IMG/VR virus record: IMGVR_UViG_3300030397_000588
Location: 1 to 45,876 of that record
Direction: 5' to 3' (one strand)
Length of the DNA: 45,876 nucleotides
DNA from: a virus
Lineage: Duplodnaviria > Caudoviricetes
Shown: piece by piece, positions 1-45,876 of the stretch
Position numbering within the stretch: the stretch's first letter is position 1
How the letters are laid out: every line of letters starts with the position of its first letter
Program-made: the position numbers and the translations under genes
The notes under the pieces: model-generated
What the model was told of the DNA's origin: nothing
Seen by the model: the letters and a program-made list of their open reading frames with translations, nothing else
Database searches by the model: none

Positions 1-79
1 GGTCCTGAATGTAAACGATCCAGGCGTGTCCCGTCTGCGACTGATCTGCTTGTATGCGCCACTTGTTAGCGTAAGGCAT
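1..79 (-). CDS. Partial tail protein (N-terminus only, runs off the window)
   Basis: ATG at 79-77 overlaps the tape measure stop (TAATG); open frame MPYANKWRIQADQSQTGHAWIVYIQD to the window edge; position after tape measure. Confidence 0.6.
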   Translation of the reverse strand, partial: MPYANKWRIQADQSQTGHAWIVYIQD

Positions 80-1590
80 TACGGAGTAAGTGAGAGCCCC
101 CCGTTGCCCTGGTCCAGGAGCGCTTCCTGTAGACCTAAAATGAAGTCTCCGCCTGATATTCGCTGCGAAACCACCTCAACCTTGATCGGCGCTGGCCTTG
201 CGCCGCCTGAGAAGTTTGTTGCTGTTGGCGCAGCTGTTGCGCCTACGCCGGAAGATGAGGCAGAGCCGATTCCCACAGCAGAGCCTAAAGCCTGTCCAAA
301 GGTGAGGGGATTGCCCGTGATGGCTCCAACTCCCACGTTAACCAGAGTCTGGAAGCCGATACCGATAAGCTGCTGCCCGATGCGACGAAGTGTGTTTCTG
401 AATTTGGCGGCTTCGTCGTTGGCTCGCTCGAACTTAAAGGCGATCTCACCTAACACAGTGCTGCCTACATTACCAACAAAGCTTAGAGCAGCAGCTGCGG
501 CTTGAGCACCTGATCCAAAGGCAGCAATCTGGCTGTCAAGATCAATGAGTCGGGAAAGCATTACCTGAAAGTCCTCATTTGCAGGACTAACACCGGACTC
601 TATCATGAACATCAATTGACTTTGTAAAATACTTGCTTCTGCATTCATTGCGTCAAAAGCGGGAATCAGACCTGCCTCTGCTGCTCTTTGAACGCCCAAG
701 AGCTGTAGCGAGAGCTTGTCGTATTCGTCATTTACCTCACGGAGTCCACTTGGAAGTTCTGGTGGAGGACCAATTCTCGAAAATGCCTGCCTTCCTAGTT
801 CACTAGTAGTTCGGGCTTCCGTAAATGGCGTGAACTGAGGGCCTGAGAAAGAAGTTGGTGGTGGTGTGCTCCTCAGAAAGTCAGAAATCTGTCCGCGTGT
901 AGGTTGAGTTGGGTCAGCAGTCAACCCTTGTGCACGCAGCTGCTTTGCAAGCCTTGCCGCCTGCGTAAGCTTTTCAGCTATTGAGCTGTACGCATCTACT
1001 TGGGATTGTAATTCGTTCTCCTGTTGCCTAAGAGAGTCGAGTCGTTCTTTTTCTTGCCTCGCTGCTTCGCTGCCTACCAATTTAAAAACAGATAGTGTTT
1101 TATCAGCTACACCCTCTAGTTTATCAAAGGGTAATGCTCGTTCGAATCGAAGTGCGCTTTTGTCAAGCTGCTCTCTGACAAACCGAAGCTTCTCGGCAGC
1201 ATCTTGAGCTAGTTGTACTGCCTGCTCTCTGGAGGTGATCGTAAAAGTGTCTGTAGGTATATTTACATTTACAGTTGACGATAAGGCGGATTCAAACGCT
1301 GCCTGTGTAAGCGCTGCTTCCCGTCGTGCCCGCTGCATGCTACGAACAGCAAGTGTTTCAAAGGCACGCATACCCTGTATTGCTGCGGCGATACCTAGGC
1401 CTCCAGCCATTACGCCCGCGAGCCTCCGCAACTGACCCGTAGCTTTTCCTGTACTATTACCTAATCCGCCTACATTTCCTGCGGCACTCTTGGCCTTAGA
1501 CCCGAAACGAGAAAGCTGCTTCTCATTCTCTGAAAGCTTTCGTTTCAGGTCGCTATTGTCACCCGTAAATCTTACTACTACGTCGGACAT
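79..1590 (-). CDS. Tail tape measure protein (short, 503 aa)
   Basis: Typical N-terminus MSDVVVRFTGDNSDLKRKL; Ala/Gly-rich helical and coiled-coil content with hydrophobic stretches; follows the tail chaperones. Confidence 0.85.
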   Translation of the reverse strand: MSDVVVRFTGDNSDLKRKLSENEKQLSRFGSKAKSAAGNVGGLGNSTGKATGQLRRLAGVMAGGLGIAAAIQGMRAFETLAVRSMQRARREAALTQAAFESALSSTVNVNIPTDTFTITSREQAVQLAQDAAEKLRFVREQLDKSALRFERALPFDKLEGVADKTLSVFKLVGSEAARQEKERLDSLRQQENELQSQVDAYSSIAEKLTQAARLAKQLRAQGLTADPTQPTRGQISDFLRSTPPPTSFSGPQFTPFTEARTTSELGRQAFSRIGPPPELPSGLREVNDEYDKLSLQLLGVQRAAEAGLIPAFDAMNAEASILQSQLMFMIESGVSPANEDFQVMLSRLIDLDSQIAAFGSGAQAAAAALSFVGNVGSTVLGEIAFKFERANDEAAKFRNTLRRIGQQLIGIGFQTLVNVGVGAITGNPLTFGQALGSAVGIGSASSSGVGATAAPTATNFSGGARPAPIKVEVVSQRISGGDFILGLQEALLDQGNGGLSLTP

Positions 1591-2205
1591 ATGAACACCG
1601 TTACCAAAGTTGCTATCGGAGTCTTTGTTGGGTTGACCTGTTTTGCATTGCTTGCTTTATCAGGGCTCTGGCTATATAACAGAGCAGTTGCCAGGGTCGT
1701 CATTGAGGAGCAAGAACAAAGAGTTGAAGAGCTTCAGGCTCAGTTACAGGCACAACAAGATGCGATCGGGGAAATAATCGAAGAGGCAGAGTCGATCAAG
1801 TGGCAAGAAATTGATCTGGTCGATCCAATCACTCAGAATACTTCTAAAATGATTGCTCGCGTCGAAAACACCGACTCTCCTTCGAATGCATCTCACTTAT
1901 TCATCAAGTGCCAGGACAACAAAACCGAAATGTTCGTTAACTGGAGCCAGTACATTGGAACGGCAGCTCGTGTCGTTACCCGCCTAGATGATACTATCTC
2001 ACCCGAAAGAGGATGGGAAATATCATCTGATGGCAAGGCCACGTTCTTTCCGACTAGTCCCATTAACACTATCAAAAACATGCTTGATGCAGAGCGCTAT
2101 GTTGTTCGTGCTAGAACAATGAGAGGCTACGAATACACTGCAGTTTTTGAACTGGAAGGACTAAAAGAAGCCGTAAAGCCAGTTCGTGAGTACTGCAACT
2201 GGTAA
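1591..2205 (+). CDS. Membrane-anchored moron protein with VasI/TagO-like C-terminal domain; candidate superinfection exclusion
   Basis: N-terminal TM helix, coiled coil, then LFIKCQDNKTEMFVNW...W.ISSDGKATF resembling the VasI-like family; antisense to the late operon. Confidence 0.65.
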   Translation: MNTVTKVAIGVFVGLTCFALLALSGLWLYNRAVARVVIEEQEQRVEELQAQLQAQQDAIGEIIEEAESIKWQEIDLVDPITQNTSKMIARVENTDSPSNASHLFIKCQDNKTEMFVNWSQYIGTAARVVTRLDDTISPERGWEISSDGKATFFPTSPINTIKNMLDAERYVVRARTMRGYEYTAVFELEGLKEAVKPVREYCNW

Positions 2206-2206
2206 G

Positions 2207-2632
2207 CTACTTTTGCTTTCGCCGTCTCGCCTCCCGCTTAAGCCTCTTGTTGTGGCGCTCCTTAACTCGTTTCCAGACAGCTTTGCGCTCCTCAACATCT
2301 TCTTTCTTGCCTAGCCACCGGTCGAGGTAGTCTTTCGGCTGAATCGGCTTCCACTGCTTAAACGTCTTGCCAGCGCTGGCACCAATGATGTTAACCAGCT
2401 CGGCCGTCATTAAGGCAGCGGACTGCAGATGCTGAAGCTCGCCTAGCTGCTGCTCGTACTTCCGGCGCTTGTTGAACCCGTCAACGTAGCGCTGAAACTC
2501 CCGCAGCGACATGTCCCAGAAGCGCTCTTCTGAAAGCCCGACTTCATTCGCCAATTCCAGGTAGTCCGTCCAGGTTACGACTCTGTCGTCGCCTCGTCCT
2601 CGATCAACCCCACCTGGTTTTGGTAAAAAAAA
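2207..2632 (-). CDS. Tail assembly chaperone GT-like extension (made by -1 frameshift)
   Basis: The -1 frame from the T8 run (GAT TTT TTT TAC) is open into the 2207-2554 ORF (LPKPGG...YLELANEVGLSEERFWDMSLREF). Confidence 0.8.
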   Translation of the reverse strand, partial: FFLPKPGGVDRGRGDDRVVTWTDYLELANEVGLSEERFWDMSLREFQRYVDGFNKRRKYEQQLGELQHLQSAALMTAELVNIIGASAGKTFKQWKPIQPKDYLDRWLGKKEDVEERKAVWKRVKERHNKRLKREARRRKQK

Positions 2633-2892
2633 TCGATAGCCTGGTAGAGCGCTTTCTGGATAACAATCAGATACCTATCTGACAGATCGTAGGCCTTGTC
2701 AAGCGTCATTCCCTGATCTTTACAAAGAACAAAAAGGAGTACAGCACTAGCCTTATATCCAAGCTTGCGCCCGATAAGGCTTTCAATACCAAGAATTGTC
2801 TCAGCCTCAGCAAGCAACCGGCTCTTAGCCTTAATGCTGTACTCCTTACCGTCAATTTCAAAGGAGACTTCTCCTGCGTGCGGATTTGCCAT
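2575..2892 (-). CDS. Tail assembly chaperone G-like
   Basis: 105 aa between tail tube and tape measure; slippery T TTT TTT near the 3' end (plus-strand A8 at 2625-2632). Confidence 0.8.
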   Translation of the reverse strand: MANPHAGEVSFEIDGKEYSIKAKSRLLAEAETILGIESLIGRKLGYKASAVLLFVLCKDQGMTLDKAYDLSDRYLIVIQKALYQAIDFFYQNQVGLIEDEATTES

Positions 2893-2931
2893 CGTATAGG
2901 GGATTAGATGCAGGGGCCGAAGCCCCTTTGA

Positions 2932-3390
2932 TTACGCATCAACAGCTTCTTTCGTGTAGGCTCCATTACCGCCTAACTCGAAGTTTGCTGTTGCAATTTC
3001 GTTGTTTGGAAGTCCTAGCTCCCAGGACAAAGCGTTGGCGTTGCCGCGAATCTGCAGATCGTTGGTTACATTCGAAGTAATCAGCCAGTACAGAATCTTG
3101 TTCGCGCTTGTCGTCGTCTGGACAGCGTCCCAGATAATGTCCTGCCCTGCGTCGTCGTCATGGCCCCACTCAACGGTGCCGCTAATCGTGTAATTCTGGT
3201 TACCTGATAACGTAGTGCCACGCGAACCATTGTCCTTGTTGTTCGATTCGATCCGCTCCGATACGTCAGAGAAGTTCACGTCACGAAGGAGTCCAACCAG
3301 CGTGTAGTTGGTGATCTCGTCTGGGTCCGTGGGCTCTGTCGCACTGTTGACGTAGAGCAGATACTCTTTGCCGTTTACAATATTCGCCAT
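2932..3390 (-). CDS. Major tail tube protein
   Basis: 152 aa, NG.EYLLYV...IESNNKD...TISGTV...ATANFELGGNG pattern of TP901-1/HK97-like tube proteins; followed by hairpin aggggc-cgaa-gcccct (2912-2927). Confidence 0.85.
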   Translation of the reverse strand: MANIVNGKEYLLYVNSATEPTDPDEITNYTLVGLLRDVNFSDVSERIESNNKDNGSRGTTLSGNQNYTISGTVEWGHDDDAGQDIIWDAVQTTTSANKILYWLITSNVTNDLQIRGNANALSWELGLPNNEIATANFELGGNGAYTKEAVDA

Positions 3391-3398
3391 TGGATTTG

Positions 3399-3809
3399 CT
3401 AGTTATGGCTTAATAAAAACCGGACCCTGATCAAGATGTGATAAAGATCTCCTTCGGGCCTGTATTCTTTGATTGCGTCGTTTGCCTCAAGCTCTCTGAG
3501 GACTTCGTAGTGATTCGTAAGCGTTAGGCTCAATCCTCCTGGACCAATCGCACTGAGCACGCTTTTAGCTACCGTCTTAGCCTCCGTCTGGCTGTCAGAA
3601 TGGACGTAGACGTTGTGTGCAATGCTGCTTTTGAGCTGGCTCCTGTTCGTATCCTCTGTGCTCTCCGTATCCTCACCAATGACAACAAAAGGATAGGACC
3701 CGCCCTGAGTCGGGTTGGTCGTCACTTCTGCTGTAATAGCGTCCGTGCTGAGCTGCGCCACAATGGCATCGCCCAATACGTCCTGAAGATCTAGAGATGC
3801 AGAGGTCAT
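3399..3809 (-). CDS. Tail terminator/completion protein (DUF3168-like)
   Basis: LQD.L...YPFVVIGED...YHILIRVRF pattern; synteny. Confidence 0.75.
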   Translation of the reverse strand: MTSASLDLQDVLGDAIVAQLSTDAITAEVTTNPTQGGSYPFVVIGEDTESTEDTNRSQLKSSIAHNVYVHSDSQTEAKTVAKSVLSAIGPGGLSLTLTNHYEVLRELEANDAIKEYRPEGDLYHILIRVRFLLSHN

Positions 3810-4222
3810 AACGATTGCAGGTCTTTTATGAGCTGCTCAAGCGCCCGCTTGCCCGCAGGTCTCAGGTGTTGCTGTGAAAACCTCACCATCTCCCGCGTAT
3901 GGGCACGAACCCGGTGCGTATTGTCGCCACGCGTTCTGGTGTGCGCCTTTACGTTCACCGTTCCGGCAAAGCCGAACTCCAAGACAGACGCGTACTCAGC
4001 AGCGGCCACCAGTTCGGCCGTCATAAACGGCGCATTGGCATTATGCCTGATGTTGCGCCGATGAAAACCTGTATCAACAGGCGCAGCCGCTTTGGCGTAG
4101 GCCTCCATGCGCGCACCGGCGACCTTGAACTTTCGATCAGCACGAAAAAGAAACAGATCTATCTCGCGCGTCGTGTTCTCAAGCGCTGGCTTGATGTCGA
4201 CTGATATGCTGACAGTTGCCAT
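3806..4222 (-). CDS. HK97 gp10-like tail completion/neck protein
   Basis: AKAAAPVDTG.HRRNI...EYASVLEFG...LRPA motif; start moved to ATG 4222. Confidence 0.85.
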   Translation of the reverse strand: MATVSISVDIKPALENTTREIDLFLFRADRKFKVAGARMEAYAKAAAPVDTGFHRRNIRHNANAPFMTAELVAAAEYASVLEFGFAGTVNVKAHTRTRGDNTHRVRAHTREMVRFSQQHLRPAGKRALEQLIKDLQSL

Positions 4223-4238
4223 GTCTAGCGTCCCTCCA

Positions 4239-4583
4239 TCAGACCACGTTGTCTTGCTCGTAAGTGGCAATGATGTCGAGTGCACGGCGCCGCATGTCGC
4301 GATCGGTTACCGAGACGATATCATAGAAGCGCGCTACTCCGCAGTAGACATGTTTTATGCGGTTCTTGACCGTCACATCACTGCGGTGCCTGATCGTGAC
4401 CAGTAGCCGCTGCTGCGTCTCGAGGCGATCTGCCGATATCTGCTCGGATGCCGCCACCGGCTGCAAGCTTGCTGGGACCGTGCACACGTCGCTCCACGTC
4501 TCCTGCTGCTCGTGATAGTCATCTTTTGCCAGCGCCACGCTTTGAATCGTGATCTTCTGGTTTAGCCTACCCGCCGCTAGCAT
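4239..4583 (-). CDS. Head closure/head-tail adaptor (SPP1 gp16-like)
   Basis: AGRLNQKITIQ...TW.DV.TV.A...TIRHRSDV...RI motif. Confidence 0.85.
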   Translation of the reverse strand: MLAAGRLNQKITIQSVALAKDDYHEQQETWSDVCTVPASLQPVAASEQISADRLETQQRLLVTIRHRSDVTVKNRIKHVYCGVARFYDIVSVTDRDMRRRALDIIATYEQDNVV

Positions 4584-5140
4584 AGCGACCTCCAGCTATC
4601 GAGATAACTTTTGGACACGTCCGGTAGCATCGCTACAGAAGAACCAACAACGAAGTCTTCCCGGTGCTCGAAGATCGTAGACAGCGCTTTTAGCATACCA
4701 ACCTTCACAGCCTCTGGAGGCTCGTGCTTGGCCGTCGCTGCGTCGGTAGAATCCCACCCTGCAACGTACGTGATCAGAAGGCCTCCGTAGTCCCGCTCGA
4801 TAGTCGGGTGCGTTGTAAAAACGAGCCGCTCACTATCAGCGAGGTAATACGTAGAACTTGCTATCGTCGTCTCGACGTCCGCCTCATCCAACGTTTTCAC
4901 AGAACTGATTGCCGTAACGGGGAAACGCGGCAAATGCACAACCCCGCTATGCGGCACACTATCGAGCCGGTACTGAATGGTCCTCTCCGTGAACGACTTA
5001 CCCACGTAAGCCTCGGCCTTCTCCTGTACGCCACGCATGAGCTGCAACAGCTCCGCATCACTATTGTCCAGATTGAGAAAGTCCGACGCTTCCTGAATGT
5101 CTAACAACAGGTTTGGAGTCGTCGTTACGGTGGTTTCCAT
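4577..5140 (-). CDS. Head-tail connector (HK97 gp6/SPP1 gp15-like)
   Basis: AEAYVG...LPRFPVTAISSV...ITYVAGW...PEAVKVGML...FEHRE motif. Confidence 0.85.
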   Translation of the reverse strand: METTVTTTPNLLLDIQEASDFLNLDNSDAELLQLMRGVQEKAEAYVGKSFTERTIQYRLDSVPHSGVVHLPRFPVTAISSVKTLDEADVETTIASSTYYLADSERLVFTTHPTIERDYGGLLITYVAGWDSTDAATAKHEPPEAVKVGMLKALSTIFEHREDFVVGSSVAMLPDVSKSYLDSWRSLC

Positions 5141-5310
5141 TAGTTACCAGTACTCTTGGTCGCCTTCGGCTTTGATGCTTTCTTAGGCTTCTCGATCACC
5201 CTGACCGATGCGCCTACGGCCTTGATCTGGGCGGCAGTAAGGTCATATTCCTGACCATCTACCAGCTGAATACCAAGACCGGAACAGCTTTTTAAACAGA
5301 GAACTTTCAT
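5140..5310 (-). CDS. Small basic protein after the capsid gene (56 aa)
   Basis: MKVLCLKSCSGLG...KPKKASKPKATKSTGN; stop overlaps the next ATG; usual position for a small head-associated gene. Confidence 0.6.
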   Translation of the reverse strand: MKVLCLKSCSGLGIQLVDGQEYDLTAAQIKAVGASVRVIEKPKKASKPKATKSTGN

Positions 5311-5354
5311 AGCCTATCTATAAGTTGGGGAGCCCCGAAGGACTCCCCGTAAGC

Positions 5355-7256
5355 TTACGCCTGTGTTCCGTATCCAATCGCTTCTGCCTGGAGCACTTTG
5401 TACACCGTGCGGAAATAGTAATGGAGCCGGAGCTGGCCGGTAGAGGCTGCGCTGTAAGGATCGCGAAGCACCTGGAATTCAGGAGCGTTGCGAACACCTA
5501 CGAAGAACCAGTTGCCGAACAGGATCGACTTGTTGCCCGTTGCGAGCGTCTCAACCTTATTCGAGAAGTGAACCGGGTACTGCGCAAGAACACCTTTGGC
5601 GCCGTTCGTGGCAACGCTTGAGCCCTGTGGCGTAGCATCGTACACGAAGTCATTACCCTGGATGGACACGACACTACCGTACGTGGCAGGGCGCGTAACC
5701 CATGCGACGCTGTTGGAATCGTCGAGGTAGTAAGCCAGGTTGTCGTTGAATACGATGTCCTGGATCTCACCGGCAGCGATAGCCGCAGCACCTGCGAACG
5801 TCTTCAGGTTCGTGCCATTCGTCTCGACCTCTGTGATCAGAAGATCATTGTGCGTTTTCGCCATGCCGCGTGCAATGAAGTTCTCGAGGAACGCCATCAG
5901 GCGAGAGTCCTCGTCCTGCAGAAGTTCATCAGAAAGCTCAATGCGCTTCGTGTACTTCGCGAGCGTCATGGCAACGGTGCCGAGCGCAGGCGCATCGCGG
6001 TCATTCGCTGCGGCTTCTGCCGTGCTCACGAATTCGCCGTCGTCCTCAGCATCTACCGGAACGTTAACTGTAGTGCCGGTGCCCGGGATGTTCTGAACCC
6101 CCAGCCGGTTGGCGAGCATCATTTCGTCGCGCCGCGCTACGATGTTCTGGAAGTGCCCCGTAGGAACAGCATTGCCACCATCGGCAGCCGTGCCGATGTT
6201 CATGTCAGTATCGTTGGATGCCTTGATCGAAAGCACTTCGCGGCCTGCGCCGTCTACCGCTTTCATCTCGTTTCCAACGGCGCCCCAGTCGCCCGTCTTG
6301 ATCCAATAGGCAATGGATTTCTTTTCACTATCGCCAGTGCCGGTCTGAAGGTTCAGATTCGGTGCAGACACATCGTGCGCAGCCTTGACAACGCGCTGCG
6401 GCTCCTGTGAAAAGGCTTTCGCCTGCTGCTGAAGCTGCTGGAACTGCACGTACTCATCAAGAGAAATGCCCACCGTCGATGCGCCATTTAGCATCTCGGG
6501 CTGCGATAGATTTGTTTTTACTTCGGCCTTCGGCTCTTCTACAGGTGCCGGTGCGGCAACCTGCTCAGAGGCTTCGTTGGCCTGTACTTCTTCGTTCATT
6601 GTTTTAACGGTTGATTTCGCCTCCACTTCGATATGCAGGCGGATTGGTTCAGCCGCTTTACTTTCCGCTTCTACAGTGGCCGCCACGGATTGCGATTCCG
6701 TCTCCGGGCCTGCTGTCTCCTGAGCATCCAGGTCAGCGATAGGTTGATTTACAATCGATTTTAGGGGAATTGCTTTAGTGCGAGGCTCGCACGGAGTTGG
6801 GGTGAGGCTTGCATCCAGCCCTAGCGGCCACGAGGTGATTTCCCACGACTTGCCCACCGCCTTGCGCTGCACGAGGTGCGAAGCGGTACCGGAAGACCAT
6901 CCGAGTTTTCCCTGCTTTGCCATCTCGAATATGGCCTGCTCGTAATCATCACGCAGGTTAAGCTGACCTTCCAGCCACACGCCGACGTCGTCTGTCTTCA
7001 GATCGCCCAAGCCGAGCGAGCGGGCTTTGAGCGTCTTGTCCAGGCCGTGGTGGTAGAGAATGGGGCTTGATTTGGCGTTCCCGAAGTCAGTCAAAGGAGT
7101 GAAAAAATCACCCGCGAGGTCCGGGTCAGCTGCCGTAGAGAAGCGAACCAGGTAGCCGCCGATCTTGCCTTCGTCGTCGAGGGCCTTAACGGCATCACCT
7201 AGCCAGACGACGGTTTCTGCTTCTAGAGGTGCAATTTCTGGGATGTGATCTTCCAT
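5355..7256 (-). CDS. Fused HK97-type prohead protease - scaffold - major capsid protein
   Basis: N-terminal S78-like protease motifs (IGGYLVRF, DLAGDFF, ILYHHG, LGWSSG, DASLTPTPCEP), acidic linker, then HK97-fold capsid (DGGNAVP, IELSDELLQD, ILFGNW, VLRDPYS). Confidence 0.9.
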   Translation of the reverse strand: MEDHIPEIAPLEAETVVWLGDAVKALDDEGKIGGYLVRFSTAADPDLAGDFFTPLTDFGNAKSSPILYHHGLDKTLKARSLGLGDLKTDDVGVWLEGQLNLRDDYEQAIFEMAKQGKLGWSSGTASHLVQRKAVGKSWEITSWPLGLDASLTPTPCEPRTKAIPLKSIVNQPIADLDAQETAGPETESQSVAATVEAESKAAEPIRLHIEVEAKSTVKTMNEEVQANEASEQVAAPAPVEEPKAEVKTNLSQPEMLNGASTVGISLDEYVQFQQLQQQAKAFSQEPQRVVKAAHDVSAPNLNLQTGTGDSEKKSIAYWIKTGDWGAVGNEMKAVDGAGREVLSIKASNDTDMNIGTAADGGNAVPTGHFQNIVARRDEMMLANRLGVQNIPGTGTTVNVPVDAEDDGEFVSTAEAAANDRDAPALGTVAMTLAKYTKRIELSDELLQDEDSRLMAFLENFIARGMAKTHNDLLITEVETNGTNLKTFAGAAAIAAGEIQDIVFNDNLAYYLDDSNSVAWVTRPATYGSVVSIQGNDFVYDATPQGSSVATNGAKGVLAQYPVHFSNKVETLATGNKSILFGNWFFVGVRNAPEFQVLRDPYSAASTGQLRLHYYFRTVYKVLQAEAIGYGTQA

Positions 7257-7260
7257 AAAC

Positions 7261-7302
7261 AAAAAAGGGGCATCCCTGCCAGTCAGCAGAAATACCCCCT
7301 TT
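7261..7302 (-). terminator. Intrinsic terminator immediately upstream of the capsid start
   Basis: Minus strand aaagggggtatt...gatgcccc followed by tttttt, 4 nt before the capsid ATG. Confidence 0.65.
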
Positions 7303-7340
7303 GGAGTCGATAAATAAGTTTGTGTCAGGCTATGCCTAAC

Positions 7341-7376
7341 TACCTGTAATATATGGATTTAGGCTAAATGTTTCAA
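7341..7376 (-). promoter_or_regulatory. Putative late promoter (capsid/tail)
   Basis: TTGAAA-N17-TATATT then ACAGGTA; 20/22 identical to 24103-24124. Confidence 0.65.
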
Positions 7377-7384
7377 ATTACACA

Positions 7385-7774
7385 TTACCTCGTCAACGAG
7401 TCCATAAACATAGCATCCCCCTCTTCTTTAGACACGGCCGTAACAGTCGACTTGAGGTAGTGGGTGATCTCGCCGTCCGCATCGCGTACCGGCGCCAGCT
7501 TCGAGACGACTTCACCGATTTCTACGGCTCCCACAGAATCTGTTAGTTTAGATATCTGGTCGCCACCCTTACCTAGGATCAGCCAGTTTAAGTCTGCTCC
7601 TTCGCACAGTGCGATGATTGAGTCGAGGTCTATAGATTCTCTTTTCTTCCACGAAGACAGTGTTGATTGGGCGATTCCTAGCATCTCTACTAGCTCTTTG
7701 TCAGACTTAATACCTAAGTATGCCTTCGCTCTCTCCAAGATATTTTTCGCACTACGTAAATTATCTATTGACAT
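7385..7774 (-). CDS. CI-like repressor A (HTH, no S24 peptidase domain)
   Basis: ILERAK..LGIKSDKELVEMLGIAQSTLSSWKKR...DLNWLILGKG, phage CI-type HTH; start moved to ATG 7774. Confidence 0.85.
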   Translation of the reverse strand: MSIDNLRSAKNILERAKAYLGIKSDKELVEMLGIAQSTLSSWKKRESIDLDSIIALCEGADLNWLILGKGGDQISKLTDSVGAVEIGEVVSKLAPVRDADGEITHYLKSTVTAVSKEEGDAMFMDSLTR

Positions 7775-7796
7775 TTCGCATGATGTAAAGTATATT
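7745..7796 (+). promoter_or_regulatory. Rightward promoter with two operator-like repeats (cassette A)
   Basis: TTGACA(7768)-N17-TATATT(7791); repeats tttcgcactacgtaaa (7745) and tttcgcatgatgtaaa (7774). Confidence 0.75.
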
Positions 7797-7829
7797 ACCT
7801 GTGCACACACTAACACTACAATATATGCA

Positions 7830-8009
7830 ATGTCGACAGTTAGAAAGCAAAGAGTCGTCAGTTATGTGAATGAAGAAGAGCTGAAGGTAATCGAGGGAGC
7901 CGCGAAGATTGACGACCGTACCGTTTCCGATTTTGTTAGGCGAGCAGCGCTGATCGTATCGCAGAGGGTTGTCTCTGGCGAATCAGTACCACATCTCAAG
8001 GCTGCTTAA
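7830..8009 (+). CDS. Ribbon-helix-helix protein (Arc/DUF1778-like)
   Basis: RVVSYVNEEELKVIEGAAKIDDRTVSDFVRRAAL; paralog of 28038-28211. Confidence 0.75.
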   Translation: MSTVRKQRVVSYVNEEELKVIEGAAKIDDRTVSDFVRRAALIVSQRVVSGESVPHLKAA

Positions 8010-8027
8010 GCCAATTCCCTATTAACG

Positions 8028-8127
8028 ACGAAAACCAGCTCCTGTCCGCTAAAACTGAGGCTGGTTTTCTCTAACCCTATCAGGGTAAGTGTATGACGAA
8101 TATACAGGAAAAGACGCCTGTTTGCAA
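8028..8127 (-). ncRNA. Putative antisense RNA unit (promoter, ~65 nt RNA, terminator)
   Basis: Minus strand TTGCAA(8127)-N17-TATATT(8104); hairpin aaaaccagc...gctggtttt 8031-8068 with U-tract; overlaps the RBS of ORF 8093. Confidence 0.55.
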
Positions 8128-8350
8128 CCCGGTAATGGTTGCCAGGGATCTACTTTTCAACTGCCGCGACGAATGTGATCGCATCAATAGTCTCCTCAGG
8201 CTTTATCTCTACGCCCGCGATCAAACCGATAAACATGTCCTCAACGGTGCCGACCATGTCTTAGGCGATATCATGGATGAGTTTAGTGGGGTAATGAGCA
8301 CTGTCAACCAGGCGTTCTGCTTGATTAATGGGGAGGTGTGCGATGGCTGA
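8093..8350 (+). CDS. Hypothetical protein
   Basis: Co-oriented ORF in the antirepressor operon; overlaps the next gene. Confidence 0.55.
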   Translation: MTNIQEKTPVCNPVMVARDLLFNCRDECDRINSLLRLYLYARDQTDKHVLNGADHVLGDIMDEFSGVMSTVNQAFCLINGEVCDG

Positions 8351-8615
8351 TATCGTTATTTATTTCAACGGCAAGCGCCTGCCTGAACCTGTATTTAGTG
8401 TAAATACGCGCGGCAGGCTTGCACCTGAAGGCCGCGAGGCTTTGACACTTCTTCCCGTTAGTCCTCTTCAACGATACCACTATGGCGATAGGTGGGAAAC
8501 CTACGAACGCTGGATAACTGAATACGGTGAGGTTACCGAGTGGTACCGCGTCGAAGAAGACGAAGAAGGTAATCCAGTACTGATTGATATGTTGGCAAAG
8601 GAGGTGTCGCCATGA
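8343..8615 (+). CDS. Hypothetical protein
   Basis: ggaggtg SD before ATG 8343; ATGA overlap with the antirepressor. Confidence 0.6.
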   Translation: MADIVIYFNGKRLPEPVFSVNTRGRLAPEGREALTLLPVSPLQRYHYGDRWETYERWITEYGEVTEWYRVEEDEEGNPVLIDMLAKEVSP

Positions 8616-9388
8616 ACATAACACCTTTCAGCTTCGAGGAATTCGAAATCCGTACCACGGTCATTGAAAACGACCCCTGGTTTATCGGCAAGGATGTAGC
8701 TTCTGCACTAGGATACAAGAACACTCGTGATGCACTGTCTCGCCATGTCGACAATGAGGATAAAAGGGTGGTCGCGTTTGCCGACCACCTTGGAAATGAG
8801 CAGAAAACAACGATTATCAACGAGTCAGGCCTCTATTCACTCATACTCCGCTCAAAACTAGAATCTGCCAAGGCATTCAAACGCTGGGTAACATCTGAAG
8901 TGCTGCCAGCACTGCGCAAGACAGGCAGCTACACGATCCAGCAGCCGCCCACACACGCCGAAGCATTGCGTGGCTGGGCCGATGAAATCGAGATCAGAGA
9001 AGAGCTAGAGCGCCAGCTCGAAGCCGCGCAGCCAGCTATCGAATTCGTTGAGTACTCAGTAAACACCGAAGGTACCTTCTCTTTCGATCAGGCTGCTAAG
9101 CTGCTGCGTATGAAGACGGCCGATGGCAGGCCAATCGGCCGCAATCTGCTCGTAAAGGGACTCTTCAACCTCGGTATCCTGATGAAGAGCGGCAATCACA
9201 AGGTGCCGAAGCAGGAGCATGTTAACGCTGGCAGGTTTGAGGTGAAGTATTCACTGTACCAGGATGATCAGGGACGGGAGTTCTCAACGCCGACAACACA
9301 GGTTACTTCGAAAGGGTTGCAGTGGATACGTGGAAGGCTGATTAGCGTGGGGTGTTCGCCTGTGCAGCAATTGGTATTGGTGAAGTGA
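8612..9388 (+). CDS. ant: Phage antirepressor (BRO-N plus ANT/KilAC)
   Basis: PWFIGKDVASALGY...INESGLYSLILRSK...FKRWVTSEVLPALRKTGSY plus AKLL...IGRN.L...PKQEH...T.VT.KG. Confidence 0.92.
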   Translation: MNITPFSFEEFEIRTTVIENDPWFIGKDVASALGYKNTRDALSRHVDNEDKRVVAFADHLGNEQKTTIINESGLYSLILRSKLESAKAFKRWVTSEVLPALRKTGSYTIQQPPTHAEALRGWADEIEIREELERQLEAAQPAIEFVEYSVNTEGTFSFDQAAKLLRMKTADGRPIGRNLLVKGLFNLGILMKSGNHKVPKQEHVNAGRFEVKYSLYQDDQGREFSTPTTQVTSKGLQWIRGRLISVGCSPVQQLVLVK

Positions 9389-9389
9389 A

Positions 9390-9590
9390 CTATGCAGCGC
9401 TTTTGTAGCCCTTGATAAAAAGACCGCTCCGTCCTCCGATTTTTGCGACAGTAACCAGCGACAGCTTGCCGCTGTACACGTCCCGAGCGAGCTGGATCAG
9501 CCGCTCCAGGTCCTTCTGCGTAAGCTCATCAGGCGGCTCGTATTTTACGCCTGGATCAGTCTGGTATTTTGGGGTCCCGGTGTTGGTCAT
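9390..9590 (-). CDS. Hypothetical protein
   Basis: ATGA-coupled chain downstream of MuF; ends in KSAA. Confidence 0.5.
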   Translation of the reverse strand: MTNTGTPKYQTDPGVKYEPPDELTQKDLERLIQLARDVYSGKLSLVTVAKIGGRSGLFIKGYKSAA

Positions 9591-9772
9591 GAATCTATAG
9601 ATTCTATACTCTCGATCTCGTCATCGTCAAAGAACTGGTCGTCAGCAGTCCATACCCTGTATCCTGGCTCGTAGTCTGATATCGACACGATCCCGATGTA
9701 TTCTTCATCCTCGACAGTTGTGATCCGTACCTGATCGCCGTTTTCAGGGGTGTAGCTCATAAGTCGTCTCAT
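9587..9772 (-). CDS. Hypothetical acidic protein
   Basis: ATGA-coupled to neighbours. Confidence 0.5.
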   Translation of the reverse strand: MRRLMSYTPENGDQVRITTVEDEEYIGIVSISDYEPGYRVWTADDQFFDDDEIESIESIDS

Positions 9773-9975
9773 GGTTCGATCATTTTTCGAATATGAAACT
9801 CCATAACCCGATCTCCCCAAAAGGTACCCGTCTCGACATCGTACCCGCCGTCATACAGCATTTCCCTGTTGATTGATATCTTTGAACCAGAAACAGGCGA
9901 CACAAACTCTATTGCATCAGGCAGTTCTTCATAGGGAGTGCCTGCGCCGATCTCGTCTGCGTTGTACCTGCTCAT
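9769..9975 (-). CDS. Hypothetical protein
   Basis: ATG 9975 overlaps the MuF stop, with ggagg SD. Confidence 0.55.
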   Translation of the reverse strand: MSRYNADEIGAGTPYEELPDAIEFVSPVSGSKISINREMLYDGGYDVETGTFWGDRVMEFHIRKMIEP

Positions 9976-10679
9976 AAGTCCTCCGAAAACACTGGGATCA
10001 TAGTGCACCGGCAGTTCACCGTTTGAGATGGTGGCCCATCAGGATCACCCGGATGCTTGAGATTGAAGCCACCCACCACGAATGACGCATCCAGTGCAAT
10101 TGGCTCCGCAAGCTCCGGGTGCATCCTCGTGTCGTGATCCTCCCTCACGCGCTCGTCCTGCGTACTGAGCCAGCCTTTGGCGTCAAGGCCCGCCTCCTGC
10201 CACGAAAGCAGCGTACCCGCCTCGAATGCGCCCACAACGACCGTATTGGTGATGCGATCGACGCGATGAGCCCGGTACCCCTCGAACTTGGCCCGCATGG
10301 CCCGCTGCATCTCCTGCTGCGTGGCATTCTCCTGCACCATCTGCACCAGCATTGAGGTGATGTCCTTCTCCGTGTGCTGATTCACCAGCTCGGAGCGGGA
10401 CACCTGCCTTGCAATGATATCAAGCTGCACGTTACGGGCCTCTAGCTGCTCCTCTGTAAGCTCACCCAGGCCTGCACGTAGCATACCGGCTAACATGCCG
10501 TCCTCGAGTATGCGGCGGATGTTACCTATAAGGAGCTGCAAAAAGCGCTCTTTCCACTTTTGGAAATTGAAGAAGCTGCTGAAGTCGATCATTTTGATCT
10601 GTCCAACCAACTCAGCCTCTTGCTCATCGAAGAACCGGCGCACAGCAGCAGCAACGGGCGGGCGGTGCACGTCACGCAT
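9972..10679 (-). CDS. Minor head protein MuF/SPP1 gp7-like (probably also made as a portal fusion)
   Basis: RVDRITNT...KGWLSTQDERVREDH...F.VGG..LKHPGDP.GP..TVNCRC. Confidence 0.9.
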   Translation of the reverse strand: MRDVHRPPVAAAVRRFFDEQEAELVGQIKMIDFSSFFNFQKWKERFLQLLIGNIRRILEDGMLAGMLRAGLGELTEEQLEARNVQLDIIARQVSRSELVNQHTEKDITSMLVQMVQENATQQEMQRAMRAKFEGYRAHRVDRITNTVVVGAFEAGTLLSWQEAGLDAKGWLSTQDERVREDHDTRMHPELAEPIALDASFVVGGFNLKHPGDPDGPPSQTVNCRCTMIPVFSEDL

Positions 10680-10797
10680 ACGCTCTACAGCTTGCCACTC
10701 TCTTTCTGGTTCTTCTGTTAATTGCTTGAACCAAGCATACTTGTAATCAGGCCCAATAACACCCGTTCGCGCTAAACCAAATCCCTCCAGATATTTT

Positions 10798-10847
10798 AGG
10801 CTCTCTGCATATCCTGGATAATGCTTTGCAGGAGCCTCTAAAAACCC
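10798..10847 (-). other. Putative -1 ribosomal frameshift signal (G GGT TTT plus downstream hairpin)
   Basis: GTG GGT TTT TAG at the portal end; the -1 frame is open into MuF; stem aggctc-ctgca...tgcag-a-gagcct directly 3'. Confidence 0.7.
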
Positions 10848-12316
10848 ACGAACGGAGGCTCGAACACCTCATCTAGTTCCATATCGGTATCGAGGCGCTG
10901 CCGTATAATCCCTGCCTCATAATCGTTTAGGTGATCAGGTGAGAACTTACAATCACGTCCTTTACTTTTGATCTTGCGGCGCCACGCCAAAATATCCGTT
11001 TCTACATCCCCTGCCTTCCAAGTGGCCTCGATAGGTTGTCCCGCAGTGCTGGCTGCTTGTCGCATGGCTACTGCTTGCAGTTCCTCGACTATGGTATCGC
11101 GGAGAAGAGCTTTTAAGTCATTCTCTCCCATTTCCTCTGTTTCCGCACCCTGTGTCAGTCTACGCGGCTCCTCTTCACGCACATCAATCACAACTTCTTG
11201 AGCGCCCAGTGGCTCATAACCAAGCAGCTCACGCCCTTCGTCCTGCGTCAGCACTGGCCCACCAGTAACCATGCTCACCTTCTGAGCCTTGTCGAGCTCG
11301 TAGCGCTGTACAACCTCAAGACGTTCGGGGTGGAATGAGAACCTATACTGCAGCGGAGCAAACAGTTGCTTATTGAGCTCGCGCATCAAAAACTTGGACT
11401 CAGGAATATTGGTGTATAGCTGATAGTTGATATGATCCTGCTCCGCAGTAGCGAAATTGGCCGCGTTCGACATCATCAGCGAGAACGGAATACCAAGTGC
11501 TGCACACAAGGCTTCGCGCTGCTCCCTTGTAAGGTCACTATCGTTAAGATCCTTTAGCCCCTCGCCTACGACATGCGGCGTAACCTTGGCATTGAATATG
11601 TGCTGTTTTGCTGCATTAAACCATCCCGAAACTGTCTCTCGCCAGTTCTTAAGCAGCTTCTTCTTCTCATCGGGAGTGATATTCTCCGCCCCTTCTACGC
11701 TCAAGATCGTGGCCTTAATAAGCCCCTTGTCCAGGAAGGACACTAAGAACCCATCGAGCGCCCGTAACACCTGCGCATTCTTGCGTCCCGGCGTGTGGAA
11801 ACCAGGGCCGCTCTCTACAAACGGATCAGGGTGAAACAGGGCAATGATGTCTTCGGCCTGATACGTCTCCTGCCCACCATTAACAGTGCGCCGGTATCCC
11901 ACAATACCACTCGACTCCTTCTTTACAGGCTCGACTTTGAGTGGGTTGAAGTAGAATAGATTATCAACGCTGCGCCCATCCGACTCCTTTAGCGTATAGG
12001 CTTTGCCAACTGTAACAAGGGCAGCCTCCCATACATAGAGCAGGTGAGGTAGATTCTCGGCAAAAGACAATTCCTCCGGCACATCCGGCATGTCGCAGTC
12101 CCACAGCACGTCTTCGCTGCCAGTGCGCGTAATTGTCCATGGCATGTTTTGTATGGACTTCGCTCGCAGATCTACACACCTATGGAACCATCCCTGCTCG
12201 TGGAAGAGCGTCGAGGTGCCCACGCTCGTCTTCTTATCCTCGCTAAACCAGGAGAGAATGGTGTTTAGCGATGTGGTTTTGAGGGAATTTGCATGTAATA
12301 ATTTTACGCCCGCCAT
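10838..12316 (-). CDS. Portal protein (HK97 family)
   Basis: FHRCVDLRA...GKAY...REALCAALGIP..M...ANFATAEQ...LTQDEGRELLGYEPL; lies after TerL. Confidence 0.9.
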   Translation of the reverse strand: MAGVKLLHANSLKTTSLNTILSWFSEDKKTSVGTSTLFHEQGWFHRCVDLRAKSIQNMPWTITRTGSEDVLWDCDMPDVPEELSFAENLPHLLYVWEAALVTVGKAYTLKESDGRSVDNLFYFNPLKVEPVKKESSGIVGYRRTVNGGQETYQAEDIIALFHPDPFVESGPGFHTPGRKNAQVLRALDGFLVSFLDKGLIKATILSVEGAENITPDEKKKLLKNWRETVSGWFNAAKQHIFNAKVTPHVVGEGLKDLNDSDLTREQREALCAALGIPFSLMMSNAANFATAEQDHINYQLYTNIPESKFLMRELNKQLFAPLQYRFSFHPERLEVVQRYELDKAQKVSMVTGGPVLTQDEGRELLGYEPLGAQEVVIDVREEEPRRLTQGAETEEMGENDLKALLRDTIVEELQAVAMRQAASTAGQPIEATWKAGDVETDILAWRRKIKSKGRDCKFSPDHLNDYEAGIIRQRLDTDMELDEVFEPPFVGF

Positions 12317-12328
12317 TTGCTTACTTAT

Positions 12329-13849
12329 TTAAAACGATAGCCATGTATTAGCTTCATAGAATGCATAAACGACACCATCCGCCCTGTCCGGCGAACGGCC
12401 AATTTTGTCTTTTATACTGTCTTTTGATTCAATTTGAATACCAGATTTAACCACCTTGAAGTTTGGGGCGCAAAGTTCTTGTCTAAGCTTATTATCATCA
12501 GGTAGTGCAATCTCATAGTCCGATTTCGGATCGAGCATTTCACGCAATTTCCAATACGCCTCTGCTCGCTTATTTACAAACTTGAATTTCCCCGATTTGT
12601 CGCGCCGCTCGCTGCCCTCGGATGCATTGAATGGATAGCAAGGGATCGAGTCCTTGGCTATGTCGTAGGCGCTCGATCCGTAGCCTATCACGTCAACGAC
12701 GGCCATTGCGTTATCCTTATGATGCGCAATCATGTAAGCAGCCGCTGTGTTGCCATCAGGCACCGCCTTTCCAGGATACTCGATGATCTCCGGCACATAG
12801 TCTCCGTAGCGAGGAACGATCACTGTCGAATCCCTGCCGCCTCGTGAGGGGTCGACGCCCATCTGCGTCATCGGCACACCTGGCTCGAAGTCCTCTTCCT
12901 TCAGCTTCTTCCACCGCTCCTGCGCAGCTTTCACCCATGCTGTCGGTATCACCTGCAGCGGATTTGCTGCCAAGCCGCGCTTGAAATCGCCCTTCTTGAA
13001 AGCCTCGCGAAGCTCTTCAGGAAGCGCGTCCAAGACCTTGTCGTACCCCGTCTCCAGTAGATAAGGGTTATCGTCAAGGCTGGCCGGTATAAAGGTGCGG
13101 CTCTTCAGGTCCCTCATCTCGCCATCGATCTCAACCGGCCCCGGCTCACTGAACCACACGAGCTGATCGCCCTTGTACGTGTAGTAGCGGAGCTCGCCTG
13201 GTTCTGCCGGCTCCGGGTATTCGGGATCGAGCCACGGCGCCCACTCATCAATCACCCACGACTCGTCTTCCGTTACAGGCGGGTTCGTCGTCGCCACCAC
13301 GCGGCACCGCTGATCCTTAATGCTCGTACGGTTCCAGATGATAAGGAATCGGTACTGGCTACGCGTGAACTCGGTAAGCTCATCGAATGCCTTCAAATCG
13401 TGAGGACGACCTTTGTAGCGGTTCTTGGAGTGCTCATGCGGAACGCCCGCAAACTCAACGCTACGACCGCCGGGGAGGCCCCTCCACACCCAATCGCTGC
13501 GGTTTAGCTTGCCCGCATTACCAACGATCTCTTCTGATCGTGAGATAATACCTTCGGCCCCTTTCATCTGCGCGAGCTCACGCCTGAATATGACGCTGCT
13601 TCGGTGCTGCGTAAGGGACAGCCCAAGCAGTAGATCCGTCTTACCACCACCTGCGGCACCACCGTAAAGCAGTTCGTCCGCATCGCATATCAATGCGTCC
13701 GTCTGCGGCCCGCCTAGCGGCTGCCAATCAATATTTGAAAGAACGTCTTCCGGCTCCTTATCAGGGTCAAGCTGCTGCGCCAGCTCCTCTAGCCAGGAGT
13801 CCGCTAATGTCTCTTGAGACTGATCGAAGTATGTCGTCGTCACTGACAT
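12329..13849 (-). CDS. terL: Terminase large subunit
   Basis: Walker A YGGAAGGGKT, Walker B FDELTEF, TTNP, nuclease GVDPSRGGRD and GRSPDRADG. Confidence 0.95.
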   Translation of the reverse strand: MSVTTTYFDQSQETLADSWLEELAQQLDPDKEPEDVLSNIDWQPLGGPQTDALICDADELLYGGAAGGGKTDLLLGLSLTQHRSSVIFRRELAQMKGAEGIISRSEEIVGNAGKLNRSDWVWRGLPGGRSVEFAGVPHEHSKNRYKGRPHDLKAFDELTEFTRSQYRFLIIWNRTSIKDQRCRVVATTNPPVTEDESWVIDEWAPWLDPEYPEPAEPGELRYYTYKGDQLVWFSEPGPVEIDGEMRDLKSRTFIPASLDDNPYLLETGYDKVLDALPEELREAFKKGDFKRGLAANPLQVIPTAWVKAAQERWKKLKEEDFEPGVPMTQMGVDPSRGGRDSTVIVPRYGDYVPEIIEYPGKAVPDGNTAAAYMIAHHKDNAMAVVDVIGYGSSAYDIAKDSIPCYPFNASEGSERRDKSGKFKFVNKRAEAYWKLREMLDPKSDYEIALPDDNKLRQELCAPNFKVVKSGIQIESKDSIKDKIGRSPDRADGVVYAFYEANTWLSF

Positions 13850-14393
13850 TACGTTTTACGATATCTACAACAGCAGTTAAAAGGGTCATAGCCTGAGACA
13901 CCGTGAGCGTCTGCTTTAACTGAGTCTGCCTTTTGGCCTCTGACTCAACAACCTTGCGGCGCTGCTCGATCAGCGAGTATATCTCTGCCCAAGTGATTTC
14001 TTGAGCCATGCCGCGCTCTATAAGCTGCTCAACCACCATTAGACTAGTTGGCTTGTCACCTTCCTTCGCCGCACGATAATCTGTCCACGCCTTAGCAAGA
14101 AGTTTGAATATGGCTCCCGTGCCTTCGGCATCAATTTGCTCTAGCAACTCCCCAATACGAGTATCAAGCAACGCGGCTTCCCGGTTGAGCTGTATAAGCT
14201 CCGCGTCCTTAATGGCCTGTTCAAACCGCCCTGCAAGACGCGTAGGTAAGTCTTTGCTGTACCTGCCATGCTTGGTATGCGGCGAATCCACACCGCGAGG
14301 CGTTTTCCCTCCATGCATTGCACAGCGGCCATTTAGCATAGGCCTACGCCTGCATTTACCGCCCTTCTTAGTATTTGCCCCACATGTTTTCAT
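13767..14393 (-). CDS. terS: Terminase small subunit (HGGxSTG-type N-terminus)
   Basis: CGANTKKGGKC...NGRCAMHGGKT...KHGRYS; directly upstream of TerL with 83 bp overlap. Confidence 0.8.
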   Translation of the reverse strand: MKTCGANTKKGGKCRRRPMLNGRCAMHGGKTPRGVDSPHTKHGRYSKDLPTRLAGRFEQAIKDAELIQLNREAALLDTRIGELLEQIDAEGTGAIFKLLAKAWTDYRAAKEGDKPTSLMVVEQLIERGMAQEITWAEIYSLIEQRRKVVESEAKRQTQLKQTLTVSQAMTLLTAVVDIVKRNVSDDDILRSVSRDISGLLARGAGAAA

Positions 14394-14416
14394 AAGGTTA
14401 TTGCAATATCATGAGG

Positions 14417-14590
14417 TTACCCACAGCCCGCCTCCCGCCGCTGGCGCTTGTTGCTCTGGCGTTGCTGCGTCGTATGCGTGATCATATAATCAGGCGGGTT
14501 GTGCTTCTTAATTGCAGAGCGGAAGTCAGAGCACAGATCACAAATCCACACAATCAACTTCCGGGGCAGTATCTGGCGGCGCGTTGTCAT
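14417..14590 (-). CDS. Hypothetical protein
   Basis: ATGA-coupled small ORF upstream of terS. Confidence 0.35.
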   Translation of the reverse strand: MTTRRQILPRKLIVWICDLCSDFRSAIKKHNPPDYMITHTTQQRQSNKRQRREAGCG

Positions 14591-14805
14591 TGGGCAGCCG
14601 TTCCGGGTCCGCCGATAACACGCTCTTTGCGCTTCGGGTCTTCTGTATGCTCTCTGAATCCACACCAGTGACACCACTTCATAGTGCCCGTGTCAGTTGT
14701 GGTCTCTGGCGCATAATGGAAGTTGAACCTGTGAAGGGTCTTCATCAGAGTCCGGTAGGCTCTCGAATAAAAGAATATGTAAATGTTCTCTAGCATCTTG
14801 CTCAC
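14587..14805 (-). CDS. Hypothetical protein (CxxC)
   Basis: Coupled chain upstream of terS. Confidence 0.5.
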   Translation of the reverse strand: MSKMLENIYIFFYSRAYRTLMKTLHRFNFHYAPETTTDTGTMKWCHWCGFREHTEDPKRKERVIGGPGTAAQ

Positions 14806-15101
14806 CTATTTGATTGCACCCCCATCCACGAGTTATCCGTGGCCACCGTTACGACGGCTTCCGCATCCGTCATCGGCTCCGGGCTGCCGTCCCCTGCCGG
14901 GATCTGCTTGATATAAGCCTTCTGATACTCAGACACCAGTTCGGCGTGGTGGCGCATAGTAGCGACGTAGGCGCCGGTTGTGAACTCGCCCGTCTGCGCC
15001 TTGCTCGCCAGCCAGGCTGCCGTGTCGGCTATGTCCTGAGCCAAGGCGCCCTTTGCGCGTTCGCGGCGCTTGATGACTAGTTCTTTCGGAAGTTCGGCCA
15101 T
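14802..15101 (-). CDS. Hypothetical protein
   Basis: Abuts neighbours, co-oriented. Confidence 0.55.
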   Translation of the reverse strand: MAELPKELVIKRRERAKGALAQDIADTAAWLASKAQTGEFTTGAYVATMRHHAELVSEYQKAYIKQIPAGDGSPEPMTDAEAVVTVATDNSWMGVQSNR

Positions 15102-15344
15102 TTACTGAAAGAGTTTTACTTTGCCACCGGCATATTCACGCCAGAAGCGTTCGAAGTCTTGGAATTTCATAGCCACCTGGTAGACATCACCTGAGTACAT
15201 GACAATATTTGTGTTGCCATCCAGGAGAGCATAAAACGACTCGATACGGTACATGTCGATAATGGCCTCAGTTTTTGTGATTTCCGAAAACTCACTTCCA
15301 TCCTCAGCCACATGCACGTCCACGATAGCGTAACGATCTTCCAT
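15102..15344 (-). CDS. Hypothetical protein, first gene of the packaging operon
   Basis: Just downstream of putative late promoter 15388-15423. Confidence 0.6.
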   Translation of the reverse strand: MEDRYAIVDVHVAEDGSEFSEITKTEAIIDMYRIESFYALLDGNTNIVMYSGDVYQVAMKFQDFERFWREYAGGKVKLFQ

Positions 15345-15387
15345 ACTTCAGATATGAATACAGAGAGTTGCTTTTAGGTGTATTACC

Positions 15388-15423
15388 TACCCTAAGATAC
15401 TGATTTTGTTAGACTTAGTTCAA
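15388..15423 (-). promoter_or_regulatory. Putative late promoter (packaging operon)
   Basis: TTGAAC-N18-TATCTT with aaatc before and agggta after; weaker copy of the 7341/24103 motif. Confidence 0.5.
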
Positions 15424-15464
15424 ATGACGGGTGAATTGGTGGGTGGTAATTGCACAGACGTGCA

Positions 15465-15625
15465 AAAATAAAAAAGGCGCAACCCTCGCCAGGTGCAGGA
15501 GCCAAAGACGAGAAGCGCGCCGTCGTTCATTCCAAAAAATGAAGGCGACAAACTTTTCCGTAGCCGTCGCCTTCAAAATTGAAATTCTTATGGCTGATTA
15601 TACCAAATCTGAGTCCGAAAAGCAA
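15465..15625 (-). terminator. Promoter followed by two tandem terminator hairpins
   Basis: TTGCTT(15625)-N17-TATAAT(15602) with TG extension; stem tgaaggcgac/gtcgccttca plus U6; second stem ggcgc/gcgcc plus U6. Confidence 0.65.
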
Positions 15626-15626
15626 G

Positions 15627-15833
15627 TCATTCACCCTCCGGTTTCGCGCTGTGTGTGGCATCAACCGCTGGGTCATCAAGCCAAATGCCCGTACGAATAT
15701 AATGTTGTGTTCGCCTGTAGATCGATCGCATTCGCACAACACGATCAATTTGATCCGGCGTGGCAGTTCCGGCTTCAACGTCTTCAAAAGCCTTGTGCAT
15801 ACTGTCAAATGCGCTCTGTAACTGATTACTCAT
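15627..15833 (-). CDS. Hypothetical protein
   Basis: Last gene of the leftward accessory run; ATGA overlap. Confidence 0.55.
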   Translation of the reverse strand: MSNQLQSAFDSMHKAFEDVEAGTATPDQIDRVVRMRSIYRRTQHYIRTGIWLDDPAVDATHSAKPEGE

Positions 15834-16084
15834 ATCGCCGACCGTGCTGCGGCTATTATGTGCTTGGACAGGGGCTCTGCGTCGTGCCTCTCCATCCTTG
15901 CACCCACAGTCGTGAATCCCGTGGGCACTGTTTTAAACCTGGGTGCGTGTCTGCCTATTGGTATCTCAGTATGCTCGTACGTAACCTCGAGTGATATAAG
16001 CTTACCCTGCAAAGCAGACACCTTACCGTCATTAGTCTTTATCTGGATAACAATGCTGCCGTTCGGTAGATCGTCAATGTTCAT
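15830..16084 (-). CDS. Hypothetical protein
   Basis: Co-oriented, coupled. Confidence 0.55.
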   Translation of the reverse strand: MNIDDLPNGSIVIQIKTNDGKVSALQGKLISLEVTYEHTEIPIGRHAPRFKTVPTGFTTVGARMERHDAEPLSKHIIAAARSAI

Positions 16085-16102
16085 GGCGCTGCGGGTGGTT
16101 GG

Positions 16103-16438
16103 TTAGTTGTTTCGTGTGGCCTGTATCTCCTGCCGCTTCCGCTCGCTATGCCACCAGTCGAAAAGATGCATTAGATCCGGCCGCTGCTCTAGAATCGGTG
16201 CCCACCACCAATAGAAAAGCTTGTATACAGCCAGATCTAGACTTGTAAGCCTTCTTGGGAATCTACTTCTCTGGTAATCAACCCATTGAGCAGTAGCCCC
16301 GGCCATAAGCATTGAGAAAGCAATGCCTATCGGTAGCCAGTCCGATGTCCAATCAAAGATCTCCGTGCTGAATATTAGTACAACTGCACCCCAAAATTGA
16401 ACCATCGTGAAGTAGTAAATGAGATTTGTCATCCCCAA
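16103..16438 (-). CDS. Small membrane protein (2 TM)
   Basis: Two hydrophobic helices. Confidence 0.55.
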   Translation of the reverse strand: MGMTNLIYYFTMVQFWGAVVLIFSTEIFDWTSDWLPIGIAFSMLMAGATAQWVDYQRSRFPRRLTSLDLAVYKLFYWWWAPILEQRPDLMHLFDWWHSERKRQEIQATRNN

Positions 16439-16483
16439 TAGTATTTAACTATTTCAAAAAGCACCCCGAAGCTTGGGGGTGGG

Positions 16484-16945
16484 TTAACCATAGTTGATAT
16501 ACTTAAACTCGTACTTCTTTTCACGCAGCATCCGAACTGCACAGGCTAACTCGGCTAGTTTGTTAGTTTCGTAAAAGCCCCTCGAATCCTTGATCATCCG
16601 GCAGTTCTTTTCGTACTCGTAGATGAGGCCCCACCCTTCCGGTATCTCTTCCTTTGAAATCAGTCCTTTAGGCACCAAGTAATACCGCCGCGACCCCATG
16701 CCCATTTGAGGATTTGCCCTGAACTGCTTTTTTCGATCTGCAAAGAAGTCTGATCTTGACACCTTACATTCTATAAGTGTGCAGTGGCCATTATACGAAA
16801 ACCCAATAGCATCTGGCGTCTCTGTACATCCTGCATGTACCTCCATAGCTGCTACAGAACACTTACCAGGACCCATTAACCACTTTACGGCTTTTTGACA
16901 AAGCCTTTCATGTGCACCGACTTCTATTTCATCGAATAACTCCAT
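16484..16945 (-). CDS. PD-(D/E)XK nuclease-like protein (MmcB-like)
   Basis: ETPDAIG...LIECKVSRSDFFAD.KK...GMG.RRYYLVPKGLI..EEIPEGWGL. Confidence 0.75.
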   Translation of the reverse strand: MELFDEIEVGAHERLCQKAVKWLMGPGKCSVAAMEVHAGCTETPDAIGFSYNGHCTLIECKVSRSDFFADRKKQFRANPQMGMGSRRYYLVPKGLISKEEIPEGWGLIYEYEKNCRMIKDSRGFYETNKLAELACAVRMLREKKYEFKYINYG

Positions 16946-17104
16946 GTCAGTGTATCATTTTTTATTGTTATTTAGGCCGCCCTGCCCCACAGCCTAACTT
17001 TCTTAGGTTCGCTTTCACCTGGAATCGGCGATTCTGGTGCGCTACACAGGGGGTCCTGTAGCTTGGCTTCCGCGAGTGGACGGTTATCGGAAGTGAGGAT
17101 TATT

Positions 17105-17842
17105 CTATACCATAAGTTCTTGTTGGTACAGGAAAAACCGTTCGCTGTAGCATTCGAAGTCATCACGATAAAGCCGGTATAGACTTAGACGGTCCTCCCA
17201 ATACTGGTAAAGCATCGGCCTGCCTTCGATAAACTTATCGGCTCTTAGCTTATTCGATTCAGGGTCAGCCAGTTTGTCTAGTACATCGCCCGTAGAGGCT
17301 CCACACGCTTTACATTTGCTGGCGTAAGTCGAGTTAGCAAGTCCTGGAACGCTGCGCCATTCAAAACCATCTTTCGTCGTTTCGATCTCACAGCAGTTGC
17401 ACTTAACCAACTCTCTTTTAAACGCGCCAAGGTTCGCTTCTCCACTTAGAAAGGAATCTGTCACGCCAGATAGCCACCCGTCAAACCGGCATCGCTTAGG
17501 ACGACGTTTGTGCCGGTCTGAATGGCGTATCGTATACAAACCCCTGCGATCCTGGTGCACCTTCTTGCCTAAGAGATTACGATGCAAAAACTGAGTGCCT
17601 GACAGTTGAAAGTACTCATCACAAAAACAGTCGAACCAGTATTCATCAGGCACCAGTGAACGCTTGCCGTGCTTATCTCGCTTCGCGTATTCAAAGTGAT
17701 GTACAATATCGAGGTACAGATCACGTGACAAATGCGAATTACAATACAGCGGAGTAGCATCTATCCATATACCCAAGTGACGCACAACACGCCCCCTGTA
17801 AAACCTACCGCCTTGGAAAGAACTGAGATCAATGCGTAGCAT
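17105..17842 (-). CDS. Hypothetical protein with CxCC/CxxC zinc-ribbon motifs
   Basis: 245 aa co-oriented ORF. Confidence 0.55.
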   Translation of the reverse strand: MLRIDLSSFQGGRFYRGRVVRHLGIWIDATPLYCNSHLSRDLYLDIVHHFEYAKRDKHGKRSLVPDEYWFDCFCDEYFQLSGTQFLHRNLLGKKVHQDRRGLYTIRHSDRHKRRPKRCRFDGWLSGVTDSFLSGEANLGAFKRELVKCNCCEIETTKDGFEWRSVPGLANSTYASKCKACGASTGDVLDKLADPESNKLRADKFIEGRPMLYQYWEDRLSLYRLYRDDFECYSERFFLYQQELMV

Positions 17843-18009
17843 GGTTCATCCTGTCTTAGCATCCCGCGCCCCGCGAAGGAACTCTGCCTCGCAGAACGTG
17901 GGCCTGCAATGTTTATAGATTTGTAGCTTAAACAGCACCGCCTCCCACCCCTGCTGAATCTGGATCGCGAACCCAGCGCCGTACCAATCGATATCTCGCG
18001 CTGTTCTTT

Positions 18010-18240
18010 TCAATTCCCGAACTTGGCTTCTTTACCCTTAACGGCGTCAATAATCATGCGCTCAATCCAGTTCGTTACAGGCAATATGCTCTCGTTTATT
18101 CCTGTAATGTTCGCCTGAGAGCAAATCTTTTCGGCCTCCTCAATACTGTACTTACCCGCATCCGCAATATTTGTCGTATATCCCCTGCGCCCAGTTTTCC
18201 ACCACGCGTTGTGCTCAAAGCTCCATACCAAGTATTCCAT
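18010..18240 (-). CDS. Hypothetical phage protein
   Basis: YLVWS.EHNAWW...RGYT..I.DAGKYS.EEA..IC motif, common in phages. Confidence 0.7.
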   Translation of the reverse strand: MEYLVWSFEHNAWWKTGRRGYTTNIADAGKYSIEEAEKICSQANITGINESILPVTNWIERMIIDAVKGKEAKFGN

Positions 18241-18283
18241 ACCCCCAAACCTCCACGGCTACGCCGCTGTTAGTGGTTGCTCG

Positions 18284-19216
18284 TCAAGCAGCTTGCTTTG
18301 CCTCATATTCGATATAAGCAAGAATCTCCTGCAGCCTCAGCTTCGTCTGTTCACCAATTGTGACATAGTAAGCGTCCTGCATTTGAGGAATCTCGATCGC
18401 CTGAATCGCCCTGTACAACCCGCGCAGCTTGTCCTTATCACTGGCAGCGGCTTCCTTGATTCTCGCCCTCTCCTCTTCCCGCTGCTTTGCGGCCTCGGCT
18501 TCCTGTTTCGCCTTGAGTTCAGCATGAGCCGCTTCATTCTCCATTTTAAGACGCTTGGTTTCTTCCCGCAGCTTTTCCATTTCCTTGCGCGCCTCTTCTT
18601 CTCTCTGCCTCTTAGCTTCAGCCTCCTGCCGCTCTTTCTCTACGCGCGCCTCATGTGCAAACTTGCAGTTATCGAGCAGTTCCGAAAACGCCTCCACTTC
18701 CATGTTCTCCAGATCGTAATGCTCCGCAGACTCGACGTATGGTGCGAGCAGTTCCTGGCGTTCTTCGGCAAGCTTTCTCTTACGCTCCGCTTCGATGCGT
18801 GCAGCGAACTCCTCATGTTCCTTGAGCTGCGATTCCCAAAGCTCTGCACGCTCACGAATCATACGCCAGAAGTAATCCACAGTGCGACCTGCGATCTTCG
18901 GATACTCTTTTTCGCGCTTGTGAACCTTCTGCGCCTCAACGCGGACATTCTTTATCGCAATGCGAAGCCGCTTCGCCTCGGCCATGCCAGCCTTATCGTT
19001 CTCGTCCGTTACTTCAATATCATGCACGAGCATGCCCTTCTGCATGATTTGCTCCATGAACGGAGCGAACGTCTCGGCAAGGCCCTGCAACTGGCTCGCT
19101 GGCAAAATGCTCGTTTCCTCTGGCAGCTCTTCACCTGTCAGTTCAGGCCATGAATGTTGGGGGACAATATCTGTTGCGGATTTATTGTCCGCGATTTGAG
19201 TTGCTTCCATCGTCAT
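18284..19216 (-). CDS. Coiled-coil phage protein
   Basis: EK-rich coiled coil, AKRLRIAIKNVRVEAQKVHK..K; ends in KQAA. Confidence 0.8.
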   Translation of the reverse strand: MTMEATQIADNKSATDIVPQHSWPELTGEELPEETSILPASQLQGLAETFAPFMEQIMQKGMLVHDIEVTDENDKAGMAEAKRLRIAIKNVRVEAQKVHKREKEYPKIAGRTVDYFWRMIRERAELWESQLKEHEEFAARIEAERKRKLAEERQELLAPYVESAEHYDLENMEVEAFSELLDNCKFAHEARVEKERQEAEAKRQREEEARKEMEKLREETKRLKMENEAAHAELKAKQEAEAAKQREEERARIKEAAASDKDKLRGLYRAIQAIEIPQMQDAYYVTIGEQTKLRLQEILAYIEYEAKQAA

Positions 19217-19460
19217 CCTCTTGTTCTAATATCGGTTTGATTTGCTTCGCCTTCTCCTTATTCCACAGCATCGGCGCGTGCTTCCCGTAGAGCCTGAGCA
19301 GCTCTAGCATACGGCGCGTTGGCCCGTTGGCCTTGCCCGTCCCTGCTACGTGCTGCGTGCCACTCTCGCTCGTGAAGTCGAAGAATCGGTTCACAGCTGC
19401 CCAACTCCCCCACTCTTTGCGCGCCTTGTTGAGCAGGCGTTTGATTGTCCTGGGGGTCAT
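19182..19460 (-). CDS. Small HTH-like protein
   Basis: Cro-like helix pattern ending GPTRRMLELL. Confidence 0.5.
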   Translation of the reverse strand: MTPRTIKRLLNKARKEWGSWAAVNRFFDFTSESGTQHVAGTGKANGPTRRMLELLRLYGKHAPMLWNKEKAKQIKPILEQEDDDGSNSNRGQ

Positions 19461-20152
19461 ACTGGCTTTATTCGCTCAAATTCTACTACCCACACATACG
19501 GGTTCTTGTCCCAGCCGAAGCCGCGTGATTCGTTGATTGAATCCCAGAGCTGCCTGAACTCACCAAAAGTATATGAAGGGTGTTGCCCAATATGATCAAG
19601 CCGATCCTCGGAAGGATTGTACACATTGCACCCTTCCCAAAAAGCATCGGTACCACTGATATCCTGAATCCGCTCAACCCGAACCCTCTTATTCAATGCC
19701 TTGATTCGACTAAGGCTCTTGTACATAAAGCGACCCGGTGTTGATCTGTATGGGTGCTTCCTGACGAGCCACTTGTCCAATTCGTCAGCAGACAGTCTAA
19801 CATTGATGAACGGTTCATTATCTGCTAAGTAAATACCCGACACTCCACCATCTTCGTTTAATTCGTCTATCCGGTAAGACTCTTGGATCCACAAGTGATC
19901 TCCCGAATTTCCGTAGGGGCACTGAATATATCCAAAACACCCCGTATCGACGCATATTACATTGGGCTTACCTAGTCCATCCACCTCAAAATCATCCCAC
20001 TCCCCAGTACTCCACGATGGTAATTTAATGACCCGCCTGGTCTGCGTCTTACGCCCTTCCAAAACAGCTTTGACCATTTCCGAAGTAAATGAAATCGGCC
20101 GCTCTTTGACTTGCTCTAATACTTCCATAGCAACCTCGTTTTGATTTGCCAC
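19457..20152 (-). CDS. ASCH-like phage protein
   Basis: ERPISF..EMVKAVLEGRKTQTRRVIK...CPYG..GD.LW..E...VRVERIQDIS..DA..EG...F.QLWDSIN...WDKNPYVWVVEF. Confidence 0.8.
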   Translation of the reverse strand: MANQNEVAMEVLEQVKERPISFTSEMVKAVLEGRKTQTRRVIKLPSWSTGEWDDFEVDGLGKPNVICVDTGCFGYIQCPYGNSGDHLWIQESYRIDELNEDGGVSGIYLADNEPFINVRLSADELDKWLVRKHPYRSTPGRFMYKSLSRIKALNKRVRVERIQDISGTDAFWEGCNVYNPSEDRLDHIGQHPSYTFGEFRQLWDSINESRGFGWDKNPYVWVVEFERIKPV

Positions 20153-20168
20153 CTACGATAATCGTAGG
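20152..20168. promoter_or_regulatory. Palindromic operator candidate
   Basis: Perfect inverted repeat cctacgat-a-atcgtagg at the start of the leftward run. Confidence 0.45.
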
Positions 20169-20183
20169 CACATATAACAAAGA

Positions 20184-20219
20184 TAAGCCCCACCTGAAGC
20201 CGTGTCAAGTGAGGCTTTT
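20184..20219. terminator. Hairpin, likely terminator of the accessory structural module
   Basis: aagccccac...gtgaggctt stem with T-rich flanks. Confidence 0.5.
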
Positions 20220-20234
20220 GCATGCAGGCAATCT

Positions 20235-20462
20235 CTACAGCGTAACGCCCCGCCGCTGCAGCTCGCGAAGCGCTGCGAGGTTGTTGTACGTCACGCCCCG
20301 ATGCATCCACGCCCGGCGCTTGCCGGATTCGGCGCGCGTGCTCTTCTTGGGGATCCACTCGCCCAGATGCTCGGCTACAAGCGCGTCGATCTTCGCCTGA
20401 ATACGCTCAGGCGGCTGCACCAGGAAGAGCCATTGCTTCGCATCCAGGCGGTATAGGTTCAC
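20235..20462 (-). CDS. Hypothetical protein
   Basis: Start overlaps the stop of the upstream gene. Confidence 0.45.
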   Translation of the reverse strand: MNLYRLDAKQWLFLVQPPERIQAKIDALVAEHLGEWIPKKSTRAESGKRRAWMHRGVTYNNLAALRELQRRGVTL

Positions 20463-21052
20463 TATGCTGTCGCTGCTGGCGTTGTGATAGCAAGCGCTGT
20501 AACGCTAACCTGCTGGCCACTTGTAATGCTGGTTGAATCCAGGTTGATATCGCTTCCAGAGGTGCCAACCGTCATGCCGGAGACCTCGCGCGCCGTACCC
20601 AGCGTAATGGCTGCATTGTCGGCTGGAGCGGCAACAAGTGGAGGAAAGAATTCGATCGTTCCGGCGCCGCTTGAGTGATCTTTCGTGATTATGTACTGCT
20701 GAGTATCTCCAGCAAACGTTATCACATCACCTTCGAGGAAGGTACCCGTCCCCGTATCCACGGGCATCGTGCTATCGCCTATGGCCGCGCTGGCGTTGTT
20801 TACAAGGTATCCAGACGCTGTTCCATTCGTGTGAATAAGCCGGGCTTCAGCCGCTGTACCTGTAGCATCGGCGCTCGAGTCCGTTACCGTGGCTGTAAAA
20901 TCTGTCGCGCCTGTCGCTGGAGGATCCCAGGTAATAGGCGAGTGCGTTGAAAGCACTGTGCTTCCGCCGCTGGTTCTGATCTCTAAGGTGTCCATACCGT
21001 AGACAAACATTATGTTGAGACCATTTCTGTGCTCTGTGTTCTTTGAGGCCAT
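20462..21052 (-). CDS. Putative virion protein with inserted beta-barrel domain
   Basis: Thr/Ser/Gly/Ala-rich; TDSSADATGTA..AR...VGTSGSDINLDSTSITSGQQVSVT frame with internal GTFLEGDVITFAG...PPLVAAPADNAAIT. Confidence 0.65.
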   Translation of the reverse strand: MASKNTEHRNGLNIMFVYGMDTLEIRTSGGSTVLSTHSPITWDPPATGATDFTATVTDSSADATGTAAEARLIHTNGTASGYLVNNASAAIGDSTMPVDTGTGTFLEGDVITFAGDTQQYIITKDHSSGAGTIEFFPPLVAAPADNAAITLGTAREVSGMTVGTSGSDINLDSTSITSGQQVSVTALAITTPAATA

Positions 21053-21096
21053 ATTTTTTACCTTTTACTCAGATTTGAAATAAGATTTGAAGACCT

Positions 21097-21753
21097 ATGG
21101 AAAAATGGAGAAGTGTCCCAGGTTTTAAAGGTGCGTACTTCGTTTCTAACAAGGGACGAGTTAAGAGCTACAAGACAGGAAAAGAGAAATTCCTGAGATT
21201 CAATATGGCAAGTCGCTATCCCCGTGTTAGACTTTGTAACGGACCTCATGTCGAGACATGGGATGTTCACAGACTCGTGTATTCTGTTTTTGTGGGGCTG
21301 ATTCCACCTGGAAAATGCGTTCGCCATTTGAACGACATGAAGACAGATAATAGACTCGAAAATCTTGCTATAGGCACCAACGCTGACAACGCTAGAGACA
21401 GGGCCCGTAACAACCTGATGCCAAAAGGCGAGGACCATCACCGCGCCAAGCTGACTGATGACATTGTTATTGAGATGAGAAAAATGTTTAGGAAAGGGCT
21501 TAGCGCTGTTCATATCAGCAAAATATTCGGAGTGGACTCTTCTGTCGCACATGCTGCCATTCGCGGAAAAACATGGTCCCATGTACCTAATCCAGTAATC
21601 GAAAGGCTGCCAGGCCCAAATCGCAAAATCCACGACGAAATAGCACTTGCGATGAAAATCGAACGTGAAAAGGGTGCGACCTTCAAAGAAATTGCCGCCA
21701 AGCACAGCATATCTGCCGCTACGGCATACAGGCGAATAAAGGCTATTTCTTAA
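21097..21753 (+). CDS. NUMOD4-HNH homing endonuclease
   Basis: EKWRSVPGFKGAYFVSNKGRVKS (NUMOD4), VHRLVYSVFVG...RHLNDMKTDNRLENL (HNH_3), C-terminal HTH repeats; inverted relative to neighbours. Confidence 0.9.
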   Translation: MEKWRSVPGFKGAYFVSNKGRVKSYKTGKEKFLRFNMASRYPRVRLCNGPHVETWDVHRLVYSVFVGLIPPGKCVRHLNDMKTDNRLENLAIGTNADNARDRARNNLMPKGEDHHRAKLTDDIVIEMRKMFRKGLSAVHISKIFGVDSSVAHAAIRGKTWSHVPNPVIERLPGPNRKIHDEIALAMKIEREKGATFKEIAAKHSISAATAYRRIKAIS

Positions 21754-21764
21754 TAAGCAGTTCA

Positions 21765-22094
21765 CTATACCGTATTGTCTGGCCTTGCGTAGAAATACCC
21801 CGGCTCTGCGCCTGCATTCCCCGTAGTTATTGCCCGCACGTGATGCGTCCCCGAGACGCCGATTGGATAAAGGAGTTGGTAAACACCTGTAGAAGTTTTG
21901 GTAAGCTCTGAATCGGTGCCAAATTCATAGGTTGTTGCACTCGTTGAAGGCGGCTTCACCTTGACAGAGAGGGTCGTCGGATCAGCCAACTCGGCGTCAC
22001 TGTCCTTGGTATTGATCGTTATTTTCGCCGTATCACCAACATCCAGTTTCTGCCCGGATACAACGATATCAGGCACCGCGTTACTACTCGACAT
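21765..22094 (-). CDS. Small Ig-like (BppU-N-like) putative virion protein
   Basis: DVGDTAKITI...ADPTTLSVKVKPP...STGVYQLLYPI..SGTHHVR, beta-sandwich pattern. Confidence 0.6.
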   Translation of the reverse strand: MSSSNAVPDIVVSGQKLDVGDTAKITINTKDSDAELADPTTLSVKVKPPSTSATTYEFGTDSELTKTSTGVYQLLYPIGVSGTHHVRAITTGNAGAEPGYFYARPDNTV

Positions 22095-23646
22095 AAGGCT
22101 CTGCTGTTAAGGTGATTTGCATGAGCGGCGTAGCGCTCAATTCGATTTGTGTAAGCGCGGTGGCACTAAGCGCTATATCCCGCACATTGCCACCAACATC
22201 GTCATTTCCAGATATGGTTTCGCCGCCATCAACCAGGCTACCCGAGCCTGTGATAAACACCTGCCCTGCGCCGCTGATGCCCTCTCCCGCGTCAGTGACC
22301 GAGCCGCTACCTGTCCTATTGCCGACGACATTGCCGACGCCAACTATAGTCTCTCCCCCATCAGTAAGAGATCCGCCGCCGTCGACGAACACCTGGCCCG
22401 TGCCGCTGATCGTCTCTGCGCCATCAGTAAGGGTCCCGCTTCCAAATAGACCTGTTCCACCAACTCCAACAATCGTCTCTGCACCGTCAACCAGCGAGCC
22501 TGCGCCATCTACATACACCTGGCCACTGCCAGATATCGTTTCGCCTCCATCAGTAAGAGATCCTGACCCAGAGACGAGCACATCACCTGTACCAGCAAGC
22601 GATTCACCGCCATCTGTAACGGCGCCTGAGCCAGAGACGAGAACTTCGCCGCTACCAGCTATGGCCTCTCCAGTATCTGTTATAGCGCCTGAACCAGAGG
22701 CAGAATCGCCCACAGTCCCTGTGCCAGCTATCGTCTCACCACCATCGGTTACCGAGCCATTGCCGCTTACCAGAACATCGCCTGTCCCCGCTATTGTCTC
22801 GCCGCCATCAGTAAGTGAACCACTGCCGCCGACGAGTACGGTGCCCGAGCCTGCGATCGTCTCCCCTGCATCTGTAAGGGATCCGCTTCCTGATACCCCG
22901 CTGCTCCCCGCCCATGCGTCGTGCAGATCCGATACTTGCGTTGCAGAGAGCGCCAGATCTGTAAAGTGGACGTACTCCCCTATCAAGCCATTGAGCGGAG
23001 CCGTACTTTGCGACCAAACATCGCCGGTATGTGCTCTGCCGCTCTTGAATCCCGCTGCCGAGCCCCGGGCCGTGCCGAGAATGACCGCACTCTCCATGTT
23101 GTTAGAGCCCCATGAAGCAATGTCGACAGTGAACGAGAGGCTACCATCTACATAGATATGGAACTCGTCCTCAGAGTCATCCTGAACACCAATAATCGAG
23201 TGCCATGTACCGGCCGTTAGCGCACTCGCATTATTGTTATAAACATTCGAATTAAACCAGCAATTAAGGTATAAGTCAGAATCGGTGTACTGGTACAGCA
23301 TGAAGCCCAGGCCACCAGTACCACCCTGTTGTAGGATAACTTGACCGTCAGAGAGGCTGTCAACATTGACGGAAACAAAGAATGACCTGTCAGTCCTCGA
23401 TGCTCGGTCGTAACTAACTCCGTCAGTAGGGCTTTGCAGCTCGATATAGTTCCCCGATGAGCTACCGTCTAAGTCTACAGCAGCATTACCGTCGTCAGCT
23501 CCGCCGGTCTGGTTGAGCGTTACTGCCGAGCCATAGGTAAAATCATCAGAGCCGATCGAGTCCGAGGCCGTCGTACCTGTCGTCTCGTCAAGGCGTAGGT
23601 GGCAGTCCCCGCCCAGGGTTGATATTTCGTCGGTAAACGCTGACAC
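22084..23646 (-). CDS. LamG/ConA-like domain plus 21-aa repeat protein (putative adhesin/fibre)
   Basis: RLDETTGTTASDS...AVDLDG...GTWHSIIGV...IYVDG...LNGLIGE...ALSATQVSDL LamG signature, then 11 repeats. Confidence 0.8.
   Translation of the reverse strand: MSAFTDEISTLGGDCHLRLDETTGTTASDSIGSDDFTYGSAVTLNQTGGADDGNAAVDLDGSSSGNYIELQSPTDGVSYDRASRTDRSFFVSVNVDSLSDGQVILQQGGTGGLGFMLYQYTDSDLYLNCWFNSNVYNNNASALTAGTWHSIIGVQDDSEDEFHIYVDGSLSFTVDIASWGSNNMESAVILGTARGSAAGFKSGRAHTGDVWSQSTAPLNGLIGEYVHFTDLALSATQVSDLHDAWAGSSGVSGSGSLTDAGETIAGSGTVLVGGSGSLTDGGETIAGTGDVLVSGNGSVTDGGETIAGTGTVGDSASGSGAITDTGEAIAGSGEVLVSGSGAVTDGGESLAGTGDVLVSGSGSLTDGGETISGSGQVYVDGAGSLVDGAETIVGVGGTGLFGSGTLTDGAETISGTGQVFVDGGGSLTDGGETIVGVGNVVGNRTGSGSVTDAGEGISGAGQVFITGSGSLVDGGETISGNDDVGGNVRDIALSATALTQIELSATPLMQITLTAEPYVE
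22205..22900 (-). repeat. 11 tandem ~63-bp (21-aa) coding repeats
   Basis: Consensus VSGSGSLTDGGETIAGxGxVx. Confidence 0.9.
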
Positions 23647-23654
23647 TTATATCC

Positions 23655-24023
23655 CTAGTTGAGATTGAATCTCGGGATATTGAAGAGGAAGCCTTCGCGC
23701 TGCGCATCGGTATAATTCTCAGTATGAGCCGCGCCATCGATATCGTTTCCGCTATTGAGGAAGGCGTACACGTCTTCCATGATGTTGTGCGCACGGTTCC
23801 AGTCCTGGTTGGTAAGACTGTTGTCGTCTGTCGTGAGGTAGTTGTCGCGAGCGGCGAAGTCGTCAGGCTTAATGCCGTTGATTCCGGCCTCGGCCTGGTT
23901 TACCAGGTGCTCCTCGATTTCTTTTCTCAGCGCTACCATTCGGCGCACGATAGCCTTTGTGCGCTCCATGTGTCTGTTAAATTCCTTTAACTGCTGATTG
24001 GTAAGATCTGCTAGATTTGGCAT
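23655..24023 (-). CDS. Hypothetical helical protein, first gene of the accessory module
   Basis: ATG 24023 (MPNLADLTNQQL) downstream of the late-type promoter. Confidence 0.65.
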   Translation of the reverse strand: MPNLADLTNQQLKEFNRHMERTKAIVRRMVALRKEIEEHLVNQAEAGINGIKPDDFAARDNYLTTDDNSLTNQDWNRAHNIMEDVYAFLNSGNDIDGAAHTENYTDAQREGFLFNIPRFNLN

Positions 24024-24102
24024 GGGTCCATCTAAGATGTTATTCGAAACATCTAGACGAGCGTTTGGGGGACGCTTGGGGGCGTCATAGATATGCATTA
24101 AG

Positions 24103-24139
24103 TACCTGTAAAATAAGGATTTAGTCCTATAAGTTCCAA
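24103..24139 (-). promoter_or_regulatory. Putative late promoter (accessory structural module)
   Basis: TTGGAA-N18-TATTTT-ACAGGTA; 20/22 match to 7341-7362. Confidence 0.65.
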
Positions 24140-24152
24140 TGCGCTGCGGCCA

Positions 24153-24350
24153 AAAGAAAAGGCCCCGGCTCGTTCTCAACCGGGGCCTTAACCCATCGAA
24201 ATACTAGAAGTGCGTGAGGGGCTACTATGAAATGCTAACCTGTAACCAGCGCTTGCTAGATCCCCACCCGATCCAGCCTGTTGCGCCGCTGCTCTACCAC
24301 ATAAGCCCCGACGTGTACCTAACAGTACACATACTATATGTGTACTTCAA
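24153..24350 (-). ncRNA. Candidate structured sRNA with own promoter/operator and terminator
   Basis: TTGAAG-N17-TACTGT overlapping palindrome agtacacata-cta-tatgtgtact; rod ggggct...agcccc with inner gctggatc/gatctagc; terminator aaggccccgg/ccggggcctt plus U-tract. Confidence 0.45.
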
Positions 24351-24372
24351 GCGTGTGACAAAATCAGGACAA

Positions 24373-25182
24373 TTAGAGATCTAGTAGCTGCTGCTCACCA
24401 CCGCCATAAAGGTCTCTAAACGTACCGTGATAGTTGGTGATAATGTAAAGCACAGGTACACCACCAAGCGTTTCAACCTGCACATCAACTACATACGCCC
24501 GCTGAAAGGGGTGTTCCTGCTCAAGCATTTCGGCTTTTATAGTGGAATCCGCAAATTCGATTTTAACCGGCCTGGATACAATACTCTCTATGATTCCCTT
24601 ATCTCCCGCCGTATTACCTACTTCATTGCGTGCCTGATACCAGTATAAAACAGCTTTCTTTTGTGGTCTCGCTAAAGGCAGTTCAAACATTTCCGCTTCC
24701 TTGCGGGCAATATTCTGCGCCACGTTGGCATCCTGAGAGCCGATATTGAAATTGTAAATCACATTCCCTCCGACATTCAAGCTACCGATATTAAGCTGTG
24801 AAGATTTATCCTTCGCAACTGGTTCCACAATTTTAGAGAGATTGCCCAGGCTTTTGCGCGTGATGATCTCGGGTCGATCCTTTGTTCTACCAAGCAGGTA
24901 ATCATAACCCGACACAAGGTATTTACTGAACTCGATTACGCTATTGGCATGCTCAACAAAGAGAAGTGCGGCGGGCATCATTGCCACCAGCTCCGCAAGT
25001 ATACTCCCCGTTTTTATCTCCTGGACGTATAGCTTAAGTTCTGAGGGGCTACCAAAACCAGGTGTTGCTTGTAGGAAGTTTTTATACTCATCCCCGATAG
25101 CGAGCATACTGCTCGTCAAGTCCGTCAATTCAACAGGACTTTCGTTCTTCAGGTGATATCGTAATCTAGGCTGCGGCTCCAT
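24373..25182 (-). CDS. Moron-like hypothetical protein (269 aa)
   Basis: Lower GC; own promoter at 25211-25243; PVELTDLTSSM...EIKTGSI motif. Confidence 0.75.
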   Translation of the reverse strand: MEPQPRLRYHLKNESPVELTDLTSSMLAIGDEYKNFLQATPGFGSPSELKLYVQEIKTGSILAELVAMMPAALLFVEHANSVIEFSKYLVSGYDYLLGRTKDRPEIITRKSLGNLSKIVEPVAKDKSSQLNIGSLNVGGNVIYNFNIGSQDANVAQNIARKEAEMFELPLARPQKKAVLYWYQARNEVGNTAGDKGIIESIVSRPVKIEFADSTIKAEMLEQEHPFQRAYVVDVQVETLGGVPVLYIITNYHGTFRDLYGGGEQQLLDL

Positions 25183-25210
25183 TTGATGTCATGGTTTTCC
25201 ATGTATGATA

Positions 25211-25243
25211 CAAAGGTACGCTGCCAAGGTGCTGTCATACAAA
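25211..25243 (-). promoter_or_regulatory. Bacteroidota-type promoter
   Basis: TTTG-N21-TACCTTTG matches the TTTG/TAnnTTTG consensus. Confidence 0.5.
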
Positions 25244-25409
25244 TCGATTCTCAACCATACCTCACCTGTAATACCACTCCTCCGCCCTCTCGTAGCATCA
25301 GGCAGCCCGGAGCCACAGGTGCAGACGTTCGCAGAGAATGCCTAGCAGAGCGAGGATGCGGGGGTAGAGTTCCATGTACGCTAGACGCATGGGGTGAGGA
25401 AACGTAACC

Positions 25410-25682
25410 TTACTTGTACTCAACGTGGAATGACACAAGGCCAAGAAGATCAGGATAGTTAGTAATCCACCACCGGTCGAACTCTTCCATCCTACTGAGT
25501 GCACCATCAACATCGATAGACGTTCTGACGACAATTACAAAATCCGAATCAACTTCCCCTTCAGGATCACCTTCACGTTTTGCATAAATCTCCGCCCCTT
25601 TCTCATAGCGATCCTGCAGGTTCGGAATTGCCTGATTAACGGCAGCTAACAATTCGGGTCCCAAATTCAGTTCGGTAAACAT
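25410..25682 (-). CDS. Hypothetical acidic protein (90 aa)
   Basis: ATG 25682 with aggggt SD; ...RMEEFDRWW... motif. Confidence 0.55.
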   Translation of the reverse strand: MFTELNLGPELLAAVNQAIPNLQDRYEKGAEIYAKREGDPEGEVDSDFVIVVRTSIDVDGALSRMEEFDRWWITNYPDLLGLVSFHVEYK

Positions 25683-25829
25683 AACCCCTTTTACTGAGCC
25701 TGTGGGAATATTCCCCCTTGATTTTCGTAGTGTTAGAAGTGATAAGCGATTGCTTAACTTTAATAAAATATGAAAACCGCTGAACCGGACGGTTCTTGTG
25801 GCGAGGCGCATTATCTTGGCGTCCGAATT

Positions 25830-25979
25830 TTCGCATGGAGAGCAGACCCCTGCGGAGTGGTAGAACTTGGCGACGAACGCTATCGCCCTGAATACCGCTA
25901 CCTGTTAGGTGGTCTGCTCACCCGATAGGTTTGCGGTTACGGCCTCGGGCCCTCGGGTCCGGGGCTCAGTTCTTTTTTT
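25830..25979 (+). ncRNA. Candidate rod-shaped sRNA plus terminator
   Basis: Nested stems gagcagacc/ggtctgctc, agtggta/taccgct, ggcga/tcgcc; GC-rich hairpin 25942-25965 plus T7. Confidence 0.45.
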
Positions 25980-26362
25980 GTAGGGGTCTTGCTGCAAAAG
26001 GAATGCCTGTAGATGGGATGCAAAATATAATACAGGATCTTCTCATTTCGCATAATAGGTACAAGCACCTTCTTAGCAATCCTTGTTTGTGTGTCTTCCC
26101 TAACCCCTACAACAGCTTCATTATCCATGAGCTTAAGGAGTTAAGAATGGAGCTAAGCGTGATTACAAAGCCCGATACGACTCAATACTTACACGCTCTG
26201 GATAATGGAAAAGACATGCGTGATCCTATGACGCACGCATGTTAACTCGAAATTACCTACACGCGCAATGGGGATTCATACCGAAGGTATTGTGGGGTTA
26301 TACCTGTCACGCAATTGCGCTACTCTTTTAGCGCGCGTAACCTCAGTCTAGGAGTCGTAAAT

Positions 26363-26829
26363 TCAGATATCTTTAGGTTTATCCATCCCTAGCGCCTCTT
26401 TCTCCTTCCACCCCTCCTCGAGCGAGATGTAGGATATCACGTGCTTGATAAAGAACCCGGGGCTGCCGTCTTCCGCCCGTACCAGCTTGTGGAATACAAT
26501 CGAGTCACCAGGCTCCTGAATCGACGACGTATCAAGTATCTCCGGCCCACTGATCTCTATCGGCGCCCCATACTCCACCTCCGGCTCTGCAGCCAGCATC
26601 TTGTGCATGCCACCGGCCGGGTGCTTGGGCTCGGTGCCTGTCCGCAGCCAGTCAGCATTAACACCGAGAACATCTGCCAAAAACTGCATATCTCCTCGAC
26701 TTATCTCCACCTTATCACCTTCCCAGTTCCGAATCGTAGAGATAGCCTTGTAGGTCTTGGCTTTTAAGACCATCTGAGTCCAGTCTTCTCTAGCCTCGCC
26801 TGTTTTATCCTAGCGCCTATAGAACTCAT
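26363..26829 (-). pseudogene. CI-like repressor B with a 1-bp frameshift in the HTH
   Basis: MSSIGARIKQARLEK (ATG 26829) is out of frame with WTQMVLKAKTYKAISTIRNWEG...LADVLGVNADWLRTG; the two ATGs are 56 nt apart. Confidence 0.7.
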
Positions 26830-26872
26830 ACAATTATTAGCGCTAGATCGTAACATAATTGTAACTAAAAGC

Positions 26873-26909
26873 TACAATCGTTGTATCTAGCATACAATGG
26901 TTGTATATT
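26873..26909 (+). promoter_or_regulatory. Rightward promoter with two palindromic operators (cassette B)
   Basis: TTGTAT(26881)-N17-TATATT(26904); tacaatcgttgta (26873) and tacaatggttgta (26893). Confidence 0.75.
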
Positions 26910-26944
26910 AAGTCATTCGTATTAACGAGCTAATATAACTCACG

Positions 26945-27172
26945 ATGACGGACCTGCAGAAAAGAGCACAAAATATTCGCATTCGACTAGCTACGCTCAA
27001 GATTACTCATGGCATAAAGGCCCGTGACGTAGCAATTGAAGCCGGATACACGCCTGAATATATGTCGGCCGTCTTGGGTGGGAAATATGAAAGCGAAGAA
27101 CTCTGCCAGAAGCTTGAGGAATTACTCAAAAAGCTTGAATCAGATGACGAACAACTTAAGATAGCCGCTTAG
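26945..27172 (+). CDS. Cro-like HTH protein
   Basis: GIKARDVAIEAGYTPEYMSAVLGGK; divergent from repressor B; ends in KIAA. Confidence 0.8.
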   Translation: MTDLQKRAQNIRIRLATLKITHGIKARDVAIEAGYTPEYMSAVLGGKYESEELCQKLEELLKKLESDDEQLKIAA

Positions 27173-27246
27173 TGCTCACTTAATAAACGAAAGCCCGCAG
27201 CCTGACTGGTAATCTAACTGCGAGCTTTCTAATCAATAAATGACTT

Positions 27247-27678
27247 ATGGAAGATCGTAAATCTGGCTCAGATAGCCAAACTCCCATTCATTTACTCCCC
27301 GTTCGCGGTGGCCTCTTCGGAATGGGCTTCGAACTTGTCACCACGGCTCTACACTACGCTGGACGCGACAAGGGACATACAGTAACACATTTCATACCCG
27401 GCGCGGACCACTACTTGGATCCCGCTGATGTCTTGAAATTAGGCAGCACCGCGTGCAAATCGGCTGCCGACAGCTCCCCAAAGACTGACATATTTAACGA
27501 GCTTGGCGCCCCAGCCGCCCGCCCTTCGGCAATGGCAGAGACGCTGGCACGCCACGAGGATGCTAGTATGGATCCAGTGACTGCAACACGAAATCACTCT
27601 GAATCCTTGTCAGAAAACCGCTCTTCGAGCTTACGAAGCCTCTTCTCTAGTTCATCTATTTTTGGAAAATCAGGCTGA
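27247..27678 (+). CDS. Hypothetical protein, probably a truncated paralog of 28277-28795
   Basis: Shares SPKT.DI.N..GAPA.RPS...ASMD; C-terminus is merely antisense of repressor C. Confidence 0.55.
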   Translation: MEDRKSGSDSQTPIHLLPVRGGLFGMGFELVTTALHYAGRDKGHTVTHFIPGADHYLDPADVLKLGSTACKSAADSSPKTDIFNELGAPAARPSAMAETLARHEDASMDPVTATRNHSESLSENRSSSLRSLFSSSSIFGKSG

Positions 27679-27956
27679 TCCTCCTTGTCCCTAAAGGACA
27701 CGTGGAGTTCGTCGTCCTTGAATACAGAAATAATCAGAATGCCTAACACATCGAATATCTCAAGCGCAAGACTCAATGCAGGCTCAGTCTTGCCCGCCTC
27801 GTACCCAACATATGTACGCAGAGATATCTCTATACCCGAATTAGCCAACAAATCTACGACTTCCTGCTGTGTATACCCCCGTCGCTTCCGCGATTTGATT
27901 AGCCATTCCGGCAAAACATCTGATATTTTTTGCCCATTATCAGTATTTTTCTTCAC
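27594..27956 (-). CDS. XRE-family HTH repressor C
   Basis: LIKSRKRRGYTQQEVVDLL...ISLRTYVGYEAGKTEPAL; C-terminal coiled coil IDELEKRLRKLEE. Confidence 0.85.
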   Translation of the reverse strand: MKKNTDNGQKISDVLPEWLIKSRKRRGYTQQEVVDLLANSGIEISLRTYVGYEAGKTEPALSLALEIFDVLGILIISVFKDDELHVSFRDKEDQPDFPKIDELEKRLRKLEERFSDKDSE

Positions 27957-27971
27957 TTGATACGAATTCTA

Positions 27972-28006
27972 TTGCATATACGAAGTTTATTTCTTATTAT
28001 ATGCAA
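27972..28006 (+). promoter_or_regulatory. Rightward promoter/operator (cassette C)
   Basis: TTGCAT-N17-TATTAT inside inverted repeat ttgcatata-N17-tatatgcaa. Confidence 0.7.
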
Positions 28007-28037
28007 GAGTTTGCAACAACATTGTAAGGAATTAACA

Positions 28038-28211
28038 ATGGACACTAAAAGCGAACGAGTTGTTTCCCTGCTCTCAACCAAGGAGCTAGACATTGTAAAG
28101 AAAGCAGCCAACCGTAGTGAGCGCTCTGTCTCAACGTTTGTACGAATCGCTGCCCTGCGAGAGGCCTGGAGACAGATCAACGAGGAAAAACCCGAATTGG
28201 ATTTAGCCTAA
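28038..28211 (+). CDS. Ribbon-helix-helix protein (Arc/DUF1778-like)
   Basis: RVVSLLSTKELDIVKKAANRSERSVSTFVRIAAL; aagga SD; paralog of 7830-8009. Confidence 0.75.
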   Translation: MDTKSERVVSLLSTKELDIVKKAANRSERSVSTFVRIAALREAWRQINEEKPELDLA

Positions 28212-28212
28212 T

Positions 28213-28312
28213 AGAAAAGCCGCTCCCGTCGTCGAAAACTGAAGCGGCTAAAATCAAACCTTGATGGGGATTTGATATGCCAGATTATACGATAAACCAG
28301 CTAAAAGTTCAA
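28213..28312 (-). ncRNA. Putative antisense RNA unit
   Basis: Minus strand TTGAAC(28312)-N17-TATAAT(28289); hairpin agccgct...agcggct with U-tract; covers the RBS of ORF 28277. Confidence 0.55.
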
Positions 28313-28795
28313 TGCCTCCTCATGCCAGTCGGCGGTAGAGGCTACGTACCAACATATTTCTTAGAAGGCTCGGACAGGTATTACGATTCACTGGAAGAGC
28401 TTATTGCTGCGTCACCTGCTTGCATATCTGACGACAGCGTGTCCCCCAAGACAAACGACATTATCAACTTACATGGTGCACCAGCTTCGCGGCCCTCAGT
28501 CGAAGCCGAGCACCAAGCAGCTATAAGCGAGGCCAGTATGGACGCTTACAACGCATTTCTAGCCGAAGAGCGGCGCAACCCGCCTTATGGTGAATTCAAA
28601 ACCTTCGTCTGCGACTCTTGCAAGGATACCGGCCTCGATGATGTCGACTTCCTTGCACCATGCTCTGAATGCCTGCGCACGCCGCGTGATATTGCGCTCG
28701 AGCATGAAGCTGTGAGGACGCTCAACAAGGCTTCAGATCGCCACCGAGCAGCCACAGTGCACCCGCTCTACGGGACACCGAAAGAGGCTGCATAG
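28277..28795 (+). CDS. Hypothetical protein with C-terminal CxxC...CxxC zinc finger
   Basis: CDSCKDTG...PCSEC; third gene of cassette C; ends in KEAA. Confidence 0.7.
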   Translation: MPDYTINQLKVQCLLMPVGGRGYVPTYFLEGSDRYYDSLEELIAASPACISDDSVSPKTNDIINLHGAPASRPSVEAEHQAAISEASMDAYNAFLAEERRNPPYGEFKTFVCDSCKDTGLDDVDFLAPCSECLRTPRDIALEHEAVRTLNKASDRHRAATVHPLYGTPKEAA

Positions 28796-28808
28796 ACTCT
28801 CCCAACAC

Positions 28809-29210
28809 GGGGCGGCGGCTTCATTCACCCGTCGGAGGTGCAATGTACACGACTTACTCCGCCGCCCCTCTTTGACATTTTGAATACCACCAATGGGTGG
28901 TGATGAACGGAGGCGATGATACGACCCGTGCCGAAGGTCGGCGGGTCTGAAGGCTGGGATGCCATGAGTGATCTAGGGCGCCTCCAGGGCTTATTAGATG
29001 CCTGTACATGACCCTGAATCCCGGCAAAACCTTCTCTCTTTGACATTCTGAATTTGGGTTGACACCGACGCTGTGCGTGAGTCCCTAGCAGAGATACCCC
29101 ACGTATCGAACAAGTGGCAGCATGAAAGAAGGTTTTGAAGTTAGCCCAATCATATCCAGCAGCCGGGTTTTCCTCGGCAGTGGGCGAGTCTTTCGCTACC
29201 CGGCTGCTGG
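28809..29210 (+). ncRNA. Structured leader/antitermination region with two boxA-like sites
   Basis: ctctttgacatt(t/c)tgaat at 28868 and 29036; several perfect 7-13 bp stems; no convincing ORF. Confidence 0.6.
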
Positions 29211-29228
29211 CTCTAACCCTCGAATACT

Positions 29229-29441
29229 ATGACTGACTTGAAAACAACAATCGGCTTACACCAGAAAGCCACGGGCATTATTCGCGACAACGAGCGCCTC
29301 CAGGGCGCCCTAAACCGAGTCACAGAAATGATAAGGACCGAAGCGCCAGCGCTCTACCGGAAGGTGGCCGAAGAGGTGCTGAAGGACTTGGAAGCAGGTG
29401 ACAGGCTGCCTCTCGAACTACGCGCGGCGCTGGGTGAATGA
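29229..29441 (+). CDS. Hypothetical protein
   Basis: Start of a coupled early gene chain. Confidence 0.6.
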   Translation: MTDLKTTIGLHQKATGIIRDNERLQGALNRVTEMIRTEAPALYRKVAEEVLKDLEAGDRLPLELRAALGE

Positions 29442-29653
29442 GCGCCGATCTGCTCATAGGACTTGTGTTCGGATACTTCCTGGGTGTCCTGGCAGCGCTT
29501 ACGCCGCCCGAGCAACCGGAAGACATGCACCAGAGCGCGGGCGACAAGTACGTCATAACCGGCGCCCAGAAAAACAAGCTTGCGAGGCAAATGCAGGAGT
29601 GGAAGAAGGCGGCAGAAAGCAATAGCGGAAATCACATAAAAAACGGCAAGTGA
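29438..29653 (+). CDS. Small membrane protein
   Basis: N-terminal TM LLIGLVFGYFLGVLAAL; ATGA overlap. Confidence 0.55.
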   Translation: MSADLLIGLVFGYFLGVLAALTPPEQPEDMHQSAGDKYVITGAQKNKLARQMQEWKKAAESNSGNHIKNGK

Positions 29654-30045
29654 CTTACGACGAACTCACAGAAAGAACCCAGGCCGTTACCGGCGCTAAT
29701 ACCGACGAACTCATTGAGCAAGTCCGCGCCCTGTCGGTAGCCTACGGCACGCAAAAGGCGAAAGTCGAATACATGACAGACTTTCGCAAAGCGAAGCTCT
29801 ACGGCGTCCTAGAAGAGCGTAGAGCAGAGTTCGAAGAAGTGGGCGAGAAAGTCACTGAAGCCCGCCTCGAGGCGATTGCGAGAGCCTCTAAAGCCTATAA
29901 GGAATACTTGCAGCGCATGTACGAAGAGAAGGTAGCCCTGGTGCAGGCTGAGGCCGAGTACTTCGCAGCCAGAAACAAGCTTGAATCAATCATGGAAATG
30001 CTGAAATACGCACGCAGCGAGCAGTACTTCCACAGCAAAAACTAA
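29650..30045 (+). CDS. Helical protein, possible recombination mediator
   Basis: All-helical 131 aa directly upstream of the RecT-like gene. Confidence 0.6.
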   Translation: MTYDELTERTQAVTGANTDELIEQVRALSVAYGTQKAKVEYMTDFRKAKLYGVLEERRAEFEEVGEKVTEARLEAIARASKAYKEYLQRMYEEKVALVQAEAEYFAARNKLESIMEMLKYARSEQYFHSKN

Positions 30046-30049
30046 CACT

Positions 30050-30904
30050 ATGGAATTGGTACCTACGCAAAAGGATCAAATGCCGCAGATAGAACCTCGG
30101 CAACCCTCATACTTCGATTCATTGATCCGAGTGGCTAAGAGCTTTGCGTTGTCCCAGTACTTTGATGACCTCAAAGGGGACGGCAATCAGCAGATCGCGC
30201 AGGCCTTTACTAAGATTATCACCGGCCAAGAATTTGGCGTGCCTGCCTCGGCTTCAATTCGGGGTATCCACATTGTCAAAGGGAAACCCGTAATAAGTGC
30301 TGGCCTAATGTCGGGCCTGATCAAGCGTTCTCCTAAATATGATTACCGTGTTGCCGAGCGCTCCGCTGAAAGGTGCAAAATTGAGTGTTTCGAGTACGTA
30401 GACGGATCAAAGGAGTCTCTAGGCCCCGCTATTGTTTGGGACATGGAAAAGGCGAAGAGAGCAGGTGTAACGGGGAATCCTACGTGGAAGAGATATCCAG
30501 ACCGAATGCTCTTTGCCCGCGCAATCTCTGAAGCCTGTACGATCTACTTTCCCGACCTACTCCTTGGCAATGTCTACACACCTGACGAATTGGACGCTAC
30601 TGATGCTTCGTTTGTCGAGGTAGAGCACACAGAACCGGAACGAGAGCAGCAGCCTGAAGCCGCAATAGAGGCCCCTTCAGAGGAGCAGCCCGCGCGTCAG
30701 CTTGAAGGGGTAGACGAGCGCCTGCTCAACATGTCCAAGGCTCTCAGCAAAGCTGAGAACGAGGGTAATCTGGAAGACGCACTAGCCTATTGCAGGGAGA
30801 AAGCCGACAGCTATCCCAAAGACCTCAGAGTCGAGGCTTTCAAGATCATAGAGTCATTCGAATCGAAGGTCGAATTTGCCGAAACACCGGAATTTTTTCA
30901 GTAG
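30050..30904 (+). CDS. RecT-like single-strand annealing protein
   Basis: KI.TGQEFGVP..SIRGIHIVKGKP..SA.LM..LI...A.RAG...NPTWKRYPDRMLFARAIS..C..YFPD. Confidence 0.8.
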   Translation: MELVPTQKDQMPQIEPRQPSYFDSLIRVAKSFALSQYFDDLKGDGNQQIAQAFTKIITGQEFGVPASASIRGIHIVKGKPVISAGLMSGLIKRSPKYDYRVAERSAERCKIECFEYVDGSKESLGPAIVWDMEKAKRAGVTGNPTWKRYPDRMLFARAISEACTIYFPDLLLGNVYTPDELDATDASFVEVEHTEPEREQQPEAAIEAPSEEQPARQLEGVDERLLNMSKALSKAENEGNLEDALAYCREKADSYPKDLRVEAFKIIESFESKVEFAETPEFFQ

Positions 30905-30922
30905 GAAATCAGAGGGTCAATA

Positions 30923-31861
30923 GTGAGTGAGCCGCAGCTATTTCTTGTAACAAAAAAAATGCTTTGGAAGCTGATAAAGCATGAGCAAGAGCGGGGTGAG
31001 TTCTCTACTGAAGGAGCTATTGCAAGTATGCTTTACGACCGGATGAGAGGCAAGGAATTTAGCCAAAGAGAATATCAACAAGTATGGGGATGGAGCCGAA
31101 AAAAAGTGCGCTATAACTGGGACCAAATAACGTCGACAGCAGCTCTTTTGCTGCTAAATAGCCAGGGGCCACACAAGGGCCACGCAGGGGCCCAAAATGC
31201 GGCCAAATCTGACGAAAAAAGCCAAGTCGGGGCCACGCAGGGGCCACGCAAGGGCCCACATCTATATAATAACTATTTATCTAATACTAAGAACATAAGT
31301 AAACTTAAAGGTTCTGCTGTACCCAAAGAGTCGCGACTCGTCGAAAAAAAATCTCCGAGCCACAAGAAGAAATCTACTCACTTCGATTCCTCCTCCTGGC
31401 AGTACCGTTTTGCCTCAGCTCACCTCGACGCCTTGGAGCGCCTAAGCGTCGCTCCCCAATCTGCACTTAGAGATAAACCCAAAACGATCCAAAGAGACGC
31501 CGCGGTTTTCGACAAGCTTCACCGCATCGACGGACACACGCAAGAGGAGATTCAGCGCGTCATGAAGTGGCTGCTCTCCCCTACGAACTGGTGGATCGAA
31601 AACGGCAATTATGCGAGCGCCGAAAAACTGCGCAAGTCCAAAGACGGGCAGAAGTTCTTCGAGAAATTTCAAATCCAATCCCTCAATAAAAATGGATCAG
31701 CAAAATCCAGCACGAACAATCGAACCCCAGCAGCCCCTGAGGCTGGCTCAACCGGATACACCCACGGCGCAAGCTATGGCGACGTACTCCGCGCCGTCCA
31801 AGTTGCCAACCGTACCCTCAATCCTGAACCAGGTGGCGTGGCAAGAGCCAGCAACGAGTAG
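30923..31861 (+). CDS. Replication initiator (lambda O-like)
   Basis: N-terminal wHTH (SQREYQQVWGWSRKKVR), internal iterons, C-terminal D.L.RIDG....EI..V..W...WW..N..S.EKLRK. Confidence 0.8.
   Translation: MSEPQLFLVTKKMLWKLIKHEQERGEFSTEGAIASMLYDRMRGKEFSQREYQQVWGWSRKKVRYNWDQITSTAALLLLNSQGPHKGHAGAQNAAKSDEKSQVGATQGPRKGPHLYNNYLSNTKNISKLKGSAVPKESRLVEKKSPSHKKKSTHFDSSSWQYRFASAHLDALERLSVAPQSALRDKPKTIQRDAAVFDKLHRIDGHTQEEIQRVMKWLLSPTNWWIENGNYASAEKLRKSKDGQKFFEKFQIQSLNKNGSAKSSTNNRTPAAPEAGSTGYTHGASYGDVLRAVQVANRTLNPEPGGVARASNE
31165..31309. repeat. Replication origin: iterons plus AT-rich tract
   Basis: Two clusters of three 11-bp-phased (a/g)gggccac(a/g)ca-type units at 31165-31194 and 31229-31260, then AT-rich 31261-31309. 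Confidence 0.75.
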
Positions 31862-32240
31862 CGACGTGGAGGGCGCCGTCTCGATCGTGCTTACTTGCAT
31901 TCAGCCGAACTTCGGCGCAGCGCAGGCAGCCATGCTTTGCCGAATGGTTGCGGATCGCGGCTACACGAAAGCTGAACTTGCACTTGCAGCGAAAGAGCTT
32001 CCCTTTGACGAGGTTATGAACTCAAAGCTGCGATTCGACAACCCGGTAATCCCGGCAGACTTCGAGCGTGTGATCAAGGCGCACCGCGAGCAGGTAGCGG
32101 CACTGCGCACACCGCAGACGCAGAGCGGCATGTTCAAGCTTCTGCAGAAGTACCCGGAGCTTGAGCGAGAGAACTTCAAGGTTTGCGGTTATCAACCAGG
32201 CGAAGACGGCGCGCCGCTGTACCGGTACGTGAGCCAATGA
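31692..32240 (+). CDS. Hypothetical replication-associated protein (lambda P position)
   Basis: Overlaps the 3' end of the initiator. Confidence 0.55.
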   Translation: MDQQNPARTIEPQQPLRLAQPDTPTAQAMATYSAPSKLPTVPSILNQVAWQEPATSSDVEGAVSIVLTCIQPNFGAAQAAMLCRMVADRGYTKAELALAAKELPFDEVMNSKLRFDNPVIPADFERVIKAHREQVAALRTPQTQSGMFKLLQKYPELERENFKVCGYQPGEDGAPLYRYVSQ

Positions 32241-32596
32241 GCGGGCCCGGCTGCAAATACTGCAAAGAGCCGATCGAAGGTGGGCGACTCCCCTACTGCT
32301 CGATCGTGCACTTCGCCTGGGACAAATTCGGAACGCCCCCTTTACTCGCCAAGAAACAGTTGCAAAATGAACGAGACAGAAAAGCGGATCAAAAAAATGG
32401 GATTCATGGACGCTTACGCTACGCTCGAAGAGCCGAGCAAACTGAAGCGGCAGATAAGGGCTTTGCCCCTGCCGCAGACGTGGGTGAAGTGTCTTAGCGA
32501 CCTGGCCGGGTTGCGCGTTGTCCGCACCGGAACGCGCAACCCCTGGCCCGACACGCCCCCGGTTTATCCAGAGCAAACGAAATCGAGGAAAGCAGC

Positions 32597-32926
32597 ATGA
32601 CAGTTACCAAAGTTGAAGTACGCCGCCTGTTCACATACGGGCAGTTCAAAAACATAACCTTTGGCTACACCGCCGAAGTCGACGACGAACGGCCGGAAGA
32701 GGTGAAGGCTAATCTGCTCAACATGATCGAGACGGATTGGACGGAGTTCATTGGATCGGAGAACCGGATCCGAGACGAGCGAAGAGCCGAAGAGCAATTC
32801 AAATACGCTGTGGCTGATAAAGAGCGGCAGATCGAAAACCTGTCGAAGCGGATCGAGAAAATGCGTGAGTTTCTGAAGCAGCACGGCGTCGAAGTCCCAG
32901 AGTATTCAGACGACCTCCCCTTCTAA
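32597..32926 (+). CDS. Hypothetical protein with SSB-like acidic tail
   Basis: Ends in YSDDLPF; coiled coil. Confidence 0.7.
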   Translation: MTVTKVEVRRLFTYGQFKNITFGYTAEVDDERPEEVKANLLNMIETDWTEFIGSENRIRDERRAEEQFKYAVADKERQIENLSKRIEKMREFLKQHGVEVPEYSDDLPF

Positions 32927-32940
32927 AACGGGCAAGCAGC

Positions 32941-33123
32941 ATGAGAAAAGCCAGAGGCGTTTACCGCGTCACCGACGAGCTTCGCAAGGAGCTGTACGAG
33001 GCATTCCTCGCAGACGAGAGCGATAGGAGCAACCGGCAGAAGTACGCCAAGATTGCCCGCAGATACAACATCGGCCCAGACACCGTGCGCCAGAGTGTCT
33101 ACAAATTCAGAGAACAGTCATGA
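32941..33123 (+). CDS. Small HTH protein
   Basis: YAKIARRYNIGPDTVRQSV. Confidence 0.65.
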   Translation: MRKARGVYRVTDELRKELYEAFLADESDRSNRQKYAKIARRYNIGPDTVRQSVYKFREQS

Positions 33124-33413
33124 ATTACACCCTAATTGAGGACGCATATACCAATAACCCCCGATTGCAAACGAATATCATTCGGATGCGGACGAGGCAT
33201 CAGCAGCGCTTCGACGTGCTGGTGAAAGAGTTCTTGGCATGGACACCTGTTGGACGCGCATGGAGCGGGGCGAGGCTGTGGAGGGCACCAGGAGGGACAA
33301 TGACCAACCTGGCAGCAGCGAAGGCGCTAGAGGATCATGGCCTAGACTGGTACGGCTACGTCGTTCAACGATTCACGCTGGCGGACATCAAGCACCGGAG
33401 GGCCGCGGCATGA
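33120..33413 (+). CDS. Hypothetical protein
   Basis: ATGA-coupled; ends in RAAA. Confidence 0.55.
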   Translation: MNYTLIEDAYTNNPRLQTNIIRMRTRHQQRFDVLVKEFLAWTPVGRAWSGARLWRAPGGTMTNLAAAKALEDHGLDWYGYVVQRFTLADIKHRRAAA

Positions 33414-33658
33414 GAACTCACGCACAACAGCATTTGCAGAAGGGCCTGGTCCTTTGGCGCCGCCCGTGCGGGCAGCTCCTCTGGGATCCGCCGAAGACCA
33501 ACGAGCGCTACGGCTGCGAGGACCTAGAGCGCGTCCCCCCTATCGCCGTTGCGTGGTACGTATGGGCGGAGATCCTAATGGGCAAGGTGTGCATCGAGGA
33601 TCAGTATCATCGGCCGCACGTGAGGCGCCAGAAACGAAATTGGAGGCAGGCGGCATGA
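33410..33658 (+). CDS. Hypothetical protein
   Basis: ATGA-coupled; ends in RQAA. Confidence 0.5.
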   Translation: MRTHAQQHLQKGLVLWRRPCGQLLWDPPKTNERYGCEDLERVPPIAVAWYVWAEILMGKVCIEDQYHRPHVRRQKRNWRQAA

Positions 33659-33942
33659 ACGAAATGGCAGAATTCTACCGGGAACGGAAAGAGGCTAACC
33701 AGAGGCACCGCTGGAGTCAATACGAGATCAACAAGCACCATGCTGAGAATCTTGGTGCCCAGATCAGCGAGAAAGCCAGTACATGGTTCTTCACGCTACC
33801 GGACGGGGTGATTGTGCACTTCTACCCTACGAAGAACTGGTGGCGTTACGCTGGAGGAGCTAAGACTCCCTCGCAGTCGGGTGGCTTTAGGAAGTTCTGG
33901 AAATGGTTCTTGTACCAAAGCGAATTGAGGCAAGCGGCATGA
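33655..33942 (+). CDS. Hypothetical protein
   Basis: ATGA-coupled; VHFYPTKNWW motif; ends in RQAA. Confidence 0.6.
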   Translation: MNEMAEFYRERKEANQRHRWSQYEINKHHAENLGAQISEKASTWFFTLPDGVIVHFYPTKNWWRYAGGAKTPSQSGGFRKFWKWFLYQSELRQAA

Positions 33943-34274
33943 AATTGATTCTAAGCCCAAGGGGCTATCCCGACGTGTTTGCTGCAACAACGGACTTCAA
34001 GTGGGAAGTCTACCGCAGTGACATGAACACGAAATCCATGACGCGGACGTACCACGTCTACCGCTACGAGAAGGAGCGTGTTGTTTACCGGATCGCGATC
34101 AAGGCGAACAACATGCTGGAGTTCGCTCAGAAACTCATTGATGAGGTCGAGGGCATTGACTCGGTCGCCCTCTACAGCAGTGACCGAAAAAACCTTGTCG
34201 CCATTGAGCGGCCCCGCCCTACTCCCGTCGTGAAGAATGGTCAGTACGAGCTTGAACTGGGGGTGGCGGCATGA
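33939..34274 (+). CDS. Hypothetical protein
   Basis: ATGA-coupled; ends in GVAA. Confidence 0.55.
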   Translation: MKLILSPRGYPDVFAATTDFKWEVYRSDMNTKSMTRTYHVYRYEKERVVYRIAIKANNMLEFAQKLIDEVEGIDSVALYSSDRKNLVAIERPRPTPVVKNGQYELELGVAA

Positions 34275-34723
34275 GAGGCTATGCAGCAATTGGGCTACTA
34301 AACCCCAAGAATAACTTGAATGTGGGTAGCGTACTGCGCGCCGCTGGATGCTATGAAGCCAGTATGGTTGTCTGTGGAGGCTCCAGGAACAGCTACCGCA
34401 AAGCACCAACCGACACCATGCAAACACACAAGCACCTTCCGCTTTTGCTGGTTGACGACTTACAGAAAGTCATTCCCTACGACTGCGTCCCTGTAGCTGT
34501 TGATCTCATAGAAGGCGCAGAGCCGCTACCGGAATACGAGCACCCAGAACGAGCTTTCTACGTGTTTGGACCCGAGGACGGAACGCTGGGGGCTTCTACT
34601 ACTTCCTGGTGCCGTGATGTCATTTACGTGCCAACGAATCGGTGCATGAACCTGGCTGCTTGCGTAAACGTGGTGCTTTACGACCGGCTCAGTAAACGAC
34701 TTTCTCAAGAGGTGGCGGCATGA
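34271..34723 (+). CDS. SpoU/TrmH-family (SPOUT) RNA methyltransferase
   Basis: NPKNNLNVGSVLRAA (motif 1), YVFGPEDGTL (motif 2), IYVP...CMNLAACVNVVLYDR (motif 3). Confidence 0.9.
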   Translation: MRGYAAIGLLNPKNNLNVGSVLRAAGCYEASMVVCGGSRNSYRKAPTDTMQTHKHLPLLLVDDLQKVIPYDCVPVAVDLIEGAEPLPEYEHPERAFYVFGPEDGTLGASTTSWCRDVIYVPTNRCMNLAACVNVVLYDRLSKRLSQEVAA

Positions 34724-34802
34724 TGTGCATACTCGACATTTTTCTCATCGCTAGCGTCGTGCTTACCTGCTTCGGCTCAGTGCGTATCCAGTGGGGTAAG
34801 TC

Positions 34803-35360
34803 ATGAGCGGCTTTCACGTGAGCAGCATGGAGGAATTGGAAAAAGTCCTGGCAAAGGGCGACTCCAAGATAGCTCCTGAGAGCGCTTCTAAGCGCGGCAG
34901 GCCTTCGGCAGCATTATCTGTAGTCAAGGAGGCGAACGCAGCGCCAGCGCAAGACAGCAAGGCGGCAGAGCCCAAGAAGGCAAGGCACAGAAGTCATAGG
35001 GCATGGAGTACAGATCTCACGCTTAAAACACTCGGATCTCTCGGCTTTCCTGAGCCCGTTCTTGAATTCAAATTCCATCCTAAACGCCAATGGAAATTCG
35101 ATATAGCATGGCCCAATTACAAGGTTGCTCTGGAGGTTGAGGGCGGGATATTCAAGATGCGTGATGAAGGTGGGAACTTGAGGCAAGGCGCACACGGCAG
35201 TGTAACCGGCATTTTACGAGACATCGAGAAATATAACGCCGCAGCTGCCCTTGGATGGGTCGTTCTTCGTGCGCTCCCAAAATGGATGCCGGGTCTCTCG
35301 ATGGACCCGCAGCTTACCAACCACTTAGAGCGAATTTTTAAACTAACCACAGCCGCGTGA
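34803..35360 (+). CDS. PD-(D/E)XK endonuclease (Vsr/DUF559-like, putative resolvase)
   Basis: EFKFHPKRQWKFDIAWP..KVALEVEGG...H...RDIEKYNAAAALGW.VLR. Confidence 0.8.
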   Translation: MSGFHVSSMEELEKVLAKGDSKIAPESASKRGRPSAALSVVKEANAAPAQDSKAAEPKKARHRSHRAWSTDLTLKTLGSLGFPEPVLEFKFHPKRQWKFDIAWPNYKVALEVEGGIFKMRDEGGNLRQGAHGSVTGILRDIEKYNAAAALGWVVLRALPKWMPGLSMDPQLTNHLERIFKLTTAA

Positions 35361-35752
35361 GGCGCGGGGTTATGGAACAGCTATTCTTATTACTTCAGAT
35401 ATGGTCCGAGCAGGAACCTCGAATTTGTATACGAGAGACTGATGATGTGGGGATACGATATTCGTGGCGAAACACTCCAGGTACATTCTATTGCGAACCC
35501 GACACAGAATTCGTAGAGCCTGAGTCGTGGGCGCATTTGTTTGCTGCTGTCAACGAGGCGGCTATCGAAAAGGGTTTCTTGCCAGTCTATGAATACTATC
35601 CTGAAGGATGGGAAAATGTTATGGATGGGGTTCTGTATAACACTGGAATCAAAGAACTCCCACTCTCAGCTCTTGATGCATACCTAAAAGCACTGGAAAG
35701 GAAACTGAATTACACGAAAGCCCCCGAACCAGAAGCGGAGGTCGCGAAATGA
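35357..35752 (+). CDS. Hypothetical protein
   Basis: Coupled ORF. Confidence 0.55.
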   Translation: MRRGVMEQLFLLLQIWSEQEPRICIRETDDVGIRYSWRNTPGTFYCEPDTEFVEPESWAHLFAAVNEAAIEKGFLPVYEYYPEGWENVMDGVLYNTGIKELPLSALDAYLKALERKLNYTKAPEPEAEVAK

Positions 35753-36027
35753 ACAGATCTTCAATTATAGCCTATGCTGACGATCCGATCACAGATTCGG
35801 TACACCACCCTTATACAGCCTACAACCAGGGATTTGATGCCTTCCAAGAGGGACACCCTATCGAAAGAAATCCATACGACGGCCGCAATGGATCGTGGTG
35901 GACTGCAGGGTGGCGCAGTGCAGAAGAGCAGGAAGAATTTCACGGACACATTTGCTATCTGTGCAACGACGATCCAGTCGTGATTATCAACAATCTAGCC
36001 TACTGTGCTGGATGCATACCGGATTGA
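35749..36027 (+). CDS. Hypothetical protein with Rmf-like AYxQG...NPY...WxAGW motif and zinc finger
   Basis: AYNQGFDAF..G....NPY......WWTAGW; CYLC...CAGC. Confidence 0.6.
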   Translation: MNRSSIIAYADDPITDSVHHPYTAYNQGFDAFQEGHPIERNPYDGRNGSWWTAGWRSAEEQEEFHGHICYLCNDDPVVIINNLAYCAGCIPD

Positions 36028-36028
36028 A

Positions 36029-36280
36029 ATGAACCTATTCGGCGAAACCCTCACGAAATACCTCTGCACCACAGCGGACATGCCCGAGATCGTAGAGATC
36101 AGCGCCCCAGACGAAATGGCGTGTTTCGAGGCCATGCAGAAGATCGGCTTCCCGTCATTCGAGGCTGGTGGGCGCTATTACAGGAAGCTTAACAACGAGC
36201 TTCTCTACGACGAGAACGGGAAGCTTAAAGAAATCATATCAACCAGTGAATACAAGGAGCGATATGCGAAAGAGACTTAA
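36029..36280 (+). CDS. Hypothetical protein
   Basis: ATG right after the previous stop. Confidence 0.5.
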   Translation: MNLFGETLTKYLCTTADMPEIVEISAPDEMACFEAMQKIGFPSFEAGGRYYRKLNNELLYDENGKLKEIISTSEYKERYAKET

Positions 36281-36442
36281 ACAAACCAGCTCAAAAGAAA
36301 TAAAGAAGATTGGCAATTACACGGCGAAGGTTAACACCTACACGGTGACGCCTGCTGGATATCGCGAGATCTCAGAGGATGTGGACGACGATGAGGTGCT
36401 GCGGAGGCCCGGGGCTAAACAAGGACAAAGACGGACAGGAAA

Positions 36443-36790
36443 ATGAGTAAACTACGAATCTACAACGTGCCAGAAGAAGAGATGCTCGAAGCACTCGACA
36501 CCCGAGTTTCGTCTTCTGTAGCCGGGGCCATCGAGAGCCTTTCAGAGAAGATGGCAAACCTCGAAGATCAATTTTTTGCGCTAAAGAAAGTTCTAACGCA
36601 TAAAGAGATTGCGCTGTACTGCGACGTTGAGACTAAGACGGTGCTCCACTGGATACATAATGAGGGACTGCCAGCCAGTAAACGCGGGCGAATCTTCTAC
36701 TCGAAGAGGGACGAGCTCGAACAGTGGCTTATCGACAATCCGAAAAAGTCTACTCAAAAACAGAGCGATAGTCAGAATCAAGCCGCCTAG
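36443..36790 (+). CDS. xis: Excisionase-like HTH (MerR/HTH_17)
   Basis: VLTHKEIALYCDVETKTVLHWIHNEGLPASKRGRIFYSKRDELEQWL; convergent with the integrase. Confidence 0.75.
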   Translation: MSKLRIYNVPEEEMLEALDTRVSSSVAGAIESLSEKMANLEDQFFALKKVLTHKEIALYCDVETKTVLHWIHNEGLPASKRGRIFYSKRDELEQWLIDNPKKSTQKQSDSQNQAA

Positions 36791-38006
36791 ACTGAAAGCC
36801 TCGCAAGTATTGCTGCGTAGTAGACACCTTGCTATGACCAAGAACCTTCATAATATCATAGATATCCCATCCGAGCTCGTCGAGCAGCTTCGCGATGGAA
36901 TGACGCGCCATGTGCGTCGTGAGATGGGTGGTTATGCCAGCCCTCTCCCCTATCTTGCCAAGGTTCTTGTTAGCAATGACGTTAGCCGAATTGATCGCAT
37001 TGAAGATCTGAGCTTCAGTCTTTGCGCGCTTTCTGGATCTGAGCGGATAGAATACAAACTCGTTCTTCCCTACCATCTCGTCCAGGTCGCCATAAAGCTT
37101 CAGTATTTCAATGGCTTTAGGTACGAGTACGACGCCAGCGCCATCAGATACTTTTTTCATCTTAAAGCGGCTCCGGTAGTCAGCGCCATCGAAGCGAACA
37201 TAAGACCATTTGTAAAGGCAAATATCGGAGTAGCGCATTCCTCCAGCATAGAAGGCAAACAAGAATTCGTTTCTTGTATCCCAAACCCCTGTTCCTTCTT
37301 CGAGCTCAAGCGCTTCGATAGCCTGAAATTCTTCGGGTGTAATGCGATCGCGCATCGTATTTTCTTTCCTGATTCGAATATTGAAGAAGGGGTCATCGTT
37401 GCGGCTCATGTGACCTTCCCTAATCGCCTCGTACAAGAGCGTTCGAATAGAGGTCAAATTTTTATGGACAGTATTAGGTGCATTCTTCAAGTCCTTTATA
37501 AGATGGGTGTGAAAGGCTCTGATAAAATCGACAGAGACGAGCTCGAACGGAAGTGTAGAGCGCTTGAGCTTGGTAGCGGTGAACCTACGCAGCTTATTAA
37601 CAGCCGTCCTGTACGCCTTGAAAGTAGCGATTTGATCCCTGTCCCTATATTCCTGAAGCCTGCGATCACAAAACTCGATAAAATCTTCGCCGGTAGGTTT
37701 TTCCTCAGTAGCGAAAAGAGCTTGTCTAATATTGTCTTGAAGCAGATCAATAGTGATGAGCTTACGAGCTCCAACCATTTCGTCAATTACTTGCCGCGCC
37801 CTGGTAAGGCTGTCGCCAATCAATCGATTCAGCTTGACGTGGTTCTTGTGATTTTTTCGAACCTCATTAGTATTTGGATTCCAATATTTACTACTTACCT
37901 TAAGGCCCAGGCTGATATATTTGCGCGTATTTCTGCCATGCGTAATGGCGATATACACAACGTAATTGTTCTTCTTTTTTCTGCCGAGAATACTGACTAC
38001 TGCCAT
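36750..38006 (-). CDS. int: Tyrosine integrase (Bacteroidota-type arm-binding plus SAM-like domains)
   Basis: FLFAFYAGGMRYSD (R), KMKK (K), TTHMARHS (HxxR), VLGHS, TTQQY (Y); N-terminal RKYISLGLKV...W; start moved to ATG 38006. Confidence 0.95.
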   Translation of the reverse strand: MAVVSILGRKKKNNYVVYIAITHGRNTRKYISLGLKVSSKYWNPNTNEVRKNHKNHVKLNRLIGDSLTRARQVIDEMVGARKLITIDLLQDNIRQALFATEEKPTGEDFIEFCDRRLQEYRDRDQIATFKAYRTAVNKLRRFTATKLKRSTLPFELVSVDFIRAFHTHLIKDLKNAPNTVHKNLTSIRTLLYEAIREGHMSRNDDPFFNIRIRKENTMRDRITPEEFQAIEALELEEGTGVWDTRNEFLFAFYAGGMRYSDICLYKWSYVRFDGADYRSRFKMKKVSDGAGVVLVPKAIEILKLYGDLDEMVGKNEFVFYPLRSRKRAKTEAQIFNAINSANVIANKNLGKIGERAGITTHLTTHMARHSIAKLLDELGWDIYDIMKVLGHSKVSTTQQYLRGFQSRRLDSDYRSVFE

Positions 38007-38007
38007 C

Positions 38008-38242
38008 GGGTACAACCAGGGGTACAATCATCTAAAACGCTCACCCTACCCCCTTCAACTGGTTCTGGTAGCTCTATCGCATTAAATAACAGTATTCACG
38101 AGCTTTTGGTTCTAAACAGTATTCAAACAGTCTTAACGTACAACTCCCGGCATCTCCACATAAAACTAGCCGCTAATGCGTATTTTAATACCGTTAGCGG
38201 CTTTTTTGTTGTATATGGGTACAACCCCAGGTACAACCATCT
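38008..38242 (+). other. attP: tmRNA-like 3' end core flanked by arm-type repeats
   Basis: Core caactcccggcatctccac (38141-38159); paired ggtacaa(c/t)c repeats at 38008-38029 and 38217-38238; aacagtattca x2; hairpin agccgctaa/ttagcggct plus T-tract. Confidence 0.7.
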
Positions 38243-38285
38243 CCCCGGATGCCGTTCTTTACGCACTTCAAAAAGAACGAAGTCC

Positions 38286-38708
38286 ATGCCTATCTACATA
38301 CACTGCGAAGAATGCGGCGAGCTCTACGGCGCCCGTCGCTACAGAGTGATCCAGGGCACGGCCCGGTTCTGCAGCCTGAAATGCAAGAATACTTGGATCG
38401 CTCGTGAAATCACCCCATTCGTGGACCGCAGAGGTCCGAAGAATTCAAACTGGAAGGGTGGTGTCTCGAAAGACAACTACCGATACAAAAAGCGGCAGAT
38501 GCAGCGCTACCCGGAGCGCGTGAGAGCTAGACAGAAAGTATTGGAAGCAAAGAAGTCGGGCAAACTTATCCCCCTCCCCTGCCGCGACTGTGGATCTACC
38601 GAAAACATTGAAGCGCACCACGAGGACTACAGCAAGCCACTCGAGGTGATCTGGTTGTGCCGTCCCTGTCACCGTGCCTTACACGAGCGGCTCAAGAAAG
38701 CCGCCTAA
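38286..38708 (+). CDS. Zn-finger/HNH endonuclease-like protein
   Basis: CEECG...FCSLKC, NSNWKGG, PCRDCG...EAHHEDYSKPLEVIWLCRPCH. Confidence 0.85.
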   Translation: MPIYIHCEECGELYGARRYRVIQGTARFCSLKCKNTWIAREITPFVDRRGPKNSNWKGGVSKDNYRYKKRQMQRYPERVRARQKVLEAKKSGKLIPLPCRDCGSTENIEAHHEDYSKPLEVIWLCRPCHRALHERLKKAA

Positions 38709-38720
38709 ACCCCAGAGCCC

Positions 38721-39026
38721 ATGACTATTCTAATCATCGCAGGCGCAATAGCAATCGGCCTCTTGGCCTACATGTGGCGCGCGCAAACACTCGACGATCG
38801 CAGAATAATGGACCCCCGCGACCGCTTCCCGGAGCTGGAGCACTGGAAGGCTGACGACAGGCTGAGAATAGGCCGGGATGACGCCTTCTTTGTACGACTA
38901 GAGCATGATAACGGTGGCACGATCTGGTTCTGCTATGCCGATGACCCACACGAAGTGATGTCGATACGGCTCTACACAGAGCGGCGCCTGCCGCGGAATC
39001 TGTCACTCGAAGAACGAACAAACTAA
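38721..39026 (+). CDS. Membrane-anchored hypothetical protein
   Basis: N-terminal TM helix. Confidence 0.6.
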   Translation: MTILIIAGAIAIGLLAYMWRAQTLDDRRIMDPRDRFPELEHWKADDRLRIGRDDAFFVRLEHDNGGTIWFCYADDPHEVMSIRLYTERRLPRNLSLEERTN

Positions 39027-39055
39027 CCAGGCCCACGGGGCTAAGAGGTAAAACC

Positions 39056-40117
39056 ATGAAACGACTATATAAACACCCCTTATTTAATATTTTCGCAGCT
39101 GTTTTATACGCTGCTTTTGTAATGCCTGAACTTGTATCTGCGCCAAGCTGGATACTGTTTATTTCGGGTTTTGTCGGACTTGGCTTTTTTGTGTGGGTGG
39201 GCGTTTCGAAGCACGGCACTTACTGGACAAAGAAGTTTTCGTCATTTGCACAAGGTAAGGCTCAGGTCTGCCTAATCTTAGCCTGGGGGCTGTTCATGGG
39301 CGGGTGCACTTGTACTCGCATAGAACAAGGCTATACGGGTGTCATGGCAGACTTGATTGGTGGTGACAAAGGCGGCGTAACAGAGCTAACTCCAGGACGC
39401 GTCTGGTATAATCCAATAAACAAGGATGTCTACACCTTCCCCAATTTTGTGCAACGCGTAGCCTGGACGGCGACAGATGACGAGGGCTCACGTCATGACG
39501 AGGCTATCAGGCTTCTTAGTCAGGACCAACTTGAGTTTACAAACGATGTGGGATTCTCCTACTACGTTGCCAATATTAAAGGCTGCTCAAAGTCTGTATT
39601 TGTCATGTACAGGACAAACATACGGACGATTACGAATGGGCCGCTACGCGACATTGTACGCAAGGAAATGCAGGACGTTTTTAGCCAATATCCTGCTTCT
39701 GATATTTATGGAGAGAAAAGGCCAATTGTGGTTCAGGAGATTGCGGACGGCGTCGCAGCTCGCATGAGCCGAATGAAGGGCGAGAACGGAGAGGTGTGTT
39801 TTGTTATTGAAGACTTTGCAATTCTCAAGCTAGATCCTCCAGGAAGTGTAAAGGATGCGGTAGAGCGCAAGATTCAAGCAGCTCAGGACGCTCAACGAGA
39901 GCGAGAAAACCTACTCAAAATCACCTATCAGTCTCAGCAGGACTCGATTCGGGCCGTGATGGATGCTCGTAATAATCGCGTAATGTCTGAGTCGATTACG
40001 CCTGAACTACTCAAGTGGAAGCAGCTAGAGCTTATGGAGAAGAAGTGGAATGGGCAAATGCCGCAGGTGATGAGCAGTGAAGCTTCGGGGCTGATGCTAC
40101 AGCTTCCAAACAATTAA
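39056..40117 (+). CDS. SPFH/Band 7 (prohibitin-like) membrane protein
   Basis: CTRIEQGYTGV...GRVWYNP...YTFPNFVQ...P.SVKDAVERKIQAAQDAQ...SESITPELL...EKKWNGQMP. Confidence 0.85.
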   Translation: MKRLYKHPLFNIFAAVLYAAFVMPELVSAPSWILFISGFVGLGFFVWVGVSKHGTYWTKKFSSFAQGKAQVCLILAWGLFMGGCTCTRIEQGYTGVMADLIGGDKGGVTELTPGRVWYNPINKDVYTFPNFVQRVAWTATDDEGSRHDEAIRLLSQDQLEFTNDVGFSYYVANIKGCSKSVFVMYRTNIRTITNGPLRDIVRKEMQDVFSQYPASDIYGEKRPIVVQEIADGVAARMSRMKGENGEVCFVIEDFAILKLDPPGSVKDAVERKIQAAQDAQRERENLLKITYQSQQDSIRAVMDARNNRVMSESITPELLKWKQLELMEKKWNGQMPQVMSSEASGLMLQLPNN

Positions 40118-40149
40118 CAGCCCCAAAACGCGACCGCGGAGGAGCAGCT

Positions 40150-40386
40150 ATGATAGGTATTCCTAAACCTGGATCAGTCAACGAAGATGGAGATCCTATT
40201 GACATTCTGGAGAATCTACGTGCTAAAAAAGAGTTGGCAAAAGTGCTGCTTCCTATAGCATGGAACGAAGCGAAAGACCTGCTCTGGAGGCTTGATGGTG
40301 ACGAGAAAGAGAAGGTGGAAGAGTGGATGCAGAAGATCAAAGACATTGCCGACTCAATGAACTTAGATCTGGAGGAGCAGCTATGA
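40150..40386 (+). CDS. Hypothetical protein
   Basis: ggagga SD. Confidence 0.55.
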   Translation: MIGIPKPGSVNEDGDPIDILENLRAKKELAKVLLPIAWNEAKDLLWRLDGDEKEKVEEWMQKIKDIADSMNLDLEEQL

Positions 40387-40601
40387 CTTTTAATGAAGCC
40401 CGACTTGAATTGGACACGATGCTAGGAAGCGAGAAGGTGGCGTCTGAGATGGAAGACTGGCATCCTTCCTTGCTAGCCGAGATACTTAATGCGGTTTGGC
40501 TGGCTTACAACAAAAGAAGCTCTAAACCACACCCGGATTTTAATGAGGCCGTTCTTCTTTTGAATAGCCGCAATGCTAGAAAAAATGAGGCACAGTCATG
40601 A
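40383..40601 (+). CDS. Hypothetical protein
   Basis: ggagga SD, ATGA overlap. Confidence 0.5.
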   Translation: MTFNEARLELDTMLGSEKVASEMEDWHPSLLAEILNAVWLAYNKRSSKPHPDFNEAVLLLNSRNARKNEAQS

Positions 40602-41368
40602 GGCTAGATCCAACAGGAAGAATGTACGAGACAATAGACGAACAACCCTCCCCCACTTCGACAATCGAAGTGAAAGACGACCCGGACGAAGACAAAGCTT
40701 TAAAATTGGCTCGGCTACTGCGGGAGATTGCGAAACTAGACGAAAATCTAGTGAGGTTTGACCCAAAAGAGAATTTGTTTTGGGTTTGCCACACTGGAGT
40801 TTGGTTCTTGATTACGCGGCCCAACAAAACATTAGACGAAGACAGGATCCTCGGCGCGATCTCCGCTGATTGCGATGCGCGGGGGATAAAATGCCACATC
40901 TTCAATCATTTCCCGATTCATGGTGGAATCGCCTTTCGCGCGATTATGAAGCGTCACAACATAGGCGAGATCATAGGGGATTCGGAGACATCACGATTAC
41001 ACGCCGCCCTCCTCGCCTACAGAGACGCGCTGCAATCGCAATGCACGTGCGAATCCGAAGACGGCTGGCACCTCGCAGACGTGTGCCCCCTGGGCGGTGC
41101 TAGCGAAGAACTGGCGGGGGCTGCAAACGAAGATGATACAGAACCGGACAAAGACAAAGGCATGTCCCCAAGCAAAGCCCGAAAAGGCGCAGGTCTACCC
41201 TTCGGCCCCGAGGACGCATGGATGTTTCCCGAACACTTCGAGTATGGAATGTATAGCGGAGAGGGCGAACCCCAGATGTTCGACCCCGATATCGTAGAAC
41301 GTGCAGCATCTGAAGCTACAGATAAGTCTACTAAAGCAGCCGGCAAGGTGCGGGGGTTGGGGGAATGA
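40598..41368 (+). CDS. Hypothetical protein
   Basis: 256 aa coupled ORF. Confidence 0.6.
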   Translation: MRLDPTGRMYETIDEQPSPTSTIEVKDDPDEDKALKLARLLREIAKLDENLVRFDPKENLFWVCHTGVWFLITRPNKTLDEDRILGAISADCDARGIKCHIFNHFPIHGGIAFRAIMKRHNIGEIIGDSETSRLHAALLAYRDALQSQCTCESEDGWHLADVCPLGGASEELAGAANEDDTEPDKDKGMSPSKARKGAGLPFGPEDAWMFPEHFEYGMYSGEGEPQMFDPDIVERAASEATDKSTKAAGKVRGLGE

Positions 41369-41703
41369 GTGATTTACTGAAAGTAATCGACGATTGGTTT
41401 AAGAATACTCCCCGTGAAGAGATATTGGCTAAGTGGGAAAAGGCGAAGGCATTGAGATCGGAATCCGATGACCCCGGACCAACAGTGCAAGAGTATTTCG
41501 ATCTGATGTCGGGCAAATCACAATTCGAGAAAGGCCGCCAGCAGCGCGAGGCCGAGATCCTGGCGCTGATTGAGGATATGGTTAACACCTCTGTCCCCCA
41601 ACAGTCATGGGATACACTCAATGACGCACAGCGGGGTTGGGACAGCGCCTTAAAAGAACTCAAAACCAGAATCGAAAATGGAACAGGTAACAAACAGCTT
41701 TGA
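41365..41703 (+). CDS. Hypothetical protein, paralog 1 of a tandem trio
   Basis: FEKGRQQREAEILALIEDM...GWDSALKELKTRIENG. Confidence 0.6.
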   Translation: MSDLLKVIDDWFKNTPREEILAKWEKAKALRSESDDPGPTVQEYFDLMSGKSQFEKGRQQREAEILALIEDMVNTSVPQQSWDTLNDAQRGWDSALKELKTRIENGTGNKQL

Positions 41704-41878
41704 CAGCAAAGAGCAGGATAACCAGTGGCACTTCGAGCAAGGTAGGCGCGAGGAGCGGAAGGCTTTGCTGGAACTGATTGAGGAGATGATTTTTCCGACA
41801 CAGCCAAGTGCAGGACATGCAGGATGGAACCATGCACTTCGTGAACTAAAAGAGAAGATCCAAAATGGAAACCATTGA
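41678..41878 (+). CDS. Hypothetical protein, paralog 2
   Basis: FEQGRREERKALLELIEEM...GWNHALRELKEKIQNG. Confidence 0.6.
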   Translation: MEQVTNSFDSKEQDNQWHFEQGRREERKALLELIEEMIFPTQPSAGHAGWNHALRELKEKIQNGNH

Positions 41879-42074
41879 AGAAGCAAGAGAATGGATCTGG
41901 ACGCAGGAGGAAACTAAAAGGGTTGAGCAGAAGGAGCGTAACCGAATCCTGGTGCTGATTGAGGAGATGTTGAATGATGTTGGCGAGCAGTGGGACACGA
42001 GCGATGCAGTATGCAACTTTGTCGAAGTACTTAAGGAAAAGATAAATGCCAAAGAAGTCGATAACCAATCCTGA
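41865..42074 (+). CDS. Hypothetical protein, paralog 3
   Basis: EQKERNRILVLIEEM...VEVLKEKINA. Confidence 0.6.
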   Translation: METIEEAREWIWTQEETKRVEQKERNRILVLIEEMLNDVGEQWDTSDAVCNFVEVLKEKINAKEVDNQS

Positions 42075-42327
42075 AGTGTTCTCGCCCAATTCGCCAGCCG
42101 ACATAGAGCGAGTGCTGACCCGTACCCCGGGTCCGGACCTGAAGCCGGGGCTGGAGAAGGCTATTCGCATGATCTCGGAGGAACATCAAAAGCAGACGAT
42201 TCGGTTTCGCGAACATGCATCCAGGCATGACAAATACAGTCTTGAGACTATAGATTTCGAGGCGTGGAAAATGAAATGGCTATCCGAGATGAAACAGAAG
42301 CTCGAAGCCGCGCTGCGGGAGGCGTGA
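42046..42327 (+). CDS. Hypothetical protein
   Basis: Overlapping co-oriented ORF. Confidence 0.55.
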   Translation: MPKKSITNPEVFSPNSPADIERVLTRTPGPDLKPGLEKAIRMISEEHQKQTIRFREHASRHDKYSLETIDFEAWKMKWLSEMKQKLEAALREA

Positions 42328-42358
42328 AACCACCCCCGCAGCTAAAGAGGAAAACAAA

Positions 42359-42604
42359 ATGGCTGAAATGCACAAGGACTTAATAGGGAGACTCATACGA
42401 GCAGCAGTCGATCATTTTCCCGATAAGCTTTCAGAGAAGGATCGGGTAATGGTATGCCATTATATCAAGGACTTGAATCCGCATCGATCAATCGAGAGCC
42501 TTGCAAGCAAGTCCGCCAATGAGCTTTATGCGATATTCAGAAATGAGCAGATGCAGGACTATTTAGAATCGGAAAAAGACTGGGATCACACCGGTCAAAT
42601 ATAG
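42359..42604 (+). CDS. Hypothetical protein
   Basis: gagga SD. Confidence 0.55.
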   Translation: MAEMHKDLIGRLIRAAVDHFPDKLSEKDRVMVCHYIKDLNPHRSIESLASKSANELYAIFRNEQMQDYLESEKDWDHTGQI

Positions 42605-42638
42605 TTGAGAAACCACCCCTCCACACACAAAAAATACT

Positions 42639-42887
42639 ATGAATGACTTTCTTAAAAACGACCCAAAATACATGGCGCTTGTAGATCGAGTGCAGGAAAC
42701 GCCATTGATTGACCGGCTTGAGATGTGCGTTGCAATGATCGGTAAAATGTGCTCTGAGGGTAGACCGCCAAAAATGAGCATACCCGTACAGTACGATGAC
42801 GAAGACTTCTTCATTAATCGAACACTCAACGATGCACGAAACATGCTAATTATTGCACAGCAGCACAGCGCAGCATCAAAGGAATAG
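42639..42887 (+). CDS. Hypothetical protein
   Basis: ORF between repeat copies. Confidence 0.55.
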   Translation: MNDFLKNDPKYMALVDRVQETPLIDRLEMCVAMIGKMCSEGRPPKMSIPVQYDDEDFFINRTLNDARNMLIIAQQHSAASKE

Positions 42888-42935
42888 AAACCACCCCCTA
42901 TTGCTAACATATTTCTAAAGACTCAGGATTTAACG

Positions 42936-43196
42936 ATGGCATATCGATCAAATATTTTCAAGGCAATCGACCGAGAAAGAGAATTTCAAGAATCCAAATG
43001 GGGCAAGAATCCGCATGGCGTTCCTGGCTGGCTTCAGATTATGGAATCGGAATTAAACGAAGCTAAGCAGGCATGGGTAAAAGGAAGCGGCGACCATGAA
43101 GCGCTTAAAGAGATATTACAGGTAATTTCGGTGGGTGTTGCTGCCCTTGAACAGCACGGATACGTAGAGCGAGAAGAAATAGAAGTCATTGGCTGA
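42936..43196 (+). CDS. MazG-like all-alpha NTP pyrophosphatase-fold protein
   Basis: IDRERE.QE.KWG...WL.IME.EL.EA...KE..QV..V.VAALE. Confidence 0.65.
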   Translation: MAYRSNIFKAIDREREFQESKWGKNPHGVPGWLQIMESELNEAKQAWVKGSGDHEALKEILQVISVGVAALEQHGYVEREEIEVIG

Positions 43197-43230
43197 CTTC
43201 CTCTAGAAACGCCATATCAGAAGTGAGAAA

Positions 43231-43521
43231 ATGAAAGAGAAACCAGAAATTCTTTACACCAATAATGAGGAAGGGATAGCGGTCGTTCAGAAGTGGTCCG
43301 ACTTCTGGGCTGACTACGAGTACTTTCTTGTGGAGTGGCAAAAGCCGATATGCTTTCTAAGAATGCGGTTTAGTGGTGGGTACTGGAAAGAGAGGCAAAA
43401 AACCCCGCACAAGTCAAAAGCTATTCTTTGGGCTGAACATTATGAAATGTCAGAGGCTGCCCCCCTTCCCTCTCAATCTCCATATAGCGAAGAGCATGTT
43501 TCGCCGCCTTCGGATTGGTAG
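43231..43521 (+). CDS. Hypothetical protein
   Basis: Co-oriented ORF. Confidence 0.45.
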   Translation: MKEKPEILYTNNEEGIAVVQKWSDFWADYEYFLVEWQKPICFLRMRFSGGYWKERQKTPHKSKAILWAEHYEMSEAAPLPSQSPYSEEHVSPPSDW

Positions 43522-43719
43522 CCAGAAACTGCGTCAAGGGCAGGTCCTCGTGGATCGGCTCTATGCGCCACAGCAGATAGAAGGACTGCGGCCTGGCCTG
43601 GACGACCTCCGGCACGGGCAGCTGGTGCTCGCGGCAGTAATCGCATATTTCTGAGGCTTCTGACCTTCTCATGACATGAAGGTAGTGCGAGAGAAGCCTG
43701 TTTCAAATTCATAATAGCT

Positions 43720-44079
43720 ATGAAAAACGATAAACAAAACTGTACGATCTGCGAGAATGAACTCGTATTAACGTGGACTGACTACCACGGAGAAGCCATT
43801 TGCATTTCATGCAATGCGAACTACCAAGTCTACCAGTATGATGAAGAACGAAACCGGATCGATGCGCCGCCTAAACTAAAGATATTTGATGTCTATGTGC
43901 CCTGGGCCAAGCGATACTGGGAAGAGAAAAAGAGACCTATGGGACTAGGTAGTTATCTAGGTCGGCATCCCAGCCCAGAAGATCATAGCGCCTTCTTCGA
44001 CTGGATGGATGAGCATTGCACAGAAGAAGACTATCTAAAACAGAATGCAGCTACGGCTGCGGGTGGTGATTATGCCTGA
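43720..44079 (+). CDS. Hypothetical zinc-ribbon protein
   Basis: CTIC...CISC. Confidence 0.6.
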   Translation: MKNDKQNCTICENELVLTWTDYHGEAICISCNANYQVYQYDEERNRIDAPPKLKIFDVYVPWAKRYWEEKKRPMGLGSYLGRHPSPEDHSAFFDWMDEHCTEEDYLKQNAATAAGGDYA

Positions 44080-44261
44080 TAAAATGGACTACACATATTT
44101 TCAGAGGAAGGTCAGCGAGAAATAAGATCTGTACTCGATAACTTGTTTTTCGGCAATAAGGAGCAGCGTAGTAAGGCAGCTAAACATTTATTGAATGATG
44201 ACAATGTTGTTGTATTTCCATGTGCACGGCCTCCACACACCCCGAAGCAGGAGCGTGAGTT

Positions 44262-44468
44262 ATGAACGATAAGATGCTACCCGAAATGCGAGGTGAGATT
44301 GCGGACGCAGTGCATAAAATCCTGATGGAATATGTACCTGTTGTCAAACGTCAAAAGAAGTCGATGGACTTGTTAATTGGCAAGGCGATGGGTGGTTTCG
44401 ACGATGGCGTTAAGCGAATGTGGGATGAAATAAAAACCCCCGCCCCACCAAGGAGCGAGGGCACGTAA
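44262..44468 (+). CDS. Hypothetical protein
   Basis: aggag SD; last rightward ORF. Confidence 0.5.
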   Translation: MNDKMLPEMRGEIADAVHKILMEYVPVVKRQKKSMDLLIGKAMGGFDDGVKRMWDEIKTPAPPRSEGT

Positions 44469-44474
44469 CCCGTT

Positions 44475-45437
44475 TTAGGCTGCTTGTTTCTTTGCTTTCT
44501 GGCGCTCGCGGTACGCCTTCTGCGAACATGCATCCTTGCAGTATTTGCCCTTCCTCGTATTCACCTCTCCGCATTGCAGGCATTTCTTTCTCTTAGGACC
44601 CCTGCTGGTGCGCCTGTGAGGTTTCGAGGGACTTACCTTGTCAGACTTGACCTGTGCCCCATTAAAAGACAACGAGGGCGGATCCTTGGAAGTGTGCCCA
44701 TCAGAGGACACCCCTACCCTCTCGCTGCTCCATTTAGCAAGAAAGCCCTGCCCTGCGCTGTCGATTACCTCGGGCTTCACCCCGATCATTCTGAGAATAG
44801 CAGGCATGTCCCTCTTAGCTGATTGCTTCAGAATCTTGCGCGCCCTGCGACCCGCCATTGCCTGACGCACCTCCGCTAGCCGCTGCTGCTGCGCCTGCTT
44901 CTTGAGCAGTCTAAGTTCACGCTGCTGGCTCAGTGCCAACATCTTCTCATCAAGCCGTCCCCGCTTTTCTTCGATCTTGACAAGCTTTGCGTAAGCCGCC
45001 TGGTCCCGCTCTGCCGTCATCACGGGGTTAACTGCCTGAATCCAGAATGAGCACATGAACATGACGGGCGCCGACGTAGGCAGAATCCAGGCGTAGTAGA
45101 ATGGCGTCCATCCATCTCCCCCACCCTGCGCCTGCGCCAGTATCCCGGCCGTGGCGTAGAACATCGCCAGCAGCCCCGAGACGCGCGCGGCCTTAAGCAT
45201 TTTGCCGACGAGTTCGCCCGAGATCCAGAGCTTGTAGACGGACCACAGGACCAGCTCAACCGAGACGATGCCCACAAGGACGAATACGAAGAAAAGGAAG
45301 CCGCCGCCGGAGTGATACCAGGCGTTTATGAAGTTGTGGGCGGCTGAGTAGAACAGAAAAAGGATGTGAATGAAGCCCAACGCTTTGTGTCCTCCAAAAA
45401 CGTTAGGGGCGTTAGGGTTATTGTTGGGGTTTTCCAT
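44475..45437 (-). CDS. Multi-TM membrane protein with coiled coil and C-terminal zinc finger
   Basis: About 4 TM helices, coiled coil, CLQCG...YCKDACSQKAYRER; ends in KQAA. Confidence 0.75.
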   Translation of the reverse strand: MENPNNNPNAPNVFGGHKALGFIHILFLFYSAAHNFINAWYHSGGGFLFFVFVLVGIVSVELVLWSVYKLWISGELVGKMLKAARVSGLLAMFYATAGILAQAQGGGDGWTPFYYAWILPTSAPVMFMCSFWIQAVNPVMTAERDQAAYAKLVKIEEKRGRLDEKMLALSQQRELRLLKKQAQQQRLAEVRQAMAGRRARKILKQSAKRDMPAILRMIGVKPEVIDSAGQGFLAKWSSERVGVSSDGHTSKDPPSLSFNGAQVKSDKVSPSKPHRRTSRGPKRKKCLQCGEVNTRKGKYCKDACSQKAYRERQKAKKQAA

Positions 45438-45669
45438 AACGATTTGTTTCCACGTAGAGGTGCCGGTGGGTTAGCTACTCTCACGCGGAAGTATACCGCG
45501 CCCGTTAGAGTTTCCTTGATCAACGGATAGCATACCACCGACGTGTTTTACTTTTTGTTTTGAGATTCGAGAAGTAACCAGGATAACCCTCAAAAGAGAG
45601 TAGATCAACTAGTGGGGAAGTCTAACAGAACGATTTCACATAGGGTCCAACACCAATAACATAACAGTG

Positions 45670-45858
45670 TCACCCCAACCACCACCACCCGGTCAAAACC
45701 AGCGACATAAATATCAGCCCAATTCCTATCCACATGTATCCGTTGCGCACGTTGCTTTCCCTGTATTTGTACACACGACTATGTCGCTGTTTGAACCCCG
45801 CGATCTGGTCCAGGGCGACATGCAATGGGACAGGCCTTCTGCTGCCGTTACTCGTCAC
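45670..45858 (-). CDS. Small membrane protein
   Basis: C-terminal TM helix. Confidence 0.45.
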   Translation of the reverse strand: MTSNGSRRPVPLHVALDQIAGFKQRHSRVYKYRESNVRNGYMWIGIGLIFMSLVLTGWWWLG

Positions 45859-45876
45859 GAGGAAGGCGTGGCCGTC

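Follow-up and report, generated by a model that had tools for sequence, protein, structure and literature searches.

A likely programmed -1 frameshift between portal and MuF genes in an uncultured aquatic phage and its relatives

Introduction

Can a phage portal gene yield a second, longer product when a fraction of ribosomes slips past its stop codon into the gene behind it? The portal is regarded as a homo-dodecamer built from a single gene product, and the question is raised by the genome of an uncultured aquatic phage, whose entire contig of 45,876 bases is the window analyzed here and in which an initial annotation had proposed that the portal is fused to the MuF minor head protein by a programmed -1 frameshift. 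In phages, -1 shifts are established for tail chaperones and for some capsid and tail genes. We argue here that a programmed -1 ribosomal frameshift at the last portal codon would lead a minority of ribosomes to produce a 781-aa portal-MuF protein beside the 492-aa portal, a sequence-based reading to which we assign a probability of about 0.88.

Results

The locus lies on the minus strand, where the gene of the terminase large subunit (12329..13849; Pfam Terminase_6N, phrog_979) forms the upstream context of an HK97-type portal gene of 492 aa (10838..12316; PF04860, E 1.6e-25; phrog_2662 positions 59-475). This 0-frame product ends with a small conserved C-terminal domain (~residues 439-492, 10841..11000, alignment A1) whose last residue is Phe. 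The last portal codons read GTG GGT TTT TAG, i.e., the slip site G_GGU_UUU (10841..10847; heptamer G GGT TTT, 10847-10841; U_UUU tetramer, 10844-10841) stands directly 5' of the TAG stop (10838..10840). No stop interrupts the -1 frame between 10868 and 9972 (298 codons, measured from stop to stop), and the first ATG, GTG or TTG past the slip site is found 54 codons on, at 10679, leaving a 158-bp gap. This start-less linker (10680..10841) is predicted to be partly helical and leads into a MuF/SPP1-gp7-like domain (9972..10679, 235 aa from ATG 10679 in its gene-caller form). The -1 frame matches Pfam PF04233 (E 5.6e-7, 30.7 bits vs. a cut-off of 29.6), phrog_2468 (E 2e-29) and phrog_2662 (positions 480-711), and by these profiles the downstream protein is a member of the MuF (SPP1 gp7) superfamily, with PF04233 directly after the portal gene. 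The predicted portal-MuF product measures 781 aa and 88.5 kDa, in agreement with the ~780 aa first estimated, and every coordinate initially given for the portal end, heptamer, -1 frame, gap and hairpin holds. A MuF polymorphic toxin was considered and rejected, as the protein has no C-terminal extension and stops ~10 residues past its CRC motif. An Rfam search of positions 9500-12500 gave no match.

Among the 108 stop-to-stop ORFs of at least 100 codons in the window, three carry an XXXYYYZ heptamer (Y being A or T) at most 15 codons from their stop, and the portal site, the sole one of these with a long -1 frame behind the heptamer (289 codons vs. 24 and 37), is more than a chance occurrence. 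The slip site is matched without an indel by assembled contigs (contigs, not raw reads) from three runs (X1-X3) at a depth of ~1100-2000, where X1 may be the source itself and is the only run with 31-letter bridging on both sides of the slip site. A relative of depth 2 from another study (X5) also crosses the site gap-free, its listed differences being upstream of the heptamer. A single-ORF fusion in this phage, for which the initial annotation had allowed in the form of an in-frame fusion hidden by an indel, was rejected on account of the TAG at 10840-10838 and of these deep contigs.

Portal relatives were gathered at the protein level, blind to the junction, and the profile search yielded 182 portal ORFs with their stop in the locus. 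These gave 117 distinct junctions, of which 43 belong to portals with the small C-terminal domain. N_NNT_TTT followed by a stop was found at 40 of these 43 junctions (GGGTTTT 22, CGATTTT 7, GGATTTT 6, TGATTTT 4, GGTTTTT 1). The initial annotation had anticipated a conserved heptamer with an open -1 frame, and this was borne out for the U_UUU core and the open frame over divergent relatives, but not for the strict X_XXY_YYZ heptamer, which is present at 22 and missing from 18 of the 40 junctions with the signal. At the protein level, 41 of 52 relatives with the domain have a C-terminal Phe. Among the 74 junctions that lack the domain are some with overlapping starts and some where the ORF itself ends in a MuF-type CRC motif, and distant portals without the signal have overlapping ATGA, TAATG or GTGA starts or in-frame fusions.

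When clustered at 80%, the portals with the C-terminal domain fell into 13 lineages (27-65% pairwise identity), to which we added by hand a 14th, L135, with the signal and without the domain. T_TTT followed by an open -1 frame that spans 241-293 codons and encodes MuF occurs in 10 of the 13 lineages and in L135 (in L037 the frame leaves the locus end at 242 codons), and the stop comes directly after the U run in 10 of these 11 signal lineages and one codon later in L135. The three domain lineages without the signal are L145, an in-frame fusion, L042, whose MuF has its own start, and L140, an arrangement in another frame. In L038, which belongs to the L029 cluster, the signal is present and the -1 frame is closed after 40 codons, probably by an indel. 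The part common to every lineage with the signal is U_UUU, the full heptamer not being universal, and the joint chance of T_TTT across the 11 lineages is ~1e-10.4 given their own codon usage, an optimistic figure as the lineages are not fully independent.

A synonymous-blind scan (pattern F-x-P-P-F-V-G-F + TRR, with all synonymous bases free) returned 96 loci in viral and metagenome contigs, where G_GGT_TTT was used in 43 of 43 portal loci (five lineages, with many duplicates) vs. 0 of 53 chance matches, 14 of which had T_TTT. The -1 frames extended over 265-343 codons (37 loci) or past the contig end (6 loci) behind the portals, vs. 2-87 codons in the chance matches, and the heptamer was seen in none of 20 further chance matches in genomes. 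Identity of this phage at the junction reaches 49 of 53 nt to L001 and 44 of 53 to L026, with 63-64% identity to the same two lineages over the portal genes and 40-42% at the third positions of shared residues. No portal relatives were found in genome contigs, an initial metagenome scan returned nothing, and the isolated-phage collection held no close portal relative (four records at 22-26% identity).

Directly 3' of the portal stop-proximal signal, folding predicts a stimulatory hairpin (10837-10798) of 11 bp, with a single bulge and a loop of 17 nt, which starts 3 nt after the heptamer and has a folding energy of -17.1 kcal/mol (z -3.2 in a 51-nt piece, only -0.7 in an 81-nt piece). Stimulatory hairpins in E. 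coli begin 4-10 nt downstream (PMC4066793), so that the 3-nt spacer of this phage is closer than this rule. Across all 11 signal lineages, the stem begins 3-5 nt past the U run. The z-score is -2.8 or lower in eight of them, two others have -1.9 and -1.6, and L220 has -0.2; the hairpin is weak (z -0.7 to -1.4) in four extra sub-lineage sequences (L122, L249, L128 and L237). The mean folding energy of the 11 lineages is lowest in the interval starting at the slip site. The stem also covaries, with two-sided changes in five of eight pairs and 80% of cells pairing (0 of 500 shuffles) in an alignment of seven sequences from which the structure itself had been drawn, L037 and L223 being out of register. 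The hairpin first noticed in the window is thus conserved in divergent relatives. In L135, where the stop comes one codon later, the stem still lies 5 nt from the U run and is thus keyed to the slip site, not to the stop.

Pairing of the hairpin loop (10818-10813) with a downstream strand (10791-10786) would add a tentative second stem (10786..10818), and it is possible that hairpin and downstream strand form a pseudoknot. This complementarity was first spotted by eye and tested afterwards, and in these post hoc tests loops paired better with the downstream strand of their own lineage than with those of other lineages (12 of 40,320 permutations of eight lineages; Fisher p 0.003-0.007 vs. windows of the same genes). 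The pairing is clear in this phage, L026, L029 and L035, and weak in about half of the lineages. Upstream, an SD-like GAGGTG stands 17 nt from the heptamer; it encodes conserved residues and was not counted as a stimulator.

To judge from its substitutions, the start-less linker is evolving as protein: of the 149 changes that precede the first possible start, 77 fall at -1-frame third positions (p 3e-6, five disjoint pairs; 11 pairs were compared). Where MuF could first start varies between 27 and 83 codons in over the 11 lineages, and L001, L029, L135 and L220 have no start codon for 71-83 codons. N-terminal to the Met encoded at 10679 (Met55), the motif EW-x-[AE]-[VI]-E is kept in all 10 relatives reaching that far. 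An AlphaFold2 model of the MuF frame (24 sequences, mean pLDDT 84) predicts helices at residues 11-26 and 45-57, the second of which spans Met55, with low confidence at 29-41; a Foldseek search of this model against the PDB gave no match at E ≤ 0.001.

The initial statement that the frame contains no start is true for the 54-codon linker, but does not extend to the Met at 10679, which is shared by 16 of the 18 near MuF relatives in which this column is occupied (22 were aligned; in seven of the 16 the Met is the called start, for which the codon could be GTG or TTG). The position is Leu in L001 and two other relatives. Most genes of this phage are without a Shine-Dalgarno site, and the one before ATG 10679 is weak. 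Because portal, terminase and tube genes also have none, we did not use its absence before ATG 10679 as evidence, and a separately started MuF remains compatible with these data given that Met55 is kept in near relatives and that the genes mostly do without such a site.

Natural fusions of the two proteins exist. The family phrog_2662 spans the portal and MuF parts in this order. Both Pfam domains occur in one protein in 10 of the 17 longer MuF relatives and in 3 of the 45 portal relatives, and a profile built from the -1 frames finds 10 of 15 long relatives, the match starting at profile position 6-32. These in-frame proteins show that a fused product is viable. Single-ORF portal-MuF fusions have been published for Microbacterium phages (subclusters EA3, EA5 and EA8, cluster EB; PMC7302621). 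Like phrog_2662, they have the same domain order in one polypeptide as predicted here, but involve no recoding and no second product, every subunit bearing MuF unless processed.

Discussion

Taken at the sequence level, the portal-MuF frameshift reading of the initial annotation is supported. We propose that the ribosome would pause at the last portal codon on meeting the hairpin, with slow termination at the adjacent stop probably contributing, and that tRNA-Phe would re-pair from its UUU codon to the UUU that overlaps it. The tRNA-Gly of this phage may slip as well (GGU to GGG), i.e., tandem slippage is possible; the Phe slip is likely the essential step, since in relatives with C_GAU_UUU or U_GAU_UUU the first tRNA is unable to re-pair. 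Shifted ribosomes would then read through the 54-codon linker into MuF, and the fusion subunits could co-assemble in the 12-subunit portal ring, bringing one or few MuF domains into the head. A strict model with the stop in the A site is weakened by L135 and by portals ending in DFQ or DFR; the adjacent stop may lengthen the pause, yet appears not to be required in L135.

U_UUU is among the shift-prone tetramers of E. coli, R_RRU_UUY heptamers being singled out as efficient, and tetramer shifting there amounts to 0.26-5.6%, even with a strong pseudoknot (PMC4066793). To place one to three fusions among 12 subunits, a shift rate of 8-25% would be required, which exceeds these values and makes stoichiometry the weakest step of the proposal. 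Whether slippage occurs at such a rate, whether fusions would enter the virion and whether they would set MuF copy number are accordingly put forward here as predictions.

The alternative that deserves most attention would leave the frameshift in place. A free 235-aa MuF might also, or mainly, be made from ATG 10679, the shift adding a second, tethered form; the two are mutually compatible. That near relatives retain Met55, that genes of this phage need no Shine-Dalgarno site and that an alternative start is assumed for SPP1 gp7 (PMC4168068) are consistent with such a product, whereas the Leu found in its place in L001 and two other relatives, the long start-less stretches of L001, L029, L135 and L220, and the location of the Met inside a predicted helix and behind conserved residues speak against it, and we consider it rather unlikely. 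Far less probable is that portal and MuF are simply separate genes without any recoding, the conserved end and hairpin representing a protein C-terminal motif, a transcription terminator or processing site, or a reinitiation signal. A C-terminal Phe could indeed be structural, and a weak terminator-like hairpin is present at 10862-10849 (two such hairpins were found vs. 2.7 expected by chance), but the synonymous fixation of T_TTT, the constant placement of MuF in the -1 frame behind an open linker and the third-position bias of this linker would all be left unexplained. The main hairpin, moreover, comes after the U run and not before it, and it is the distant portals without the signal that have overlapping starts or in-frame fusions.

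The same fusion could arise from slippage of the RNA polymerase on the T run, which is the invariant feature of the site and where one extra U reaches the same frame. Transcriptional slippage usually needs runs of 8-9. The runs seen here have just 4-6 T, and a hairpin at fixed downstream spacing is a signature of ribosomal shifting, so that we regard this route as highly improbable. A sequencing or assembly error, or a pseudogenized in-frame fusion, might be suspected because homopolymers attract errors and relatives have in-frame fusions; with deep contigs of three runs free of indels, and 11 lineages broken identically and in the same direction, its likelihood is negligible. Ribosomal frameshifting at the last portal codon hence remains our preferred reading.

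In its layout, this proposed shift resembles the tail chaperone G/GT system (lambda type; SPP1 17.5/17.5*, PMC6316719), where a -1 shift close to the 3' end of a structural gene likewise gives a short and a C-terminally extended product, there at a fixed ratio. However, G/GT concerns another gene pair whose products are not virion parts, whereas here the slip falls on the last codon and the tetramer alone is universal. Membership in the G/GT family was rejected, as the portal-MuF site does not lie between the major tail and tape measure genes; the site works like G/GT recoding, outside that family. The same genome also has a tail chaperone U_UUU_UUU site at 2632-2626. The Z_ZZN frameshifting of the IS3 family (PMC4066793) also combines a U_UUU tetramer with a downstream hairpin or pseudoknot, but in transposase genes, and the portion of that source available to us describes no requirement for an adjacent stop. 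In SPP1, the portal gp6 likewise brings a MuF-family protein, gp7, into the head in one to few copies (PMC5576092, PMC6316719), but gp7 is separately translated and bound non-covalently to gp6, while a covalent link is predicted here. Low copy number in the head, binding to the portal and a part in DNA delivery are known of MuF proteins for SPP1 only.

The closest precedent is the gp4/gp5 pair of Brevibacillus phage Emery (KC595516; Merrill et al., 2014, PMC4168068), for which a putative slippage in gp4 with products of 58.9 and 82.5 kDa was reported. In its GenBank record, a joined CDS (3171-5350) runs from the gene after the terminase across U_UUU_UUA near the stop into a -1-frame MuF domain, i.e., the same kind of join as in this phage. 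In the available part of the paper, both products are named SPP1 gp7 head morphogenesis protein and no portal is listed (PMC4168068). Emery gp4, however, is encoded between the terminase and the protease-capsid genes, has a weak Portal_T4 match below the cut-off, and finds its best relative in an annotated portal beside a terminase, although a comparison with PDB sequences gave no match. It is thus probably a T4-gp20-like portal, and from this gene order, Portal_T4 match and portal relative it follows that a portal-to-MuF shift has probably been annotated once, unrecognized. Emery differs from the present case in its portal family (HK97-type here), and it is a single phage with no conservation analysis. 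The PRFect paper has suggested that genes which occur as a fusion in some genomes could be frameshift-joined in others, naming, in the part available, VIP2-MuF and not the portal (PMC10885494). A full-text literature search, with most subscription papers outside its coverage, returned no paper describing a portal-MuF frameshift. The initial impression that the arrangement had not been described stands to this extent, but the Emery join was already annotated and in-frame fusions were already published. From the sequences compared, the portal-MuF frameshift is very likely real.

It is tempting to go further and to speculate, as a possibility that we hold somewhat short of even odds, that tailed phages have in the portal-MuF -1 shift a second widespread recoding site which has been overlooked and which occurs in several portal families (HK97-type and, in Emery, probably T4-like). 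It would then be the sole MuF route of the clade, in which the slip of just one tRNA, tRNA-Phe, on the last codon, stimulated by stop and pseudoknot, would give mixed rings with a set number of tethered MuF domains. If the frameshift is true, many phages would build mixed portal rings in which few subunits carry a MuF domain, and gene callers would truncate MuF and overlook a second portal product across the clade. The sites would also offer natural U_UUU-plus-stop signals for recoding studies, and a portal-MuF frameshift is directly testable in the cultured phage Emery. For the phages themselves, the finding bears on the role of MuF and on how its copy number is set, and would represent a third route, beside binding and full fusion, to counted MuF copies at the DNA exit.

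Surroundings of the predicted portal slip site and arrangements in other phages

The hexamer GAGCCT flanks the predicted portal slip site on both sides (window 10861-10856 and 10803-10798), and because of this repetition the 5' arm of the putative downstream hairpin has an alternative pairing partner upstream of the slip site. This alternative pairing is not conserved in L001, one of the loci of portal relatives.

Further features were seen at other portal and MuF loci. Brevibacillus phage Emery carries an annotated joined CDS (L266:3171-5350, labelled head morphogenesis or hypothetical protein), which leads from a probable portal into MuF and crosses U_UUU_UUA. The distant portals of loci L147-L163 end in GGA AAG or GGA AAA followed by TAA (i.e., an A_AAG-type tetramer), and the -1 frames behind these ends are short. 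At locus L140 (L140:2505), the portal includes the small conserved C-terminal domain plus an extra 30-residue tail; behind it, in the +1 frame as counted from the portal stop, comes a MuF-like ORF. Among the MuF relatives, protein P0046 (53% identity) has an intein domain inserted within its C-terminal CRC motif.

Head module, translation starts and tail chaperone genes

The head module is broken up between the MuF and capsid genes. Along with small ORFs, the intervening stretch (window 7385-9966) contains a CI-like HTH gene at 7816-7385 and, on the plus strand at 8612-9388, a gene for a Bro-N/KilAC antirepressor. The capsid gene itself (5355-7262, minus strand) encodes 635 aa, with the HK97 capsid domain confined to its last 260-430 residues, whereas a fused protease or scaffold probably makes up the N-terminal part. 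Elsewhere, an SPFH/Band 7 family gene lies at 39056-40117.

Among the structural genes, Shine-Dalgarno matches were absent at the starts of the portal, terminase, tail tube and terminator genes, and several of these starts are preceded by A/T-rich leaders. Such a combination is also seen in hosts not using SD pairing.

The tail assembly chaperone pair (2892-2207, minus strand) includes a candidate slip site, T TTT TTT (2632-2626), located ~16 codons upstream of the first ORF's stop, where the -1 frame is open and runs into the second chaperone ORF. Judging from sequence, this pair represents an ordinary predicted G/GT-type frameshift, in a genome that also has the putative portal-MuF site.
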